From Syntrophaceae bacterium CG2_30_58_14 (lineage in GTDB: Bacteria; Desulfobacterota; Syntrophia; Syntrophales; UBA5619), in NCBI GenBank assembly GCA_001873745.1, contig MNZQ01000162.1, positions 1 through 50,210 on the forward strand: a stretch of DNA of 50,210 nucleotides, given 5' to 3'. This document shows positions 1-50,210 of this stretch, in pieces. The position numbers were made by a program, and so were the translations under genes. The notes below the pieces were generated by a model that searched no databases, was not told where the DNA came from, and saw nothing but the letters and a program-made list of their open reading frames with translations. Every line of letters starts with the position of its first letter. The stretch's first letter is position 1.

Positions 1-1
1 C

Positions 2-568
2 GTAGGCGGGTGGGATGACACAGTAAGGATAGCTTGGTGGCAGGATCCTGGATACAGGACACTGCGGCAGATATTCAGCTTTGGTTATTCACTTTTCTAC
101 CCCGTATATTCATCGCTCTATGGATTCTGGGATGCGATTTACTCCACCCTTTGGGCGGACGGTTTTCTTGGCGCATACAATCGCCCCCCCTGGAACTACA
201 AATTCATGATGGCCGGGCTTTATCTTTCCCTTTTCCCGACTTTTGCCATACTGGGAGGATTTTTCGCGGCGATCGGGGCGAAAAGCGGCGCCCTTCGCCG
301 GACGCTCCTTTTTGCAGCGGGAAGCGTGGCATTATACATGGCGGCGATCTTCTATATGTTTATGACCGTGCCGATCCTGAGTTCCGCGAAGGCGACCTAT
401 ATGCTCGGAATAACCCCGTGCTTCGCGCTTCTGGCGGCCGCCGGGATTGAACGCTTCGCCAGTCGTAAATACATGCGGGCGGCGACAAACGGCCTGCTTG
501 CCTGCTGGGTAGTTTCTTCGTACCTGTCATATCTCGCTTCTGTTTATAGCTGGATGGACAGTGCGTAA
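2..568 (+). CDS. C-terminal part of a polytopic membrane protein whose 5' end lies upstream of the window; ArnT/PMT-like (GT-C) glycosyltransferase suspected
   Basis: The frame of the listed 206..568 ORF stays open back to base 2 (VGGWDDTVRIAWWQDPGYRTL...), so the listed ORF is only the tail. There are several hydrophobic helices (LYLSLFPTFAILGGFF, LLFAAGSVALYMAAIFYMF, ITPCFALLAAAGI). The family call rests on resemblance and context (GT2 and lnt downstream), not on a diagnostic motif. Confidence 0.5.
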   Translation, partial: VGGWDDTVRIAWWQDPGYRTLRQIFSFGYSLFYPVYSSLYGFWDAIYSTLWADGFLGAYNRPPWNYKFMMAGLYLSLFPTFAILGGFFAAIGAKSGALRRTLLFAAGSVALYMAAIFYMFMTVPILSSAKATYMLGITPCFALLAAAGIERFASRKYMRAATNGLLACWVVSSYLSYLASVYSWMDSA

Positions 569-729
569 CTGGATTCAATTGGAATGTTTGCACCGATAAA
601 ATCAAACGCCGGATATGGGATATTTCAAGCGCAGATTGCCAGCAAGAATGGAGTGCCGGATTATTCTACATTTATCAAGCATCCTTTGGTTTGGCTAATC
701 CGCAGTTGGCCCAGGACAACTGGCGATCG

Positions 730-1014
730 ATGTCGGCAGGTAATTACTGGTTCCGGTTTTCATGGGATCGCATAATCGGAATATGTTTGATCGGTGGAAT
801 TCCATGGATAGCACTCTTGATCGCAACGCTAACGTGGGGTCGCTCAGACTTAACTCCTGGCATTTGGTGGGCAAGCCTTTTCTTATTATTATACCTCATG
901 CCGTACGGGTACGTTCTGATCTCACGTTACATGCGGTATCAAATATCTTTATTGGGAATGCAAGCGATACTATTGACAGCGGGTACCATTGCCTTATTGA
1001 GAACTGTAAGATAA
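730..1014 (+). CDS. Small hypothetical membrane protein (about 94 aa, 3 predicted TM helices)
   Basis: ORF 691..1014; the first in-frame ATG is at 730 (MSAGNYWFRFSWDRIIGICLIGGIPWIALLIATL...). It is hydrophobic and lies in a visibly AT-richer stretch. No recognisable family. Confidence 0.4.
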   Translation: MSAGNYWFRFSWDRIIGICLIGGIPWIALLIATLTWGRSDLTPGIWWASLFLLLYLMPYGYVLISRYMRYQISLLGMQAILLTAGTIALLRTVR

Positions 1015-1225
1015 AACCAATTCAGTCCTGACGCATCATGAAGGTTGAGACCGGCTATAGATCCCAATGCCGTTTTCATCAGGGTGCAATGCACTTCGTG
1101 ATTGCCTCATATATGATTGTCCCATACATGGATGTGGTTGGGGAATTTCTTGGGCCTGGTCAATGGTAAGGAAGTACGCGGGGGAAAGGCTTGATTTAAA
1201 AACGCATTAGGGATATCGGATAGCA

Positions 1226-1978
1226 ATGTTCAGAGATAAAAGAGTCATCGTCGTCATGCCAGCCTACAATGCGGCGAAGACGCTTCAGAAGACCTACGAC
1301 GAGGTCATGGAACAGGGGATCGTCGATCTGGTGATCCTCGTGGATGACGCGAGCCGGGATGATACGTCGGCAATCGCCTCCAGCCTCCCCCATACCCAAG
1401 TGTTTGTCCATGAACGGAACAAGGGTTACGGCGGCAATCAGAAGACTTGCTACCGGATGGCCCTGGAGGCGGGGGCGGACATCGTGATCATGGTCCATCC
1501 CGATTATCAGTACACGCCCAAGCTGATTCCGGCGATGGCCGCGATGATCGGAAACGACCTCTATCCCTGCGTTCTCGGATCGCGGATCCTGGGGGGATAC
1601 GCGCTGAAGGGGGGTATGCCGGTCTGGAAGTACATCGCCAACCGGTTTCTCACACTGGCCGAAAACATCCTTCTGGGTGCGAAGCTTTCCGAGTACCATA
1701 CCGGATACCGCGCCTTCTCCCGGGAACTGCTACAAAGCCTTTCCATGGACGGCAATTCGGACGACTACCTCTTCGACAACCAGATGCTCGCGCAGATCAT
1801 CTGGCAGGGCTACACAATCGCCGAGGTGAGCTGCCCCACGAAATACTTCACGGAGGCCTCCTCGATCAACCTCCGGCGCAGCATCCGCTACGGCCTGGGT
1901 TGTCTCTGGACGGCGCTGAACTTCCGTTTGACCAGAATGGGGATCATCCATTCCAGACTGTTTCCGGTGAACCCGTGA
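1226..1978 (+). CDS. Family 2 glycosyltransferase, polyprenyl-phosphate sugar synthase (DPM1/ArnC)-like
   Basis: VIVVMPAYNAAKTLQKT..., VILVDDASRDDT (DxD-type), HERNKGYGGNQKTCY and YHTGYRAFSRELL are typical GT-A/GT2 signatures. Length is 250 aa. Confidence 0.88.
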   Translation: MFRDKRVIVVMPAYNAAKTLQKTYDEVMEQGIVDLVILVDDASRDDTSAIASSLPHTQVFVHERNKGYGGNQKTCYRMALEAGADIVIMVHPDYQYTPKLIPAMAAMIGNDLYPCVLGSRILGGYALKGGMPVWKYIANRFLTLAENILLGAKLSEYHTGYRAFSRELLQSLSMDGNSDDYLFDNQMLAQIIWQGYTIAEVSCPTKYFTEASSINLRRSIRYGLGCLWTALNFRLTRMGIIHSRLFPVNP

Positions 1979-2745
1979 CTCCGTCAAGCAGCAACCGATT
2001 TGAAGATTTCTTTGCGGATGACGCTTATGTCTCCCTGAAAAATCATCTCTACAATTATCGCTTGAGAAGGCGTGCAATCCGAAAATGCATGCAATTTCAG
2101 AAGAGGGATCTAATCCTGGAGGTCGGAAGCGGTCTCTCTCCGATGGTGGATGATTCGGAGCGGATCGTCTATTCCGAGCTCTCTTTTCCGGCCCTCCGGA
2201 CGCTGAAAAGAAGGCAGGGACGGGGTTATTTCGTGGTGGCTGACGCCACGCATCTCCCCTTCAAGGCCGGTTCCTTTTCTCAGGTGATCTGTTCGGAGGT
2301 CCTGGAACACCTGCCGGAGGATCGGCCTGCACTGCGCGAGATCGCGTCGGTCACGAAAATGGGAGGCTCGCTGATCCTGACTTTTCCCCACCGCCGCTCT
2401 TATTTTGCCTGTGACGACCGTTTCGTGAACCATTTCCGCCGCTACGAACTGGACGAGATGGAAGCGAATCTGAAGGAAGCCGGACTGAACGCGTTAGAGA
2501 TTCAGAAGGTTCTGGGCCCACTTGAGAAGATCACCATGATGTCGGTCATCTCACTGATCGCGTTGTTCGGACGCTTCTGGAAGGGCAAACGGGACTGTGG
2601 GCAAGGGGTGTCATCATCGGTATTCGTCGTCACCGTCTTTCGATGGCTGAATCGTCTCTATTGCGTGCCGATCTGGCTGGACGCCCGTCTGTCGCCGCGA
2701 TCCATCTCCTCGGTTCTTCTCATCCGGGCGGTCAGGCGGAACTGA
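1975..2745 (+). CDS. Class I SAM-dependent methyltransferase (Methyltransf_11-like) with hydrophobic C-terminal tail
   Basis: LILEVGSGLSPM (motif I), VVADATHLPFKAGSFSQVICSEVLEHL and MGGSLILTFP. The listed ORF 1447..2745 overlaps the GT2 gene out of frame. In-frame GTG at 1975 overlaps the GT2 stop (GTGA) and keeps the conserved N-terminal YNYRLRRRA segment. Confidence 0.8.
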   Translation: MTPSSSNRFEDFFADDAYVSLKNHLYNYRLRRRAIRKCMQFQKRDLILEVGSGLSPMVDDSERIVYSELSFPALRTLKRRQGRGYFVVADATHLPFKAGSFSQVICSEVLEHLPEDRPALREIASVTKMGGSLILTFPHRRSYFACDDRFVNHFRRYELDEMEANLKEAGLNALEIQKVLGPLEKITMMSVISLIALFGRFWKGKRDCGQGVSSSVFVVTVFRWLNRLYCVPIWLDARLSPRSISSVLLIRAVRRN

Positions 2746-2889
2746 TAGGGCGCGGTTCGGAGGAATCATCAAACCATGTACGATCCACGACTGATCCACG
2801 AAATTGAGCATCGGGAGGGGAAGAACTCAACAAGGCCAAATTCTCTCATGCCTGCGGATTCAATCCTCAGCCTGCCCGGATATTCTGTC

Positions 2890-2918
2890 TTGATTCTTTT
2901 CATGGTTCCCCCTATAAT
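2890..2918 (+). promoter_or_regulatory. Candidate sigma-70 promoter upstream of lnt (TTGATT-17 nt-TATAAT)
   Basis: TTGATT at 2890-2895, a 17-nt spacer, and consensus TATAAT at 2913-2918, about 97 nt upstream of the lnt ATG. Motif match only. Confidence 0.35.
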
Positions 2919-2941
2919 CGCGCTCCATGATGGAAATCGCC

Positions 2942-2982
2942 GAAGGGGGTTGACCACATGGTTACCCCCCTTCTTGTTGTTA
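2942..2982 (+). terminator. Terminator/attenuator-like hairpin in the lnt leader
   Basis: GAAGGGGGT (2942-2950) pairs with ACCCCCCTTC (2964-2973, one bulged C). It is followed by the T-rich TTGTTGTTA, and lies between the candidate promoter and the lnt ATG at 3015. Confidence 0.3.
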
Positions 2983-3014
2983 TGGAAAAGCAATCCGTGA
3001 AACCCGTGTAGAGA

Positions 3015-4583
3015 ATGATCGAAACACTTGAACAATTGATAACGCATTTGAAAGCATCTTCAAATCGGACCGCGGCCCTCTTGTCCGGCCTTCTTCTGTT
3101 TCTTAGCTTTCCGAAATTTGGAAGCGGGGTTCTGGCCTGGATTGCGCTGATTCCCCTTTTTTATGCGCTGCGGGATGCAGAGCCCTGGGAGGGGTTTAAA
3201 ACCGGTTTTCTTGCGGGCCTGGTTGCAAACATCGGAATCCTCTACTGGATTTCCTATGTCGTCGCACAATATGGCTATCTTCCCGTTTACATGGGGATCA
3301 TGGCCATGCTGTTGGTTGCCGCATACCTGAGCCTCTATACGGCCTGTTTTGCGATGGGCGTCGTCTTTCTCCAAAGAAGAGGAGGCGCCCTCCTTCTCTC
3401 GGCCCCGTTGTTGTGGACCATCCTTGAATTTGCCCGTTCTCATCTCTTCACGGGCTTTCCCTGGGAAAATCTGGCCTATTCCCAATACCTTTACGAAAAC
3501 ATCATCCAGATCGCCGATATAACGGGTATCTATGGAATATCATTTGTGATCGTTATGGTGAACGCGGTTCTTTACAATCTGCTGACGCTCCGATTCCGGG
3601 AAAGGCATCTGCGAAGGGAAATCGCGATCGCGTTTGCCGTAATCGCGGCCATCTATGGCTATGGTCATTTTCGCGCGGCGGAAATTCGGGAATCTGTTCA
3701 GAAGAAAAGTTCCATCGAAGTGGCGCTCGTTCAGGGGAATATCGATCAGAACATGAAATGGAACGACCGCTATCAGTTGCAAACGCTGAATATCTATCGT
3801 TCCCTGTCCCTTCGTTCCCTCCCGGCGGAAGGGGGACTGATCGTCTGGCCGGAAACGGCGGCGCCTTTCTACTTTGAGGGTTCCAATCCGCTGCGGGCGC
3901 TCGTCGTCGATGTCGCCCAAGCGTCCGGTCAACGGCTTCTCTTCGGCAGTCCGAGTTATGATGAGGCTGGCGGAAAGGTCTCCTATATGAACAGCGCCTA
4001 CATGCTCCGACCGGACGGCACGGTTGCGGGTCGATATGACAAGGTGCATCTGGTGCCTTACGGTGAATATGTGCCGCTGAGAAAATTCTTTCCATTCATC
4101 GGCAAGTTTGTCGCCGGCGTAGGCGACTTCCGGCCGGGAACGGGATTCAATCCGATCGAAAGCGACGGACGCCGTATCGGCGTCCTGATCTGCTATGAAG
4201 CCATCTTTCCGGAATCGGCAAGGGATTACAAACGGAAGAACGCCGACCTGCTCGTGAACATCACCAACGATGCCTGGTTCGGGAAATCATCGGCGCCTTT
4301 TCAGCATCTCTCCATGACAGTTTTCCGGGCGGTCGAAAACCGGCTCTACCTCGTCCGGGCGGCCAATACCGGGATCAGCGCCATCATCGATCCGACGGGG
4401 AAAATCCTCTCCCAAACGGGCCTCTTTGAAAGAACCGTTCTGAAGGGTGAGGTGAAATACATTGACGAAAAGACCTTTTATGCGGCATATGGCGACGTGT
4501 TTGTTTACCTGTGCGGAATCGTGTTGATCCCGTACTATTTTATTCTACAAAGGAGAAGGAAAAATGCTGGAAGGAATTCATGA
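3015..4583 (+). CDS. lnt: Apolipoprotein N-acyltransferase
   Basis: 522 aa. N-terminal multi-TM region followed by a CN-hydrolase domain (VALVQGNIDQNMKW, IVWPETA, VLICYEAIFPE, NITNDAWFG). Confidence 0.9.
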   Translation: MIETLEQLITHLKASSNRTAALLSGLLLFLSFPKFGSGVLAWIALIPLFYALRDAEPWEGFKTGFLAGLVANIGILYWISYVVAQYGYLPVYMGIMAMLLVAAYLSLYTACFAMGVVFLQRRGGALLLSAPLLWTILEFARSHLFTGFPWENLAYSQYLYENIIQIADITGIYGISFVIVMVNAVLYNLLTLRFRERHLRREIAIAFAVIAAIYGYGHFRAAEIRESVQKKSSIEVALVQGNIDQNMKWNDRYQLQTLNIYRSLSLRSLPAEGGLIVWPETAAPFYFEGSNPLRALVVDVAQASGQRLLFGSPSYDEAGGKVSYMNSAYMLRPDGTVAGRYDKVHLVPYGEYVPLRKFFPFIGKFVAGVGDFRPGTGFNPIESDGRRIGVLICYEAIFPESARDYKRKNADLLVNITNDAWFGKSSAPFQHLSMTVFRAVENRLYLVRAANTGISAIIDPTGKILSQTGLFERTVLKGEVKYIDEKTFYAAYGDVFVYLCGIVLIPYYFILQRRRKNAGRNS

Positions 4584-5653
4584 GACCCTGATCGATCTGG
4601 CCCGGAGAGTCGAACATTTCGGGGTTTGTCTTTGACATCCCTGAAAAAGAGCTGCGCATCCGAGAGCTGGACAAGGAATCCCTGCGCGACGGTTTCTGGG
4701 ATGAACCGGAAAAGGCGAGCGGGATCCTCCGGGAAAAAAGCCAGTTGACGGCTGCGGTCGAGAAATGGAAACAGCAGCAAAACAGCCTCGAAGATCTGCG
4801 GATTCTTTCCGAAATCGCCTCCGAGGAACAGGATGATCAGACCCAGGAAGAGATCCGCTCCGAGTTGGAAAGGCTCAATGCCGCCCTTCGGGCCGATGAA
4901 GTAAAGATGATGCTTGGCGCCGAACAGGATCCGATGAACGCGATCCTGTCGATTCATGCGGGCGCGGGGGGAACGGAGGCGCAGGACTGGGCGGAGATGC
5001 TGCTGCGGATGTACCTGCGCTGGGCGGAGAGAAAAGGTCTCGAGGCCGCCATCATCGATTATCTGCCGGGTGACGAGGCCGGCATCAAGAGCGTGACCTG
5101 GACCCTCCGGGGTGAATACGCCTACGGCTATGCCAAGGCGGAAATCGGAATTCACCGGCTGGTGAGGATATCCCCTTTTGATGCCAGCGCGCGCCGTCAC
5201 ACCTCATTTGCCTCCGTCTTTGTCTATCCCGAGGTTGACGACCGGATTGTGATTGAAATCGATGAAAAGGATCTGCGCATCGACACCTACCGCTCCACCG
5301 GCGCCGGCGGTCAGCACGTGAACAAGACCGATTCCGCGGTGAGGCTCACCCATCTGCCGACGGGAATTGTGGTCCAGTGCCAGAACGAGCGTTCGCAGCA
5401 CAAGAACAAGGCGATGGCCATGAAATACCTCCGTTCCCGTCTCTATGAGATGAAACTCCGGGAGAAGAATGCAAGGCTCGATGAGATCAACAAAACCAAA
5501 AAAGATATTGCCTGGGGCAGCCAGATCCGCTCCTATGTGCTGCATCCGTATAGAATGGTTAAGGATCATCGGACGAACCTCGAAACCGGCAACGTCAACC
5601 GGGTTTTGGACGGCGATATCGACGATTTCATCGAGGCCTATCTGCTGCATTAA
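4564..5653 (+). CDS. prfB: Peptide chain release factor 2, expressed through programmed +1 frameshift: join(4564..4632,4634..5653)
   Basis: ATG 4564 gives MLEGIHETLIDLARRVEHFGVCL and then in-frame TGA (4633-4635) within CTT TGA C. The +1 frame continues DIPEKELRIRELDKESLRDGFWDEPEKA... into the listed ORF 4745..5653. SPF (RISPFDA) and GGQ (GAGGQHVNKT) motifs are present. Confidence 0.93.
4618..4636 (+). promoter_or_regulatory. prfB: prfB autoregulatory +1 frameshift site (G-rich SD-like element, then CTT TGA C)
   Basis: TTCGGGGTTTGTCTTTGAC. GGGG at 4621-4624, slippery CTT at 4630-4632, and TGA at 4633-4635 followed by C. The architecture matches the known bacterial RF2 site. Confidence 0.85.
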
Positions 5654-5847
5654 TATTTTGGGGAAGGGCAAAAGTATGGTATAGGACTGCGCGCCTTCTG
5701 GGTAACTTCAAAGGAATTTCTCAATGATCAAGCGCCTGTTAGGGCTTGGGTCGCTATAAAATGGGTTAGAGACCGTGCGCTGGACGGGCACGGGGCGACG
5801 GCATAGCCATCATGGGCGAATGGAAACAGGCCAGCAAGGAGTCAACG

Positions 5848-7953
5848 ATGTTCCGAAATGAGATTTCGACGATCCCGATTGTTCTGATAATCCTTTGTCT
5901 TAGCGGTTTGACCATTTCATCATGTTCGGTATCCAATCCGGAAGTGATAAAACAACGAACCGACCTGTCCGTCCAGGAGATAGCTCGTGCGGAGGAGCCT
6001 TCTTTGCCGCAGCATCCCGTGGCGATCGGACCTCTCTCAAATCAAAAGACCGATTCCCAGGCGAAGGATGCGGTCGAACAGCCTCGGCATCCGGCGAATC
6101 TCTCCCCGGCGCCGAATTCCCCCGATATTCCGAGAAAAAGTGCTGGGATCGCAAAATCCGCCGGAGCGGTCGATGCTCCTTCGCCGATCATATCTTCGGA
6201 GTTGTCCACGAAGAGCGAGGCGGTAAAAACCCATCCTGTTCAGATTCAGAATCCCTTAAAATTGAATCCTCGGGAAGCGCGCAGTACGCGTGAGGAGGAG
6301 TCGGAACGGGATATCATGGAGGAAGCCCTTCTGCTGTTGGATGAATCCCAGAAATACTGGGTGAACGGCGAACTGGAAGATGCCCTTGAAATGCTGGATC
6401 AGGCGTATGCGCTCCTGCTGGACACGAACGGCAATCCCGATATCGTGCGGCAGAAGGATGATCTCCGTCTGATGATTTCGAAGCGAATTTTGGCCATCTA
6501 CAACTCACACCAATCCGTTGCCAAGGGCAAGCGCGGTGAAATTCCGCTCGTTACCAATCCGGACATCGAAAAGGAGATCCGTCAATTTCAGACGGTGGAA
6601 CGCGATTTCTTCGTCGCATCCTACCAGCGGTCAAGGATCTATCGACCGCTGATTTTACGGGAGCTCAAGAAGGCAGGTCTGCCGGAGGAGCTTTCCTGGC
6701 TGCCGCTCGTGGAAAGCGGCTACAAGATCAGTGCACTGTCGTCCGCGCGGGCACTTGGTTTATGGCAGTTCATCCCATCGACAGGCTATAAATACGGACT
6801 GAACCGGGATCAATGGGTAGACGAACGGATGGATGTCGAAAAATCGACACGTGCAGCCATCGATTATTTCAAGGATCTGCACGCGATGTTTGGCGACTGG
6901 CTGACAGTCCTTGCCGGATACAATTGCGGTGAGGGGCGCATCATCCGTACGATCGCCTCTCAGCACATCAATTATCTGGATCGCTTTTGGGACCTTTATC
7001 AGCGCCTTCCCAACGAAACAGCACGCTATGTCCCCCGTTTTGTGGCCACATTGCTCATTGTCAAGGATCCGCAGAAATACGGTATCGATCTCGGATCGGG
7101 AGACCCCATAACCGACATTTTGTCTTATGAAGTGGCCGAGATCAATCGATCCATGCGCTTGCAGGATATCGCCCGGAAACTCGAAACGCCGGAGGAGACC
7201 CTCAATATTCTGAACGCCGAACTCCGGCATCGAATGACGCCGGACCGACTCTATAAGCTGAAGGTTCCAATCGAAAAGGCGGAGTTGCTCCTCAAGACGG
7301 TCTCTGAAATTCCACTGGGTGCAAAACCGCGCACCTCTTTCCAGACGGTCCGCGGGGTGTTCATCAGACACAAGGTGCGACGGGGTGATACTCTCTCCGC
7401 CATCGCCGAGAAATATAAGACTTCCATCGCGGCGATCCGTTCCGCGAACCGGTTGACGAAGACACGTTTGGCAGTGGGTCAGCGGTTGAATATCCCGGTC
7501 CACAGCACAAGGGCAGCAGAGTCTGCCGAGAAGGGAAATAAGTCCGGCAAAGCCAGGAGTCATCGGGTTCAAAAAGGGGATACCCTCTCTTCACTTTCCG
7601 TGAAATATGGCACTCCCGTTACGGAGATCCGCAAGATCAACGGCTTAAAAAATAATATGCTGAAAATCGGCCAGACGCTTCAGATTTCAACAGCAAACGA
7701 GGAAGAGACCCAAACCGGGAAGCGGAAAGAAGCTGAGAGCCCTACGAAAAAAGAGAAAACCGATACCGGGAGAAAACCGGTCACCGGGAAGGTTTCCGAA
7801 TCGACAGCACCGAAGCAGTACACGGTCAAACGGGGCGACAGTCTGAACCGGATCGCCCGGGAAAACAAGATCTCCCTCGACAAACTGCTCAGGCTGAATC
7901 GGATGCGGCGAACAGAAGTCATCCATCCGGGGCAACGGATCCTGGTTCAATAA
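5848..7953 (+). CDS. mltD: Lipoprotein lytic murein transglycosylase with three C-terminal LysM repeats (MltD-like)
   Basis: SLT catalytic region LPLVESGYKISALSSARALGLWQFIPSTG. Three LysM repeats (HKVRRGDTLSAIAEKY..., HRVQKGDTLSSLSVKY..., YTVKRGDSLNRIAREN...). ATG 5848 is preferred over 5812 because AAGGAG lies 6 nt upstream, and it gives a signal peptide ending in the lipobox-like ISSC. Confidence 0.85.
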   Translation: MFRNEISTIPIVLIILCLSGLTISSCSVSNPEVIKQRTDLSVQEIARAEEPSLPQHPVAIGPLSNQKTDSQAKDAVEQPRHPANLSPAPNSPDIPRKSAGIAKSAGAVDAPSPIISSELSTKSEAVKTHPVQIQNPLKLNPREARSTREEESERDIMEEALLLLDESQKYWVNGELEDALEMLDQAYALLLDTNGNPDIVRQKDDLRLMISKRILAIYNSHQSVAKGKRGEIPLVTNPDIEKEIRQFQTVERDFFVASYQRSRIYRPLILRELKKAGLPEELSWLPLVESGYKISALSSARALGLWQFIPSTGYKYGLNRDQWVDERMDVEKSTRAAIDYFKDLHAMFGDWLTVLAGYNCGEGRIIRTIASQHINYLDRFWDLYQRLPNETARYVPRFVATLLIVKDPQKYGIDLGSGDPITDILSYEVAEINRSMRLQDIARKLETPEETLNILNAELRHRMTPDRLYKLKVPIEKAELLLKTVSEIPLGAKPRTSFQTVRGVFIRHKVRRGDTLSAIAEKYKTSIAAIRSANRLTKTRLAVGQRLNIPVHSTRAAESAEKGNKSGKARSHRVQKGDTLSSLSVKYGTPVTEIRKINGLKNNMLKIGQTLQISTANEEETQTGKRKEAESPTKKEKTDTGRKPVTGKVSESTAPKQYTVKRGDSLNRIARENKISLDKLLRLNRMRRTEVIHPGQRILVQ

Positions 7954-7965
7954 GGCCGGTCATGA

Positions 7966-8418
7966 TCAATCGAGGTGGTAATGCCTCCGGCTGAAAAAGA
8001 GTTCCCGTTCCAGCTTTTTCATCTTTTCCGCTTCTCTGCTGTCCACGTTTTCATGTTTGTATCCTAAAAGATGGAGAAGACCGTGGATGAGCAGAAATTC
8101 AATCTCCTCCATAAAATCAATGTCGCCGGCCGTCGCATCCCGGGCGGCCGTTTCGACGGAAAGGATGATATCCCCCAGGATCTCCGGATGGACGTCGCCG
8201 AACGCGCCTTCCGTCATCGCAAAAGAGATCACGTTGGTCGGACGATCCCTGTGAAGATAACTCTTGTTGATCTCCCGGATCTGAGCGTCATCGACGAGAA
8301 GAAGGCTGACTTCGCTATCCTTGAAGCCGAGCTCCTTCAGAAGCCGCTTCAGGCTTCGTCGCACCCTGCCGACATCCACGGTAAGCCGTTTCTGCCGATT
8401 TTGGATTGAAATGGTCAT
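7966..8418 (-). CDS. ybeY: rRNA maturation endoribonuclease YbeY
   Basis: 150 aa with the metal-binding HGLLHLLGYKH motif, located downstream of a phoH-like gene as in many bacteria. Confidence 0.9.
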   Translation of the reverse strand: MTISIQNRQKRLTVDVGRVRRSLKRLLKELGFKDSEVSLLLVDDAQIREINKSYLHRDRPTNVISFAMTEGAFGDVHPEILGDIILSVETAARDATAGDIDFMEEIEFLLIHGLLHLLGYKHENVDSREAEKMKKLERELFFSRRHYHLD

Positions 8419-8456
8419 CTTCTTCTGATCTCAGCTCCTTCTATGCTATCCCTTAT

Positions 8457-8534
8457 GAAACATAGTGCCGAGGACTGAGTGCTGAGTAAAAGCAAGTGCT
8501 GATTCTCCGTACTCAGTCCTCAGCACTATGTTTT
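8457..8534 (-). repeat. Long inverted repeat (20-bp arms, 30-nt loop) between phoH stop and ybeY start
   Basis: CATAGTGCCGAGGACTGAGT (8461-8480) versus ACTCAGTCCTCAGCACTATG (8511-8530), 19/20 complementary. The single C/A mismatch on the plus strand becomes a G-U pair in the minus-strand (sense) RNA. Flanking GAAA/TTTT extends the helix. Confidence 0.6.
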
Positions 8535-9569
8535 CCTCTTTGCCGGTCCATCCTTCCGTTTTCTATCATCGAGATGATTATAAGCGCGGATCACCTCCTG
8601 CACGAGCGGATGTCGGACCACATCCAGTTCTGAGAAGTGGACGAAACGGATGCCATCGGTCTTGCAGAGGAGCCTCTCGGCTTCGACGAGACCGGACATC
8701 TTGTCCGTCGGGAGATCGATCTGCGTCACATCCCCGGTAATGACCGCCTTCGAGCCGTATCCGAGCCTCGTCAGGAACATCTTCATCTGTTCCGAGGTCG
8801 TATTCTGGGCCTCATCGAGGATCACGAAGGAGTCGTTCAAGGTTCGGCCTCTCATGAAGGCGAGAGGCGCTACCTCGATCACCCCTTTGTGGATCAGGGT
8901 CGAGGCCCGGTCAAAATCGATCATGTCAAAGAGGGCGTCATAAAGGGGACGCAGATAGGGGTTAACCTTTTCCGCGAGGTCTCCCGGAAGGAATCCCAGC
9001 TTTTCACCGGCTTCGACGGCTGGTCTGGCCAGGGAAATGCGGTTGACCTTCTTTTCGAGCAGTGCGGAAATGGCCATGGCCATCGCCAGATAGGTCTTCC
9101 CCGTACCCGCCGGTCCGATGCCGAAGACCATATCCGAGCTCCGGATCGCGTCGATGTAGGATTTCTGTGCGATGCTTTTGGGGGCGATGACCCGCTTCTT
9201 GGATGAAATGAATACCGTATCCAGAAAGATCCGCTGCAGATCCGCGGCGGCGTCTTCGGAGAGGATCCGATGGGCGTACTCGATATCCGCCGGGAAAAGC
9301 GGGTATCCCTTCCCCGATATTTGATACAATTGCGAAAGAAGATTCCGGATATGGAGGACGGAGATGGGGTCGCCGGTGATGGAGATCCCATTCCCCCGAA
9401 TCCCAAGATGGACCGCCGCGATCTTCTCGATGAGTCGGATGTTTCTGTCCTGCTCTCCACAGAGATTGCGCAGGGTTTCATTGTTGCCAAAATCGACACG
9501 CTCCGCAATGGCTGTTTTCGTCTTTTCTTTCAAATGGCCTCCATCCTTTATGGCGCGGTTTATCGGCAT
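8526..9569 (-). CDS. phoH: PhoH family ATPase (YbeZ-like)
   Basis: Walker A GPAGTGKTYLAMA, then ARPAVEAGEKLGFLPGDL and FVILDEAQN. The listed ORF reaches 9728 but would overlap the upstream M16 gene (stop 9601). In-frame ATG at 9569 (MPINRAIKDG...) gives a typical 347-aa protein. Confidence 0.85.
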   Translation of the reverse strand: MPINRAIKDGGHLKEKTKTAIAERVDFGNNETLRNLCGEQDRNIRLIEKIAAVHLGIRGNGISITGDPISVLHIRNLLSQLYQISGKGYPLFPADIEYAHRILSEDAAADLQRIFLDTVFISSKKRVIAPKSIAQKSYIDAIRSSDMVFGIGPAGTGKTYLAMAMAISALLEKKVNRISLARPAVEAGEKLGFLPGDLAEKVNPYLRPLYDALFDMIDFDRASTLIHKGVIEVAPLAFMRGRTLNDSFVILDEAQNTTSEQMKMFLTRLGYGSKAVITGDVTQIDLPTDKMSGLVEAERLLCKTDGIRFVHFSELDVVRHPLVQEVIRAYNHLDDRKRKDGPAKRKT

Positions 9570-9600
9570 AACCGATGGCCTTGAATGGGGCGCGGCGCCG

Positions 9601-11034
9601 TTAAAAGTTTGCTTCAACGCGGGTGACATTCCCAAATTTTGATGCAATCTCCCGATAAACATCATCGTTTCCGACAATGAGCAGGATCGCCCTCTTCGGA
9701 TCAAGCCGTATCGCCATATCCCGGACATCCGCTGCCGTAACCTTTTCGATTCTGGAGCGATAGGTCAGGAGATGATCCTCGGAGAGATCTTCATACGCGA
9801 TCATCAGTTGCTGAGAGGCGATCTTCTCCGCAGAGGTGAAGGAAAAAATGAAACTGTTCTGGATCGCCTTCTTCGCCCCTTCCAACTCCTCAGGGGAAAC
9901 GGGTTTCTGACCCATCTCCCGGAGGATCTCCTTGATCCGGGAGATCACCTGGACGGTGGACGCGGATTTCGTCAGCGCATAGGCGCCGAAGAGACCATAA
10001 TCCCCCTTTGCGTTGTAAAAACTGCCCGTGCTGTAGGCCAGCCCCAGATTGGTCCGAATTTCCTGAAAAATCCGGGAACGAAATCCCCCGCTCCCGACGA
10101 GAAAGTCCAGAACCTCAAAAGGATAGAATTGGGCATCCTTTTTGGCAGGCGCCAGCCAGCCGAAAATGGCGATCGATTGGGGTACATCTTTGGTCAGGAA
10201 ATAAATTCCACCGTTCTGTTGCCGGGGGAGGGGAGGGGTTTCCGGTCTCCTTTCCGACGAGCGCCAGCCCCCGAGATAACGTCCGATCAGGGCCTTGGCC
10301 TCCGGAATTTCGATATCACCGCTGATGGATATCATCACATTCTCCGGATGATAGAAAAGCTTGTGGCAGGCCAGCAGATCGTCCCGTTGGATCGCGAGGA
10401 TGGATGCGGATGTGGTCAATCTTCCGCGGGGAGTTCCCTCATGCATGAGACGACCGAACTCCCGGAAGGCGAGTTTCTGCGGATCATCCATAATCCGCCG
10501 CAGTTCCTCCAATTTCAGATCCTTCGCCAGGGTCAGCTTCAGCTCCTCGAAAGAGGGCTGTGTCAGAATCCGGGAAAAGAGCGCGAATCCCCGATCCAGA
10601 TCCTTCTTCAGTATCGAAAAGGAGAATACGCCGGAGTCGCGATTCACGGAGGCATGAAACGTGGCGGCGATCGATTCCAGCGTTTCATCCACCGCATCCC
10701 CGCTCATGCCGGCGATCCCCCCGGTCCCCATCATGGCGGCCGTCAGTTCGGCAACCCCCTCACGGCCGGCAGGGTCATACATGCTGCCGGTTCTGACGAC
10801 AACCTTGATCTTGACCAGGGGCAGTTCTTTATCGGGAAGGATGTAGAGGAGCAGGCCGTTTTCGAGCCGGAGGCGCTCGGCCCGAGGCGGGTCAAATGAG
10901 AGGGGTTTGTAGCGGATGCGATTCGGGTCGGGCAGCGCGGTGGGCGATGCGGCGGAGGCGATTCCGTTAACAACAAGAATCAAACTTAGAGAGAGGATCA
11001 TCACAAACGAGTTGTAAGAAAATTTCCGTTTCAT
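9601..11034 (-). CDS. M16 family (pitrilysin-like) peptidase subunit lacking the HxxEH zinc motif, secreted
   Basis: 477 aa with a signal peptide (MKRKFSYNSFVMILSLSLILVVNGIASA) and M16-type fold signatures. I found no HxxEH. It lies 3 nt downstream of the active-type M16 gene. Confidence 0.8.
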   Translation of the reverse strand: MKRKFSYNSFVMILSLSLILVVNGIASAASPTALPDPNRIRYKPLSFDPPRAERLRLENGLLLYILPDKELPLVKIKVVVRTGSMYDPAGREGVAELTAAMMGTGGIAGMSGDAVDETLESIAATFHASVNRDSGVFSFSILKKDLDRGFALFSRILTQPSFEELKLTLAKDLKLEELRRIMDDPQKLAFREFGRLMHEGTPRGRLTTSASILAIQRDDLLACHKLFYHPENVMISISGDIEIPEAKALIGRYLGGWRSSERRPETPPLPRQQNGGIYFLTKDVPQSIAIFGWLAPAKKDAQFYPFEVLDFLVGSGGFRSRIFQEIRTNLGLAYSTGSFYNAKGDYGLFGAYALTKSASTVQVISRIKEILREMGQKPVSPEELEGAKKAIQNSFIFSFTSAEKIASQQLMIAYEDLSEDHLLTYRSRIEKVTAADVRDMAIRLDPKRAILLIVGNDDVYREIASKFGNVTRVEANF

Positions 11035-11037
11035 CGT

Positions 11038-12585
11038 TCAGCGTTTCTTGATCAGGGTTGCGACCGTCCGATTTTCCGGCGTCAAATAGGTTCTGGCCGC
11101 CTGCCGAATATCGTCCGTCGTAATCCGGTCAATGGTGGCGGTGTATTCAACAAGGTAGCGATAATCACCCAGCAACGCCTCATAATAGGAGAGCATCCCG
11201 GCAAGGCCGGCATTGGAATCGAGTCCCCGGATGAAATCCGCCCGGATCTGATTTTTTACCTTTTCCAGCTCTGATTCGGAAACGGGTTCCCGCTGAAGCC
11301 TTTCGATCTCCAGTTCGATCGCCTGTTCCAGCTCGCCCAGGGTATGAGGGTGGCGCGGTGTGGCAAAGATAACAAACTGATTGGGATAGCGCGCGCCGGG
11401 CAGACCATTTGCCGCCTGAACGCTTTCCGCCAGCCCCTTTTCCTGAACGAGGGTTTTGAAAAGCCGTGAGCTCCTCCCCTTCGTCAGAATGGACTCGATC
11501 ATATCGAAGAGGTAATCGGCAAAGACCGGGGGGGGCGGTTTGTGGTAGCCGAGGATCATCTGTGGCTCCGCATCAAAAATCACTTCAACCCTTCTTTCCC
11601 CGTACTGACGCGGTTCTTCCGTGATTGGCGGAGACGCAAGCCTCTGTGCGGGGATCCGGCCAAAATATTTTTTGACCATCTTCAAAGCGGCGGACGGCTG
11701 AAGATCCCCGACCATGGCGATGACCGTATTGTTGGGTGCATGCATATCCCGGAAGTACTTAGTCATGTAAGCGATATCGAGGTAACGCATGTCCGACGGC
11801 CAGCCCAGAACCGGCCGCCGATAGGGATGGGCGATAAACGCCGCGGCCAGATAGCTTTCGAGCAGCTTGCCGTCCGGATCCGATTCGGAGCGCTGCCTCC
11901 ACTCCTCCATGACGACATCCCGCTCCGTGTAAAACTCGCGGAATACGGGATGAACCATGCGGTCGGCCTCGATTCTGGCCCAGAGTTCGATCCGGTTGGC
12001 GGGGATGCTGACCTGATAAGTGGTCAGGTCCTGACCTGTTGAGGCATTGAGCCCGACCGCGCCGTTTTCCGTGTAGAGACGGTCAATTTCGTTCGATACG
12101 GTAAGGCGCCGCTGCTGCTTCTGAAGGGCGGACAATTGATCGGTCAGCCGTGCGATAAGCGGAGAATGGGCCGCTTTGCCTTTCGCCTTTTCATGATCCA
12201 GGGCGGTTCCCACCCGTTCGATCCGGAGCAGGAGCTTTTTTTCTGCGGCGTAATTCCGGGCGCCGATGGTTGTCGTTCCCTTGAACATCATATGTTCCAA
12301 CAGATGCGCCGTTCCGGTTTTGCCGTCCGCCTCGTCCACGGCGCCTGCCCGATAACGGATGTAAATGGCAACCGTGGGGCTGAGATGCCTCTCCAACATG
12401 AGCAGCCGGAGACCATTCTTGAGGGTAAAGGTTTGAACCTTTTCCGCCAGCTCATAGGGAAAAAGGGGGGAGGGGAGAAGAAGCGGCAGGAAGAGGAGAA
12501 TTCCCAGGGTTGTGAAGATGACGCGCGGAATGAATGGTGATTTGCCAAAGCGACGCCGCCAGAGAAAGGATGAATTATTTCTCAT
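11038..12585 (-). CDS. M16 family zinc peptidase (active-site type)
   Basis: Inverted zincin motif HLLEHMMFKGT with a downstream E-rich region. 515 aa with a hydrophobic N-terminus. Confidence 0.88.
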   Translation of the reverse strand: MRNNSSFLWRRRFGKSPFIPRVIFTTLGILLFLPLLLPSPLFPYELAEKVQTFTLKNGLRLLMLERHLSPTVAIYIRYRAGAVDEADGKTGTAHLLEHMMFKGTTTIGARNYAAEKKLLLRIERVGTALDHEKAKGKAAHSPLIARLTDQLSALQKQQRRLTVSNEIDRLYTENGAVGLNASTGQDLTTYQVSIPANRIELWARIEADRMVHPVFREFYTERDVVMEEWRQRSESDPDGKLLESYLAAAFIAHPYRRPVLGWPSDMRYLDIAYMTKYFRDMHAPNNTVIAMVGDLQPSAALKMVKKYFGRIPAQRLASPPITEEPRQYGERRVEVIFDAEPQMILGYHKPPPPVFADYLFDMIESILTKGRSSRLFKTLVQEKGLAESVQAANGLPGARYPNQFVIFATPRHPHTLGELEQAIELEIERLQREPVSESELEKVKNQIRADFIRGLDSNAGLAGMLSYYEALLGDYRYLVEYTATIDRITTDDIRQAARTYLTPENRTVATLIKKR

Positions 12586-12814
12586 CGGGTTGATTCTTCT
12601 CCAACGAAAGAAGTGCGTGAACCTGAAAAGCCGGATAGAGGATTCCGACGATACTTACCAGAATCATCAGACTGGAGGAGAAAAAATACATGATGAATTC
12701 CAATGGGTTTCTGAGATGAAACGCGCCGACCAGGTTCTCGACGCCGAAGATGAGAAAAAAAAGAGAAAAAAGGGCGATCAGGATCATTTTCCCCCACCAG
12801 AGGCCTGAACCCAT
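12575..12814 (-). CDS. Small hypothetical membrane protein (2 TM)
   Basis: ORF 12575..12847. ATG at 12814 is preceded by AAGGAG with a 9-nt spacing (MGSGLWWGKMILIALFSLFFLIF...). It overlaps the start of the M16 gene by 11 nt. Confidence 0.5.
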   Translation of the reverse strand: MGSGLWWGKMILIALFSLFFLIFGVENLVGAFHLRNPLEFIMYFFSSSLMILVSIVGILYPAFQVHALLSLEKNQPDEK

Positions 12815-13057
12815 GGACTTCTTCTCCTTTGAAGGGATGGGGCTCAAAATAAGGTGACGACGAGATCCGCTTGTGCCGTCGTATCTGTGCGCTGGAAAGT
12901 CAATCTCCAGAAAGGTTGGCCCTCAAACGGGTGATTCTCACCACAGGACCCTGTCGTTCTTTAAGTGTTGCAATCCAGCATCACGATTCACTAACGGGCA
13001 CAGCAGACCCGCCGTCGATCCTTATATACCCATATCCAGACCGATTGTCAAGTCTCT

Positions 13058-15037
<1,980 letters not shown>

Positions 15038-15038
15038 C

Positions 15039-18000
15039 ATGATGAAACACGCCGATTTCGTCCATTTGCATGTTCATACGCAGTACAGCCTCCTCGACGG
15101 CACGATTCGTCTGGATGACCTTTTCCGGAAGGCGAAAGAGTATCAGATGCCCGCCGTGGCGATGACCGATCACGGCAATCTTTACGGCGCCATCGATTTC
15201 TATAAGCATGCCTATCAATACGGGATCAAACCGATCATCGGCTGCGAGCTGTACGTGGCGCCGAAAAGCCGTTTTGACAAGACCGGTCATGGAACCGGGG
15301 AGACGGCGCACCATTTGATCGTTCTTGCCCGGAACATGCAGGGATACCGGAATCTCATGAAATTATCGACCGCGGGATTTCTGGACGGTTTTTACTACCG
15401 CCCGCGAATCGACAAGGAGATCCTGAAACAGCACCGCGAGGGGCTGATCGGGCTGAGCGCCTGCCTTCATGGAGAAATTGCAGCCCAGTTGCTCCGGGGA
15501 AATTCCGAAGAGGCCGAGCGGACGGCAGAGGAATACCGGGCTATTTTCGGTGAGGGGAATTACTTCATTGAAATCATGGAAAACGGCCTTCCCGAACAGA
15601 AGAAGGCCAACGAGGGGTTGATCGAGCTCAGCCGCAAACTCGGGTTGCCGCTGGTGGCGACCAATGATTGCCACTATCTGAGGCAGGAGGACGCCGAGGC
15701 GCACGAGGTGCTGCTCTGCATTCAGACGGGCAAGACCATTGAAGATTCAGACCGGATGCGGTTTGGGACCGATCAGTTCTATTTCCGCTCCCCCGACGAG
15801 ATGATCCGGCTGTTTTCCTACTGCCCGGAGGCGATCGCGAATACGGTCCAAATCGCTGAAAAATGTAACCTTACCTTTGAATTCGGCAAGTTCTTCCTGC
15901 CCAATTTTGAGATCAACCCCGATGAAACGCTGGATGAACGCCTGAAAAAGGCGGCGCGGGAAGGTCTCGCGATGATTCTGCCGAACATCCTGAAGGGTCA
16001 GAAAGAGGATGAGAGGGGGATACCTTGCGGCAAGGTGTCCCCGGACCTCTATGAAAAAAGACTCCAGCAGGAGTTGGAGATCATCCGTTCGATGGGATTT
16101 GCGGGATATTTTCTCATTGTTTCCGATTTCATCCAGTACGCCAAGAAGAAGAATATTCCGGTCGGACCCGGCAGGGGCTCGGCTGCCGGCAGCCTCGTCG
16201 CCTATGCGACCGGAATCACCAGCATCGACCCCATTCGTTATAACCTTTTTTTTGAAAGATTCCTCAATCCGGACCGGATCAGCATGCCGGATATCGATAC
16301 CGATTTCTGTCCGGAGGGAAGGGATGAAATCATCCGCTATGTGACGGAAAAATACGGGAGCGACAAGGTATCCCAGATCATCACCTTCGGGAAAATGCAG
16401 GCGAGGGCCGTCATCCGGGATGTCGGCAGGGCGTTGAACATCCCCTACGGCGAGGTGGACCGGATCGCCAAACTGATTCCCAACGTCCTCAACATCAAGT
16501 TGGAGGAGGCGATTAAAAGGGAACCCCGTCTTCAGGATGAGCAGAAGGGCAATCCCCGGATCAAGAAACTGATCGACCTTTCCCTGGCGCTGGAAGGGCT
16601 GAACCGCCACTCTTCAACCCATGCGGCGGGGGTTGTGATCTCGGATCTACCCCTGGTGGATCGAATTCCGCTCTGTAAAAGCCCCAAGGAGGACGTCGTT
16701 ACGCAGTTTTCCATGAACGATATCTCCGATGTCGGGCTGACAAAATTCGATTTTCTCGGATTGAAAACCCTGACGGTCATCAGAGACGCCCTCCGCTTTG
16801 TTCGTGAGGGGCGGGGGATTGAGGTCGATCTTGTCAACCTTCCGCTCGATGACCGGCAGACCTATGAATTGCTCATGCGGGGCGATACCGACGGGATTTT
16901 CCAGCTTGAAAGTTCAGGCATGAAAGACGTTCTGGTCCGGATGAAGCCGGACTGCATCGAGGATGTCATCGCCCTGATCGCGCTCTATCGCCCCGGTCCC
17001 ATGGACAATATTCCCGAATTCATTGCGAGAAAACAGGGTCGAACCAAGATCGTCTATGAGGCGCCCGAATTAGAGGCGATTCTGAAGGAGACCTATGGCG
17101 TTATCGTCTATCAGGAGCAGGTGATGCAGATCGCCGTGGCCGTCGGCGGCTATTCCCTCTCCGAGGCGGACACCCTCCGCAAGGTCATGAGCAAGAAGAA
17201 GACCGAGGAGATGGAAGGGAAAGAAAAACCGAAGTTTCTGGAAGGTGCGCGGAAGAAGAAGATCCCCGAGGCCAGGGCCGCAAAGATCTGGGAACAGATG
17301 GAAACCTTTGGGAAATACGGTTTCAACAAATCACACAGCACCGCCTATGCGATCATTTCCTATCAGACGGCCTACCTGAAGGCCCATTACCCGGCGGAAT
17401 TCATGGCCGCGCTCTTGACCAGCGAAAAGGACAACCGGGACAAGATCATCAGCCATATCGGCAGTTGCCGGGAGATGGGGATCAATGTCCTTCCACCCGA
17501 CATCAATGAATCGATGAGTGATTTCAGCGTAGTGGGCGAAAATATCCGTTTCGGGCTTGCGGCGGTCAAGAATGTCGGCAGCGGTGCGATCGAGTCGATC
17601 ATCAAAGTCCGGAAGGCGGCGGAACCTTTCCGATCCATTGTCGATTTCTGCGATCGCGTCGATCCGCGAAAGGCGAACAAAAGGGTTCTCGAAAGTCTGA
17701 TCAAGTGCGGGGCCTTCGATTCGACGGGCCACAACCGGCGGCAACTGATGACCTTCTATGAAGAGATCATGGACAAGGCGCAGAAACGCCAGCGGGAAAG
17801 GGCCAGCGGCCAGGCGAACCTGCTCGATCAGTTCGAACAGAAAGACGACCGCACCTCCCCAAACGGCGGCCATTCGGATGCCGGCCTCCCCGAAATCTCC
17901 GAGTGGGATCACAAGGAGCTGCTGGCGCACGAAAAGGAGACCATCGGTTTTTATATTACGGGACACCCGCTGTCGCGCTATGCCGACCGCCTGGGGATGA

Positions 18001-18539
18001 TCGTGACGGCGGATTCCTCCAACCTTGCCGGCAGGACCGATCGGGAAGCGGTCATCTTGGCCGGAATCGTAAGCGCCATCCGTGAGGTGCAAACGAGGCG
18101 CAAGGAAACCATGGCATACGTAACCGTTGAGGATCTAAAGGGATCAGCCACGGTCATCTTTTTCCCCGAAGTATATCAGGGCTGCTATGATCTCCTGCAT
18201 GGTGAAGAGCCCCTGCTGATCAAGGGAACCGTCGATATCGGGGAAGAGAGTGTCAAGGTCATTGCCGCGGAGGCAACGCTTCTGGCAAAAGCGGCCGATA
18301 AACCGTATAACTCGGCCTATTTTACGATTGAAGTGAATCGATCCACCGCCGATGATATCGACGCGCTCTGCCTTTGCCTTCGAAAGCACGTTGGAAAACA
18401 GGATGGATATATCAAGCTGGTTGAGGAGCGATGCGAAACGGTGATCTACCTTGGGGAGGATATAAAACTGGACCTCAGCCAGCACCTGAAAAAAGAGGCC
18501 GAACGGATTCTGGGAATCGGTGCGATACAATTTATGTAG
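15039..18539 (+). CDS. dnaE: DNA polymerase III alpha subunit
   Basis: 1166 aa. PHP domain FVHLHVHTQYSLLDG, polymerase core (PDIDTDF, GLLKFDFLGL-type LTKFDFLGLKTL), and an OB-fold C-terminus. Confidence 0.97.
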   Translation: MMKHADFVHLHVHTQYSLLDGTIRLDDLFRKAKEYQMPAVAMTDHGNLYGAIDFYKHAYQYGIKPIIGCELYVAPKSRFDKTGHGTGETAHHLIVLARNMQGYRNLMKLSTAGFLDGFYYRPRIDKEILKQHREGLIGLSACLHGEIAAQLLRGNSEEAERTAEEYRAIFGEGNYFIEIMENGLPEQKKANEGLIELSRKLGLPLVATNDCHYLRQEDAEAHEVLLCIQTGKTIEDSDRMRFGTDQFYFRSPDEMIRLFSYCPEAIANTVQIAEKCNLTFEFGKFFLPNFEINPDETLDERLKKAAREGLAMILPNILKGQKEDERGIPCGKVSPDLYEKRLQQELEIIRSMGFAGYFLIVSDFIQYAKKKNIPVGPGRGSAAGSLVAYATGITSIDPIRYNLFFERFLNPDRISMPDIDTDFCPEGRDEIIRYVTEKYGSDKVSQIITFGKMQARAVIRDVGRALNIPYGEVDRIAKLIPNVLNIKLEEAIKREPRLQDEQKGNPRIKKLIDLSLALEGLNRHSSTHAAGVVISDLPLVDRIPLCKSPKEDVVTQFSMNDISDVGLTKFDFLGLKTLTVIRDALRFVREGRGIEVDLVNLPLDDRQTYELLMRGDTDGIFQLESSGMKDVLVRMKPDCIEDVIALIALYRPGPMDNIPEFIARKQGRTKIVYEAPELEAILKETYGVIVYQEQVMQIAVAVGGYSLSEADTLRKVMSKKKTEEMEGKEKPKFLEGARKKKIPEARAAKIWEQMETFGKYGFNKSHSTAYAIISYQTAYLKAHYPAEFMAALLTSEKDNRDKIISHIGSCREMGINVLPPDINESMSDFSVVGENIRFGLAAVKNVGSGAIESIIKVRKAAEPFRSIVDFCDRVDPRKANKRVLESLIKCGAFDSTGHNRRQLMTFYEEIMDKAQKRQRERASGQANLLDQFEQKDDRTSPNGGHSDAGLPEISEWDHKELLAHEKETIGFYITGHPLSRYADRLGMIVTADSSNLAGRTDREAVILAGIVSAIREVQTRRKETMAYVTVEDLKGSATVIFFPEVYQGCYDLLHGEEPLLIKGTVDIGEESVKVIAAEATLLAKAADKPYNSAYFTIEVNRSTADDIDALCLCLRKHVGKQDGYIKLVEERCETVIYLGEDIKLDLSQHLKKEAERILGIGAIQFM

Positions 18540-18656
18540 TTGTGCTTTGGAATATCATGATCCATAAAGTTTACATAACATATCTTATAAGACATAAACG
18601 GAAACAGGGTATTCGCGGCGGAGGAGCTCCACCTTGGTCGATTCGAAAAAAATTGT

Positions 18657-19604
18657 TTAAATTCCGGCTTCGGCAAGTTTATGGATCAGTTGGAGCTGTT
18701 TGTCATTGATTTTTCGGGGAACGTCAATGCTGATCTTCACAAACTGGTCCCCCTTGGAAGAGTCGGCGCCTTTGAGACCGGGAACGCCATAGCCTTTCAT
18801 CCGGATCTTCGTACCGTTCTGCGTCCCGGCCGGGACCTTGATTCTCTTGAGCGCACCGTCGATCGTCGGAACCTCGATGGTGCTCCCAAGGACGGCCTGG
18901 GTGAAGGAGATCGATTTTTCGATGAAGATATCGTTCCCATCCCTGGCGAAGAGCGGATGCGGGAGAACGGTGATGTTCAGATAGAGATCGCCGGAAGGGC
19001 CGCCTTGAACTCCGGCATATCCCTTGCCTGAAAGCCTCAGTTTCTTTCCTGTGCTGATCCCCGCTGGAATCTTTACGCTGATTTCATGGACCTCATGATC
19101 CTGCTGAAGGGCAAGCTTTTTCTCGACGCCGGATACAGCTTCCTCTAATGTTATTGATATGTTGTAATGAAGATCTTCCCCCTTCTGCGGCGTTTCATAA
19201 TGGGGCTGCCCCTGTCGGAAGAGCTCGGCGAACGGATCGCCGCCGGTTTGGAAGGTGAAACCGCCGCGCCGGCCGGCGCCCCGGAACCCCCGTTCATTCC
19301 CTCCCCGGCCGCCAAATCCGAATTCCCGAAGGATCTCATTGAGATTGACGTTCCGGAAGATATCCTCCTGGCTGTAGCGCCGGCTGAACTGATCCGATCC
19401 GAAGCTTTCGTATTGCTTGCGTTTTTCAGGATCGCTCAACACCGCGTAGGCCTCGCTGATCTTCTTGAACTTCTCCTCCGCCTCGCGGTTTCCGGGGTTC
19501 CGGTCGGGGTGATACTTCAGGGCCAGCTTGCGATAGGCCTTCTTGATCGCCTCCGCATCGGCGTTTTTCTCAACACCCAGCGTTTTGTAATAGTCATCTG
19601 CCAT
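18657..19604 (-). CDS. cbpA: DnaJ-class co-chaperone without zinc finger (CbpA-like)
   Basis: J domain [33 protein letters not shown], a G/F-rich linker and C-terminal substrate-binding domains. No CxxCxGxG repeats. Confidence 0.85.
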
Positions 19605-19694
19605 ACTCTACTCCACCGACCTTTCCTGACCTTTCCCCTGCCCTTCTCCGCTCTTTCCGACACCCCTGAAGCAGCCGCAGATCCTCCGGCGCCA

Positions 19695-20372
19695 TCAGCC
19701 CAAAATGGCCAGTTTTCTTTTTAGATACAAGGTCATGAGCGGATCCGTGGTCTTCTCCAGGGCCTTCCGGTAGAACCCGGCAGCCTTCACGGGATCGTTT
19801 TTCGCCTCATAGATCCTCGCGATATTGCTGTAATTGAGCGCCTCGAAAGATGGTGCTGAACTTGTTTTCATTGCCATATCATAGGCTTCCAGCGCTTTGT
19901 TCAAGTCTTTCTTTGCCTCCTGGCAGGCGCCAAGGCCGCTGTATGCCAAGGTCATTAAATCGCTTTCAACAGAAGCGTTCTTCAGAAAATCCTGATAGGC
20001 GCTGATGGCGGCATCGTACTCACGGCGACCCAAATAGAGGTTTCCGAGACGGTAATCGGCCGTGACGGCCGCACGGCTCCGCGGGTATTGGGAGATGAGA
20101 TCCTTGTATCCCTTGATCGCCGCTGCGTCTCCGGCCGGAGAACCCACTTTTGCAGCGGCTTCAAATGTCTGGTTGTATATCTTCCCCGCGCTGGTCTGGT
20201 AGTGGACCCGGTAGAGGTACCAGCCGCCGGCCAAGAGCGCGATCAGGAAGAATATTCCTCCTCCGGCATAGATTCTGGCCCGGTGCTTTTCAGCAAACGC
20301 CCGGACACTGAGAAAGAGAAGCTGAAGTTTGTCCGGTTCGTTCAGTTCATGTTTGTCCAATTTTGCTGCCAT
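19695..20372 (-). CDS. Membrane-anchored tetratricopeptide repeat protein (YfgM-like)
   Basis: A single N-terminal TM (IYAGGGIFFLIALLAGGWYLY) followed by TPR-like repeats (AAVTADYRLGNLYLGRREYDAAISAYQ..., YSGLGACQEAKKDLNKALEAYD). Confidence 0.65.
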   Translation of the reverse strand: MAAKLDKHELNEPDKLQLLFLSVRAFAEKHRARIYAGGGIFFLIALLAGGWYLYRVHYQTSAGKIYNQTFEAAAKVGSPAGDAAAIKGYKDLISQYPRSRAAVTADYRLGNLYLGRREYDAAISAYQDFLKNASVESDLMTLAYSGLGACQEAKKDLNKALEAYDMAMKTSSAPSFEALNYSNIARIYEAKNDPVKAAGFYRKALEKTTDPLMTLYLKRKLAILG

Positions 20373-20380
20373 GGTTTTCC

Positions 20381-20803
20381 CTATTCTCCTTTAAGTTTTG
20401 GATAAAATGAGCGGGTTTTCTCCGCAATGACCGCCGGGATGCGGATGATTTTCCCGGCCCGGTCCGTGCAGGCATGAATCGTATAACCATCTGTAAGCAG
20501 TTTTTCCCGCTTTTCATCCCAGATGAGGTATGTGAATTTCATGCTGGCCCGCCTCAGATACGCGATCTCCGTTTCCACGAAAATCAGATCATCGTAATGC
20601 GTCGGCAGAAGATAATGACAATAGACCTGCGTCAGGGGCAGATTGAACCCGGCCGCCTCCACCTCCGTATAGACGATTCCCATATCCCGGAAGAGTTCGG
20701 TCCGTCCGACCTCGAACCAGCGGATATAATTGGTGTGATAGACGATGCCCATCGCATCGGTATCGGCATAGATGGCGCGGATCTTAACGGGTGTTCTGTT
20801 CAA
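20381..20803 (-). CDS. Acyl-CoA thioesterase, 4HBT/YbgC family
   Basis: 140 aa. IRAIYADTDAMGIVYHTNYIRWFEVGRTE is the hot-dog fold YbgC-type signature. Confidence 0.8.
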   Translation of the reverse strand: MNRTPVKIRAIYADTDAMGIVYHTNYIRWFEVGRTELFRDMGIVYTEVEAAGFNLPLTQVYCHYLLPTHYDDLIFVETEIAYLRRASMKFTYLIWDEKREKLLTDGYTIHACTDRAGKIIRIPAVIAEKTRSFYPKLKGE

Positions 20804-22013
20804 ATAACCGCCTCCCGTTGCCGATAAAATTCTCCATGAAGCGATGCCCGGGAGAAATCATGTTGCCCGATCTTTTTGCCTCGCTCTCCCCAAAAGCAAC
20901 TCCCCGTGCCTGATTTTCACCGTCTATGGAAAAGAGGGTGGCAATCGGACTGGGGTCGGCGGCATGGGTTCTCAGGCGGATCGGGGTCGGATGGTCGCTC
21001 AAAACAGCCACACGGAACTCTCCGAACTGGGGAATCCCGCGCAGAACCGTCCCGACGACTTTTTCGTCGAAATCCTCGATGGCCTTGATTTTCCCCTGCA
21101 TGTTGCCTTCATGGCCCATCTCGTCGGGGGCCTCGACATGGATAAAGACCAGATCAAGCTCACGAAGGGCCGAAAGGGCTTTTTCCGCTTTGCCAGCATA
21201 ATTGGTATCCGTGTATCCGGTGGCGCCGTTGACCGACAAGACCTCCAAACCGGCATAAACCCCGATGCCGTTCAGCAGATCCACCGCGGAGATCATACCG
21301 CCGCGAATGTGAAACCGCTCCGTAATCTTCTCCATCCGCGGCGCCCTCCCCTGCCCCCAGAGCCAGATGGCGGTCGCGGGTTTGAGCCCCCGGTCCCGCC
21401 TATCCCGGTTCACCGGATGGTTCGTGAGAAAATCGCGGGAAAGCTGCATCAGGCGTCTGATCATATCGGCGCCCTCGCCCCGTGGAAGATAGGGTCCGAT
21501 GACCTTCCCGGTAATATCATGAGGCGGCGTAGCCGCAATGGCGGCCTCTCCCCCCTTCCAGACCAGCAGATGCCGGTAGCTGACGCCCGGATAAAAAATG
21601 AACTTCTCCGACCCGATCTCCCGGCCGAGGTCCACAACCATTTGCCTGGCTTCGATGGAAGAGATGTGACCGGCCGTAAAATCCTCCATAATCGGATCCG
21701 CGTCGTCGCTGAGCGTCACGAGATTGCAGCGGAAAGCGATATCCTCCGGCGCGAGGACGATCCCCATGTTGGCCGCCTCGAGCGGCCCCCTGCCGGTATA
21801 GCAGAACCTGGGGTCGTAACCGAGGACGGCGAGATTTGCGACATCGCTTCCCGGCAAAAGACCGGGAGCGATCGTATCGATCAGTCCCAGGGTTCCCTTC
21901 GAGGCCATCCGGTCCATATGGGGGGTGCGGGCATATTGCAGGGGGGTCTTGCCTCCCAAGTCGGCAAGCGGCTCGTCCGCCATTCCGTCGCCCAGCAGGA
22001 TCACGTATTTCAT
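20784..22013 (-). CDS. apgM: Cofactor-independent phosphoglycerate mutase, archaeal (ApgM) type; possibly the non-canonical homoserine kinase (see findings)
   Basis: MKYVILLGDGMAD..., HVEAPDEMGHEG and VAVLSDHPTP are metalloenzyme/alkaline-phosphatase-superfamily signatures of ApgM. Its start overlaps the hom stop (TGATG). Confidence 0.8.
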   Translation of the reverse strand: MKYVILLGDGMADEPLADLGGKTPLQYARTPHMDRMASKGTLGLIDTIAPGLLPGSDVANLAVLGYDPRFCYTGRGPLEAANMGIVLAPEDIAFRCNLVTLSDDADPIMEDFTAGHISSIEARQMVVDLGREIGSEKFIFYPGVSYRHLLVWKGGEAAIAATPPHDITGKVIGPYLPRGEGADMIRRLMQLSRDFLTNHPVNRDRRDRGLKPATAIWLWGQGRAPRMEKITERFHIRGGMISAVDLLNGIGVYAGLEVLSVNGATGYTDTNYAGKAEKALSALRELDLVFIHVEAPDEMGHEGNMQGKIKAIEDFDEKVVGTVLRGIPQFGEFRVAVLSDHPTPIRLRTHAADPSPIATLFSIDGENQARGVAFGESEAKRSGNMISPGHRFMENFIGNGRRLFEQNTR

Positions 22014-23332
22014 CAGAGATTGTCGTCCTCGATTCGTATCAGCATCGTTTTCCCCATCACGATATCGAGACGGTCGATATCCTCCAGGGCCCTCCGGACA
22101 TCCTTTTCCCTGGCCTTGTAGGTGGTCATCACGATGGGAACGCCCCCCTTCTGCATCTGCATTCGCCCCTTCTGGATGACGGTGGCGATGCTGATATCGT
22201 TGGCGCCCAGGATGCCGGAGATCCTTGAAAGCACGCCGGGGCGATCGGCGACGGTGAAACGGAAATAGTAGTTCGTCCGGATCTGGTCAAAAGGCAGCAG
22301 TTGAATCTTTTCAATGGTTTCTTCGTCAAGAACCCGCGGGGGGACGCGTCCGGAGATCCCTTTTCGGATATCGCGAGCGATATCGACGATGTCGCTGACC
22401 ACGGCGCTGGCCGTCGGCATCATGCCGGCGCCCTGACCATAGAGAAATACCGAGCCGGATGCGTCGCCGACAATGTGAAAGGCGTTGAAATTGCCGTTGA
22501 CATTGGCGAGGAGGTGATCGAAGGGAATCATCGTCGGGTGAAGCCTTGCCTCGATCTCTGTCTCTCTGCGGATCGCTATGGCCAGAAGCTTGACACGGTA
22601 ACCGAGTTCCCGGGCAAACGCGATATCCTGTTCCGTGATTCGGGAGATCCCCTCCCGGTACAGATCGCTTAGATGAACCTTTTTCCGGTAGCAGAGGGAG
22701 AGGAGGATCGCAAGTTTGTGGACGGCGTCGATCCCCTCGACGTCATAAACAGGATCGGACTCGGCAAATCCCAGGTTTTGCGCCTCCTTCAGAACCGTCT
22801 CAAAGGAGCCGCCTTCATCCGTCATTTTGCTCAGAATGAAATTGGATGTTCCGTTTACAATCGCGGAGATGGACTTGATCCGATTGGCGATGAGACTTTC
22901 CTTGATCGCCTTGATCACCGGGATCGTCCCGCCGACGCTGGCCTCAAAGCCGATATTAACCCCGTGTTGCACTGCGCCCCGGAAAATCTCGTCTCCATGC
23001 ATGGCCAGCAGGGCCTTGTTCGCCGTAACCACGTGTTTCCCCTGGCCCATGGCGGTCAGGATAAAGGTCCGGGCCGGATCGTAGCCGCCCATGAGCTCGA
23101 CGACAATGTCAATCCCCGGATCATTGAGGATATCCGCGGCGTTGGTCGTGAGGAGCGCGTCATCCACCGGGATCCCCCGGGATTTGCGGATATCGAGATC
23201 CGCAATTCTCCGCAGTCGGATCTCCGCGCCGAGACGGCCGGCGATGAGTTCGCCATTCTCCCGCAGAAGTTTGATGACACCCGTGCCGATGGTTCCAAAT
23301 CCGATAAGCCCTATGGATATCACTTTTTTCAT
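22013..23332 (-). CDS. hom: Homoserine dehydrogenase with C-terminal ACT domain
   Basis: IGLIGFGTIGTGV (NAD binding), the central catalytic domain, and a C-terminal ACT-like region (YYFRFTVADRPGVLSRISGILG). Confidence 0.92.
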   Translation of the reverse strand: MKKVISIGLIGFGTIGTGVIKLLRENGELIAGRLGAEIRLRRIADLDIRKSRGIPVDDALLTTNAADILNDPGIDIVVELMGGYDPARTFILTAMGQGKHVVTANKALLAMHGDEIFRGAVQHGVNIGFEASVGGTIPVIKAIKESLIANRIKSISAIVNGTSNFILSKMTDEGGSFETVLKEAQNLGFAESDPVYDVEGIDAVHKLAILLSLCYRKKVHLSDLYREGISRITEQDIAFARELGYRVKLLAIAIRRETEIEARLHPTMIPFDHLLANVNGNFNAFHIVGDASGSVFLYGQGAGMMPTASAVVSDIVDIARDIRKGISGRVPPRVLDEETIEKIQLLPFDQIRTNYYFRFTVADRPGVLSRISGILGANDISIATVIQKGRMQMQKGGVPIVMTTYKAREKDVRRALEDIDRLDIVMGKTMLIRIEDDNL

Positions 23333-23392
23333 CTCTTGCTCCCGGTGATCGGTTCCATCGCATTCGCGACAGAGCTTGAAAATGCACGTATC

Positions 23393-23420
23393 TCTATATC
23401 AATTTATCCCCTTTTGTCAA
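23393..23420 (-). promoter_or_regulatory. Candidate sigma-70 promoter for hom (TTGACA-16 nt-TATAGA on minus strand)
   Basis: Minus strand reads TTGACA (23420-23415), a 16-nt spacer, and TATAGA (23398-23393), about 60 nt upstream of the hom ATG. Motif match only. Confidence 0.3.
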
Positions 23421-23433
23421 AAGAATTCATCGT

Positions 23434-25896
<2,463 letters not shown>

Positions 25897-26067
25897 GCCG
25901 CGTCCTATCCGGGTATCGAGAGGAATCTTATAATGATATCATGTACAAAGGTGTTTATCATGTTAACAGATATCCTTTTTTTTCGCAAGGAAAGAATTGA
26001 CTTCCATGGGAATTTACGTTAGGAAGGAGGCGTTTTTTTGCTGGCGAAACCCATTTTAGGAGCTCAC

Positions 26068-27111
26068 ATGCCGGAAAAAATCACGTACAGGGAGTCGGGA
26101 GTCGATATCGACCGGGCGAACTCCTTTGTCGAGAAGATCAGGCCCCTGATCAAAGCCGCCTCGCGCAGGGAGATGATGAGCGGCATCGGCGGGTTCGGCG
26201 GTCTCTTCCATCTGGACATCAGCAAAAACAGGGATCCCGTCCTTGTCTCATCGACCGATGGCGTGGGCACCAAACTCAAGATCGCGCAGATGATGGACAA
26301 ACACGACACGGTCGGGATCGACCTTGTGGCGATGTCCGTGAACGACGTCATCGTCCAGGGCGCGGAGCCTCTCTTTTTTCTCGATTATATCGCGACCGGG
26401 AAACTCTGCGTCGAGACCGGCGTCCGGATTGTCGAGGGGATCGCCCAAGGTTGTCAGCAGGCCGGCTGCGCGCTGATCGGCGGGGAAACCGCCGAGATGC
26501 CGGGATTTTACCCGGATGGGGAGTATGACCTTGCCGGGTTCTGCGTTGGCGTGGTCGAGGCGGATAAACTGATCGACGGTTCCGAAATCCGCATCGGCGA
26601 CCGGATCGTCGGGATCGCCTCTTCCGGTCTTCACAGCAACGGTTTTTCTTTGGCCCGGCGGGTTCTTTTAGAGCAGGGAAAACTCCATCCCGAAGATAAG
26701 GTCGATGGATTCGATGAGGTTCTGGGTCTCGAACTGCTCAAACCCACGCGGATTTACGTCAAATCGATCCTGAATCTCATCAAGAACTTCAACATCCGCG
26801 GAATCGTTCATATCACCGGCGGCGGCTTTATCGACAACATTCCCCGGATTGTACCCGGTCCGTGCAGGGCCGTTATCCGGAGGGGAAGTTGGGCCATTCT
26901 GCCCATTTTCGATCTGATCCAAAGGGTGGGAAACGTCGATGAATGCGAGATGCTCCGGGTGTTCAACATGGGGATCGGCATGATCATCATCGTGGCGGAA
27001 AAGGATCAGGCGGAGATCATGGAACGGTTGGAGAAGTTGGGCGAGAAGGCGTATGCCTTGGGGACGATTGAAAAGAGGGAAAACGATCAGCCGACGGTCT
27101 CCTTCATATAG
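26068..27111 (+). CDS. purM: Phosphoribosylformylglycinamidine cyclo-ligase (AIR synthetase)
   Basis: ATG 26068 is preceded by AGGAG (26058-26062). YRESGVDIDRAN, GGFGGLF and DGVGTKLK are present. Confidence 0.95.
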   Translation: MPEKITYRESGVDIDRANSFVEKIRPLIKAASRREMMSGIGGFGGLFHLDISKNRDPVLVSSTDGVGTKLKIAQMMDKHDTVGIDLVAMSVNDVIVQGAEPLFFLDYIATGKLCVETGVRIVEGIAQGCQQAGCALIGGETAEMPGFYPDGEYDLAGFCVGVVEADKLIDGSEIRIGDRIVGIASSGLHSNGFSLARRVLLEQGKLHPEDKVDGFDEVLGLELLKPTRIYVKSILNLIKNFNIRGIVHITGGGFIDNIPRIVPGPCRAVIRRGSWAILPIFDLIQRVGNVDECEMLRVFNMGIGMIIIVAEKDQAEIMERLEKLGEKAYALGTIEKRENDQPTVSFI

Positions 27112-27169
27112 CAACAAGGCTGCGGTTGGAAACCCAAAGCGGCATTTGCAGTGCAGACGGGCAACGGTC

Positions 27170-27835
27170 ATGACAAAAAAAATTCCGGTCGGCGTTCTCG
27201 TTTCGGGAAGCGGTTCCAATCTTCAGTCTCTGATCGATCATATCGAGGCCGGAAGGCTGGATGCGGAAATCCGCATTGTCCTCTGCAACAACGCCGACGC
27301 CTACGCCCTGGAACGATGCCGAAAACACCGCATCCCGGCGCGCGTGGTTGACCATCGCGCGTTCGCCTCCCGGGAGCTCTTTGACGGCAGGATGATTGAG
27401 ATCCTGAATGCCGCCGGGGTGGAGTTGGTCGTCATGGCTGGTTTCATGCGGATTCTCTCTCCGGAATTTTTTCGGGCCTTTCCGCTCCGAATCATGAACA
27501 TCCACCCGGCGCTGCTCCCCTCTTTCCCGGGAAACCACGTCCAGCAGAAGGCCGTGGATTACGGTGTCCGATTTTCAGGGTGCACCGTTCATTTTGCGGA
27601 CGAAGGGGTCGATTCGGGGCCGATCATCATCCAGGCGGTTGTTCCGGTGTACGATGAGGATGACGTCGAAAGCCTCGCTGCAAGGATCTTGAAGGAAGAA
27701 CACCGAATTTATCCCCAGGCCATACAGTACTACGCGGAAGAGAGAATCGAGATCGCGGGCCGCCGGGTCCGGATCCGGAACGTCTGTGCGGCAACGGAAA
27801 AGGCGCTGCACAATCCGCCTACGACCTTTGATTAG
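27170..27835 (+). CDS. purN: Phosphoribosylglycinamide formyltransferase
   Basis: Starts at ATG 27170 (MTKKIPVGVLVSGSGSNLQSLID). NIHPALLPSFPG and the folate-binding region are present. The listed ORF start at 27053 overlaps purM. Confidence 0.92.
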   Translation: MTKKIPVGVLVSGSGSNLQSLIDHIEAGRLDAEIRIVLCNNADAYALERCRKHRIPARVVDHRAFASRELFDGRMIEILNAAGVELVVMAGFMRILSPEFFRAFPLRIMNIHPALLPSFPGNHVQQKAVDYGVRFSGCTVHFADEGVDSGPIIIQAVVPVYDEDDVESLAARILKEEHRIYPQAIQYYAEERIEIAGRRVRIRNVCAATEKALHNPPTTFD

Positions 27836-27840
27836 TTTTT

Positions 27841-27900
27841 GGGGACACGATGCGGCATCATGGCGGGGACACGATGCCGCACCATGTCCCCATGCGGCGC
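27841..27900. repeat. Tandem 24-nt repeat (2.3 copies) carrying GGGGACACGATGC, with nested inverted repeats
   Basis: GGGGACACGATGCGGCATCATGGC / GGGGACACGATGCCGCACCATGTC, 21/24 identical. GCGGCATC (27852-27859) pairs with GATGCCGC (27873-27880). GGGGACA pairs with TGTCCCC within copy 2. Confidence 0.6.
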
Positions 27901-27906
27901 TTTTTT
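27876..27906 (+). terminator. Possible intrinsic terminator after purN
   Basis: GCCGCA (27876-27881) pairs with TGCGGC (27893-27898) around an 11-nt loop, followed by GC TTTTTT (27901-27906). Confidence 0.4.
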
Positions 27907-27931
27907 ATTCCCCACCCATATAGGTCCAGGT

Positions 27932-29386
27932 ATGTACGATACGCTCATCATAGGTCGGGATTTGAGTTCCCTGACAGCCGCCGTGACGTCCATTCGCCAG
28001 GGGCGGGAGACGGCTCTCATCATGGAAGGGGATCCCGAGATGGCGCATCAGGAGGGGGGATACCTTTTTCCGTTCGACCCGCGCCCCCTTTCGGGGCTTG
28101 CGGATCAACAACCGGGTTCCCGTTTTTTCCACAACCTTTCATCGCCCATTGCCGACGAACCCGACCCATCGCCGCGGAATCCGGCGTTTCAGGTGATCCT
28201 CCCCGGCCACCGGGTGGACCTGTTTCCGAATCAGGAGCAGTTGACCGGCGACCTGATCCGTGAATTTCCCGATCAGAAACGGGAGATCCACCGTTTCTAT
28301 CGGGCCGTCGCGAAAGCCGCGCGCCTGATCGAGCGTCGGCTCGCGGAGGACGCGGCCGGCGGCACCGTTGATGGTAAAATGTTCCTGCGCCGTCTGGCCC
28401 GCTTCCCGGCAGAACTCGCAGCGCATTCTTCCCTGGTCCTCCCGGAGGGTGGCAAGGCGATGGCCTTCCGCAGAATCATTCAAGCCCAACTGAAGTTTCT
28501 CTCCCACCTGACCCTGGATGACGATCGGCTTCCTCTCTCCGCGGCCTATCTCCTTTCCCTCCCCTCGCGGGGTCTTTTCTATCCGCATGGGGGGATGAAC
28601 GCATGGATCTCCCGGCTGCGTCGCGCTTTTACCGACCACGGCGGCATCCTCTGCGAGGGGTGTTCGGTCATTCGCATCGAGACAAAGCCGGAAGTCATTG
28701 TCGATCTGGAAATGGCAGGGTCGTCCTCAACCCTGCGCGGCAGGAAGCTTATCATCAGCGCGCTGTGGGAGAAACGGGATCTGCTGCTTCCGGAGCGCAA
28801 GAGCTTTTTCCGCGGGTTCCGTTTTTTTGATTCCATCCGGCCTGCGGGGTATCCCTTTTACCTTCATATGGGCGTTCGCGCGGAGGGACTTCCTGAAAAA
28901 ATGGCAACGTATGCCGTTGTGGTCCGGGGTGGAAACGGTGTCGTGACGGATCGCGACCTCGTCTTCCTCGAAACAAGCCTTCCGGGGGAAACGGAGCGGG
29001 CGCCCGATGGCCGGAGGGCGATCACGGCCACGGTTTTTCTGGCCGATTCGCCGCTGCGGCTCAGCGATCAGGAACTGAAAGAAGCGGCGACGAACATCAT
29101 CGATTCCCTGGAGGGATTTCTGCCCTTTCTGCGGGAGAATATCGATTATCTCCATGTTGATAAGTCCATTGCCATCTCGCGCCGTTATCAGGAAATGGCC
29201 AACCGGAAATACCGGACCCCCAAGCGGCCTTTTTGGGGGACGAAGACCCTATCGCCCGGAACCCGGATTCCGAATGTGCTGCTGACCGGCGCCATTTTGA
29301 GAGCAGGTCTTGGTTTCGAGGGAGAAATCATCGCCGGGATCGATGCCGCCTTGAGGGCAGGAAGAGAGGTTCAACACCATGAATAA
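27932..29386 (+). CDS. CrtI/phytoene-desaturase-like (amine-oxidase fold) protein with degenerate dinucleotide-binding motif
   Basis: Starts at ATG 27932 (MYDTLIIGRDLSSLTAAVTSIRQGRETALIMEG), where GxGxxG is replaced by GRDLSS. Length and the C-terminal LLTGAILRAGLGFEG resemble the CrtI family end. The stop overlaps the pfk start. The call is by resemblance only. Confidence 0.45.
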   Translation: MYDTLIIGRDLSSLTAAVTSIRQGRETALIMEGDPEMAHQEGGYLFPFDPRPLSGLADQQPGSRFFHNLSSPIADEPDPSPRNPAFQVILPGHRVDLFPNQEQLTGDLIREFPDQKREIHRFYRAVAKAARLIERRLAEDAAGGTVDGKMFLRRLARFPAELAAHSSLVLPEGGKAMAFRRIIQAQLKFLSHLTLDDDRLPLSAAYLLSLPSRGLFYPHGGMNAWISRLRRAFTDHGGILCEGCSVIRIETKPEVIVDLEMAGSSSTLRGRKLIISALWEKRDLLLPERKSFFRGFRFFDSIRPAGYPFYLHMGVRAEGLPEKMATYAVVVRGGNGVVTDRDLVFLETSLPGETERAPDGRRAITATVFLADSPLRLSDQELKEAATNIIDSLEGFLPFLRENIDYLHVDKSIAISRRYQEMANRKYRTPKRPFWGTKTLSPGTRIPNVLLTGAILRAGLGFEGEIIAGIDAALRAGREVQHHE

Positions 29387-30692
29387 AGAAATTCCTTATG
29401 ATTTTACCATTCAGAGCCTGGGGGCGTGCACCATCCCATCCCCCATAAACGTCAGCTATTTTACGCCGGATCTCAAAAAGATCCTCTTCAATATCTATCT
29501 CGATCAAAATGTGTGTTTGATATCTCCGGAGAGGGAACCCCCTTCCATCGAGGTGGCGGGACCGCGCGAGAAGATCTTTTTCGATCCCTCCAAGACCAAG
29601 GCCGCCATTGTCACCTGCGGCGGCCTCTGTCCCGGAATCAACGATGTGGTCCGATCGCTCGTAATGGAGCTCTATCACCGCTATGGCGTACGGAATACCA
29701 TCGGCATCCGGTATGGCTTTCGGGGCCTGATCCCAAAATTCCGCCATCCCACCGTGGAGTTAACGCCGGAGGTGGTCAAGGACATCCATACCCTTGGAGG
29801 GTCGATCCTCTCCTCGTCCCGTGGACGCCAGGATATCGGTGAGATGACGGACGCCCTCAAACGGATGAATGCGGATCTCCTGTTCTGTGTAGGGGGAGAC
29901 GGCACGATGAGGGCGACCGAATGCATCACCGAAGAGATCACGCGCCGGGGTCTCAATATCGGCGTGATCGGCGTTCCGAAGACCATCGACAACGACCTCA
30001 ACCTGATTCAGAAGACCTTCGGCTTCGATACGGCGATCTCCGAATCGGTCAAGGCGATTCAATGCGCCCATGTCGAGGCCAAGGGCGCCCCCAACGGGAT
30101 CGGCCTGGTCAAGATCATGGGACGCCAGTCGGGCCATATTGCCGCCGGCGCCGCCCTGGCGCAGGCCGATGTCAATTTCGTCCTGATCCCCGAGGTTCCC
30201 TTTGATCTGGAGGGGGAGAAGGGTTTTCTCAAGGCCGTCGAGAAGCGTCTGCGGGAGCGTTCACACTGCGTGATCCTGGTGGCCGAGGGGGCGGGTCAGG
30301 AGCACATCCGTCAGGAGGGTCAGCTCCCGGAGACGGATGCCTCGGGGAATCCCCGCCTGCTCGATATCGGGATCTTCCTGAAGGCGAGAATTGAAGAGTA
30401 TTGCCATAAAATCGGCATGGAGATCAACCTGAAATACATCGATCCCAGCTATATGATTCGCAGCGTTCCGGCAAACGCCAGCGACAGCATGTACTGCGGC
30501 GCCCTCGGGCAATACGCGGTTCACGCCGGAATGGCCGGCAAAACCGGCATGCTCGTCGGTCTGATGAAGGACGAATATGTCCATATCCCTCTCAAAGTGA
30601 TCCGTTCGGGGACGATGGTCGATCCGGGCGGAAACGTCTGGATGAGGGTTCTCGAAGCCACGGGGCAACCCCCTTCCATGAAAAATGATTAA
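29379..30692 (+). CDS. pfkA: 6-phosphofructokinase (long, GGDG-type, probably ATP-dependent)
   Basis: [32 protein letters not shown] and [13 protein letters not shown] rather than GGDD argues for ATP as donor. Confidence 0.88.
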
Positions 30693-30699
30693 AAAAAGC

Positions 30700-30728
30700 T
30701 TGCAATTCAGCCCGATTTGATTTAGAAA
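30700..30728 (+). promoter_or_regulatory. Candidate sigma-70 promoter for rpmB (TTGCAA-17 nt-TAGAAA)
   Basis: TTGCAA at 30700-30705, a 17-nt spacer, and TAGAAA at 30723-30728, 30 nt upstream of the ATG. Motif match only. Confidence 0.3.
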
Positions 30729-30757
30729 CCGGCAACATTTCAGAGAGGAGCTTGGAT

Positions 30758-30955
30758 ATGTCGAGAATCTGTGAGATATGTGGCAAGAAACCGGTAAAGG
30801 GCCATAAGGTCAGCCATGCGAACAACAAGAGTGTGAAGATCTGGCGCCCCAACCTTCAGAAGATCCGGTGTGTCGATGGCAAGACGGGAGAGGTAAAGCG
30901 GGTCAAGGCCTGTACCCGTTGCATCCGTTCAGGCTTTCTCAAAAAGGCCGTCTAA
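30758..30955 (+). CDS. rpmB: 50S ribosomal protein L28
   Basis: [34 protein letters not shown]... with GAGGAG 7 nt upstream of ATG 30758. Confidence 0.93.
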
Positions 30956-30981
30956 ACTCGGGAAAATCATGAAAACCTTAC

Positions 30982-31019
30982 GGGCCGGAGCGGCTACTGC
31001 CGCTCCGGCCCTTGTGATT
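30982..31019 (+). terminator. Intrinsic terminator after rpmB
   Basis: Perfect 12-bp GC-rich stem GGGCCGGAGCGG / CCGCTCCGGCCC (30982-30993 / 31000-31011), a 6-nt loop, then TTGTGATT. Confidence 0.6.
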
Positions 31020-31149
31020 GGATCTTACCGCTGGGCGACGGTCCGGATTTCTATCCTTGACAAGCGGGATCACCTTGATATGATCACCACAATTTGGACG
31101 GCCTGGAGAGACAAAGGTCAGGGGCAATCACGAGAGGCGATGGGAAGCA

Positions 31150-32922
31150 ATGATGTCCGCAGGAAGACTCCCGACGACCCGCTGGCGCTTGCGGGAGGGA
31201 AACCAGGATATCGAGGAGCTGCTGGTCCGGGAGTTAGGGATCAGCCCGATCATCTCCCGAATCATGATGAGCCGTGAAATCTGCGATCCGGATGTCGTCC
31301 GCCGCTACCTCTCCCCTTCCCTTCAGGACCTGCACAATCCCTTTCTGATGCAGGATATGAAAGAGGCGGTTGACCGCCTCATCCTCGCCGTTTACCGGAA
31401 CGAAAAAGTGGTCGTCTATGGGGATTACGATGCCGATGGAATTACCTCCGTCGTCGTCCTGATCCATTTTCTCCGAGGGATTTATCCCGGAGCGACCTAC
31501 CATATCCCCGACCGGATCACGGAGGGCTATGGTCTAAACCGGGGTGCGGTCGAACGGTTCCGCTCCCAGGGGATCGGCCTGATCGTTACCGTCGATTGCG
31601 GCATCTCGGATCATGACGCGGTTGCGTATGCACGGCAATTAGGGATGGACACGATTATCCTGGATCATCATGAACTTTCCGACACCCTCCCCGCGGCGGC
31701 GGCGGCGGTCAATCCGAAGCGGGCGGATTGCCGCTTCCCGTTCAAGCATCTGGCCGCCGTCGGCATCGTCTTCAACTTTCTGATCGCGATGCGCGGCGCG
31801 CTGCGCCGGGAAGGGTTCTGGCGGAACGATTCCTATCCCAACCTGCGGGAATATCTCGATCTTGTGGCTCTCGGAACGATCGGCGACATCGTGCCGCTCA
31901 TTGACGAAAACCGGATATTCGTCAAAATCGGCCTCGATCTGATATCGGAGGAGAGAAGAATCGGTTTGCGCGCCTTGAAACAGGTGTCCGGGTTGGAGCA
32001 TCAGGTGATCGATTCGAGCAAGGCATCCTTTACGCTGATTCCCAGAATCAATGCGGCGGGACGGATCGCCTCGGCCGCCGAGGCCGTAGAGCTCCTGCTC
32101 TCCGAGAATCTGGATCAGGCCGAAGGGCTTGCCCGAAAACTGGACGGTTTCAACCGGAAGCGCCAGGCGATGGAGAAGGTGATCTTCAAGGAGATTCTGG
32201 AAAAGGTCGAAAAAGGGATTGCGGTCGGGGAGAGCGGACCGCTCGTCTTCGCTTCGCCCCATTGGCACCCGGGCATCCTCGGCATCGTCGCCTCCAGGCT
32301 CGTCGATCGCTTCGGCAGGCCGGCCATTCTGATCAGTCTGAAGGACGGGGTCGGAAAGGGATCGGGACGCAGCGTCGCCGATTTCAATATTTTCGAGGGG
32401 CTGAAACGCTGTCAGGCGCATCTTCTCTCCTACGGCGGCCACCACTACGCCGCGGGCATTTCGATCCGTGAAGAGGATATCGCTCCTTTTTCAAAACTGC
32501 TCCGCGAGATCGTCCGTGAAAATGGCCCGGAACCCGATTTTGCGGTCTTAACAACCATCGATGCGCAGTGCAGTCTGATGGACATCACGCATGAGCTTCT
32601 CTCCCAGATCGAGCAACTGGCCCCCTTCGGAAGCCGGAACCCGGAGCCGGTCTTCTGCGTCCGGAATGTCAGCGTGGCCTCCCCGTCGATTGTCGGGAAC
32701 AACCATCTGAAGATGCGCGTCAGCCATGACGGCGTATCCCGGAACTCCATCTGGTTCAGCAGCGGACAATACCTTCCGGAACTCTCCGCGGCGGTCCTGG
32801 ATATCGTGTTCACACCGCAAATCAATACCTGGAACGGCAACGCGGATATCCAGCTCAAGATGAGGGATGTGGCCGTTCAGCCGAATGGGGACACGATCCG
32901 AATCGTGTCCCCAACGTCTTAG
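31150..32922 (+). CDS. recJ: Single-stranded-DNA-specific exonuclease RecJ
   Basis: DHH motifs (VVVYGDYDADGITS, TVDCGIS, ILDHHE) and DHHA1 (GGHHYAAG). 590 aa. Confidence 0.92.
   Translation: MMSAGRLPTTRWRLREGNQDIEELLVRELGISPIISRIMMSREICDPDVVRRYLSPSLQDLHNPFLMQDMKEAVDRLILAVYRNEKVVVYGDYDADGITSVVVLIHFLRGIYPGATYHIPDRITEGYGLNRGAVERFRSQGIGLIVTVDCGISDHDAVAYARQLGMDTIILDHHELSDTLPAAAAAVNPKRADCRFPFKHLAAVGIVFNFLIAMRGALRREGFWRNDSYPNLREYLDLVALGTIGDIVPLIDENRIFVKIGLDLISEERRIGLRALKQVSGLEHQVIDSSKASFTLIPRINAAGRIASAAEAVELLLSENLDQAEGLARKLDGFNRKRQAMEKVIFKEILEKVEKGIAVGESGPLVFASPHWHPGILGIVASRLVDRFGRPAILISLKDGVGKGSGRSVADFNIFEGLKRCQAHLLSYGGHHYAAGISIREEDIAPFSKLLREIVRENGPEPDFAVLTTIDAQCSLMDITHELLSQIEQLAPFGSRNPEPVFCVRNVSVASPSIVGNNHLKMRVSHDGVSRNSIWFSSGQYLPELSAAVLDIVFTPQINTWNGNADIQLKMRDVAVQPNGDTIRIVSPTS
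32887..32912. repeat. Perfect palindrome GGGGACACGAT-CCGA-ATCGTGTCCCC at the recJ 3' end
   Basis: 11-bp arms and a 4-nt loop. It is read in frame as GDTIRIVSP, the last residues of RecJ, and lies 7 nt before the convergent stop codons of recJ and the DUF2156 gene. Confidence 0.75.
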
Positions 32923-33848
32923 CGGAGGGTCAGGGCATAGGACTTGATGCGGAGGACGGGGTTGTAGGACTGTTTGGATTCAGCCAGATGGGGCAGGTTC
33001 ATGTCGCTCTCCTTGTTGACATAGCGAAACTCGCGGAAAAGCCTTTTGGCGCATTCATTGTCGAGAAACTGATACAGGCCCTTGATTTCGGAATCGGCCT
33101 TTTCGAAATTGAGTGTGGCGGTCGTCTCGTTCAATCGCGTCCCGATTCCAAAAGCGGACACCCGACCGTCCACACGGATCAGGAGACCCTTCCATTCAAG
33201 ACGCTCCATGTTCTCGAGCGTTGTGATCACCGCATTCTTTTCGCAGGCCAAATCGCTTTCCGGATCGGCGTCACAGTCGCGCTGCTCGCACCAGATGTCA
33301 AGAAATTGGAGACATTCCGCTACGTCCGGCGAATGGATCTCTTCCACCGCCACGCGGTCCTTTCTCAGATATTCCCTTGTGAACTGATTGATAAGGTTAC
33401 GTTTTTTTGAATATTTGTTTCCTCTGAGATGAATCAGATCCTCCGTCAGATAGATGTAATCCTCGTATCCCTGCTGCTCTTTTAGGTCAAAGAGGGCCTC
33501 TAATTCCGAACGATCCAGCGTCTCCATGTAATCCGCGGGGACGCACCAGTACCGTTCGAAACCCATCCTTTCGGCATACCGATGCAGCTCTGCCGGCGAA
33601 GAGAGCCGTTCTTGCGCAAGGGGAAGGATGAGATGGCGATTGGGGACACGATGCCCCATCGTGTCCCCATCTTCCATTTCACCGGCGATGAAGAGTTTTC
33701 CCTCTTCCACGGCGTAATAGGCCTTGAATGAACGGTAGCTCCAGGCGATAAGGGAGGCCGGAGAATAGACGCAGAGACTGTAAGGATGTCCGGCAAAGAA
33801 CGGCTTCAGGATCCAATAATCTTCGACTGCAACCGGTTTAAAGTTCAT
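32919..33848 (-). CDS. DUF2156 (MprF C-terminal / aminoacyl-phosphatidylglycerol synthase-like, dupli-GNAT) domain protein, soluble
   Basis: 309 aa. LRGNKYSKKRNLINQF, LIRVDGRVSAFGIG and NFEKADSEIKGLYQFL resemble the DUF2156 core. There is no membrane domain. Confidence 0.65.
   Translation of the reverse strand: MNFKPVAVEDYWILKPFFAGHPYSLCVYSPASLIAWSYRSFKAYYAVEEGKLFIAGEMEDGDTMGHRVPNRHLILPLAQERLSSPAELHRYAERMGFERYWCVPADYMETLDRSELEALFDLKEQQGYEDYIYLTEDLIHLRGNKYSKKRNLINQFTREYLRKDRVAVEEIHSPDVAECLQFLDIWCEQRDCDADPESDLACEKNAVITTLENMERLEWKGLLIRVDGRVSAFGIGTRLNETTATLNFEKADSEIKGLYQFLDNECAKRLFREFRYVNKESDMNLPHLAESKQSYNPVLRIKSYALTLR
33642..33668. repeat. Perfect palindrome GGGGACACGATG-CCC-CATCGTGTCCCC inside the DUF2156 coding sequence
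   Basis: 12-bp arms and a 3-nt loop, 27 nt in total, equal to 9 in-frame codons (GDTMGHRVP on the minus strand). Confidence 0.75.
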
Positions 33849-34345
33849 GATTCACGGATCATCAGCATCGGAACGGCGGCGGGCATCTCCCGGAAACCGG
33901 CTTGGCGATAAAGGTTTGCTGAACCGGGTTCCGCAATGAGCCCGATCCAGCGCAGGCCGTCGGCATGGAGACGCTCCAGGATGGTCCGGAGGATTTTGCC
34001 GCCGATGCCCTGATGCCGGCGATCGCTGCGGACGGTCAGATCCTGGATGTAGGCGTCGCTGATGCCATCGCTGATCGCCCTTCCCATTCCCACGATCTTC
34101 TCTCCTTCCAGCGCGACGACGAAACAGTGACTTCCCGCGACCAGCTTCCGAATCCATCGCGGACTGTCGTCATCGCACGCCTGTCGCCATCCCTGTGCGC
34201 GGTAAAGCCCCGCGATCAGCCGGCTCTGTTCCGCGGTAGGCGCGTCGATTACCATACAGTTGACCCTCAGGTTATCCAAAGCCCTCCCCCTGTTCTCGTC
34301 TTGGAATGCGGGATTCTCTTTGCCAGCATAGATTCTCCCGGTCAT
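33845..34345 (-). CDS. GNAT family N-acetyltransferase
   Basis: Motif A RRHQGIGGKILRTILERL and the C-terminal LYRQAGFRE. It overlaps the DUF2156 start by 4 nt (ATGA). An alternative start at ATG 34255 (GAGGG upstream) would give 136 aa. Confidence 0.8.
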   Translation of the reverse strand: MTGRIYAGKENPAFQDENRGRALDNLRVNCMVIDAPTAEQSRLIAGLYRAQGWRQACDDDSPRWIRKLVAGSHCFVVALEGEKIVGMGRAISDGISDAYIQDLTVRSDRRHQGIGGKILRTILERLHADGLRWIGLIAEPGSANLYRQAGFREMPAAVPMLMIRES

Positions 34346-34365
34346 CGATTCGAGAAACGTTGGGT

Positions 34366-34394
34366 ACTATACGGCCTGAATCGTGCGGTGTCAA
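34366..34394 (-). promoter_or_regulatory. Near-consensus sigma-70 promoter for the GNAT-DUF2156 pair (TTGACA-17 nt-TATAGT on minus strand)
   Basis: Minus strand reads TTGACA (34394-34389), a 17-nt spacer, and TATAGT (34371-34366), just upstream of the GNAT ORF. Confidence 0.5.
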
Positions 34395-34470
34395 GTCAGA
34401 CCTGGCCGACGCGCAAGCAAATAGATCGGTTCCGGAATCCGTTTCTCAAAAAAAGGGAGAACAGTCCTGA

Positions 34471-35838
34471 TTAATGAATCCCCAGTTTCTCACTGCGGTA
34501 ATGAAGAGAATCGTAACTGATTTTGAGCAGTTCAGCAGCGCGGGATTTTGAACCGCTGGCCTTTTCCAACGCCTTTTCGATCAGCCGCTTTTCGAAAATC
34601 GCCAGTTCACCATTGAGATTGAGTCCATCATCCGACAGAGCCGGGATCGTCTTTTCCTCTTCCCCGCTGATCTCCTTCGAGAGGATGAGATTCTCAGGAA
34701 GGATGATATTCGAGGTCTCCAGCGCAACGCTCCGTTCGATGATGTTTTGTAACTCGCGAATATTGCCGGGGAAAGGATACTCCATCAGCAGCTCCAGCGC
34801 ATAGGCGGATATCGTTATGATCTCCTTTCCGAATTCACGCGAATATTTCTCAATGAAATGTTTCGTCAGAATCGGGATGTCCTCCTTCCTCTCCCGGAGG
34901 GGAGGGAGTTGGAGCGGGATGACGTTGAGTCTGTAATAGAGATCTTCCCGGAATGTCCCGGTTTTCACGTTATCCGCGAGATTCTGATGGGTGGCGGAGA
35001 TGATGCGGACATCGACCTGGATATCTTTGGCGCCACCGATGCGACGAAATGTTTTTTCCTGGACAACCCTCAGAAGCTTGACTTGAAGAGGCGGAGGCAA
35101 CTCGGCAATCTCATCCAGAAAAATGGTTCCCCCCCGGGCTGCCTTGAAAAGCCCGCCCTTGTCCGTATAGGCCCCGGTAAAGGCCCCCTTGATGTAGCCG
35201 AAGAGCTCGCTTTCCAGAAGGTTCTCCGAAATTCCTCCGCAATTGATGACCAGAAAAGGCATCTTCCGGCGGGAGCTGTTCTCGTGAATGGATCTGGCGA
35301 CGAGCTCCTTGCCCGTACCACTCTCTCCAAGGATCAGGACGTTGGCGGGCGTGTCCGCAACCTTCTTGATCGTTGCATAGACCTTTAGCATCTCAGGGCT
35401 GCTGCCGATCATGTTTCCAAAGCGTACCGCCTCTCCCCCCTCCTTGAGAAAGAGGGCATCGTCCCGGTTCACCCCTTTCTTGGCCAGCGCATCTCGAACG
35501 ATTCTCTTCAAGTCCTCGATCGCGAAATCCTTTTCGATGTAGTCATAGGCCCCTTCCTTCATCGCGTTGACGGCCGTCCCTCCGGACGCGTAGGCCGTGA
35601 TGAGGATGACCATTGTTTCCGGGGAAAGCTGCTTGACCTCCTTGAGAAACGCGATCCCGTCCATCTTCGGCATCTTCAGGTCCGTAATGACCAGATCGAA
35701 GGTCTCTTTCCGGCACCGGGCGAGGGCCTTGCCGGCATCGCTGGCCGTGACAACCCGGTAGCCTTCACGGGTCATCATGATCTCCAGAAATTCGCGCATT
35801 CCTTGGTCATCGTCCACCACAAGGATCTTGGCCATCAT
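34471..35838 (-). CDS. Sigma-54-dependent response regulator (NtrC family: REC, AAA+, Fis-type HTH)
   Basis: REC domain (ILVVDDD..., DLVITDLKMPKMDG), GESGTGKE, GAFTGA, and a C-terminal HTH (AAELLKISYDSLHYR). Confidence 0.93.
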   Translation of the reverse strand: MMAKILVVDDDQGMREFLEIMMTREGYRVVTASDAGKALARCRKETFDLVITDLKMPKMDGIAFLKEVKQLSPETMVILITAYASGGTAVNAMKEGAYDYIEKDFAIEDLKRIVRDALAKKGVNRDDALFLKEGGEAVRFGNMIGSSPEMLKVYATIKKVADTPANVLILGESGTGKELVARSIHENSSRRKMPFLVINCGGISENLLESELFGYIKGAFTGAYTDKGGLFKAARGGTIFLDEIAELPPPLQVKLLRVVQEKTFRRIGGAKDIQVDVRIISATHQNLADNVKTGTFREDLYYRLNVIPLQLPPLRERKEDIPILTKHFIEKYSREFGKEIITISAYALELLMEYPFPGNIRELQNIIERSVALETSNIILPENLILSKEISGEEEKTIPALSDDGLNLNGELAIFEKRLIEKALEKASGSKSRAAELLKISYDSLHYRSEKLGIH

Positions 35839-35850
35839 TTCCCTCCCATC

Positions 35851-37554
35851 TCATGAAATGGTCCGGTTCCCTTCCGCGGTGAGAATCTGTGCGGGAAACC
35901 ATATCCTGCAGGTCGTACCGCTGCCCGCTTCCGATTGAATATCGATACTCCCCCGGTAGCCTTCCAGTATCCGGCTGACCACCGCCAGGCCCAGCCCCGT
36001 CCCTACATCCCGCGTCGTATAGAAAGGCTCGAATATCTTTCGAAGATCCTCATTTTTGATACCGCATCCTGTGTCGCTGATTCTAATTTCCACGCCGGCT
36101 CTCCCATCATTCCGGGCAGCACGGGCTTCAACCGTCAGGTCACCCCCCTCCGGCATGGCTTGAACCGCGTTGAGGATCAGATTCCAGAAAACCTGTCGGA
36201 TTTCGGTCTTGTTCGCTTGAATCCCCAAAGGACCCTCCGGCAGGATAAGGTCGATCCGGAGGGGTTCAGGCCAGTCGGGGACGCAGCGCAGGGAATCGAG
36301 AACATCCCGGATCGCGCCCCTGACGTCGATCTCCTCGCAAACCCCGGGCGCCGGTCTTGCCATCAAAAGAAAATCCTTCAGAAAACTCTCCAACTGATCT
36401 TTCCCGCGGAGGATGATCTGCATCAGCTTCTGGTTGGTTTCCGTCGGAGGAATGTCCTGTTTGAGCATTTGTATCGAACCACTGATGGAGGCGAGCGGAT
36501 TCCGGATCTCATGCGCAAGGCCGGCGGCCATGCCGCCGATGAAGGCGAGGCGGCGGCTCTTTTCCAGAGATTCCCTCATTTCGTTGATTTCCGTTAAATT
36601 TTGAAAGATGATGATCTCTCCGATCGCAAATCCCTGGGGATCGTGGAGGGGCGACAGGGCGCCGCCGAGAATCAGGCTCCGACCGTCAACTGTACGAAAT
36701 GTGGTTTCAAAACGGGTTTTTGCGACCGATTTGGACGCATTCGATTTCCGCCCTTTCAGAAAAGGGGGAAAATCCGGGAAGACCTCGGCCAGGGTACGAT
36801 TTTCAACGTCGTGGAAAGAAAGACCGGTAATCTCTGCGGCTGCCGGGTTGAACGACTTGATCCGCCCCTCCGGATTGATGCTCAGGATACCGGTGTCCAC
36901 CGATTCGATGATGCTCCGGTGCAGAATATCGAGCTGATCGAAGGCGCTCTGTTTCTCGGCAAGGAGGGTTCGGGTCCTTTTCTCCTGCTCGGCGACAAAA
37001 CTGGTCAGAACGGCGATGAAGTAAAAGGAGAGGATATGGGTGATGATCCGGGTGAAGACATAGCCTGCATTCAACCGGTCATCCGGAATGGGGATCGAGA
37101 AAATGGGATAGATAACCCCGTAAAATTCCAGATCGGCAAAGAGGCCGTAAAAAATCCCGGCCGCAGAGGCGATCACCAGACCGCCCCGCCTCCCGAGAAA
37201 GAGAACGGCGTAGATGATGACCAGCGGATAGAAGACGGAATAGATGCTGTGGATGCCTCCCGTGCCGTAAACCATCGCCGTGATCAGAATGACGTCGCAC
37301 AGGCTTTGAATATAGATGTTCAACGGAAGATTCCGGATATATTTGAGAAGCGAAAGATAGACAATCGAAAGAATATAGGTCAGCAGAATCGTCTTGAAAA
37401 GGGTGGACGCGGAGATCGCCGACAGGGTCCCCATGCCTTTGACCTCGACGAAGGTCGCAATTCCGAGCAGGAAGGTGACGATGGCCACCCTCGAAAGCAT
37501 CAGCCAGCGGAGTCGGGATGACCTGTTATCGGGCAAAGGCGGTTTTGGAGTCAT
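35851..37554 (-). CDS. Sensor histidine kinase with multi-TM N-terminal domain, PAS, HisKA and HATPase (PilS/NtrB-like)
   Basis: About 6 TM helices, a PAS region, H-box HEIRNPLASISGS, N box NLILNAVQA and G box GTGLGLAVV. It lies 12 nt upstream of the NtrC-type regulator. Confidence 0.9.
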   Translation of the reverse strand: MTPKPPLPDNRSSRLRWLMLSRVAIVTFLLGIATFVEVKGMGTLSAISASTLFKTILLTYILSIVYLSLLKYIRNLPLNIYIQSLCDVILITAMVYGTGGIHSIYSVFYPLVIIYAVLFLGRRGGLVIASAAGIFYGLFADLEFYGVIYPIFSIPIPDDRLNAGYVFTRIITHILSFYFIAVLTSFVAEQEKRTRTLLAEKQSAFDQLDILHRSIIESVDTGILSINPEGRIKSFNPAAAEITGLSFHDVENRTLAEVFPDFPPFLKGRKSNASKSVAKTRFETTFRTVDGRSLILGGALSPLHDPQGFAIGEIIIFQNLTEINEMRESLEKSRRLAFIGGMAAGLAHEIRNPLASISGSIQMLKQDIPPTETNQKLMQIILRGKDQLESFLKDFLLMARPAPGVCEEIDVRGAIRDVLDSLRCVPDWPEPLRIDLILPEGPLGIQANKTEIRQVFWNLILNAVQAMPEGGDLTVEARAARNDGRAGVEIRISDTGCGIKNEDLRKIFEPFYTTRDVGTGLGLAVVSRILEGYRGSIDIQSEAGSGTTCRIWFPAQILTAEGNRTIS

Positions 37555-37662
37555 GGGGACTCTCTTTTCGTTTTGAGATAAGTTGAAAGCGCCACAGCAA
37601 AGTCGCCGACAGGCTACTTTCAGTCCGGGAAAAAGTCAACACCGTTCAGCATGACCTTTCTA

Positions 37663-37691
37663 TTGACAAGCGATCACTTTCTTTCTATGAT
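37663..37691 (+). promoter_or_regulatory. Candidate sigma-70 promoter for comEC (TTGACA-17 nt-TATGAT)
   Basis: TTGACA at 37663-37668, a 17-nt spacer, and TATGAT at 37686-37691, about 80 nt upstream of ATG 37770. Confidence 0.45.
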
Positions 37692-37769
37692 CGCATCCCA
37701 CGGCCTCTTAAGTTTTGCTCCATCGCCGACCTTCCTTAAAAACCTGTTCTCGGATAAAGGTTTACAGCG

Positions 37770-40412
37770 ATGACCAGACCCTTTCTCCCTCTAACTGCGG
37801 CACTCATGGCGGGCATCTCCTGCGGAAACCTTTTCCGGATTTCCGACCTTCCCGTTCAGCTCTCGCTGCTGATTGCGCTGACCCTGACCCTGCTGTCCCG
37901 GATATGGAGCAAGCGCAAACCGATCCATTTCTATTTCCTGCTGCTCCTCTCCATCTTTCTTCTCGGCATCCTCGCGATGAATCTCTACCTTGATCCCCCG
38001 ATTGCGGAAAACCATATCCTGCGTTTTGTCAGCGATAAAAAGCTCAGTGTCGAAGGGATGATCTGCGAGAACCCTCAAGTATCACCTGAGAAAACCGAGC
38101 TGGTGGTTTCCGTCTCCTCGATTCGGCGTGACGGAAGTTCTCTTCCGGTTTCGGGACGTGTGCTTTTGAACATCCGTGAGCCCTACCCTTTCCGCTACGG
38201 GGATTTCATCCGTTTCCATACCCGGTTGAGAATCCCCAGGAATTTTCAGAACCCCGGCGGTTTCGATTACGAAAAATATCTCCGTTTCCGTGGAATTCTG
38301 GTGAGGGGGTTCATCAAAGACGCCACCGGATTTGTCGTTTTGCGCCGGGAACGAGGCCATCCCCTCCGGACGTGGCTGGAGCATTTTCGCGATCTGATCC
38401 GCAATGCCATTATGGAAAAGGCGCCGGGAACGGAGGGGGCGATCATTCAGGCGATGATCCTCGGCGATCAGAAGGCGATCCCGAAAGAGGTCATGGAAAA
38501 GTTTAATCGGACGGGTACTACGCACATCATCGCCATCTCGGGGTTCAATATCGGCATGGTTGCGGTATTTGCCCTTTTTCTGGCGCGTTTGTGCCTGAAA
38601 ACGGAATACCTGCTGCTGAACTGGAATGTGGCCAAGCTCTCGATGTATTTTGCAATCTTCGTCGTCGTCCTCTACACATTTATTGCCGGAGCGGGCATTT
38701 CGGTTGTCCGGGCCTCGATCATGGTCGCGGTCTTTCTGTGCGCCATTCTCCTCAACCGTGAAGGCGATCTTTACAACACCCTTGCCCTGGCCGCTTTTCT
38801 GATCCTGATCATCACCCCCTATTCGCTCTTCGACATCTCTTTTCAGCTCTCCTTTGCCGCGGTGGCAGCGCTGATCTTTTTCATGCCGAAGTGGCTCGCC
38901 CTCATGACTTCCCCTCCACCGAGAGTGGCTGCCGGTCGGACGCGGGAATGGACTCTCCAACAGATTCATAAAGCTTTGCGGGGCATCGTGATCTTCTTCC
39001 TCGCCTCGCTCTGCGCTACGCTGGGAACACTGCCGCTGATTCTCCTCTACTTCAACCGATTTTCGCTGATTACCCTTGTGGCAAACCTCGTCTGTGTTCC
39101 CATCCTCGGCGTTGTGGCGATCCCGGTTTGTCTGGCCATCATCCTGGCCGTGCCGCTCTCGACCACACTGGCCGACGGGGTCATCCGACTGTCTGAAATT
39201 CTCGTGCAAATTTCTCTTTTCTTCGTTGACCGTCTGGCGGCCCTGCCCTGGGCCTCTGTTTATGTTTCGACGCCCACCTTGCCGGAAATCGGCGCCTTTT
39301 ATCTTCTGCTGATCTGGGGCGGTCTGCTGTTGAAATGGTTCGCAACGCGCCGGAACTCCAAAACCGCTCTGAAAATGCCCCTGCTGATGAAGGCGGTTCC
39401 GGTCATCCTTGCCCTTTTTTTCACCATCGACGGCGTCCATCTTTATCTCCGGGGGATTCAGCAGGGACGCCTTTCCCTGACCGCCGTAGATGTCGGTCAG
39501 GGAAACAGCATCCTGATCCGGCTTCCCGGCGGGAAAAAGATGCTGGTCGATGGCGGCGGTTTCTTCGACGACAGCTTCGATCTGGGGAAATTTGTGCTGG
39601 CCCCATACCTCTGGCATGAGCGGATCTCACGGATCGATACGGTGGTCCTGACCCATCCCCATCCGGACCACCTGCAGGGGCTCCTGTTCATCCTGGAGAA
39701 CTTTCACGTCCGGGAGGTGTGGACCAATGGCGAGACGTCGGACACGGAGCTTTACCTTTCCTTCCGGCGGATCATCCGGGAAAAAGGGATTGTTCTGTGG
39801 ACCCTGTCGGAGAGGACGCCGGCGATAGACGTTTCCGGGGTTGGAATCCATTTTCTGAATCCGGAGGGAAGTGCAATCCAGAAGGAAGTGCCGGATGCCC
39901 CTGCCATTCGGCCCGATGACGATGATACGGCGAAGAGGGCCCTTTCAGCCATTCGGTCCGGTGGCGACGATACGGGAAAGATGGCCCCCCTTGCCACTCC
40001 GCCCATTGCCGCAAAGTCCGCCGCCCGGCTTTTTGATACAACCAACGACCGTTCCCTCGCCATGAAACTCTCCTTCGCCGGGCGCCGTTTTCTGCTGCCG
40101 GCGGATATCTCGGCGGGCGTCGAGAATCGTCTAATTCATGCCGGGGTCGATCTGCAGAGCGATGTGATTTTCATCCCACATCACGGGAGCTACCGTTCCA
40201 GCAGCATCCCCTTTATTGAAAAGGTAAAACCACAGATCGCCGTGGTCAGTTGCGGTGCGGAAAACGTCTTCGGTTTCCCCCACCCGGATGTCCTCCGGCG
40301 GTACGAAACGGTCAAGGCGCAGCTCTACCGGACGGATCGCAACGGCGCCGTCACCATCACCACGGATGGCCAAAAACTCGCCGTCGACGTTTTCAACCCC
40401 GGAAATCCCTGA
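37770..40412 (+). CDS. comEC: DNA internalization-related competence protein ComEC/Rec2
   Basis: 880 aa. N-terminal DUF4131-like OB region, a multi-TM competence domain ([12 protein letters not shown]), and a C-terminal metallo-beta-lactamase domain ([18 protein letters not shown]). Confidence 0.9.
39903..39992 (+). repeat. Imperfect 45-nt tandem duplication inside the comEC beta-lactamase domain
   Basis: GCCATTCGGCCCGATGACGATGATACGGCGAAGAGGGCCC... / GCCATTCGGTCCGGTGGCGACGATACGGGAAAGATGGCCC..., 33/40 identical over the first 40 nt. They encode [15 protein letters not shown] / [15 protein letters not shown]. Confidence 0.6.
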
Positions 40413-40546
40413 TCGCGCACAAAAAAAGGTCGCAGAAACGATTATTAGGTTCCGGATGATTTCTCGTCATTCCTGTTGCGTTTATCGCGTCGTTATGCTA
40501 TCAGAATCGGCCTTAAATTCAGAAGATCGGGAGAGGTTTTTAAACG

Positions 40547-41830
40547 ATGGAGATCATCACCGCCGTCCGCGGTTTCAAGGATATCCTTCCTCCGGAGACG
40601 GACAAGTGGCGTCATATCGAAGCGACGGCCCATCAGGTCTTTGGCGCCTTCGGGTTCCGGGAGATCCGCATTCCGCTCATCGAAAAGACGGAGCTCTTCT
40701 GCCGTGGAATCGGGGAATCCACCGATATCGTTGAAAAAGAGATGTACACCTTCCTCGACCGCGGCGAGGAATCCCTGACGCTCCGGCCGGAGGCAACGGC
40801 CTCCGTCATCCGCGCCTACCTGGAACACAGCCTCCATGCCGTTGAAACGGTTACGAAGCTCTACACCATCGGCCCCATGTTCCGGCGCGAGAGGCCGCAG
40901 AAGGGGCGTTACCGGCAGTTCCATCAGATCGACACCGAGATCCTCGGTCCGGATGACCCGCGCACCGATGCGGAGCTGATCCTGATGCTTCTCCACTTTC
41001 TCGACAAACTCGGGCTGCGGAAGCTGAATCTGGAGATCAATTCCCTCGGCTGCGCCGCTTGCCGGCCCGCCTTCCGCGAGGCGATCCTCTCGTTTCTGCG
41101 CGGCCGGGAAGGGGAGCTCTGCGGAGACTGCCGCCGGAGGATCGGAACCAATCCGCTCCGCGTGTTCGACTGCAAGGTGGAAACCTGCGCCGCGATCATC
41201 TCTGAGGCCCCGCTTCTGCCCGACTTTCTCTGCGCCGGATGCCGGGAGCACTTCGAGAAGGTCCAGGCGTCGCTCAGCCTCTTCGATCTCCCCTTTCAAC
41301 TGAATGCAAAAATGGTAAGGGGGCTCGACTACTACACCCGGACCACCTTCGAGGTGACCACCGAATTTCTGGGCGCCCAGAATGCCGTCGTCGGGGGCGG
41401 ACGTTACGACCATCTCGTCCGGGATCTCGGCGGCCCCGATATTTCCGGCATCGGCTTTGCTATCGGTTTTGAGAGGCTGGCCGCGATGATCCCGGAAGCC
41501 GATGCGGCCGCCCTTCTCCAAGGCCCCCTCCTCTTCATCGCAGCCCTCGGCGAAGCGGCCCTGGAAAAGGCCTTTTTTCTCTGCAACGGTCTGCGGATGA
41601 AGGGAATCCGTGTGGAGATGGACCATGCCGGCCGAAGTCTCAAGAGCCAAATGAAACGGGCGGACAAGTTGAATGCCGCCTATACGCTGATTCTTGGCGA
41701 ACGGGAGATCGCCGAGAACAAGGCCCTGCTCCGAAACATGCTTTCGAGCACCCAGACGGAGGTCGGCCTGGACCGTCTAAAAGAAACCATTACCGAATTA
41801 GCGAGGCAACCATTTTGTCCGATTTTTTGA
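40547..41830 (+). CDS. hisS: Histidine--tRNA ligase
   Basis: [37 protein letters not shown] and GGGRYD. Confidence 0.95.
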
Positions 41831-43593
41831 CGATCCGAAAAAGGACCCATTACTGCGGGGATCTGAACGCAGCGGATGACGGTAAGGAAGTTATTCTGAT
41901 GGGCTGGGCCCATCGATGGCGTGATCACGGCGGCGTTGTTTTCATCGACCTTAGGGACCGGGAGGGAATCGTCCAGATCGTCTTCAACCCGGATGTGAAC
42001 GCGGTCTGTCACGAAGAGGCCGGGCGGATCCGGAGCGAATTCGTCATCGCGATCCAGGGGCGGGTCCGCCGCCGACCGGCAGGGATGGAGAATCCCGAGC
42101 TTAGAACCGGCGAGATCGAGGTTCTGGCCAATGACCTCGAAATCATGAACGAGTCGAAGACCCCTCCCTTTGTGCTGGATGGCACGGCGGAGATCTCCGA
42201 GAACGTTCGCCTCAAATACCGCTACCTCGACCTCCGGCGCCCGGAGATCCAGCAGAACCTGATCCTGAGGAGCCGTGTCGCCGCGGCGACACGGGATTAC
42301 CTTCACCGCGAGGGCTTTATTGAGATCGAAACCCCCTTCCTGACGAAGAGCACGCCGGAAGGCGCCCGGGACTATCTGGTCCCCAGCCGGGTCAACCCGG
42401 GGATGTTCTACGCCCTTCCGCAGTCCCCGCAGATCTTCAAGCAGTTGTTGATGGTTTCCGGATTTGACCGCTATTTTCAGATTGTTAAGTGCTTCCGCGA
42501 TGAGGACCTCCGGGCGGACCGCCAGCCGGAATTCACGCAGATCGACGCGGAAATGTCCTTTATCACCGAAGAGGATGTGATCCGGATCATGGAGGGGATG
42601 ATCGCCCACCTCTTCCGGAGTTGTCTCGGCCGGGAGCTCACCCTCCCCTTCCCGAGGATTTCTTACCGGGATGCGATCAGCCGCTTCGGGAAAGACAACC
42701 CCGACATCCGTTTCGGCCTCGAGCTCCGGGAGCTGACGGACATCCTGAAAGGATCGGGATTCAAACTCTTCTCCGAGATCGCGGCCGCAGGCGGCGTGAT
42801 CCGGGCGATCAAGATGGACGACGGCAAAGGCCTCTCCCGGAAGGACCTTGACGAGCTGAAGGATTTCGTCGCCCAATACGGGGCGAAGGGTCTTGCCTGG
42901 GCCAGGGTCAATCCGGAGGGCTGGACATCGCCGATATTCAAATTCCTTACGCCGGCGGAAGTTTCGGCAATCAATGAGAGAATGGAGGCCCGCGAAGGGG
43001 CGGTGATCCTCTTTGTCGCCGACACGCCCAATATCGTTCGCGACAGCCTGGGAAACCTCCGGATCCACCTGGCGAAGAGGCTCGGTCTGATCAATCCCAA
43101 GGAACTCGCCTTCACCTGGGTGACGGAATTTCCGCTCTTCGAGTACAGCGAAACGGAGAAGCGGTTCGTCTCGACGCACCATCCCTTCACATCGCCGGTC
43201 CTCGATGAAGTTCCGCTGATCGAGACAGATCCGGGCAGGGTCCATGCCCGGGCCTATGACCTGGTCCTGAACGGCTCCGAGATCGGCGGCGGCAGCATCC
43301 GGATCCACCGGAGAGAGATTCAGGCGCTGATTTTCAAGGCCCTGGGCCTCGGTGAAGAGGAGGCCCGGAGCAAATTCGGCTTCCTGCTGGACGCGCTGGA
43401 ATACGGGACGCCGCCGCACGGCGGGATCGCCTTCGGCCTCGACCGGCTCGTCATGCTGATGACGGGGGCAGAGTCGATCCGGGACGTGATCGCCTTCCCC
43501 AAGACCCAGAAGGCCACCTGCTTGCTGACGGAGGCGCCGTCGCGGGTCAGCGTGGAGCAACTCATGGAGCTCTCACTGAAGATCGTGACGTAA
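41815..43593 (+). CDS. aspS: Aspartate--tRNA ligase (possibly non-discriminating)
   Basis: TTG start with GAGG 8 nt upstream. [26 protein letters not shown] and GGGSIRIH. It overlaps the hisS end by 16 nt. Confidence 0.95.
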
Positions 43594-43634
43594 ATTTCAT
43601 GAAACAAATCCGCTGAAGAGGGGGAGCGGAAGCC

Positions 43635-45524
43635 ATGGCAAAATGGAACAAGGACAAGAAGGTTCTGGATCACGAGCATACGCAGTTCTGGAAGTTCGAT
43701 CTCAAGGATGTTGCGGAGCCGAATCTCCAGAAGGATGTCTTCCCGTATGACGAGGTATGCCGAATCGATTTCGACCACAAGATCATGTCGATCAATCCCG
43801 CGGTGGAGATGTTCATCACCGACACCACCTTCCGTGACGGCCAGCAGGCAAGGCCCCCCTACACCGTCCAGCAGATCGTCGATCTCTACACGCTGATGAG
43901 CCGACTGGGCGGGCCGAACGGGGTGATCCGCCAGTCGGAGTTCTTTCTCTACAGCCCTAAGGATCGCGAGGCGGTGGAGCGGTGCCAAGAGCTCGGATTC
44001 CCCTTTCCGGAGATTACCGGCTGGATCCGGGCCAGTGCGGAGGACGTTCCGCTGGTCAAGCAGGCGGGGCTGAAGGAGACCGGGATCCTCACCTCCGTCT
44101 CCGATTACCACATCTTTCTCAAGCTGAACAAGAACCGGAGACAGGCGCTGGACGATTATCTCGGCGTCGTCAAATCCATCCTGAGTGCCGGAATCCGGCC
44201 CCGCTGCCATTTCGAAGATCTCACCCGGGCGGACATTTACGGATTCTGCATCCCTTTAGCGATCGAGCTGATGAAGCTCCGGGAGGAAAGCGGAATCGAC
44301 ATCAAGATCCGCCTCTGCGACACGATGGGATACGGCGTCACCTATCCCGGCGCCGCCCTGCCCCGAAGCGTGGACAAACTGGTCCGCGCCTTCATCGAGG
44401 ATGCCGGGGTGCCCGGTCATCTCCTTGAATGGCATGGTCATAACGATTTTCACAAGGCGATGATCAACGCGACCACCGCCTGGCTCTACGGTTGCAGCGC
44501 CGCCAACTCGACGCTGCTCGGCCTTGGCGAGAGAACGGGCAATCCGCCGCTGGAAGGGTTGATCATCGAGTACATCAGCCTCCGCGGGGATCAAAACGGA
44601 ATCGATACGACCATTATCACCGATATCGCGAACTATTTCGAGCATGAGATCGGCGTCCGGATCCCGGCCAGTTTCCCGTTCGTCGGCGCCGATTTCAATG
44701 TGACGCGGGCCGGCGTCCATGTGGACGGCCTGATCAAATGCGAGGAGATCTACAATATTTTTGACACGACCAAAATCCTCAAGCGCCCGATCATCCCGAT
44801 GATCACGGACAAGTCGGGCAAATCCGGCATCGCCTTCTGGATCAATGCCCATCTCGGTCTGACGGGAGACAATGCGGTGGACAAGCGGCACCCCGGCGTT
44901 ACCCGCATTCACAAGTGGATCGCCGAACTGTACGACGCGGGCCGAATGACCGGCATTTCGAACGACGAGATGGAGAAATGGGTCCGGAAGTATATGCCGG
45001 AACTCTTCCTGTCGGATCTGGAGAAGATCAAATTCATGGCGGCCCAGGCGGCGGTCTCCGTCGTGACCCAGGTGATCGAGCACCCGGTGATGAAGACCAT
45101 GAAGCCGGGGCTTCAGGAGCCGGTGATGCAGCAGTTCATCGAGGAGAATCCCTCCATCCAGTTTGCCTATGTCGTGGACACGAACGGCCGCAAGACAACG
45201 AAAAACATAACGAATATCGCTGACCGCGCCAAATACGAGAACTACGGCGTCGGGACGGACCAGTCGGACCGCGAGTGGTTCATCAAGCCGCTCCAGAGTG
45301 GGAAGATCCATGTCACCAACTTCTACATCTCCAAGATGACCGGGGCGCTCTGCATTACCGTCTCATCGCCGATCGTCGACGAGAAAGACGAGATGGTCGG
45401 GGTCTTCGGCGTGGACATCAAGTTTGAGGACTGGGTCAAGCGGGTGGAAGACATCGCCGAAGCGACGCAGATCGCCCTTCGTGAGGAGTACGAGGCCAAG
45501 TCGAAATCGGACCGCTGGATTTAG
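43635..45524 (+). CDS. HMGL-like (DRE-TIM) acyl-CoA condensing enzyme of the Re-citrate/homocitrate/isopropylmalate synthase family, fused to a C-terminal Cache-like sensor domain
   Basis: ITDTTFRDGQQ, HFEDLTRAD and EWHGHNDFHKA (metal ligands), LGLGERTGN. The C-terminal 160 aa (FAYVVDTNGRKT..., SDREWF, ITVSSPIVDEKDEMVGVFGVDI) look like a Cache/PDC fold. Confidence 0.7.
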   Translation: MAKWNKDKKVLDHEHTQFWKFDLKDVAEPNLQKDVFPYDEVCRIDFDHKIMSINPAVEMFITDTTFRDGQQARPPYTVQQIVDLYTLMSRLGGPNGVIRQSEFFLYSPKDREAVERCQELGFPFPEITGWIRASAEDVPLVKQAGLKETGILTSVSDYHIFLKLNKNRRQALDDYLGVVKSILSAGIRPRCHFEDLTRADIYGFCIPLAIELMKLREESGIDIKIRLCDTMGYGVTYPGAALPRSVDKLVRAFIEDAGVPGHLLEWHGHNDFHKAMINATTAWLYGCSAANSTLLGLGERTGNPPLEGLIIEYISLRGDQNGIDTTIITDIANYFEHEIGVRIPASFPFVGADFNVTRAGVHVDGLIKCEEIYNIFDTTKILKRPIIPMITDKSGKSGIAFWINAHLGLTGDNAVDKRHPGVTRIHKWIAELYDAGRMTGISNDEMEKWVRKYMPELFLSDLEKIKFMAAQAAVSVVTQVIEHPVMKTMKPGLQEPVMQQFIEENPSIQFAYVVDTNGRKTTKNITNIADRAKYENYGVGTDQSDREWFIKPLQSGKIHVTNFYISKMTGALCITVSSPIVDEKDEMVGVFGVDIKFEDWVKRVEDIAEATQIALREEYEAKSKSDRWI

Positions 45525-45531
45525 AGGGTTC

Positions 45532-45900
45532 TCATGGCCTGAAAGGGAGAATGCGCGCCCGCGAACGATAGGGATCAATCGTGATGAGGGCGCCTTGTAG
45601 AAGTTCCTTCTCAAATTGCCCAATGGCACTCAGAACCAGCGAGCCGATCGCTTCCGGGACAATATTTTGTGTGCGAACTTGAATGACGCTCGGCCCGGCA
45701 GCACGAGAGCCGGCGAGCAAGGCGCCAAAATCCAGGTCATGAGTAAAGACAATGAAACCATTTTCCTGAGCGTAGGCCAAGATCTGACTGTCTTCGGCAG
45801 CCGGTTCCCCCACATCGGACCAATGAACGCATTCAAAACCTTCAGCAGTCAAGAATTGCACCCAGCGGGGCGGCAAATTCATGTCCAGCAATAACTTCAT
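45532..45900 (-). CDS. DUF5615 family PIN-like toxin
   Basis: MKLLLDMNLPPRWVQFLTAEGFECVHW...FIVFTHDLDFGALLA. ATG 45900 overlaps the DUF433 stop (ATGA). Confidence 0.75.
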   Translation of the reverse strand: MKLLLDMNLPPRWVQFLTAEGFECVHWSDVGEPAAEDSQILAYAQENGFIVFTHDLDFGALLAGSRAAGPSVIQVRTQNIVPEAIGSLVLSAIGQFEKELLQGALITIDPYRSRARILPFRP

Positions 45901-46130
45901 CCCGTCACCATATCGAGTTCGCGCTCTTCTGATCGCCATGCCGCATAGGACAGGGCTTCCATGACATCATCCCTTTCCAGATAAGGATAGTCAGCAAGGA
46001 TTTCCGCTATTGTTTTGCCACAGGCGATCAGACCGACGATGGTTCCTACGGTCACCCGCATTCCCCTGATACAGGGTTTTCCTCCCATTACCTTGGGGTT
46101 TATCGTAATCCTTTTTAATGGTTTCATCAC
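45897..46130 (-). CDS. DUF433 domain antitoxin
   Basis: GGKPCIRGMRVTVGTIVGLIACGKTIAEILADYPYLERDDVMEALSYA is the DUF433 signature. 77 aa. Confidence 0.8.
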   Translation of the reverse strand: MMKPLKRITINPKVMGGKPCIRGMRVTVGTIVGLIACGKTIAEILADYPYLERDDVMEALSYAAWRSEERELDMVTG

Positions 46131-46224
46131 AACCTCCCTGTTTCATTCATGGTCATAAAGGCGGAAATCAATAATTGGATATCTCGCAATCGTTTCAATG
46201 CCCTTTCTTCATTCTCTGCCAGTA

Positions 46225-46665
46225 TCATAGAATCATCATCCTTTCTTCGTTTACTCCCACGAGCGCGGTTTGGGCGATGGCGGCGGCGACAAAATCTTCC
46301 CCGCGTACCTCCCCGTGAAAGGCGATTCCAACCTTCCCGCAGGCGGCTTCGCAATGGGTCATCGTTTGGTTCAATTCCGGTAAAATATCGCTGTCGTTTT
46401 CATAGGCGACGACCTCAATGGAAATGGGCCGTCTTCCTTCGGAAGCCAATGTCTCCACATAGGCTGAAAAGAGCACACCCGCCCCCGCCCCGGCATCGAG
46501 AATCCTGACATGATCGAACTGATTTGGCGCAAACATCGACGCCATGAAACGGGCAATCGCAACCGGCGTCAAAAACTGCCCGATGTCGGAGCGCTCCGCC
46601 CGCTGCGTGCGGCCGTTCACGGTCCGGCGGACGTGATCGAGTGTAGTTAATGAGGGTTCAGTCAT
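46225..46665 (-). pseudogene. N-terminal stump (146 codons) of an N6-adenine DNA methyltransferase (Eco57I/TaqI-like); catalytic NPPY region missing
   Basis: GQFLTPVAIARFMASM and ILDAGAGAGVLF (motif I) are present. The frame ends at NEERMMIL-stop, where the sequence turns AT-rich and the TA cassette begins. There is no (N/D)PP(Y/F) downstream. Confidence 0.6.
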
Positions 46666-46706
46666 ATTAATACGTTGTAGCGGACTGTTTCAGAAACGAA
46701 GATCGA

Positions 46707-47734
46707 TTACCTCGTTCTGTATTGCTGGAGTCCGGTGCAATCAATCAAGCGGTCAAGGTTACGTAAAGTAAATACTTTGCCTCTCGTTGCGATAAGCATC
46801 TTCTTCATGTCCTCGCGACGCACCCCGAACCCCCGCCCGGCAATGCAGGCGATTACCTCGTACTTCGGCTTATCGGGTGGTTGCCCGGCCATGCTCAGCG
46901 CAAACAGATGCTGGATTCGGGTGGCCTTGTCACGGGCCGTGCCGTCGTCCTCCGTAATTTTCGCCTCGATGATGATCCGGGGATTGAATTCGCTCGGGAC
47001 GATGAAATCGGGCGTCTGGTCGAAGCCCGGTATTCTCTCGGCCCACTTGGTTTTCCGGTAACTGATGCCGGCTTGCTCAACGCATCCTCAACGGCTGCCT
47101 CAAGGCTGTTTCCGACAAGATCACTGACAGAATCGCGGTGTCCGGCAAACGGTCGCCCAAGAAAACGCTCATAGAGAAGCATGGCATAAGGAACGCCCAT
47201 TCCCGCAAGCGTCTGTAATCCGGAAAGGCCCATTTTTGTATCAGCCTTGTCGAGGCGATGGATTTTATCGGGTGAAGCCGGGGGCGCTCCTTCTTTCAGC
47301 AGCCGGCAAGCCGTGTCTATCAATGCCTTCACCCGTTCAACGGTGACTTTCCCGTCGGCAAGGGGAGAAAGGGGTGATAAACGTATTTTTCGGTCAAGGG
47401 CGCGGACAAAGCCCTGGCTGACTTCAACGCCTGTCTGTAGAGTGGCGAGATACGCCCATTCCGGCGGCGTGAAGCCCAGCATGGTCCGCAACACCAGGAT
47501 CACGATGGGGGCTTCAGAAGTCTTTTGAAGCAGCGATTCGGGTTCAAGGAAGGTGAAACCCTTGGTGGCTTGTTTCAGCGCCTCGTAACCCTGTTCGAAA
47601 ACAGGGTAGTCAATGAAACCGAGTCCTTTCGGCATGATGAGAAATTCCGATTCGAGGCACGAAAAAACCGCAATCACGAACGTGTCGAGATCCGCCTGAA
47701 CTTCGGCAAAAGGCAGTTCAAAAGGATATTTCAT
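46707..47734 (-). pseudogene. PD-(D/E)XK restriction-endonuclease-like gene interrupted by a 1-nt frameshift near 47066-47072
   Basis: Frame A (ATG 47734) decays into RS-rich text after ...EAAVEDALSK and stops at 46895. The adjacent frame (hand-translated, open 47087..46707) reads AGISYRKTKWAERIPGFDQTPDFIVPSEFNPRIIIEAKITEDD...MAGQPPDKPKYEVIACIAGRGFG... It has no start codon before the catalytic D...EAK. Confidence 0.6.
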
Positions 47735-49928
47735 CACCGGATCCCCCATATGAAGTCCTGTTTTCCTGAACATAATCATACTGCTGAAGTAGTGGCGCAT
47801 TCAGGTACGTTTCCGCCAGATGATCTTCGATACATTTCAGTGCATGCCCTTGCCTCAGTTCAGCAGCCGCGACGGCGAGTTTTGCCGACGCCGGCTGCGC
47901 CTTGTCCCAGGTCACGCGAAGCCGCCAGACGGCGAGCCGGGCCAAATGGCCGTAGATGATACAGCGGATGTCGCCCCGGGTCGGTTTCAGACCCCCGATC
48001 TTCAGTTTAGCCAGATCATCCAGGACCAGCTCGGCAATCTGTTCCGGCGAGTCCGCAAGCCATTTGCGCGGTATCGTTCCGGTCGAACGGCAGACAAAAA
48101 CCGTATCCACGATCGACGAGCCGGTGCCGCTGATATGGATCGATGCGCCCATTTCCGCCGGGCATGGGAGTGAAGCGGAGCAGGTTAGTCCGGCATCCAG
48201 AATCGCTACGATCACGGGATGATACGCCTCCAACTTGTTGTGATGGTAGGTGAAGGCCAACGGCTTTCCCGGCTTCAAGGCTTTGGCCATGTTCTGGAAG
48301 ACGGCTGACAATCCATGTGTAAAGTGGTCAAGACCGCGGTCCATCGTGATGTTGCCGGTCAATTCGTCGGGGTTGCGGGTGGAACGAAGTTGAAATATCG
48401 GGTTTTCCGGACTGACCAGTTTCCGAACCCAGACATAACAGAAATCCATAAGCTCGGCGTACTGGACGTTGCCGAAATAGGGGGGATCGGTAAAAACGCC
48501 ATCCAGGCTGTCGCCGGGCAAATCCGCATTCGTCGCGCTCCCGCAGAGGAGATGAACGCCCCGAGGTGCAGTGATCAAATCGCTGTTTCTCCGGTCGCCG
48601 ATCCATTCATCCGCGATGGATGTCAGGATTTTTCTGCTCCCTTCATGGCGGGTCTCGAAGGGGTGATCGCAGTAGGCCTTTGCTTTCACGTATTTCTCCA
48701 GGATATTCGACCAACCGCCGCTCCCTACGCTCGTGCCGCCGCCGTTGGCGATGCCGAGGAGGTTGGATTCACACTGGATCAGCCCGACGGGAAAACCGTG
48801 GACGGAGAAGATATCGAGGGACTTGAGGGCCATCGCGTCGTACCGGCAAAGCATGTTCTGATAGCGCAAAAGATCCGAAAGATTTGTGATGAGTGCATTT
48901 CTTATCCGTTCATCCTGCTCCGCCGCAAGGGCCCGGCAACTCAGTTCCAGACCCAGCAATTGGCGGTTATTGAACATCTCCCGGTATTTCTTGTAGCCCC
49001 AGCGAAGGAGACGGTCGGTTTCGTCGCCGGGCAGGATTTTGTCGTCGGGGACATGGGTTGTCCCGATTTGTTCAAGCAGAGAGGAAGCCCTGGTGTAATG
49101 GAGCAGGTCATTTTCGTCGGGCCGTTTGAAGAAACGACCATGGTGCGTCGGCTTGCAGTGGCGGCAATGATATTCGATGGCGAACATGCGATGACTGGGC
49201 GGGCCTTCGGCCGGGTTGGGAAAGGTATTGACCTTCCCGCACCGGGGGCAGGCGCATTTGTTTCTTTTTGCCGGTCCTGCGAGGGATATTTTGCTGCCGC
49301 AGGACTTGCATATATCGGGATTTGTTCGGTCTTTAACGCCGTTCAAGTCGCCGCAGGCGGCGCAGATGAAAACATTCTCCGTATGCCGCCGGTTTTCGGC
49401 CAGCAGGTAGCCGGGAAACAGGTCGATTTCATGACCGCAATGGCGGCAGGGCTGCTTTTTCACCCAGAGGAAATACTTGACGTGAGCCTCCGGGGAGCCG
49501 CATTCCAGACATTGGGTGCGGTAGAAGGCGCCGATCTGCGTTTCCAGGCCACGGGTAAGATTTTCCGCCGATTTTCGGTACTTTCCCAAATCAAGATGCT
49601 CGATCTCACGGCTCACAATCCAGTAGGCCATCGGATTGATGTCATAGCCGGTCACATCGCAGCCAAGGCGGTTAGCCTCGATGAGCGGTGTGCCGCCCAT
49701 GAAGGGATCGGCGATGGCGGTGCCTTTCAGATTGTTTGAGCCGTAGAAGGCTTCCCGAAGAGGTTTGTCGCTGAATTCTGAAAGGATAAGACCCCGGAAC
49801 AGCGTACCGGGCCGGCGGGCAAACCACTTATGTACGGCAATGATAGGGCGGTAGTTCTGCTGGATCTGTTTTTCCCGCAGGGCAAGGTCGGAAATAAAGG
49901 AAATGTCGAATTTTTTTTCGATGGACAT
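47718..49928 (-). CDS. DUF1156-type DNA (N6-adenine or N4-cytosine) methyltransferase with a triple zinc-ribbon insert
   Basis: ATG 49928 (MSIEKKFDISF...) lies 7 nt after the upstream stop. AVHKWFARRPGT, DPFMGGTPLIEANRLG (motif I) and FTDPPYF (motif IV, about 400 aa later). Six CxxC pairs lie between residues 140 and 258. Confidence 0.78.
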   Translation of the reverse strand: MSIEKKFDISFISDLALREKQIQQNYRPIIAVHKWFARRPGTLFRGLILSEFSDKPLREAFYGSNNLKGTAIADPFMGGTPLIEANRLGCDVTGYDINPMAYWIVSREIEHLDLGKYRKSAENLTRGLETQIGAFYRTQCLECGSPEAHVKYFLWVKKQPCRHCGHEIDLFPGYLLAENRRHTENVFICAACGDLNGVKDRTNPDICKSCGSKISLAGPAKRNKCACPRCGKVNTFPNPAEGPPSHRMFAIEYHCRHCKPTHHGRFFKRPDENDLLHYTRASSLLEQIGTTHVPDDKILPGDETDRLLRWGYKKYREMFNNRQLLGLELSCRALAAEQDERIRNALITNLSDLLRYQNMLCRYDAMALKSLDIFSVHGFPVGLIQCESNLLGIANGGGTSVGSGGWSNILEKYVKAKAYCDHPFETRHEGSRKILTSIADEWIGDRRNSDLITAPRGVHLLCGSATNADLPGDSLDGVFTDPPYFGNVQYAELMDFCYVWVRKLVSPENPIFQLRSTRNPDELTGNITMDRGLDHFTHGLSAVFQNMAKALKPGKPLAFTYHHNKLEAYHPVIVAILDAGLTCSASLPCPAEMGASIHISGTGSSIVDTVFVCRSTGTIPRKWLADSPEQIAELVLDDLAKLKIGGLKPTRGDIRCIIYGHLARLAVWRLRVTWDKAQPASAKLAVAAAELRQGHALKCIEDHLAETYLNAPLLQQYDYVQENRTSYGGSGDEISF

Positions 49929-49935
49929 GGTGTGC

Positions 49936-50210
49936 CTATTTGCCAGAACGCACCGGGAGCGCCCGGAGGTCGCCGGATTTCCACGGGAGAGTCCAGCGTC
50001 GATCGCCAAGACCGAAACCGAAGAAGGCAGCCTCGCTGAAAACATCTTTGCGGTTTTCTGATGCCCAGGGGCAACAAGCAGATAGCTGTATCAATTCCGT
50101 TAAGTGGACATCATAACTCCTTTGTGCTTTATAACTTTTACCTCTGTTATAAAGCTCCGCCAGCTCACCCTGCGTCGGCATCCGCCAGTCCGTATAGCCC
50201 CCCCGCGGTA
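49936..50210 (-). CDS. 3' part of a DUF1566 (Lcl C-terminal domain)-like gene; 5' end beyond the window
   Basis: The frame is open to the window edge. ...GYTDWRMPTQGELAELYN...CCPWASE...EAAFFGFGLGDRRW...LRALPVRSGK resembles the DUF1566 pattern (WRLPT..EL, W.S, vR.VR). Confidence 0.5.
   Translation of the reverse strand, partial: PRGGYTDWRMPTQGELAELYNRGKSYKAQRSYDVHLTELIQLSACCPWASENRKDVFSEAAFFGFGLGDRRWTLPWKSGDLRALPVRSGK

Follow-up and report, generated by a model that had tools for sequence, protein, structure and literature searches.

The locus that we describe here raises the question of whether a methylase related to the DUF1156 family and a small nuclease, encoded by two overlapping genes, form a defence module of their own, which of two neighbouring methylases is the partner of the nuclease, and whether the combination is a new kind of system. 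It is located close to the end of the window, i.e. the whole stretch of 50,210 nucleotides from Syntrophaceae bacterium CG2_30_58_14 that has been analysed. An earlier note on this DNA described the pair as a stripped-down restriction-modification (R-M)-like module of a combination that it did not recognise; the module is indeed recurrent and self-contained, but it is not a new kind of system, its architecture being that of ordinary Type II R-M. The genes, their junction and their surroundings are as follows.

46702..49939, minus strand: the whole, presumably mobile, cassette, its ends set by how far blastn homology to other genomes extends
47718..49928, minus strand: methylase gene, 736 aa, ATG at 49928, stop at 47718-47720, encoding a COG1743/DUF1156-like amino-methyltransferase
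46707..47734, minus strand: nuclease gene, frameshifted, ATG at 47734, repaired product of 342 aa
47718..47734, minus strand: 17-nt overlap of methylase stop and nuclease start, ATGAAATATCCTTTTGA
46225-46665: methylase stump of 146 aa, remnant of the N-terminus of an Eco57I-type gamma-class methylase, separated from the nuclease gene by a 41-nt gap, as the earlier note had measured

The survey of nuclease neighbourhoods that the earlier note had proposed has revealed a conserved linkage: of 83 nuclease loci, spread over many phyla, 82 have the methylase immediately upstream and in the same orientation, and the lone exception is cut by a contig end, so that a methylase is present in every locus with room upstream. 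A survey seeded with the methylases of two cultured isolates has returned the identical linkage. The -17 geometry of the junction is common to 70 of the 82 related loci, and this conserved overlap fits the translational coupling that had been suggested from the window. No third gene recurs among the 983 flanking ORFs that were clustered all-against-all, where the largest cluster, a generic ABC ATPase, comes from six loci only; the DUF499, DUF3780 and helicase genes that the earlier note had found missing are absent between 45.5 and 50.2 kb in the window, as well as from about 80 related loci. A 1537-aa gene with weak STAND/AAA matches, which follows the pair in loci L001 and L002, has been rejected as a third component, since it is not recurrent, and as an intact version of the stump, to which it bears no similarity.

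The edges of the cassette are sharp. The blastn matches to loci L005 (93.8%), L006, L003 and L001 span positions 46702-49939 only, and the DNA homology stops within about 10 nt of both ORFs. In 72-78 loci, sequence conservation is confined to the two ORFs, and no conserved promoter, operator, terminal repeats or att sites have been found; the promoter/terminator scan of the window does not exceed chance. The cassette has no recombinase of its own and occurs in varied contexts, in several loci between housekeeping genes. The stump lies outside the homology block, which ends at 46702, and belongs to the unrelated Eco57I type, and is thus rejected as the cognate partner; since the nuclease always occurs with the 736-aa type and the stump is outside the cassette, the choice that the earlier note had left open falls on the upstream 736-aa protein.

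The catalytic residues of the nuclease, located by alignment, are encoded at the following positions.

46959..47101, minus strand: nuclease catalytic core (E212, D243, E257, K259)
47099-47101, minus strand: codon of E212
47007-47009, minus strand: codon of D243
46965-46967, minus strand: codon of E257
46959-46961, minus strand: codon of K259

The repaired 342-aa nuclease is full-length relative to its homologues; its N-terminal domain (about residues 1-220) is helical, and a PD-(D/E)XK core makes up the C-terminal part. The PD-(D/E)XK assignment of the earlier note is borne out by the alignment of 21 family members (29-70% identity), where all members have D243, E257 and K259, and the conservation of E212 is 90% or more; the core motif that it had cited, TPDFIVPSEFNPRIIIEAKITEDD, is present, but in another reading frame than the N-terminal 220 aa, with an A missing at 47073-47074. 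The catalytic residues are followed by the invariant or near-invariant DDGTARDK. In the AlphaFold model (pLDDT 88.7), strands are located at residues 244-246, 254-260 and 293-299, and a helix at residues 264-282; the DNA-bound structure of BstEII is the first Foldseek match (probability 1.00, E=1e-3; TM 0.35-0.40, a weak value; 16% identity in the structural alignment), followed by EcoT38I, BsoBI, Can2 and MGME1. With both the residues and the predicted alpha/beta core in place, sequence and model together identify the protein as a PD-(D/E)XK enzyme. Its relatives are found in at least 559 species genomes of many phyla, almost always annotated as ‘hypothetical protein’, and sequence models hardly detect them: no PDB sequence matches the nuclease below E=0.2, either with the single sequence or with the profile; Pfam TPD, which we take to belong to the PDDEXK clan, is matched weakly by 5 of the 21 members; the nuclease is matched by none of the Pfam RE_* families and by no NCBIfam or PADLOC REase model, and the number of PADLOC families matching it and two of its relatives is zero.

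The methylase carries four landmarks, from the N-terminus onwards.

49803..49838, minus strand: N-terminal DUF1156-type motif AVHKWFARRPGT, residues 31-42, invariant in 40 orthologues
49692..49709, minus strand: SAM-binding motif I, damaged, DPFMGGT in place of the DPFMGGGT of the family
49155..49511, minus strand: six-CxxC insert, residues 140-258, three putative Cys4 zinc ribbons between motifs I and IV
48474..48494, minus strand: catalytic motif IV, FTDPPYF, residues 479-485, conserved in distant relatives

The ORF, the motifs and the CxxC pairs (beginning at residues 140, 161, 189, 207, 227 and 255) are located where the earlier note had placed them. In distant methylases of the DUF1156 type, the motif AVHKWFARRPGT corresponds in the alignment to HKWWATRLG and HKYWARRLG; the stretch DPFMGGTPLIEANRLG begins at residue 74, and the DPPY (residue 481) follows about 400 residues after motif I, which is close to the N-terminus. 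Across the 40 orthologues, residues D481, P482, P483 and Y484 of motif IV are invariant, as are 12 of the 12 cysteines of the insert; the insert weakly matches the zinc-ribbon protein TFS4, forms beta-hairpins in the predicted model, and is probably the target-recognition region. Pfam N6_N4_Mtase (PF01555), which the earlier note had expected, is matched by 38 of the 40 orthologues at E<=0.001, but the window methylase is one of the two that fail. The model of the methylase (pLDDT 69, moderate) has a Rossmann methyltransferase fold and matches Trm11, M.BceJIV, N4CMT and M.PvuII; because the model is moderate and its top match, Trm11, is a tRNA m2G methyltransferase, the reading of DNA as the substrate draws on context. 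The PADLOC matches of the methylase are only partial (PDLC03233, 2.9e-16, residues 456-627), with no full-length match to a PADLOC Type II MTase model.

The relation of this protein to DUF1156 is looser than the earlier note had stated. Its score against PF06634 is 20.7 bits, below the 24-bit gathering threshold, and only 15 of the 40 orthologues reach DUF1156 at E<=0.001; against the NCBIfam antiphage DUF1156 model NF042963 it scores 86.1 bits, where the cut-off is 1000, and the HmaB models cover residues 478-615 only. Some orthologues are named ‘DUF1156 domain-containing protein’ by NCBI; judged by sequence, the window methylase is a marginal DUF1156 relative. It shows the architecture of the COG1743/DUF1156 superfamily in the broad sense, i.e. 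HKW-ARR, motif I, a Cys-rich insert, DPPYF and a conserved C-terminal half, and is 27-30% identical to enzymes of Halorubrum, Tabrizicola and Acidiphilium when aligned over the full shared length. The Halorubrum relative, 29% identical, adjoins a DUF499 ATPase and a Snf2-type helicase-nuclease, and has Cys pairs at the identical six positions; the three zinc ribbons are thus ancestral to the DUF1156 superfamily and not new, and we have rejected them as the novelty of the two-gene module, of which the earlier note had made them a hallmark.

In the literature that we searched, DUF1156, IPR009537 and COG1743 are mentioned in multi-gene contexts only. The Hma systems, related to Type-1 BREX, combine a COG1743/DUF1156 methylase (HmaB) with a DUF499 ATPase (HmaC) and a Snf2 helicase-nuclease (HmaA). 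The HmaB-type methylase shares HKW-ARR, DPFMGGGT, the zinc-ribbon insert and DPPYF with the cassette methylase, at about 29% identity over about 89% of the length, whereas the latter, about 200 residues shorter, ends without the extension that the canonical enzyme has at its C-terminus; the cassette has none of DUF499, DUF3780 and helicase, its effector being a small stand-alone PD-(D/E)XK nuclease whose gene overlaps that of the methylase. The same idea recurs in another two-gene form on plasmids of Tabrizicola piscis and Acidiphilium multivorum, where a DUF1156-type methylase of ~710-720 aa overlaps a ~272-aa protein with PD...E-x-K residues (YPDFSLV...EGYEIKG); there, the small protein shows no sequence relationship to the window nuclease and is encoded upstream of the methylase, which keeps only one of the three zinc ribbons. 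Neither small protein is found in Pfam or PADLOC.

The closest likeness in organisation is with Type IIP R-M systems (BstEII, 9ibq; BsoBI, 1dc1; EcoT38I, 7edb), which also comprise two adjacent genes and no ATPase, and whose nucleases share with the window nuclease the E...PD...ExK residues and a helical domain, DNA-clasping in the classical enzymes, next to an alpha/beta core. As in Type II R-M, the methyltransferase and endonuclease genes are adjacent and recurrently linked, and no ATPase, helicase or specificity subunit is conserved. The differences are that the nuclease has no detectable sequence similarity to solved restriction enzymes, including BstEII and BsoBI, to which its fold match is weak, and that the methylase is a large zinc-ribbon COG1743-type enzyme instead of one of the small alpha, beta or gamma class. 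With beta-class MTases (PF01555; M.PvuII, M.BceJIV), it shares motif I (DPFxGxGT) and (D/S)PPY, but these enzymes have DPPY first, whereas the much larger cassette methylase is permuted, with motif I, a ~400-residue insert and then DPPY.

The neighbours of the divergent members of the nuclease family point to a DNA substrate. Some adjoin DUF1156-like methylases, in co-directional or convergent orientation, while others adjoin 441-445-aa SPPY methylases or a 308-aa beta-class methylase, and PF01555 is matched at 1e-35 among these partners; the divergent nuclease P0288 adjoins a helicase, with no methylase visible on its short contig. The family thus has four kinds of DNA methylase partner, three besides that of the window, and such switching would be expected only if it is DNA methylation that renders the nuclease harmless. 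We consider it likely that the family is an autonomous, horizontally mobile two-gene R-M cassette of Type II architecture, of which the window holds a recently inactivated copy. The methylase, judging by its DPPY, would protect the host chromosome by N6-methylation of adenine at a specific DNA site, with the three-zinc-ribbon insert most likely reading the target sequence; the nuclease would cut the same site when unmethylated, e.g. in incoming phage or plasmid DNA. Ribosomes would reach the nuclease start by first translating the methylase, through the 17-nt overlap, which may let protection precede restriction. The cassette is seldom virus-borne, only 8 loci having been found among 2.9 million viral contigs.

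In the window copy, both genes carry lesions, of which the earlier note had seen the nuclease frameshift and missed the one in the methylase. Besides the motif I deletion listed above, these are as follows.

47073..47074, minus strand: frameshift site, AA against AAA (agcAAAgcc, Ser-Lys-Ala) in L005, L006 and L003
47043..47045, minus strand: R231W in the nuclease (TGG), Arg in 120 of 120 close homologues

The deletion of a single A puts the nuclease gene out of frame; the nuclease is split in no other surveyed locus, the double match at L006 being two tandem copies. What the earlier note had called ‘SAM-pocket-like’ is motif I, but with one Gly codon lost in frame at a position that is Gly in 120 of 120 aligned homologues, 119 of which match the DPFxGGG pattern; the run reads GGGGGG in L005 and GGG in the window, and an alignment of four cassettes, 3242 columns in length, contains just one indel besides this deletion. 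Both DPFMGGGT and DPPY are invariant in the family; in the window copy, DPPY is intact, while motif I lacks one of its three invariant glycines, and the window copy is probably dead in both genes. Long-term pseudogene decay has been rejected: the window branch has nonsynonymous/synonymous counts of 17/36 and 9/20 and that of L005 has 17/33 and 8/16, i.e. equal ratios, and only one or two universally conserved positions deviate. The substitution patterns show normal selection until recently; the inactivation would therefore be recent.

These same ratios, without a trace of relaxed selection, would also be expected of an intact, functional pair, and both indels fall in runs (AAA against AA, GGGGGG against GGG), so that the 1-nt and 3-nt deletions may be sequencing or assembly errors in homopolymers. 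We regard this as rather unlikely, though worth keeping in mind, because two indels within 3.2 kb, with none detected elsewhere, poorly fit random error: no broken gene is seen in the remaining ~45 kb of the window, with long ORFs tiling it without obvious break, suspicious overlapping ORF pairs proving to be separate complete genes, and the RF2 gene having only its natural programmed frameshift. A clean 3-nt contraction would be an unusual error, and R231W, at an Arg conserved in 120 of 120, is a substitution and not an indel.

The nature of the pair itself may also be read differently. The methylase could act on RNA or another non-canonical target and the nuclease could be a toxin or modification-dependent, in a new addiction or abortive-infection module: the top structural matches of the methylase include the tRNA m2G10 methyltransferase Trm11 and protein N-terminal methyltransferases, TIGR01177 and UPF0020 are matched weakly, HmaB, a canonical DUF1156 protein, conferred no RM-like protection on T4 in the one published test, and the nuclease conservation of 62-70% across phyla is unusually high for a restriction enzyme. 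We find this improbable, given the pairing of divergent nucleases with genuine DNA methylases that represent three further architectures, the proximity of the nuclease fold to DNA-bound Type II restriction enzymes, and the methylase in every nuclease-seeded locus with room upstream. Least probable is that the window shows only a part of a larger Hma/BREX-related system, whose remaining genes would lie beyond the window end at 50210, as the stop of the window 270 nt upstream of the cassette and the weak matches to the HmaB and DUF1156_antiphage models might suggest; no DUF499, helicase or other gene recurs in the flanks, up to 8 kb long, of about 80 loci, several loci place the pair between housekeeping genes, the gene upstream of the cassette in the window is an unrelated one with an Lcl_C domain, and the NCBIfam score is 86 bits against a cut-off of 1000.

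A broader proposition, which we offer as speculative and doubtful, is that short COG1743/DUF1156-type methylases with interchangeable small PD-(D/E)XK nucleases form an unrecognised, highly successful minimal class of R-M, ancestral to Hma/BREX-related systems or reduced from them, with the insert as a new target-recognition domain. If so, the nuclease would be a new restriction-enzyme family, possibly of new specificity, and the high conservation across phyla and the ORF-exact edges would reflect some mechanism of transfer.

Returning to the Type II cassette that we favour, the nuclease family is invisible to Pfam, NCBIfam and PADLOC, and therefore goes uncounted in current defence-system surveys. 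In the Syntrophaceae genome, the apparently recently inactivated copy and the adjoining methylase remnant make the locus look like a small graveyard of restriction systems. For the family, DUF1156-type methylases, discussed so far only in multi-gene Hma/BREX-related systems, would also serve plain two-gene modules; these would offer a simpler experimental handle on how such methylases recognise their targets, and a characterised member of the nuclease family might give a new restriction specificity.

The cassette is made up of a methylase gene followed by a nuclease gene, and re-derivation of the ORF and motif positions has returned the coordinates and motifs of the earlier note without exception. 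The nuclease ATG lies at 47734, and the 17 nt from there through the methylase stop codon belong to both genes.

47718-49928, minus strand: methylase gene, 736 aa (ATG at 49928, stop codon at 47718-47720)
Methylase residue 31 onward, minus strand: AVHKWFARRPGT
Methylase residue 74 onward, minus strand: DPFMGGTPLIEANRLG
Methylase residue 479 onward, minus strand: FTDPPYF
Methylase residues 140, 161, 189, 207, 227 and 255, minus strand: six CxxC pairs
46707-47734, minus strand: nuclease gene

The PD-(D/E)XK-like stretch that had been assigned to the nuclease, TPDFIVPSEFNPRIIIEAKITEDD, is genuine, but its frame differs from that of the first 220 codons of the gene. The closest relative, locus L005 of another genome (94% identical), has agcAAAgccggc where the window has agcAAgccggc, so one A has been lost at 47073-47074; with the base restored, the nuclease is 342 aa long and aligns with its homologues from end to end.

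The repaired nuclease has approximately 6000 homologues in a protein collection clustered at 90% (916 representatives at 50% clustering), unnamed almost throughout, and a scan of one genome per species has found the family in at least 559 species. The carriers include members of the Thermodesulfobacteriota, Nitrospirota, Bacillota (Moorella, Desulforudis, Pelotomaculum), Acidobacteriota, Verrucomicrobiota, Planctomycetota, Thermotogae, Chloroflexota, Gemmatimonadota, Beta- and Gammaproteobacteria and Fibrobacter, with one Micrarchaeota MAG, and the identity of the nuclease between these groups remains 62-70%. Among cultured carriers are Trichloromonas acetexigens, Thiovibrio sp. JS02, Desulfacinum hydrothermale DSM 13146, Moorella naiadis, Desulforudis sp. 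Tu-874 and Desulfallas sp. Bu1-1. The gene neighbourhoods bear out the pairing claimed from the window: a methylase of the window type is located directly upstream, on the same strand, in 82 of 83 nuclease loci, the sole unlinked locus having its contig end 100 nt from the nuclease, and the overlap is exactly 17 nt in 70 loci, which suggests that the two genes would be translationally coupled. The reverse check, from the methylase, agrees: in the cultured Thiovibrio sp. JS02 and Trichloromonas acetexigens, the nuclease lies immediately downstream, with housekeeping genes around. The homology of the window DNA to four other genomes is limited to 46702-49939, i.e. the two genes with 11 nt ahead of the methylase ATG and 5 nt behind the nuclease stop; no conservation extends beyond the two ORFs in 72-78 loci, and the clustering of 983 flanking ORFs has yielded no recurrent neighbour gene, the biggest cluster being a generic ABC ATPase (6 loci). 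Viral contigs seldom carry the cassette, with 8 loci among 2.9 million contigs. Methylase and nuclease together form a self-contained module whose linkage is obligate.

Several loci show local variations. In Thiovibrio sp. JS02 (locus L105) and Trichloromonas acetexigens (locus L106), the methylase is 72-74% and the nuclease only 46% identical to that of the window, and the genes are separated by approximately 13 nt, with no overlap; methylase and nuclease do not always diverge at the same pace, a hint of partner exchange within the family. At locus L006 (5302-13025), two tandem 3770-bp cassette units, 99.7% identical, are bounded by three copies of a direct repeat of approximately 185 bp; this is either the amplification of a restriction-modification unit between repeats or an artefact of assembly. 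Right after the cassette, a protein of 1537 aa is encoded at 11108-15721 in L001 and at 4034-8647 in L002, and it does not adjoin the cassette at the other loci; its Walker A motif (GVAGSGKSG), with weak matches to nSTAND/AAA, makes an unrelated defence gene of the STAND type probable. At L087 (1491-6199), a nuclease homologue of 40% identity (P0288) is divergent beside genes for a DEAD/ResIII helicase (1170 aa) and an unknown protein (412 aa). No methylase is seen on the 6.3-kb contig, and the linkage may have an exception here. The scan of the window has found no promoter-like site ahead of the methylase gene. A short sequence upstream of the methylase ATG (…GGTTGCRTTGC…, about 5745-5792 in L005) is common to the close relatives L005, L006 and L001. 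Neither the window nor L003 has it, and the family at large does not conserve it; a local promoter or operator is one possibility.

In the alignment of 21 nuclease members (29-70% identity), four residues never vary (D243, E257, K259 and D263), E212 and the greater part of DDGTARDK reach 90% conservation or more, and the block LLYERxLGRPFAxHRDSVS is strongly conserved; this pattern corresponds to the E...PD...ExK signature. AlphaFold models the nuclease with confidence (mean pLDDT 88.7): the N-terminal domain consists of helices only, and an alpha/beta core forms the C-terminal part. Of the solved structures, the one that the model matches best is BstEII, a Type IIP enzyme, bound to DNA (probability 1.00, E=1e-3, TM 0.35-0.40, 16% identity), followed by Can2 nuclease domains, EcoT38I and BsoBI. 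The nuclease has no sequence-level match among solved structures and no family in Pfam, NCBIfam or PADLOC.

Of 40 methylase orthologues, 38 match N6_N4_Mtase and 15 match DUF1156. The window protein itself scores slightly below the Pfam threshold of either family (for DUF1156, 20.7 bits where 24 are required). It is far under the cut-off of the NCBIfam model ‘anti-phage-associated DUF1156’ (86 bits against 1000), and it is matched only partially by the PADLOC HmaB and Type II methylase models; its orthologues are named ‘DNA methylase’, ‘adenine-specific DNA methylase’ or ‘DUF1156 domain-containing protein’ in their sources. With a pLDDT of 69, its structural model is of no more than moderate quality; it matches the Rossmann-fold amino-methyltransferases Trm11, M.BceJIV, N4CMT, TTHA0409 and M.PvuII. 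The DPPY motif suggests that the enzyme would methylate N6-adenine, and the likely target-recognition domain is the insert that separates motif I from motif IV. The literature places COG1743/DUF1156 methylases only within systems of DUF499 and Snf2 helicase-nuclease; plasmid-borne relatives of 27-30% identity align over nearly the full length and share the architecture of the window methylase. The six Cys-pair positions of the window methylase recur in the relative from Halorubrum lacusprofundi, which is found in canonical DUF499-linked context, so the three zinc ribbons are an inherited superfamily feature and not a novelty of the module.

The window copy carries damage. When four cassettes are aligned (3242 columns), gaps arise at two places only, each of them a deletion in the window copy: the 1-nt deletion that frameshifts the nuclease, and a 3-nt, in-frame deletion that removes one Gly codon from motif I of the methylase. 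Gly occupies this position in 120/120 aligned homologues, with DPFxGGG in 119/120 against DPFMGGT in the window, and the window methylase is one of two among 40 that fail to match N6_N4_Mtase. The window nuclease also carries R231W at a position that is Arg in 120/120 relatives; control sequences show 0-1 deviations of this kind. Both indels sit within short homopolymer runs, as errors of sequencing might, but long ORFs cover the other approximately 45 kb of the window and no break is evident in them, and suspicious overlapping ORF pairs are separate, complete genes. The sole other change of frame, in the RF2 gene (PCRF and RF-1 domains; plus strand, ORF 4745-5653), is a natural programmed frameshift, with the canonical +1 site CTT TGA C at 4630-4636 and a GGGG Shine-Dalgarno-like element ahead, and is no assembly error. 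We thus consider sequencing error an improbable, though not negligible, source of the two indels; most likely, the window copy is a recent relic. The nonsynonymous/synonymous counts of the window branch (17/36 and 9/20) and of the L005 branch (17/33 and 8/16) are equal in ratio, indicating normal constraint on the cassette up to a recent time.

The cassette is flanked by the following features.

49936-50210, minus strand: C-terminal part of a Lcl_C/DUF1566-like domain gene, upstream of the cassette, continuing past the window end
46225-46665, minus strand: Eco57I-type gamma-class N6-adenine methylase remnant, 146 aa (first ~127 of ~494 profile positions)
45532-46130, minus strand: overlapping pair of DUF433 (77 aa) and DUF5615/PIN-like (about 122-135 aa) genes, between the remnant and housekeeping genes

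The TAG stop of the Lcl_C gene coincides with the opening bases of the cassette (ggcaaATAGgcac), whose boundary therefore abuts or supplies the end of that gene. The remnant, the N-terminal quarter of a methylase cut off just before the DUF433 gene, had been left as a possible cognate partner of the nuclease; its position beyond the cassette limits and its Eco57I type rule this out, and it is a second decayed restriction-modification element beside the cassette. The DUF433-DUF5615 pair, near which the GC content falls to about 0.49-0.52, looks like a toxin-antitoxin module.

As the nuclease family diverges, the type of its methylase partner changes.

Nuclease 41% identical to that of the window: DUF1156-like partner, 51% identical, upstream with a gap
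Nucleases 44% and 37% identical: DUF1156-like partner, convergent
Nucleases 33-34% identical: partner of 441-445 aa with a SPPY motif, convergent
Nuclease 31% identical (Microbacterium plasmid): 308-aa beta-class partner (PF01555 at 1e-35), one-base overlap

Constant association with a DNA methylase, of one class or another and in any orientation, is how a restriction enzyme behaves; together with the obligate linkage, it makes restriction-modification the best reading of these sequences, and the module proposed in the earlier note is real, as is its R-M-like character. Short DUF1156-type methylases have entered two-gene modules more than once, as is seen in plasmids of Tabrizicola piscis (L089, 1543-4493) and Acidiphilium multivorum (pACMV2; L091, 5129-8112), where a PD...E-x-K protein of approximately 272 aa (YPDFSLV...EGYEIKG), unrelated to the window nuclease and with no family in Pfam or PADLOC, overlaps the start of a DUF1156-type methylase of approximately 710-720 aa with only one zinc ribbon; a DUF262 and HEPN nuclease, or an AAA ATPase, comes next. 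The architecture of the cassette is conventional Type II, and the two families that compose it are not captured in the standard catalogues searched (Pfam, NCBIfam and PADLOC).
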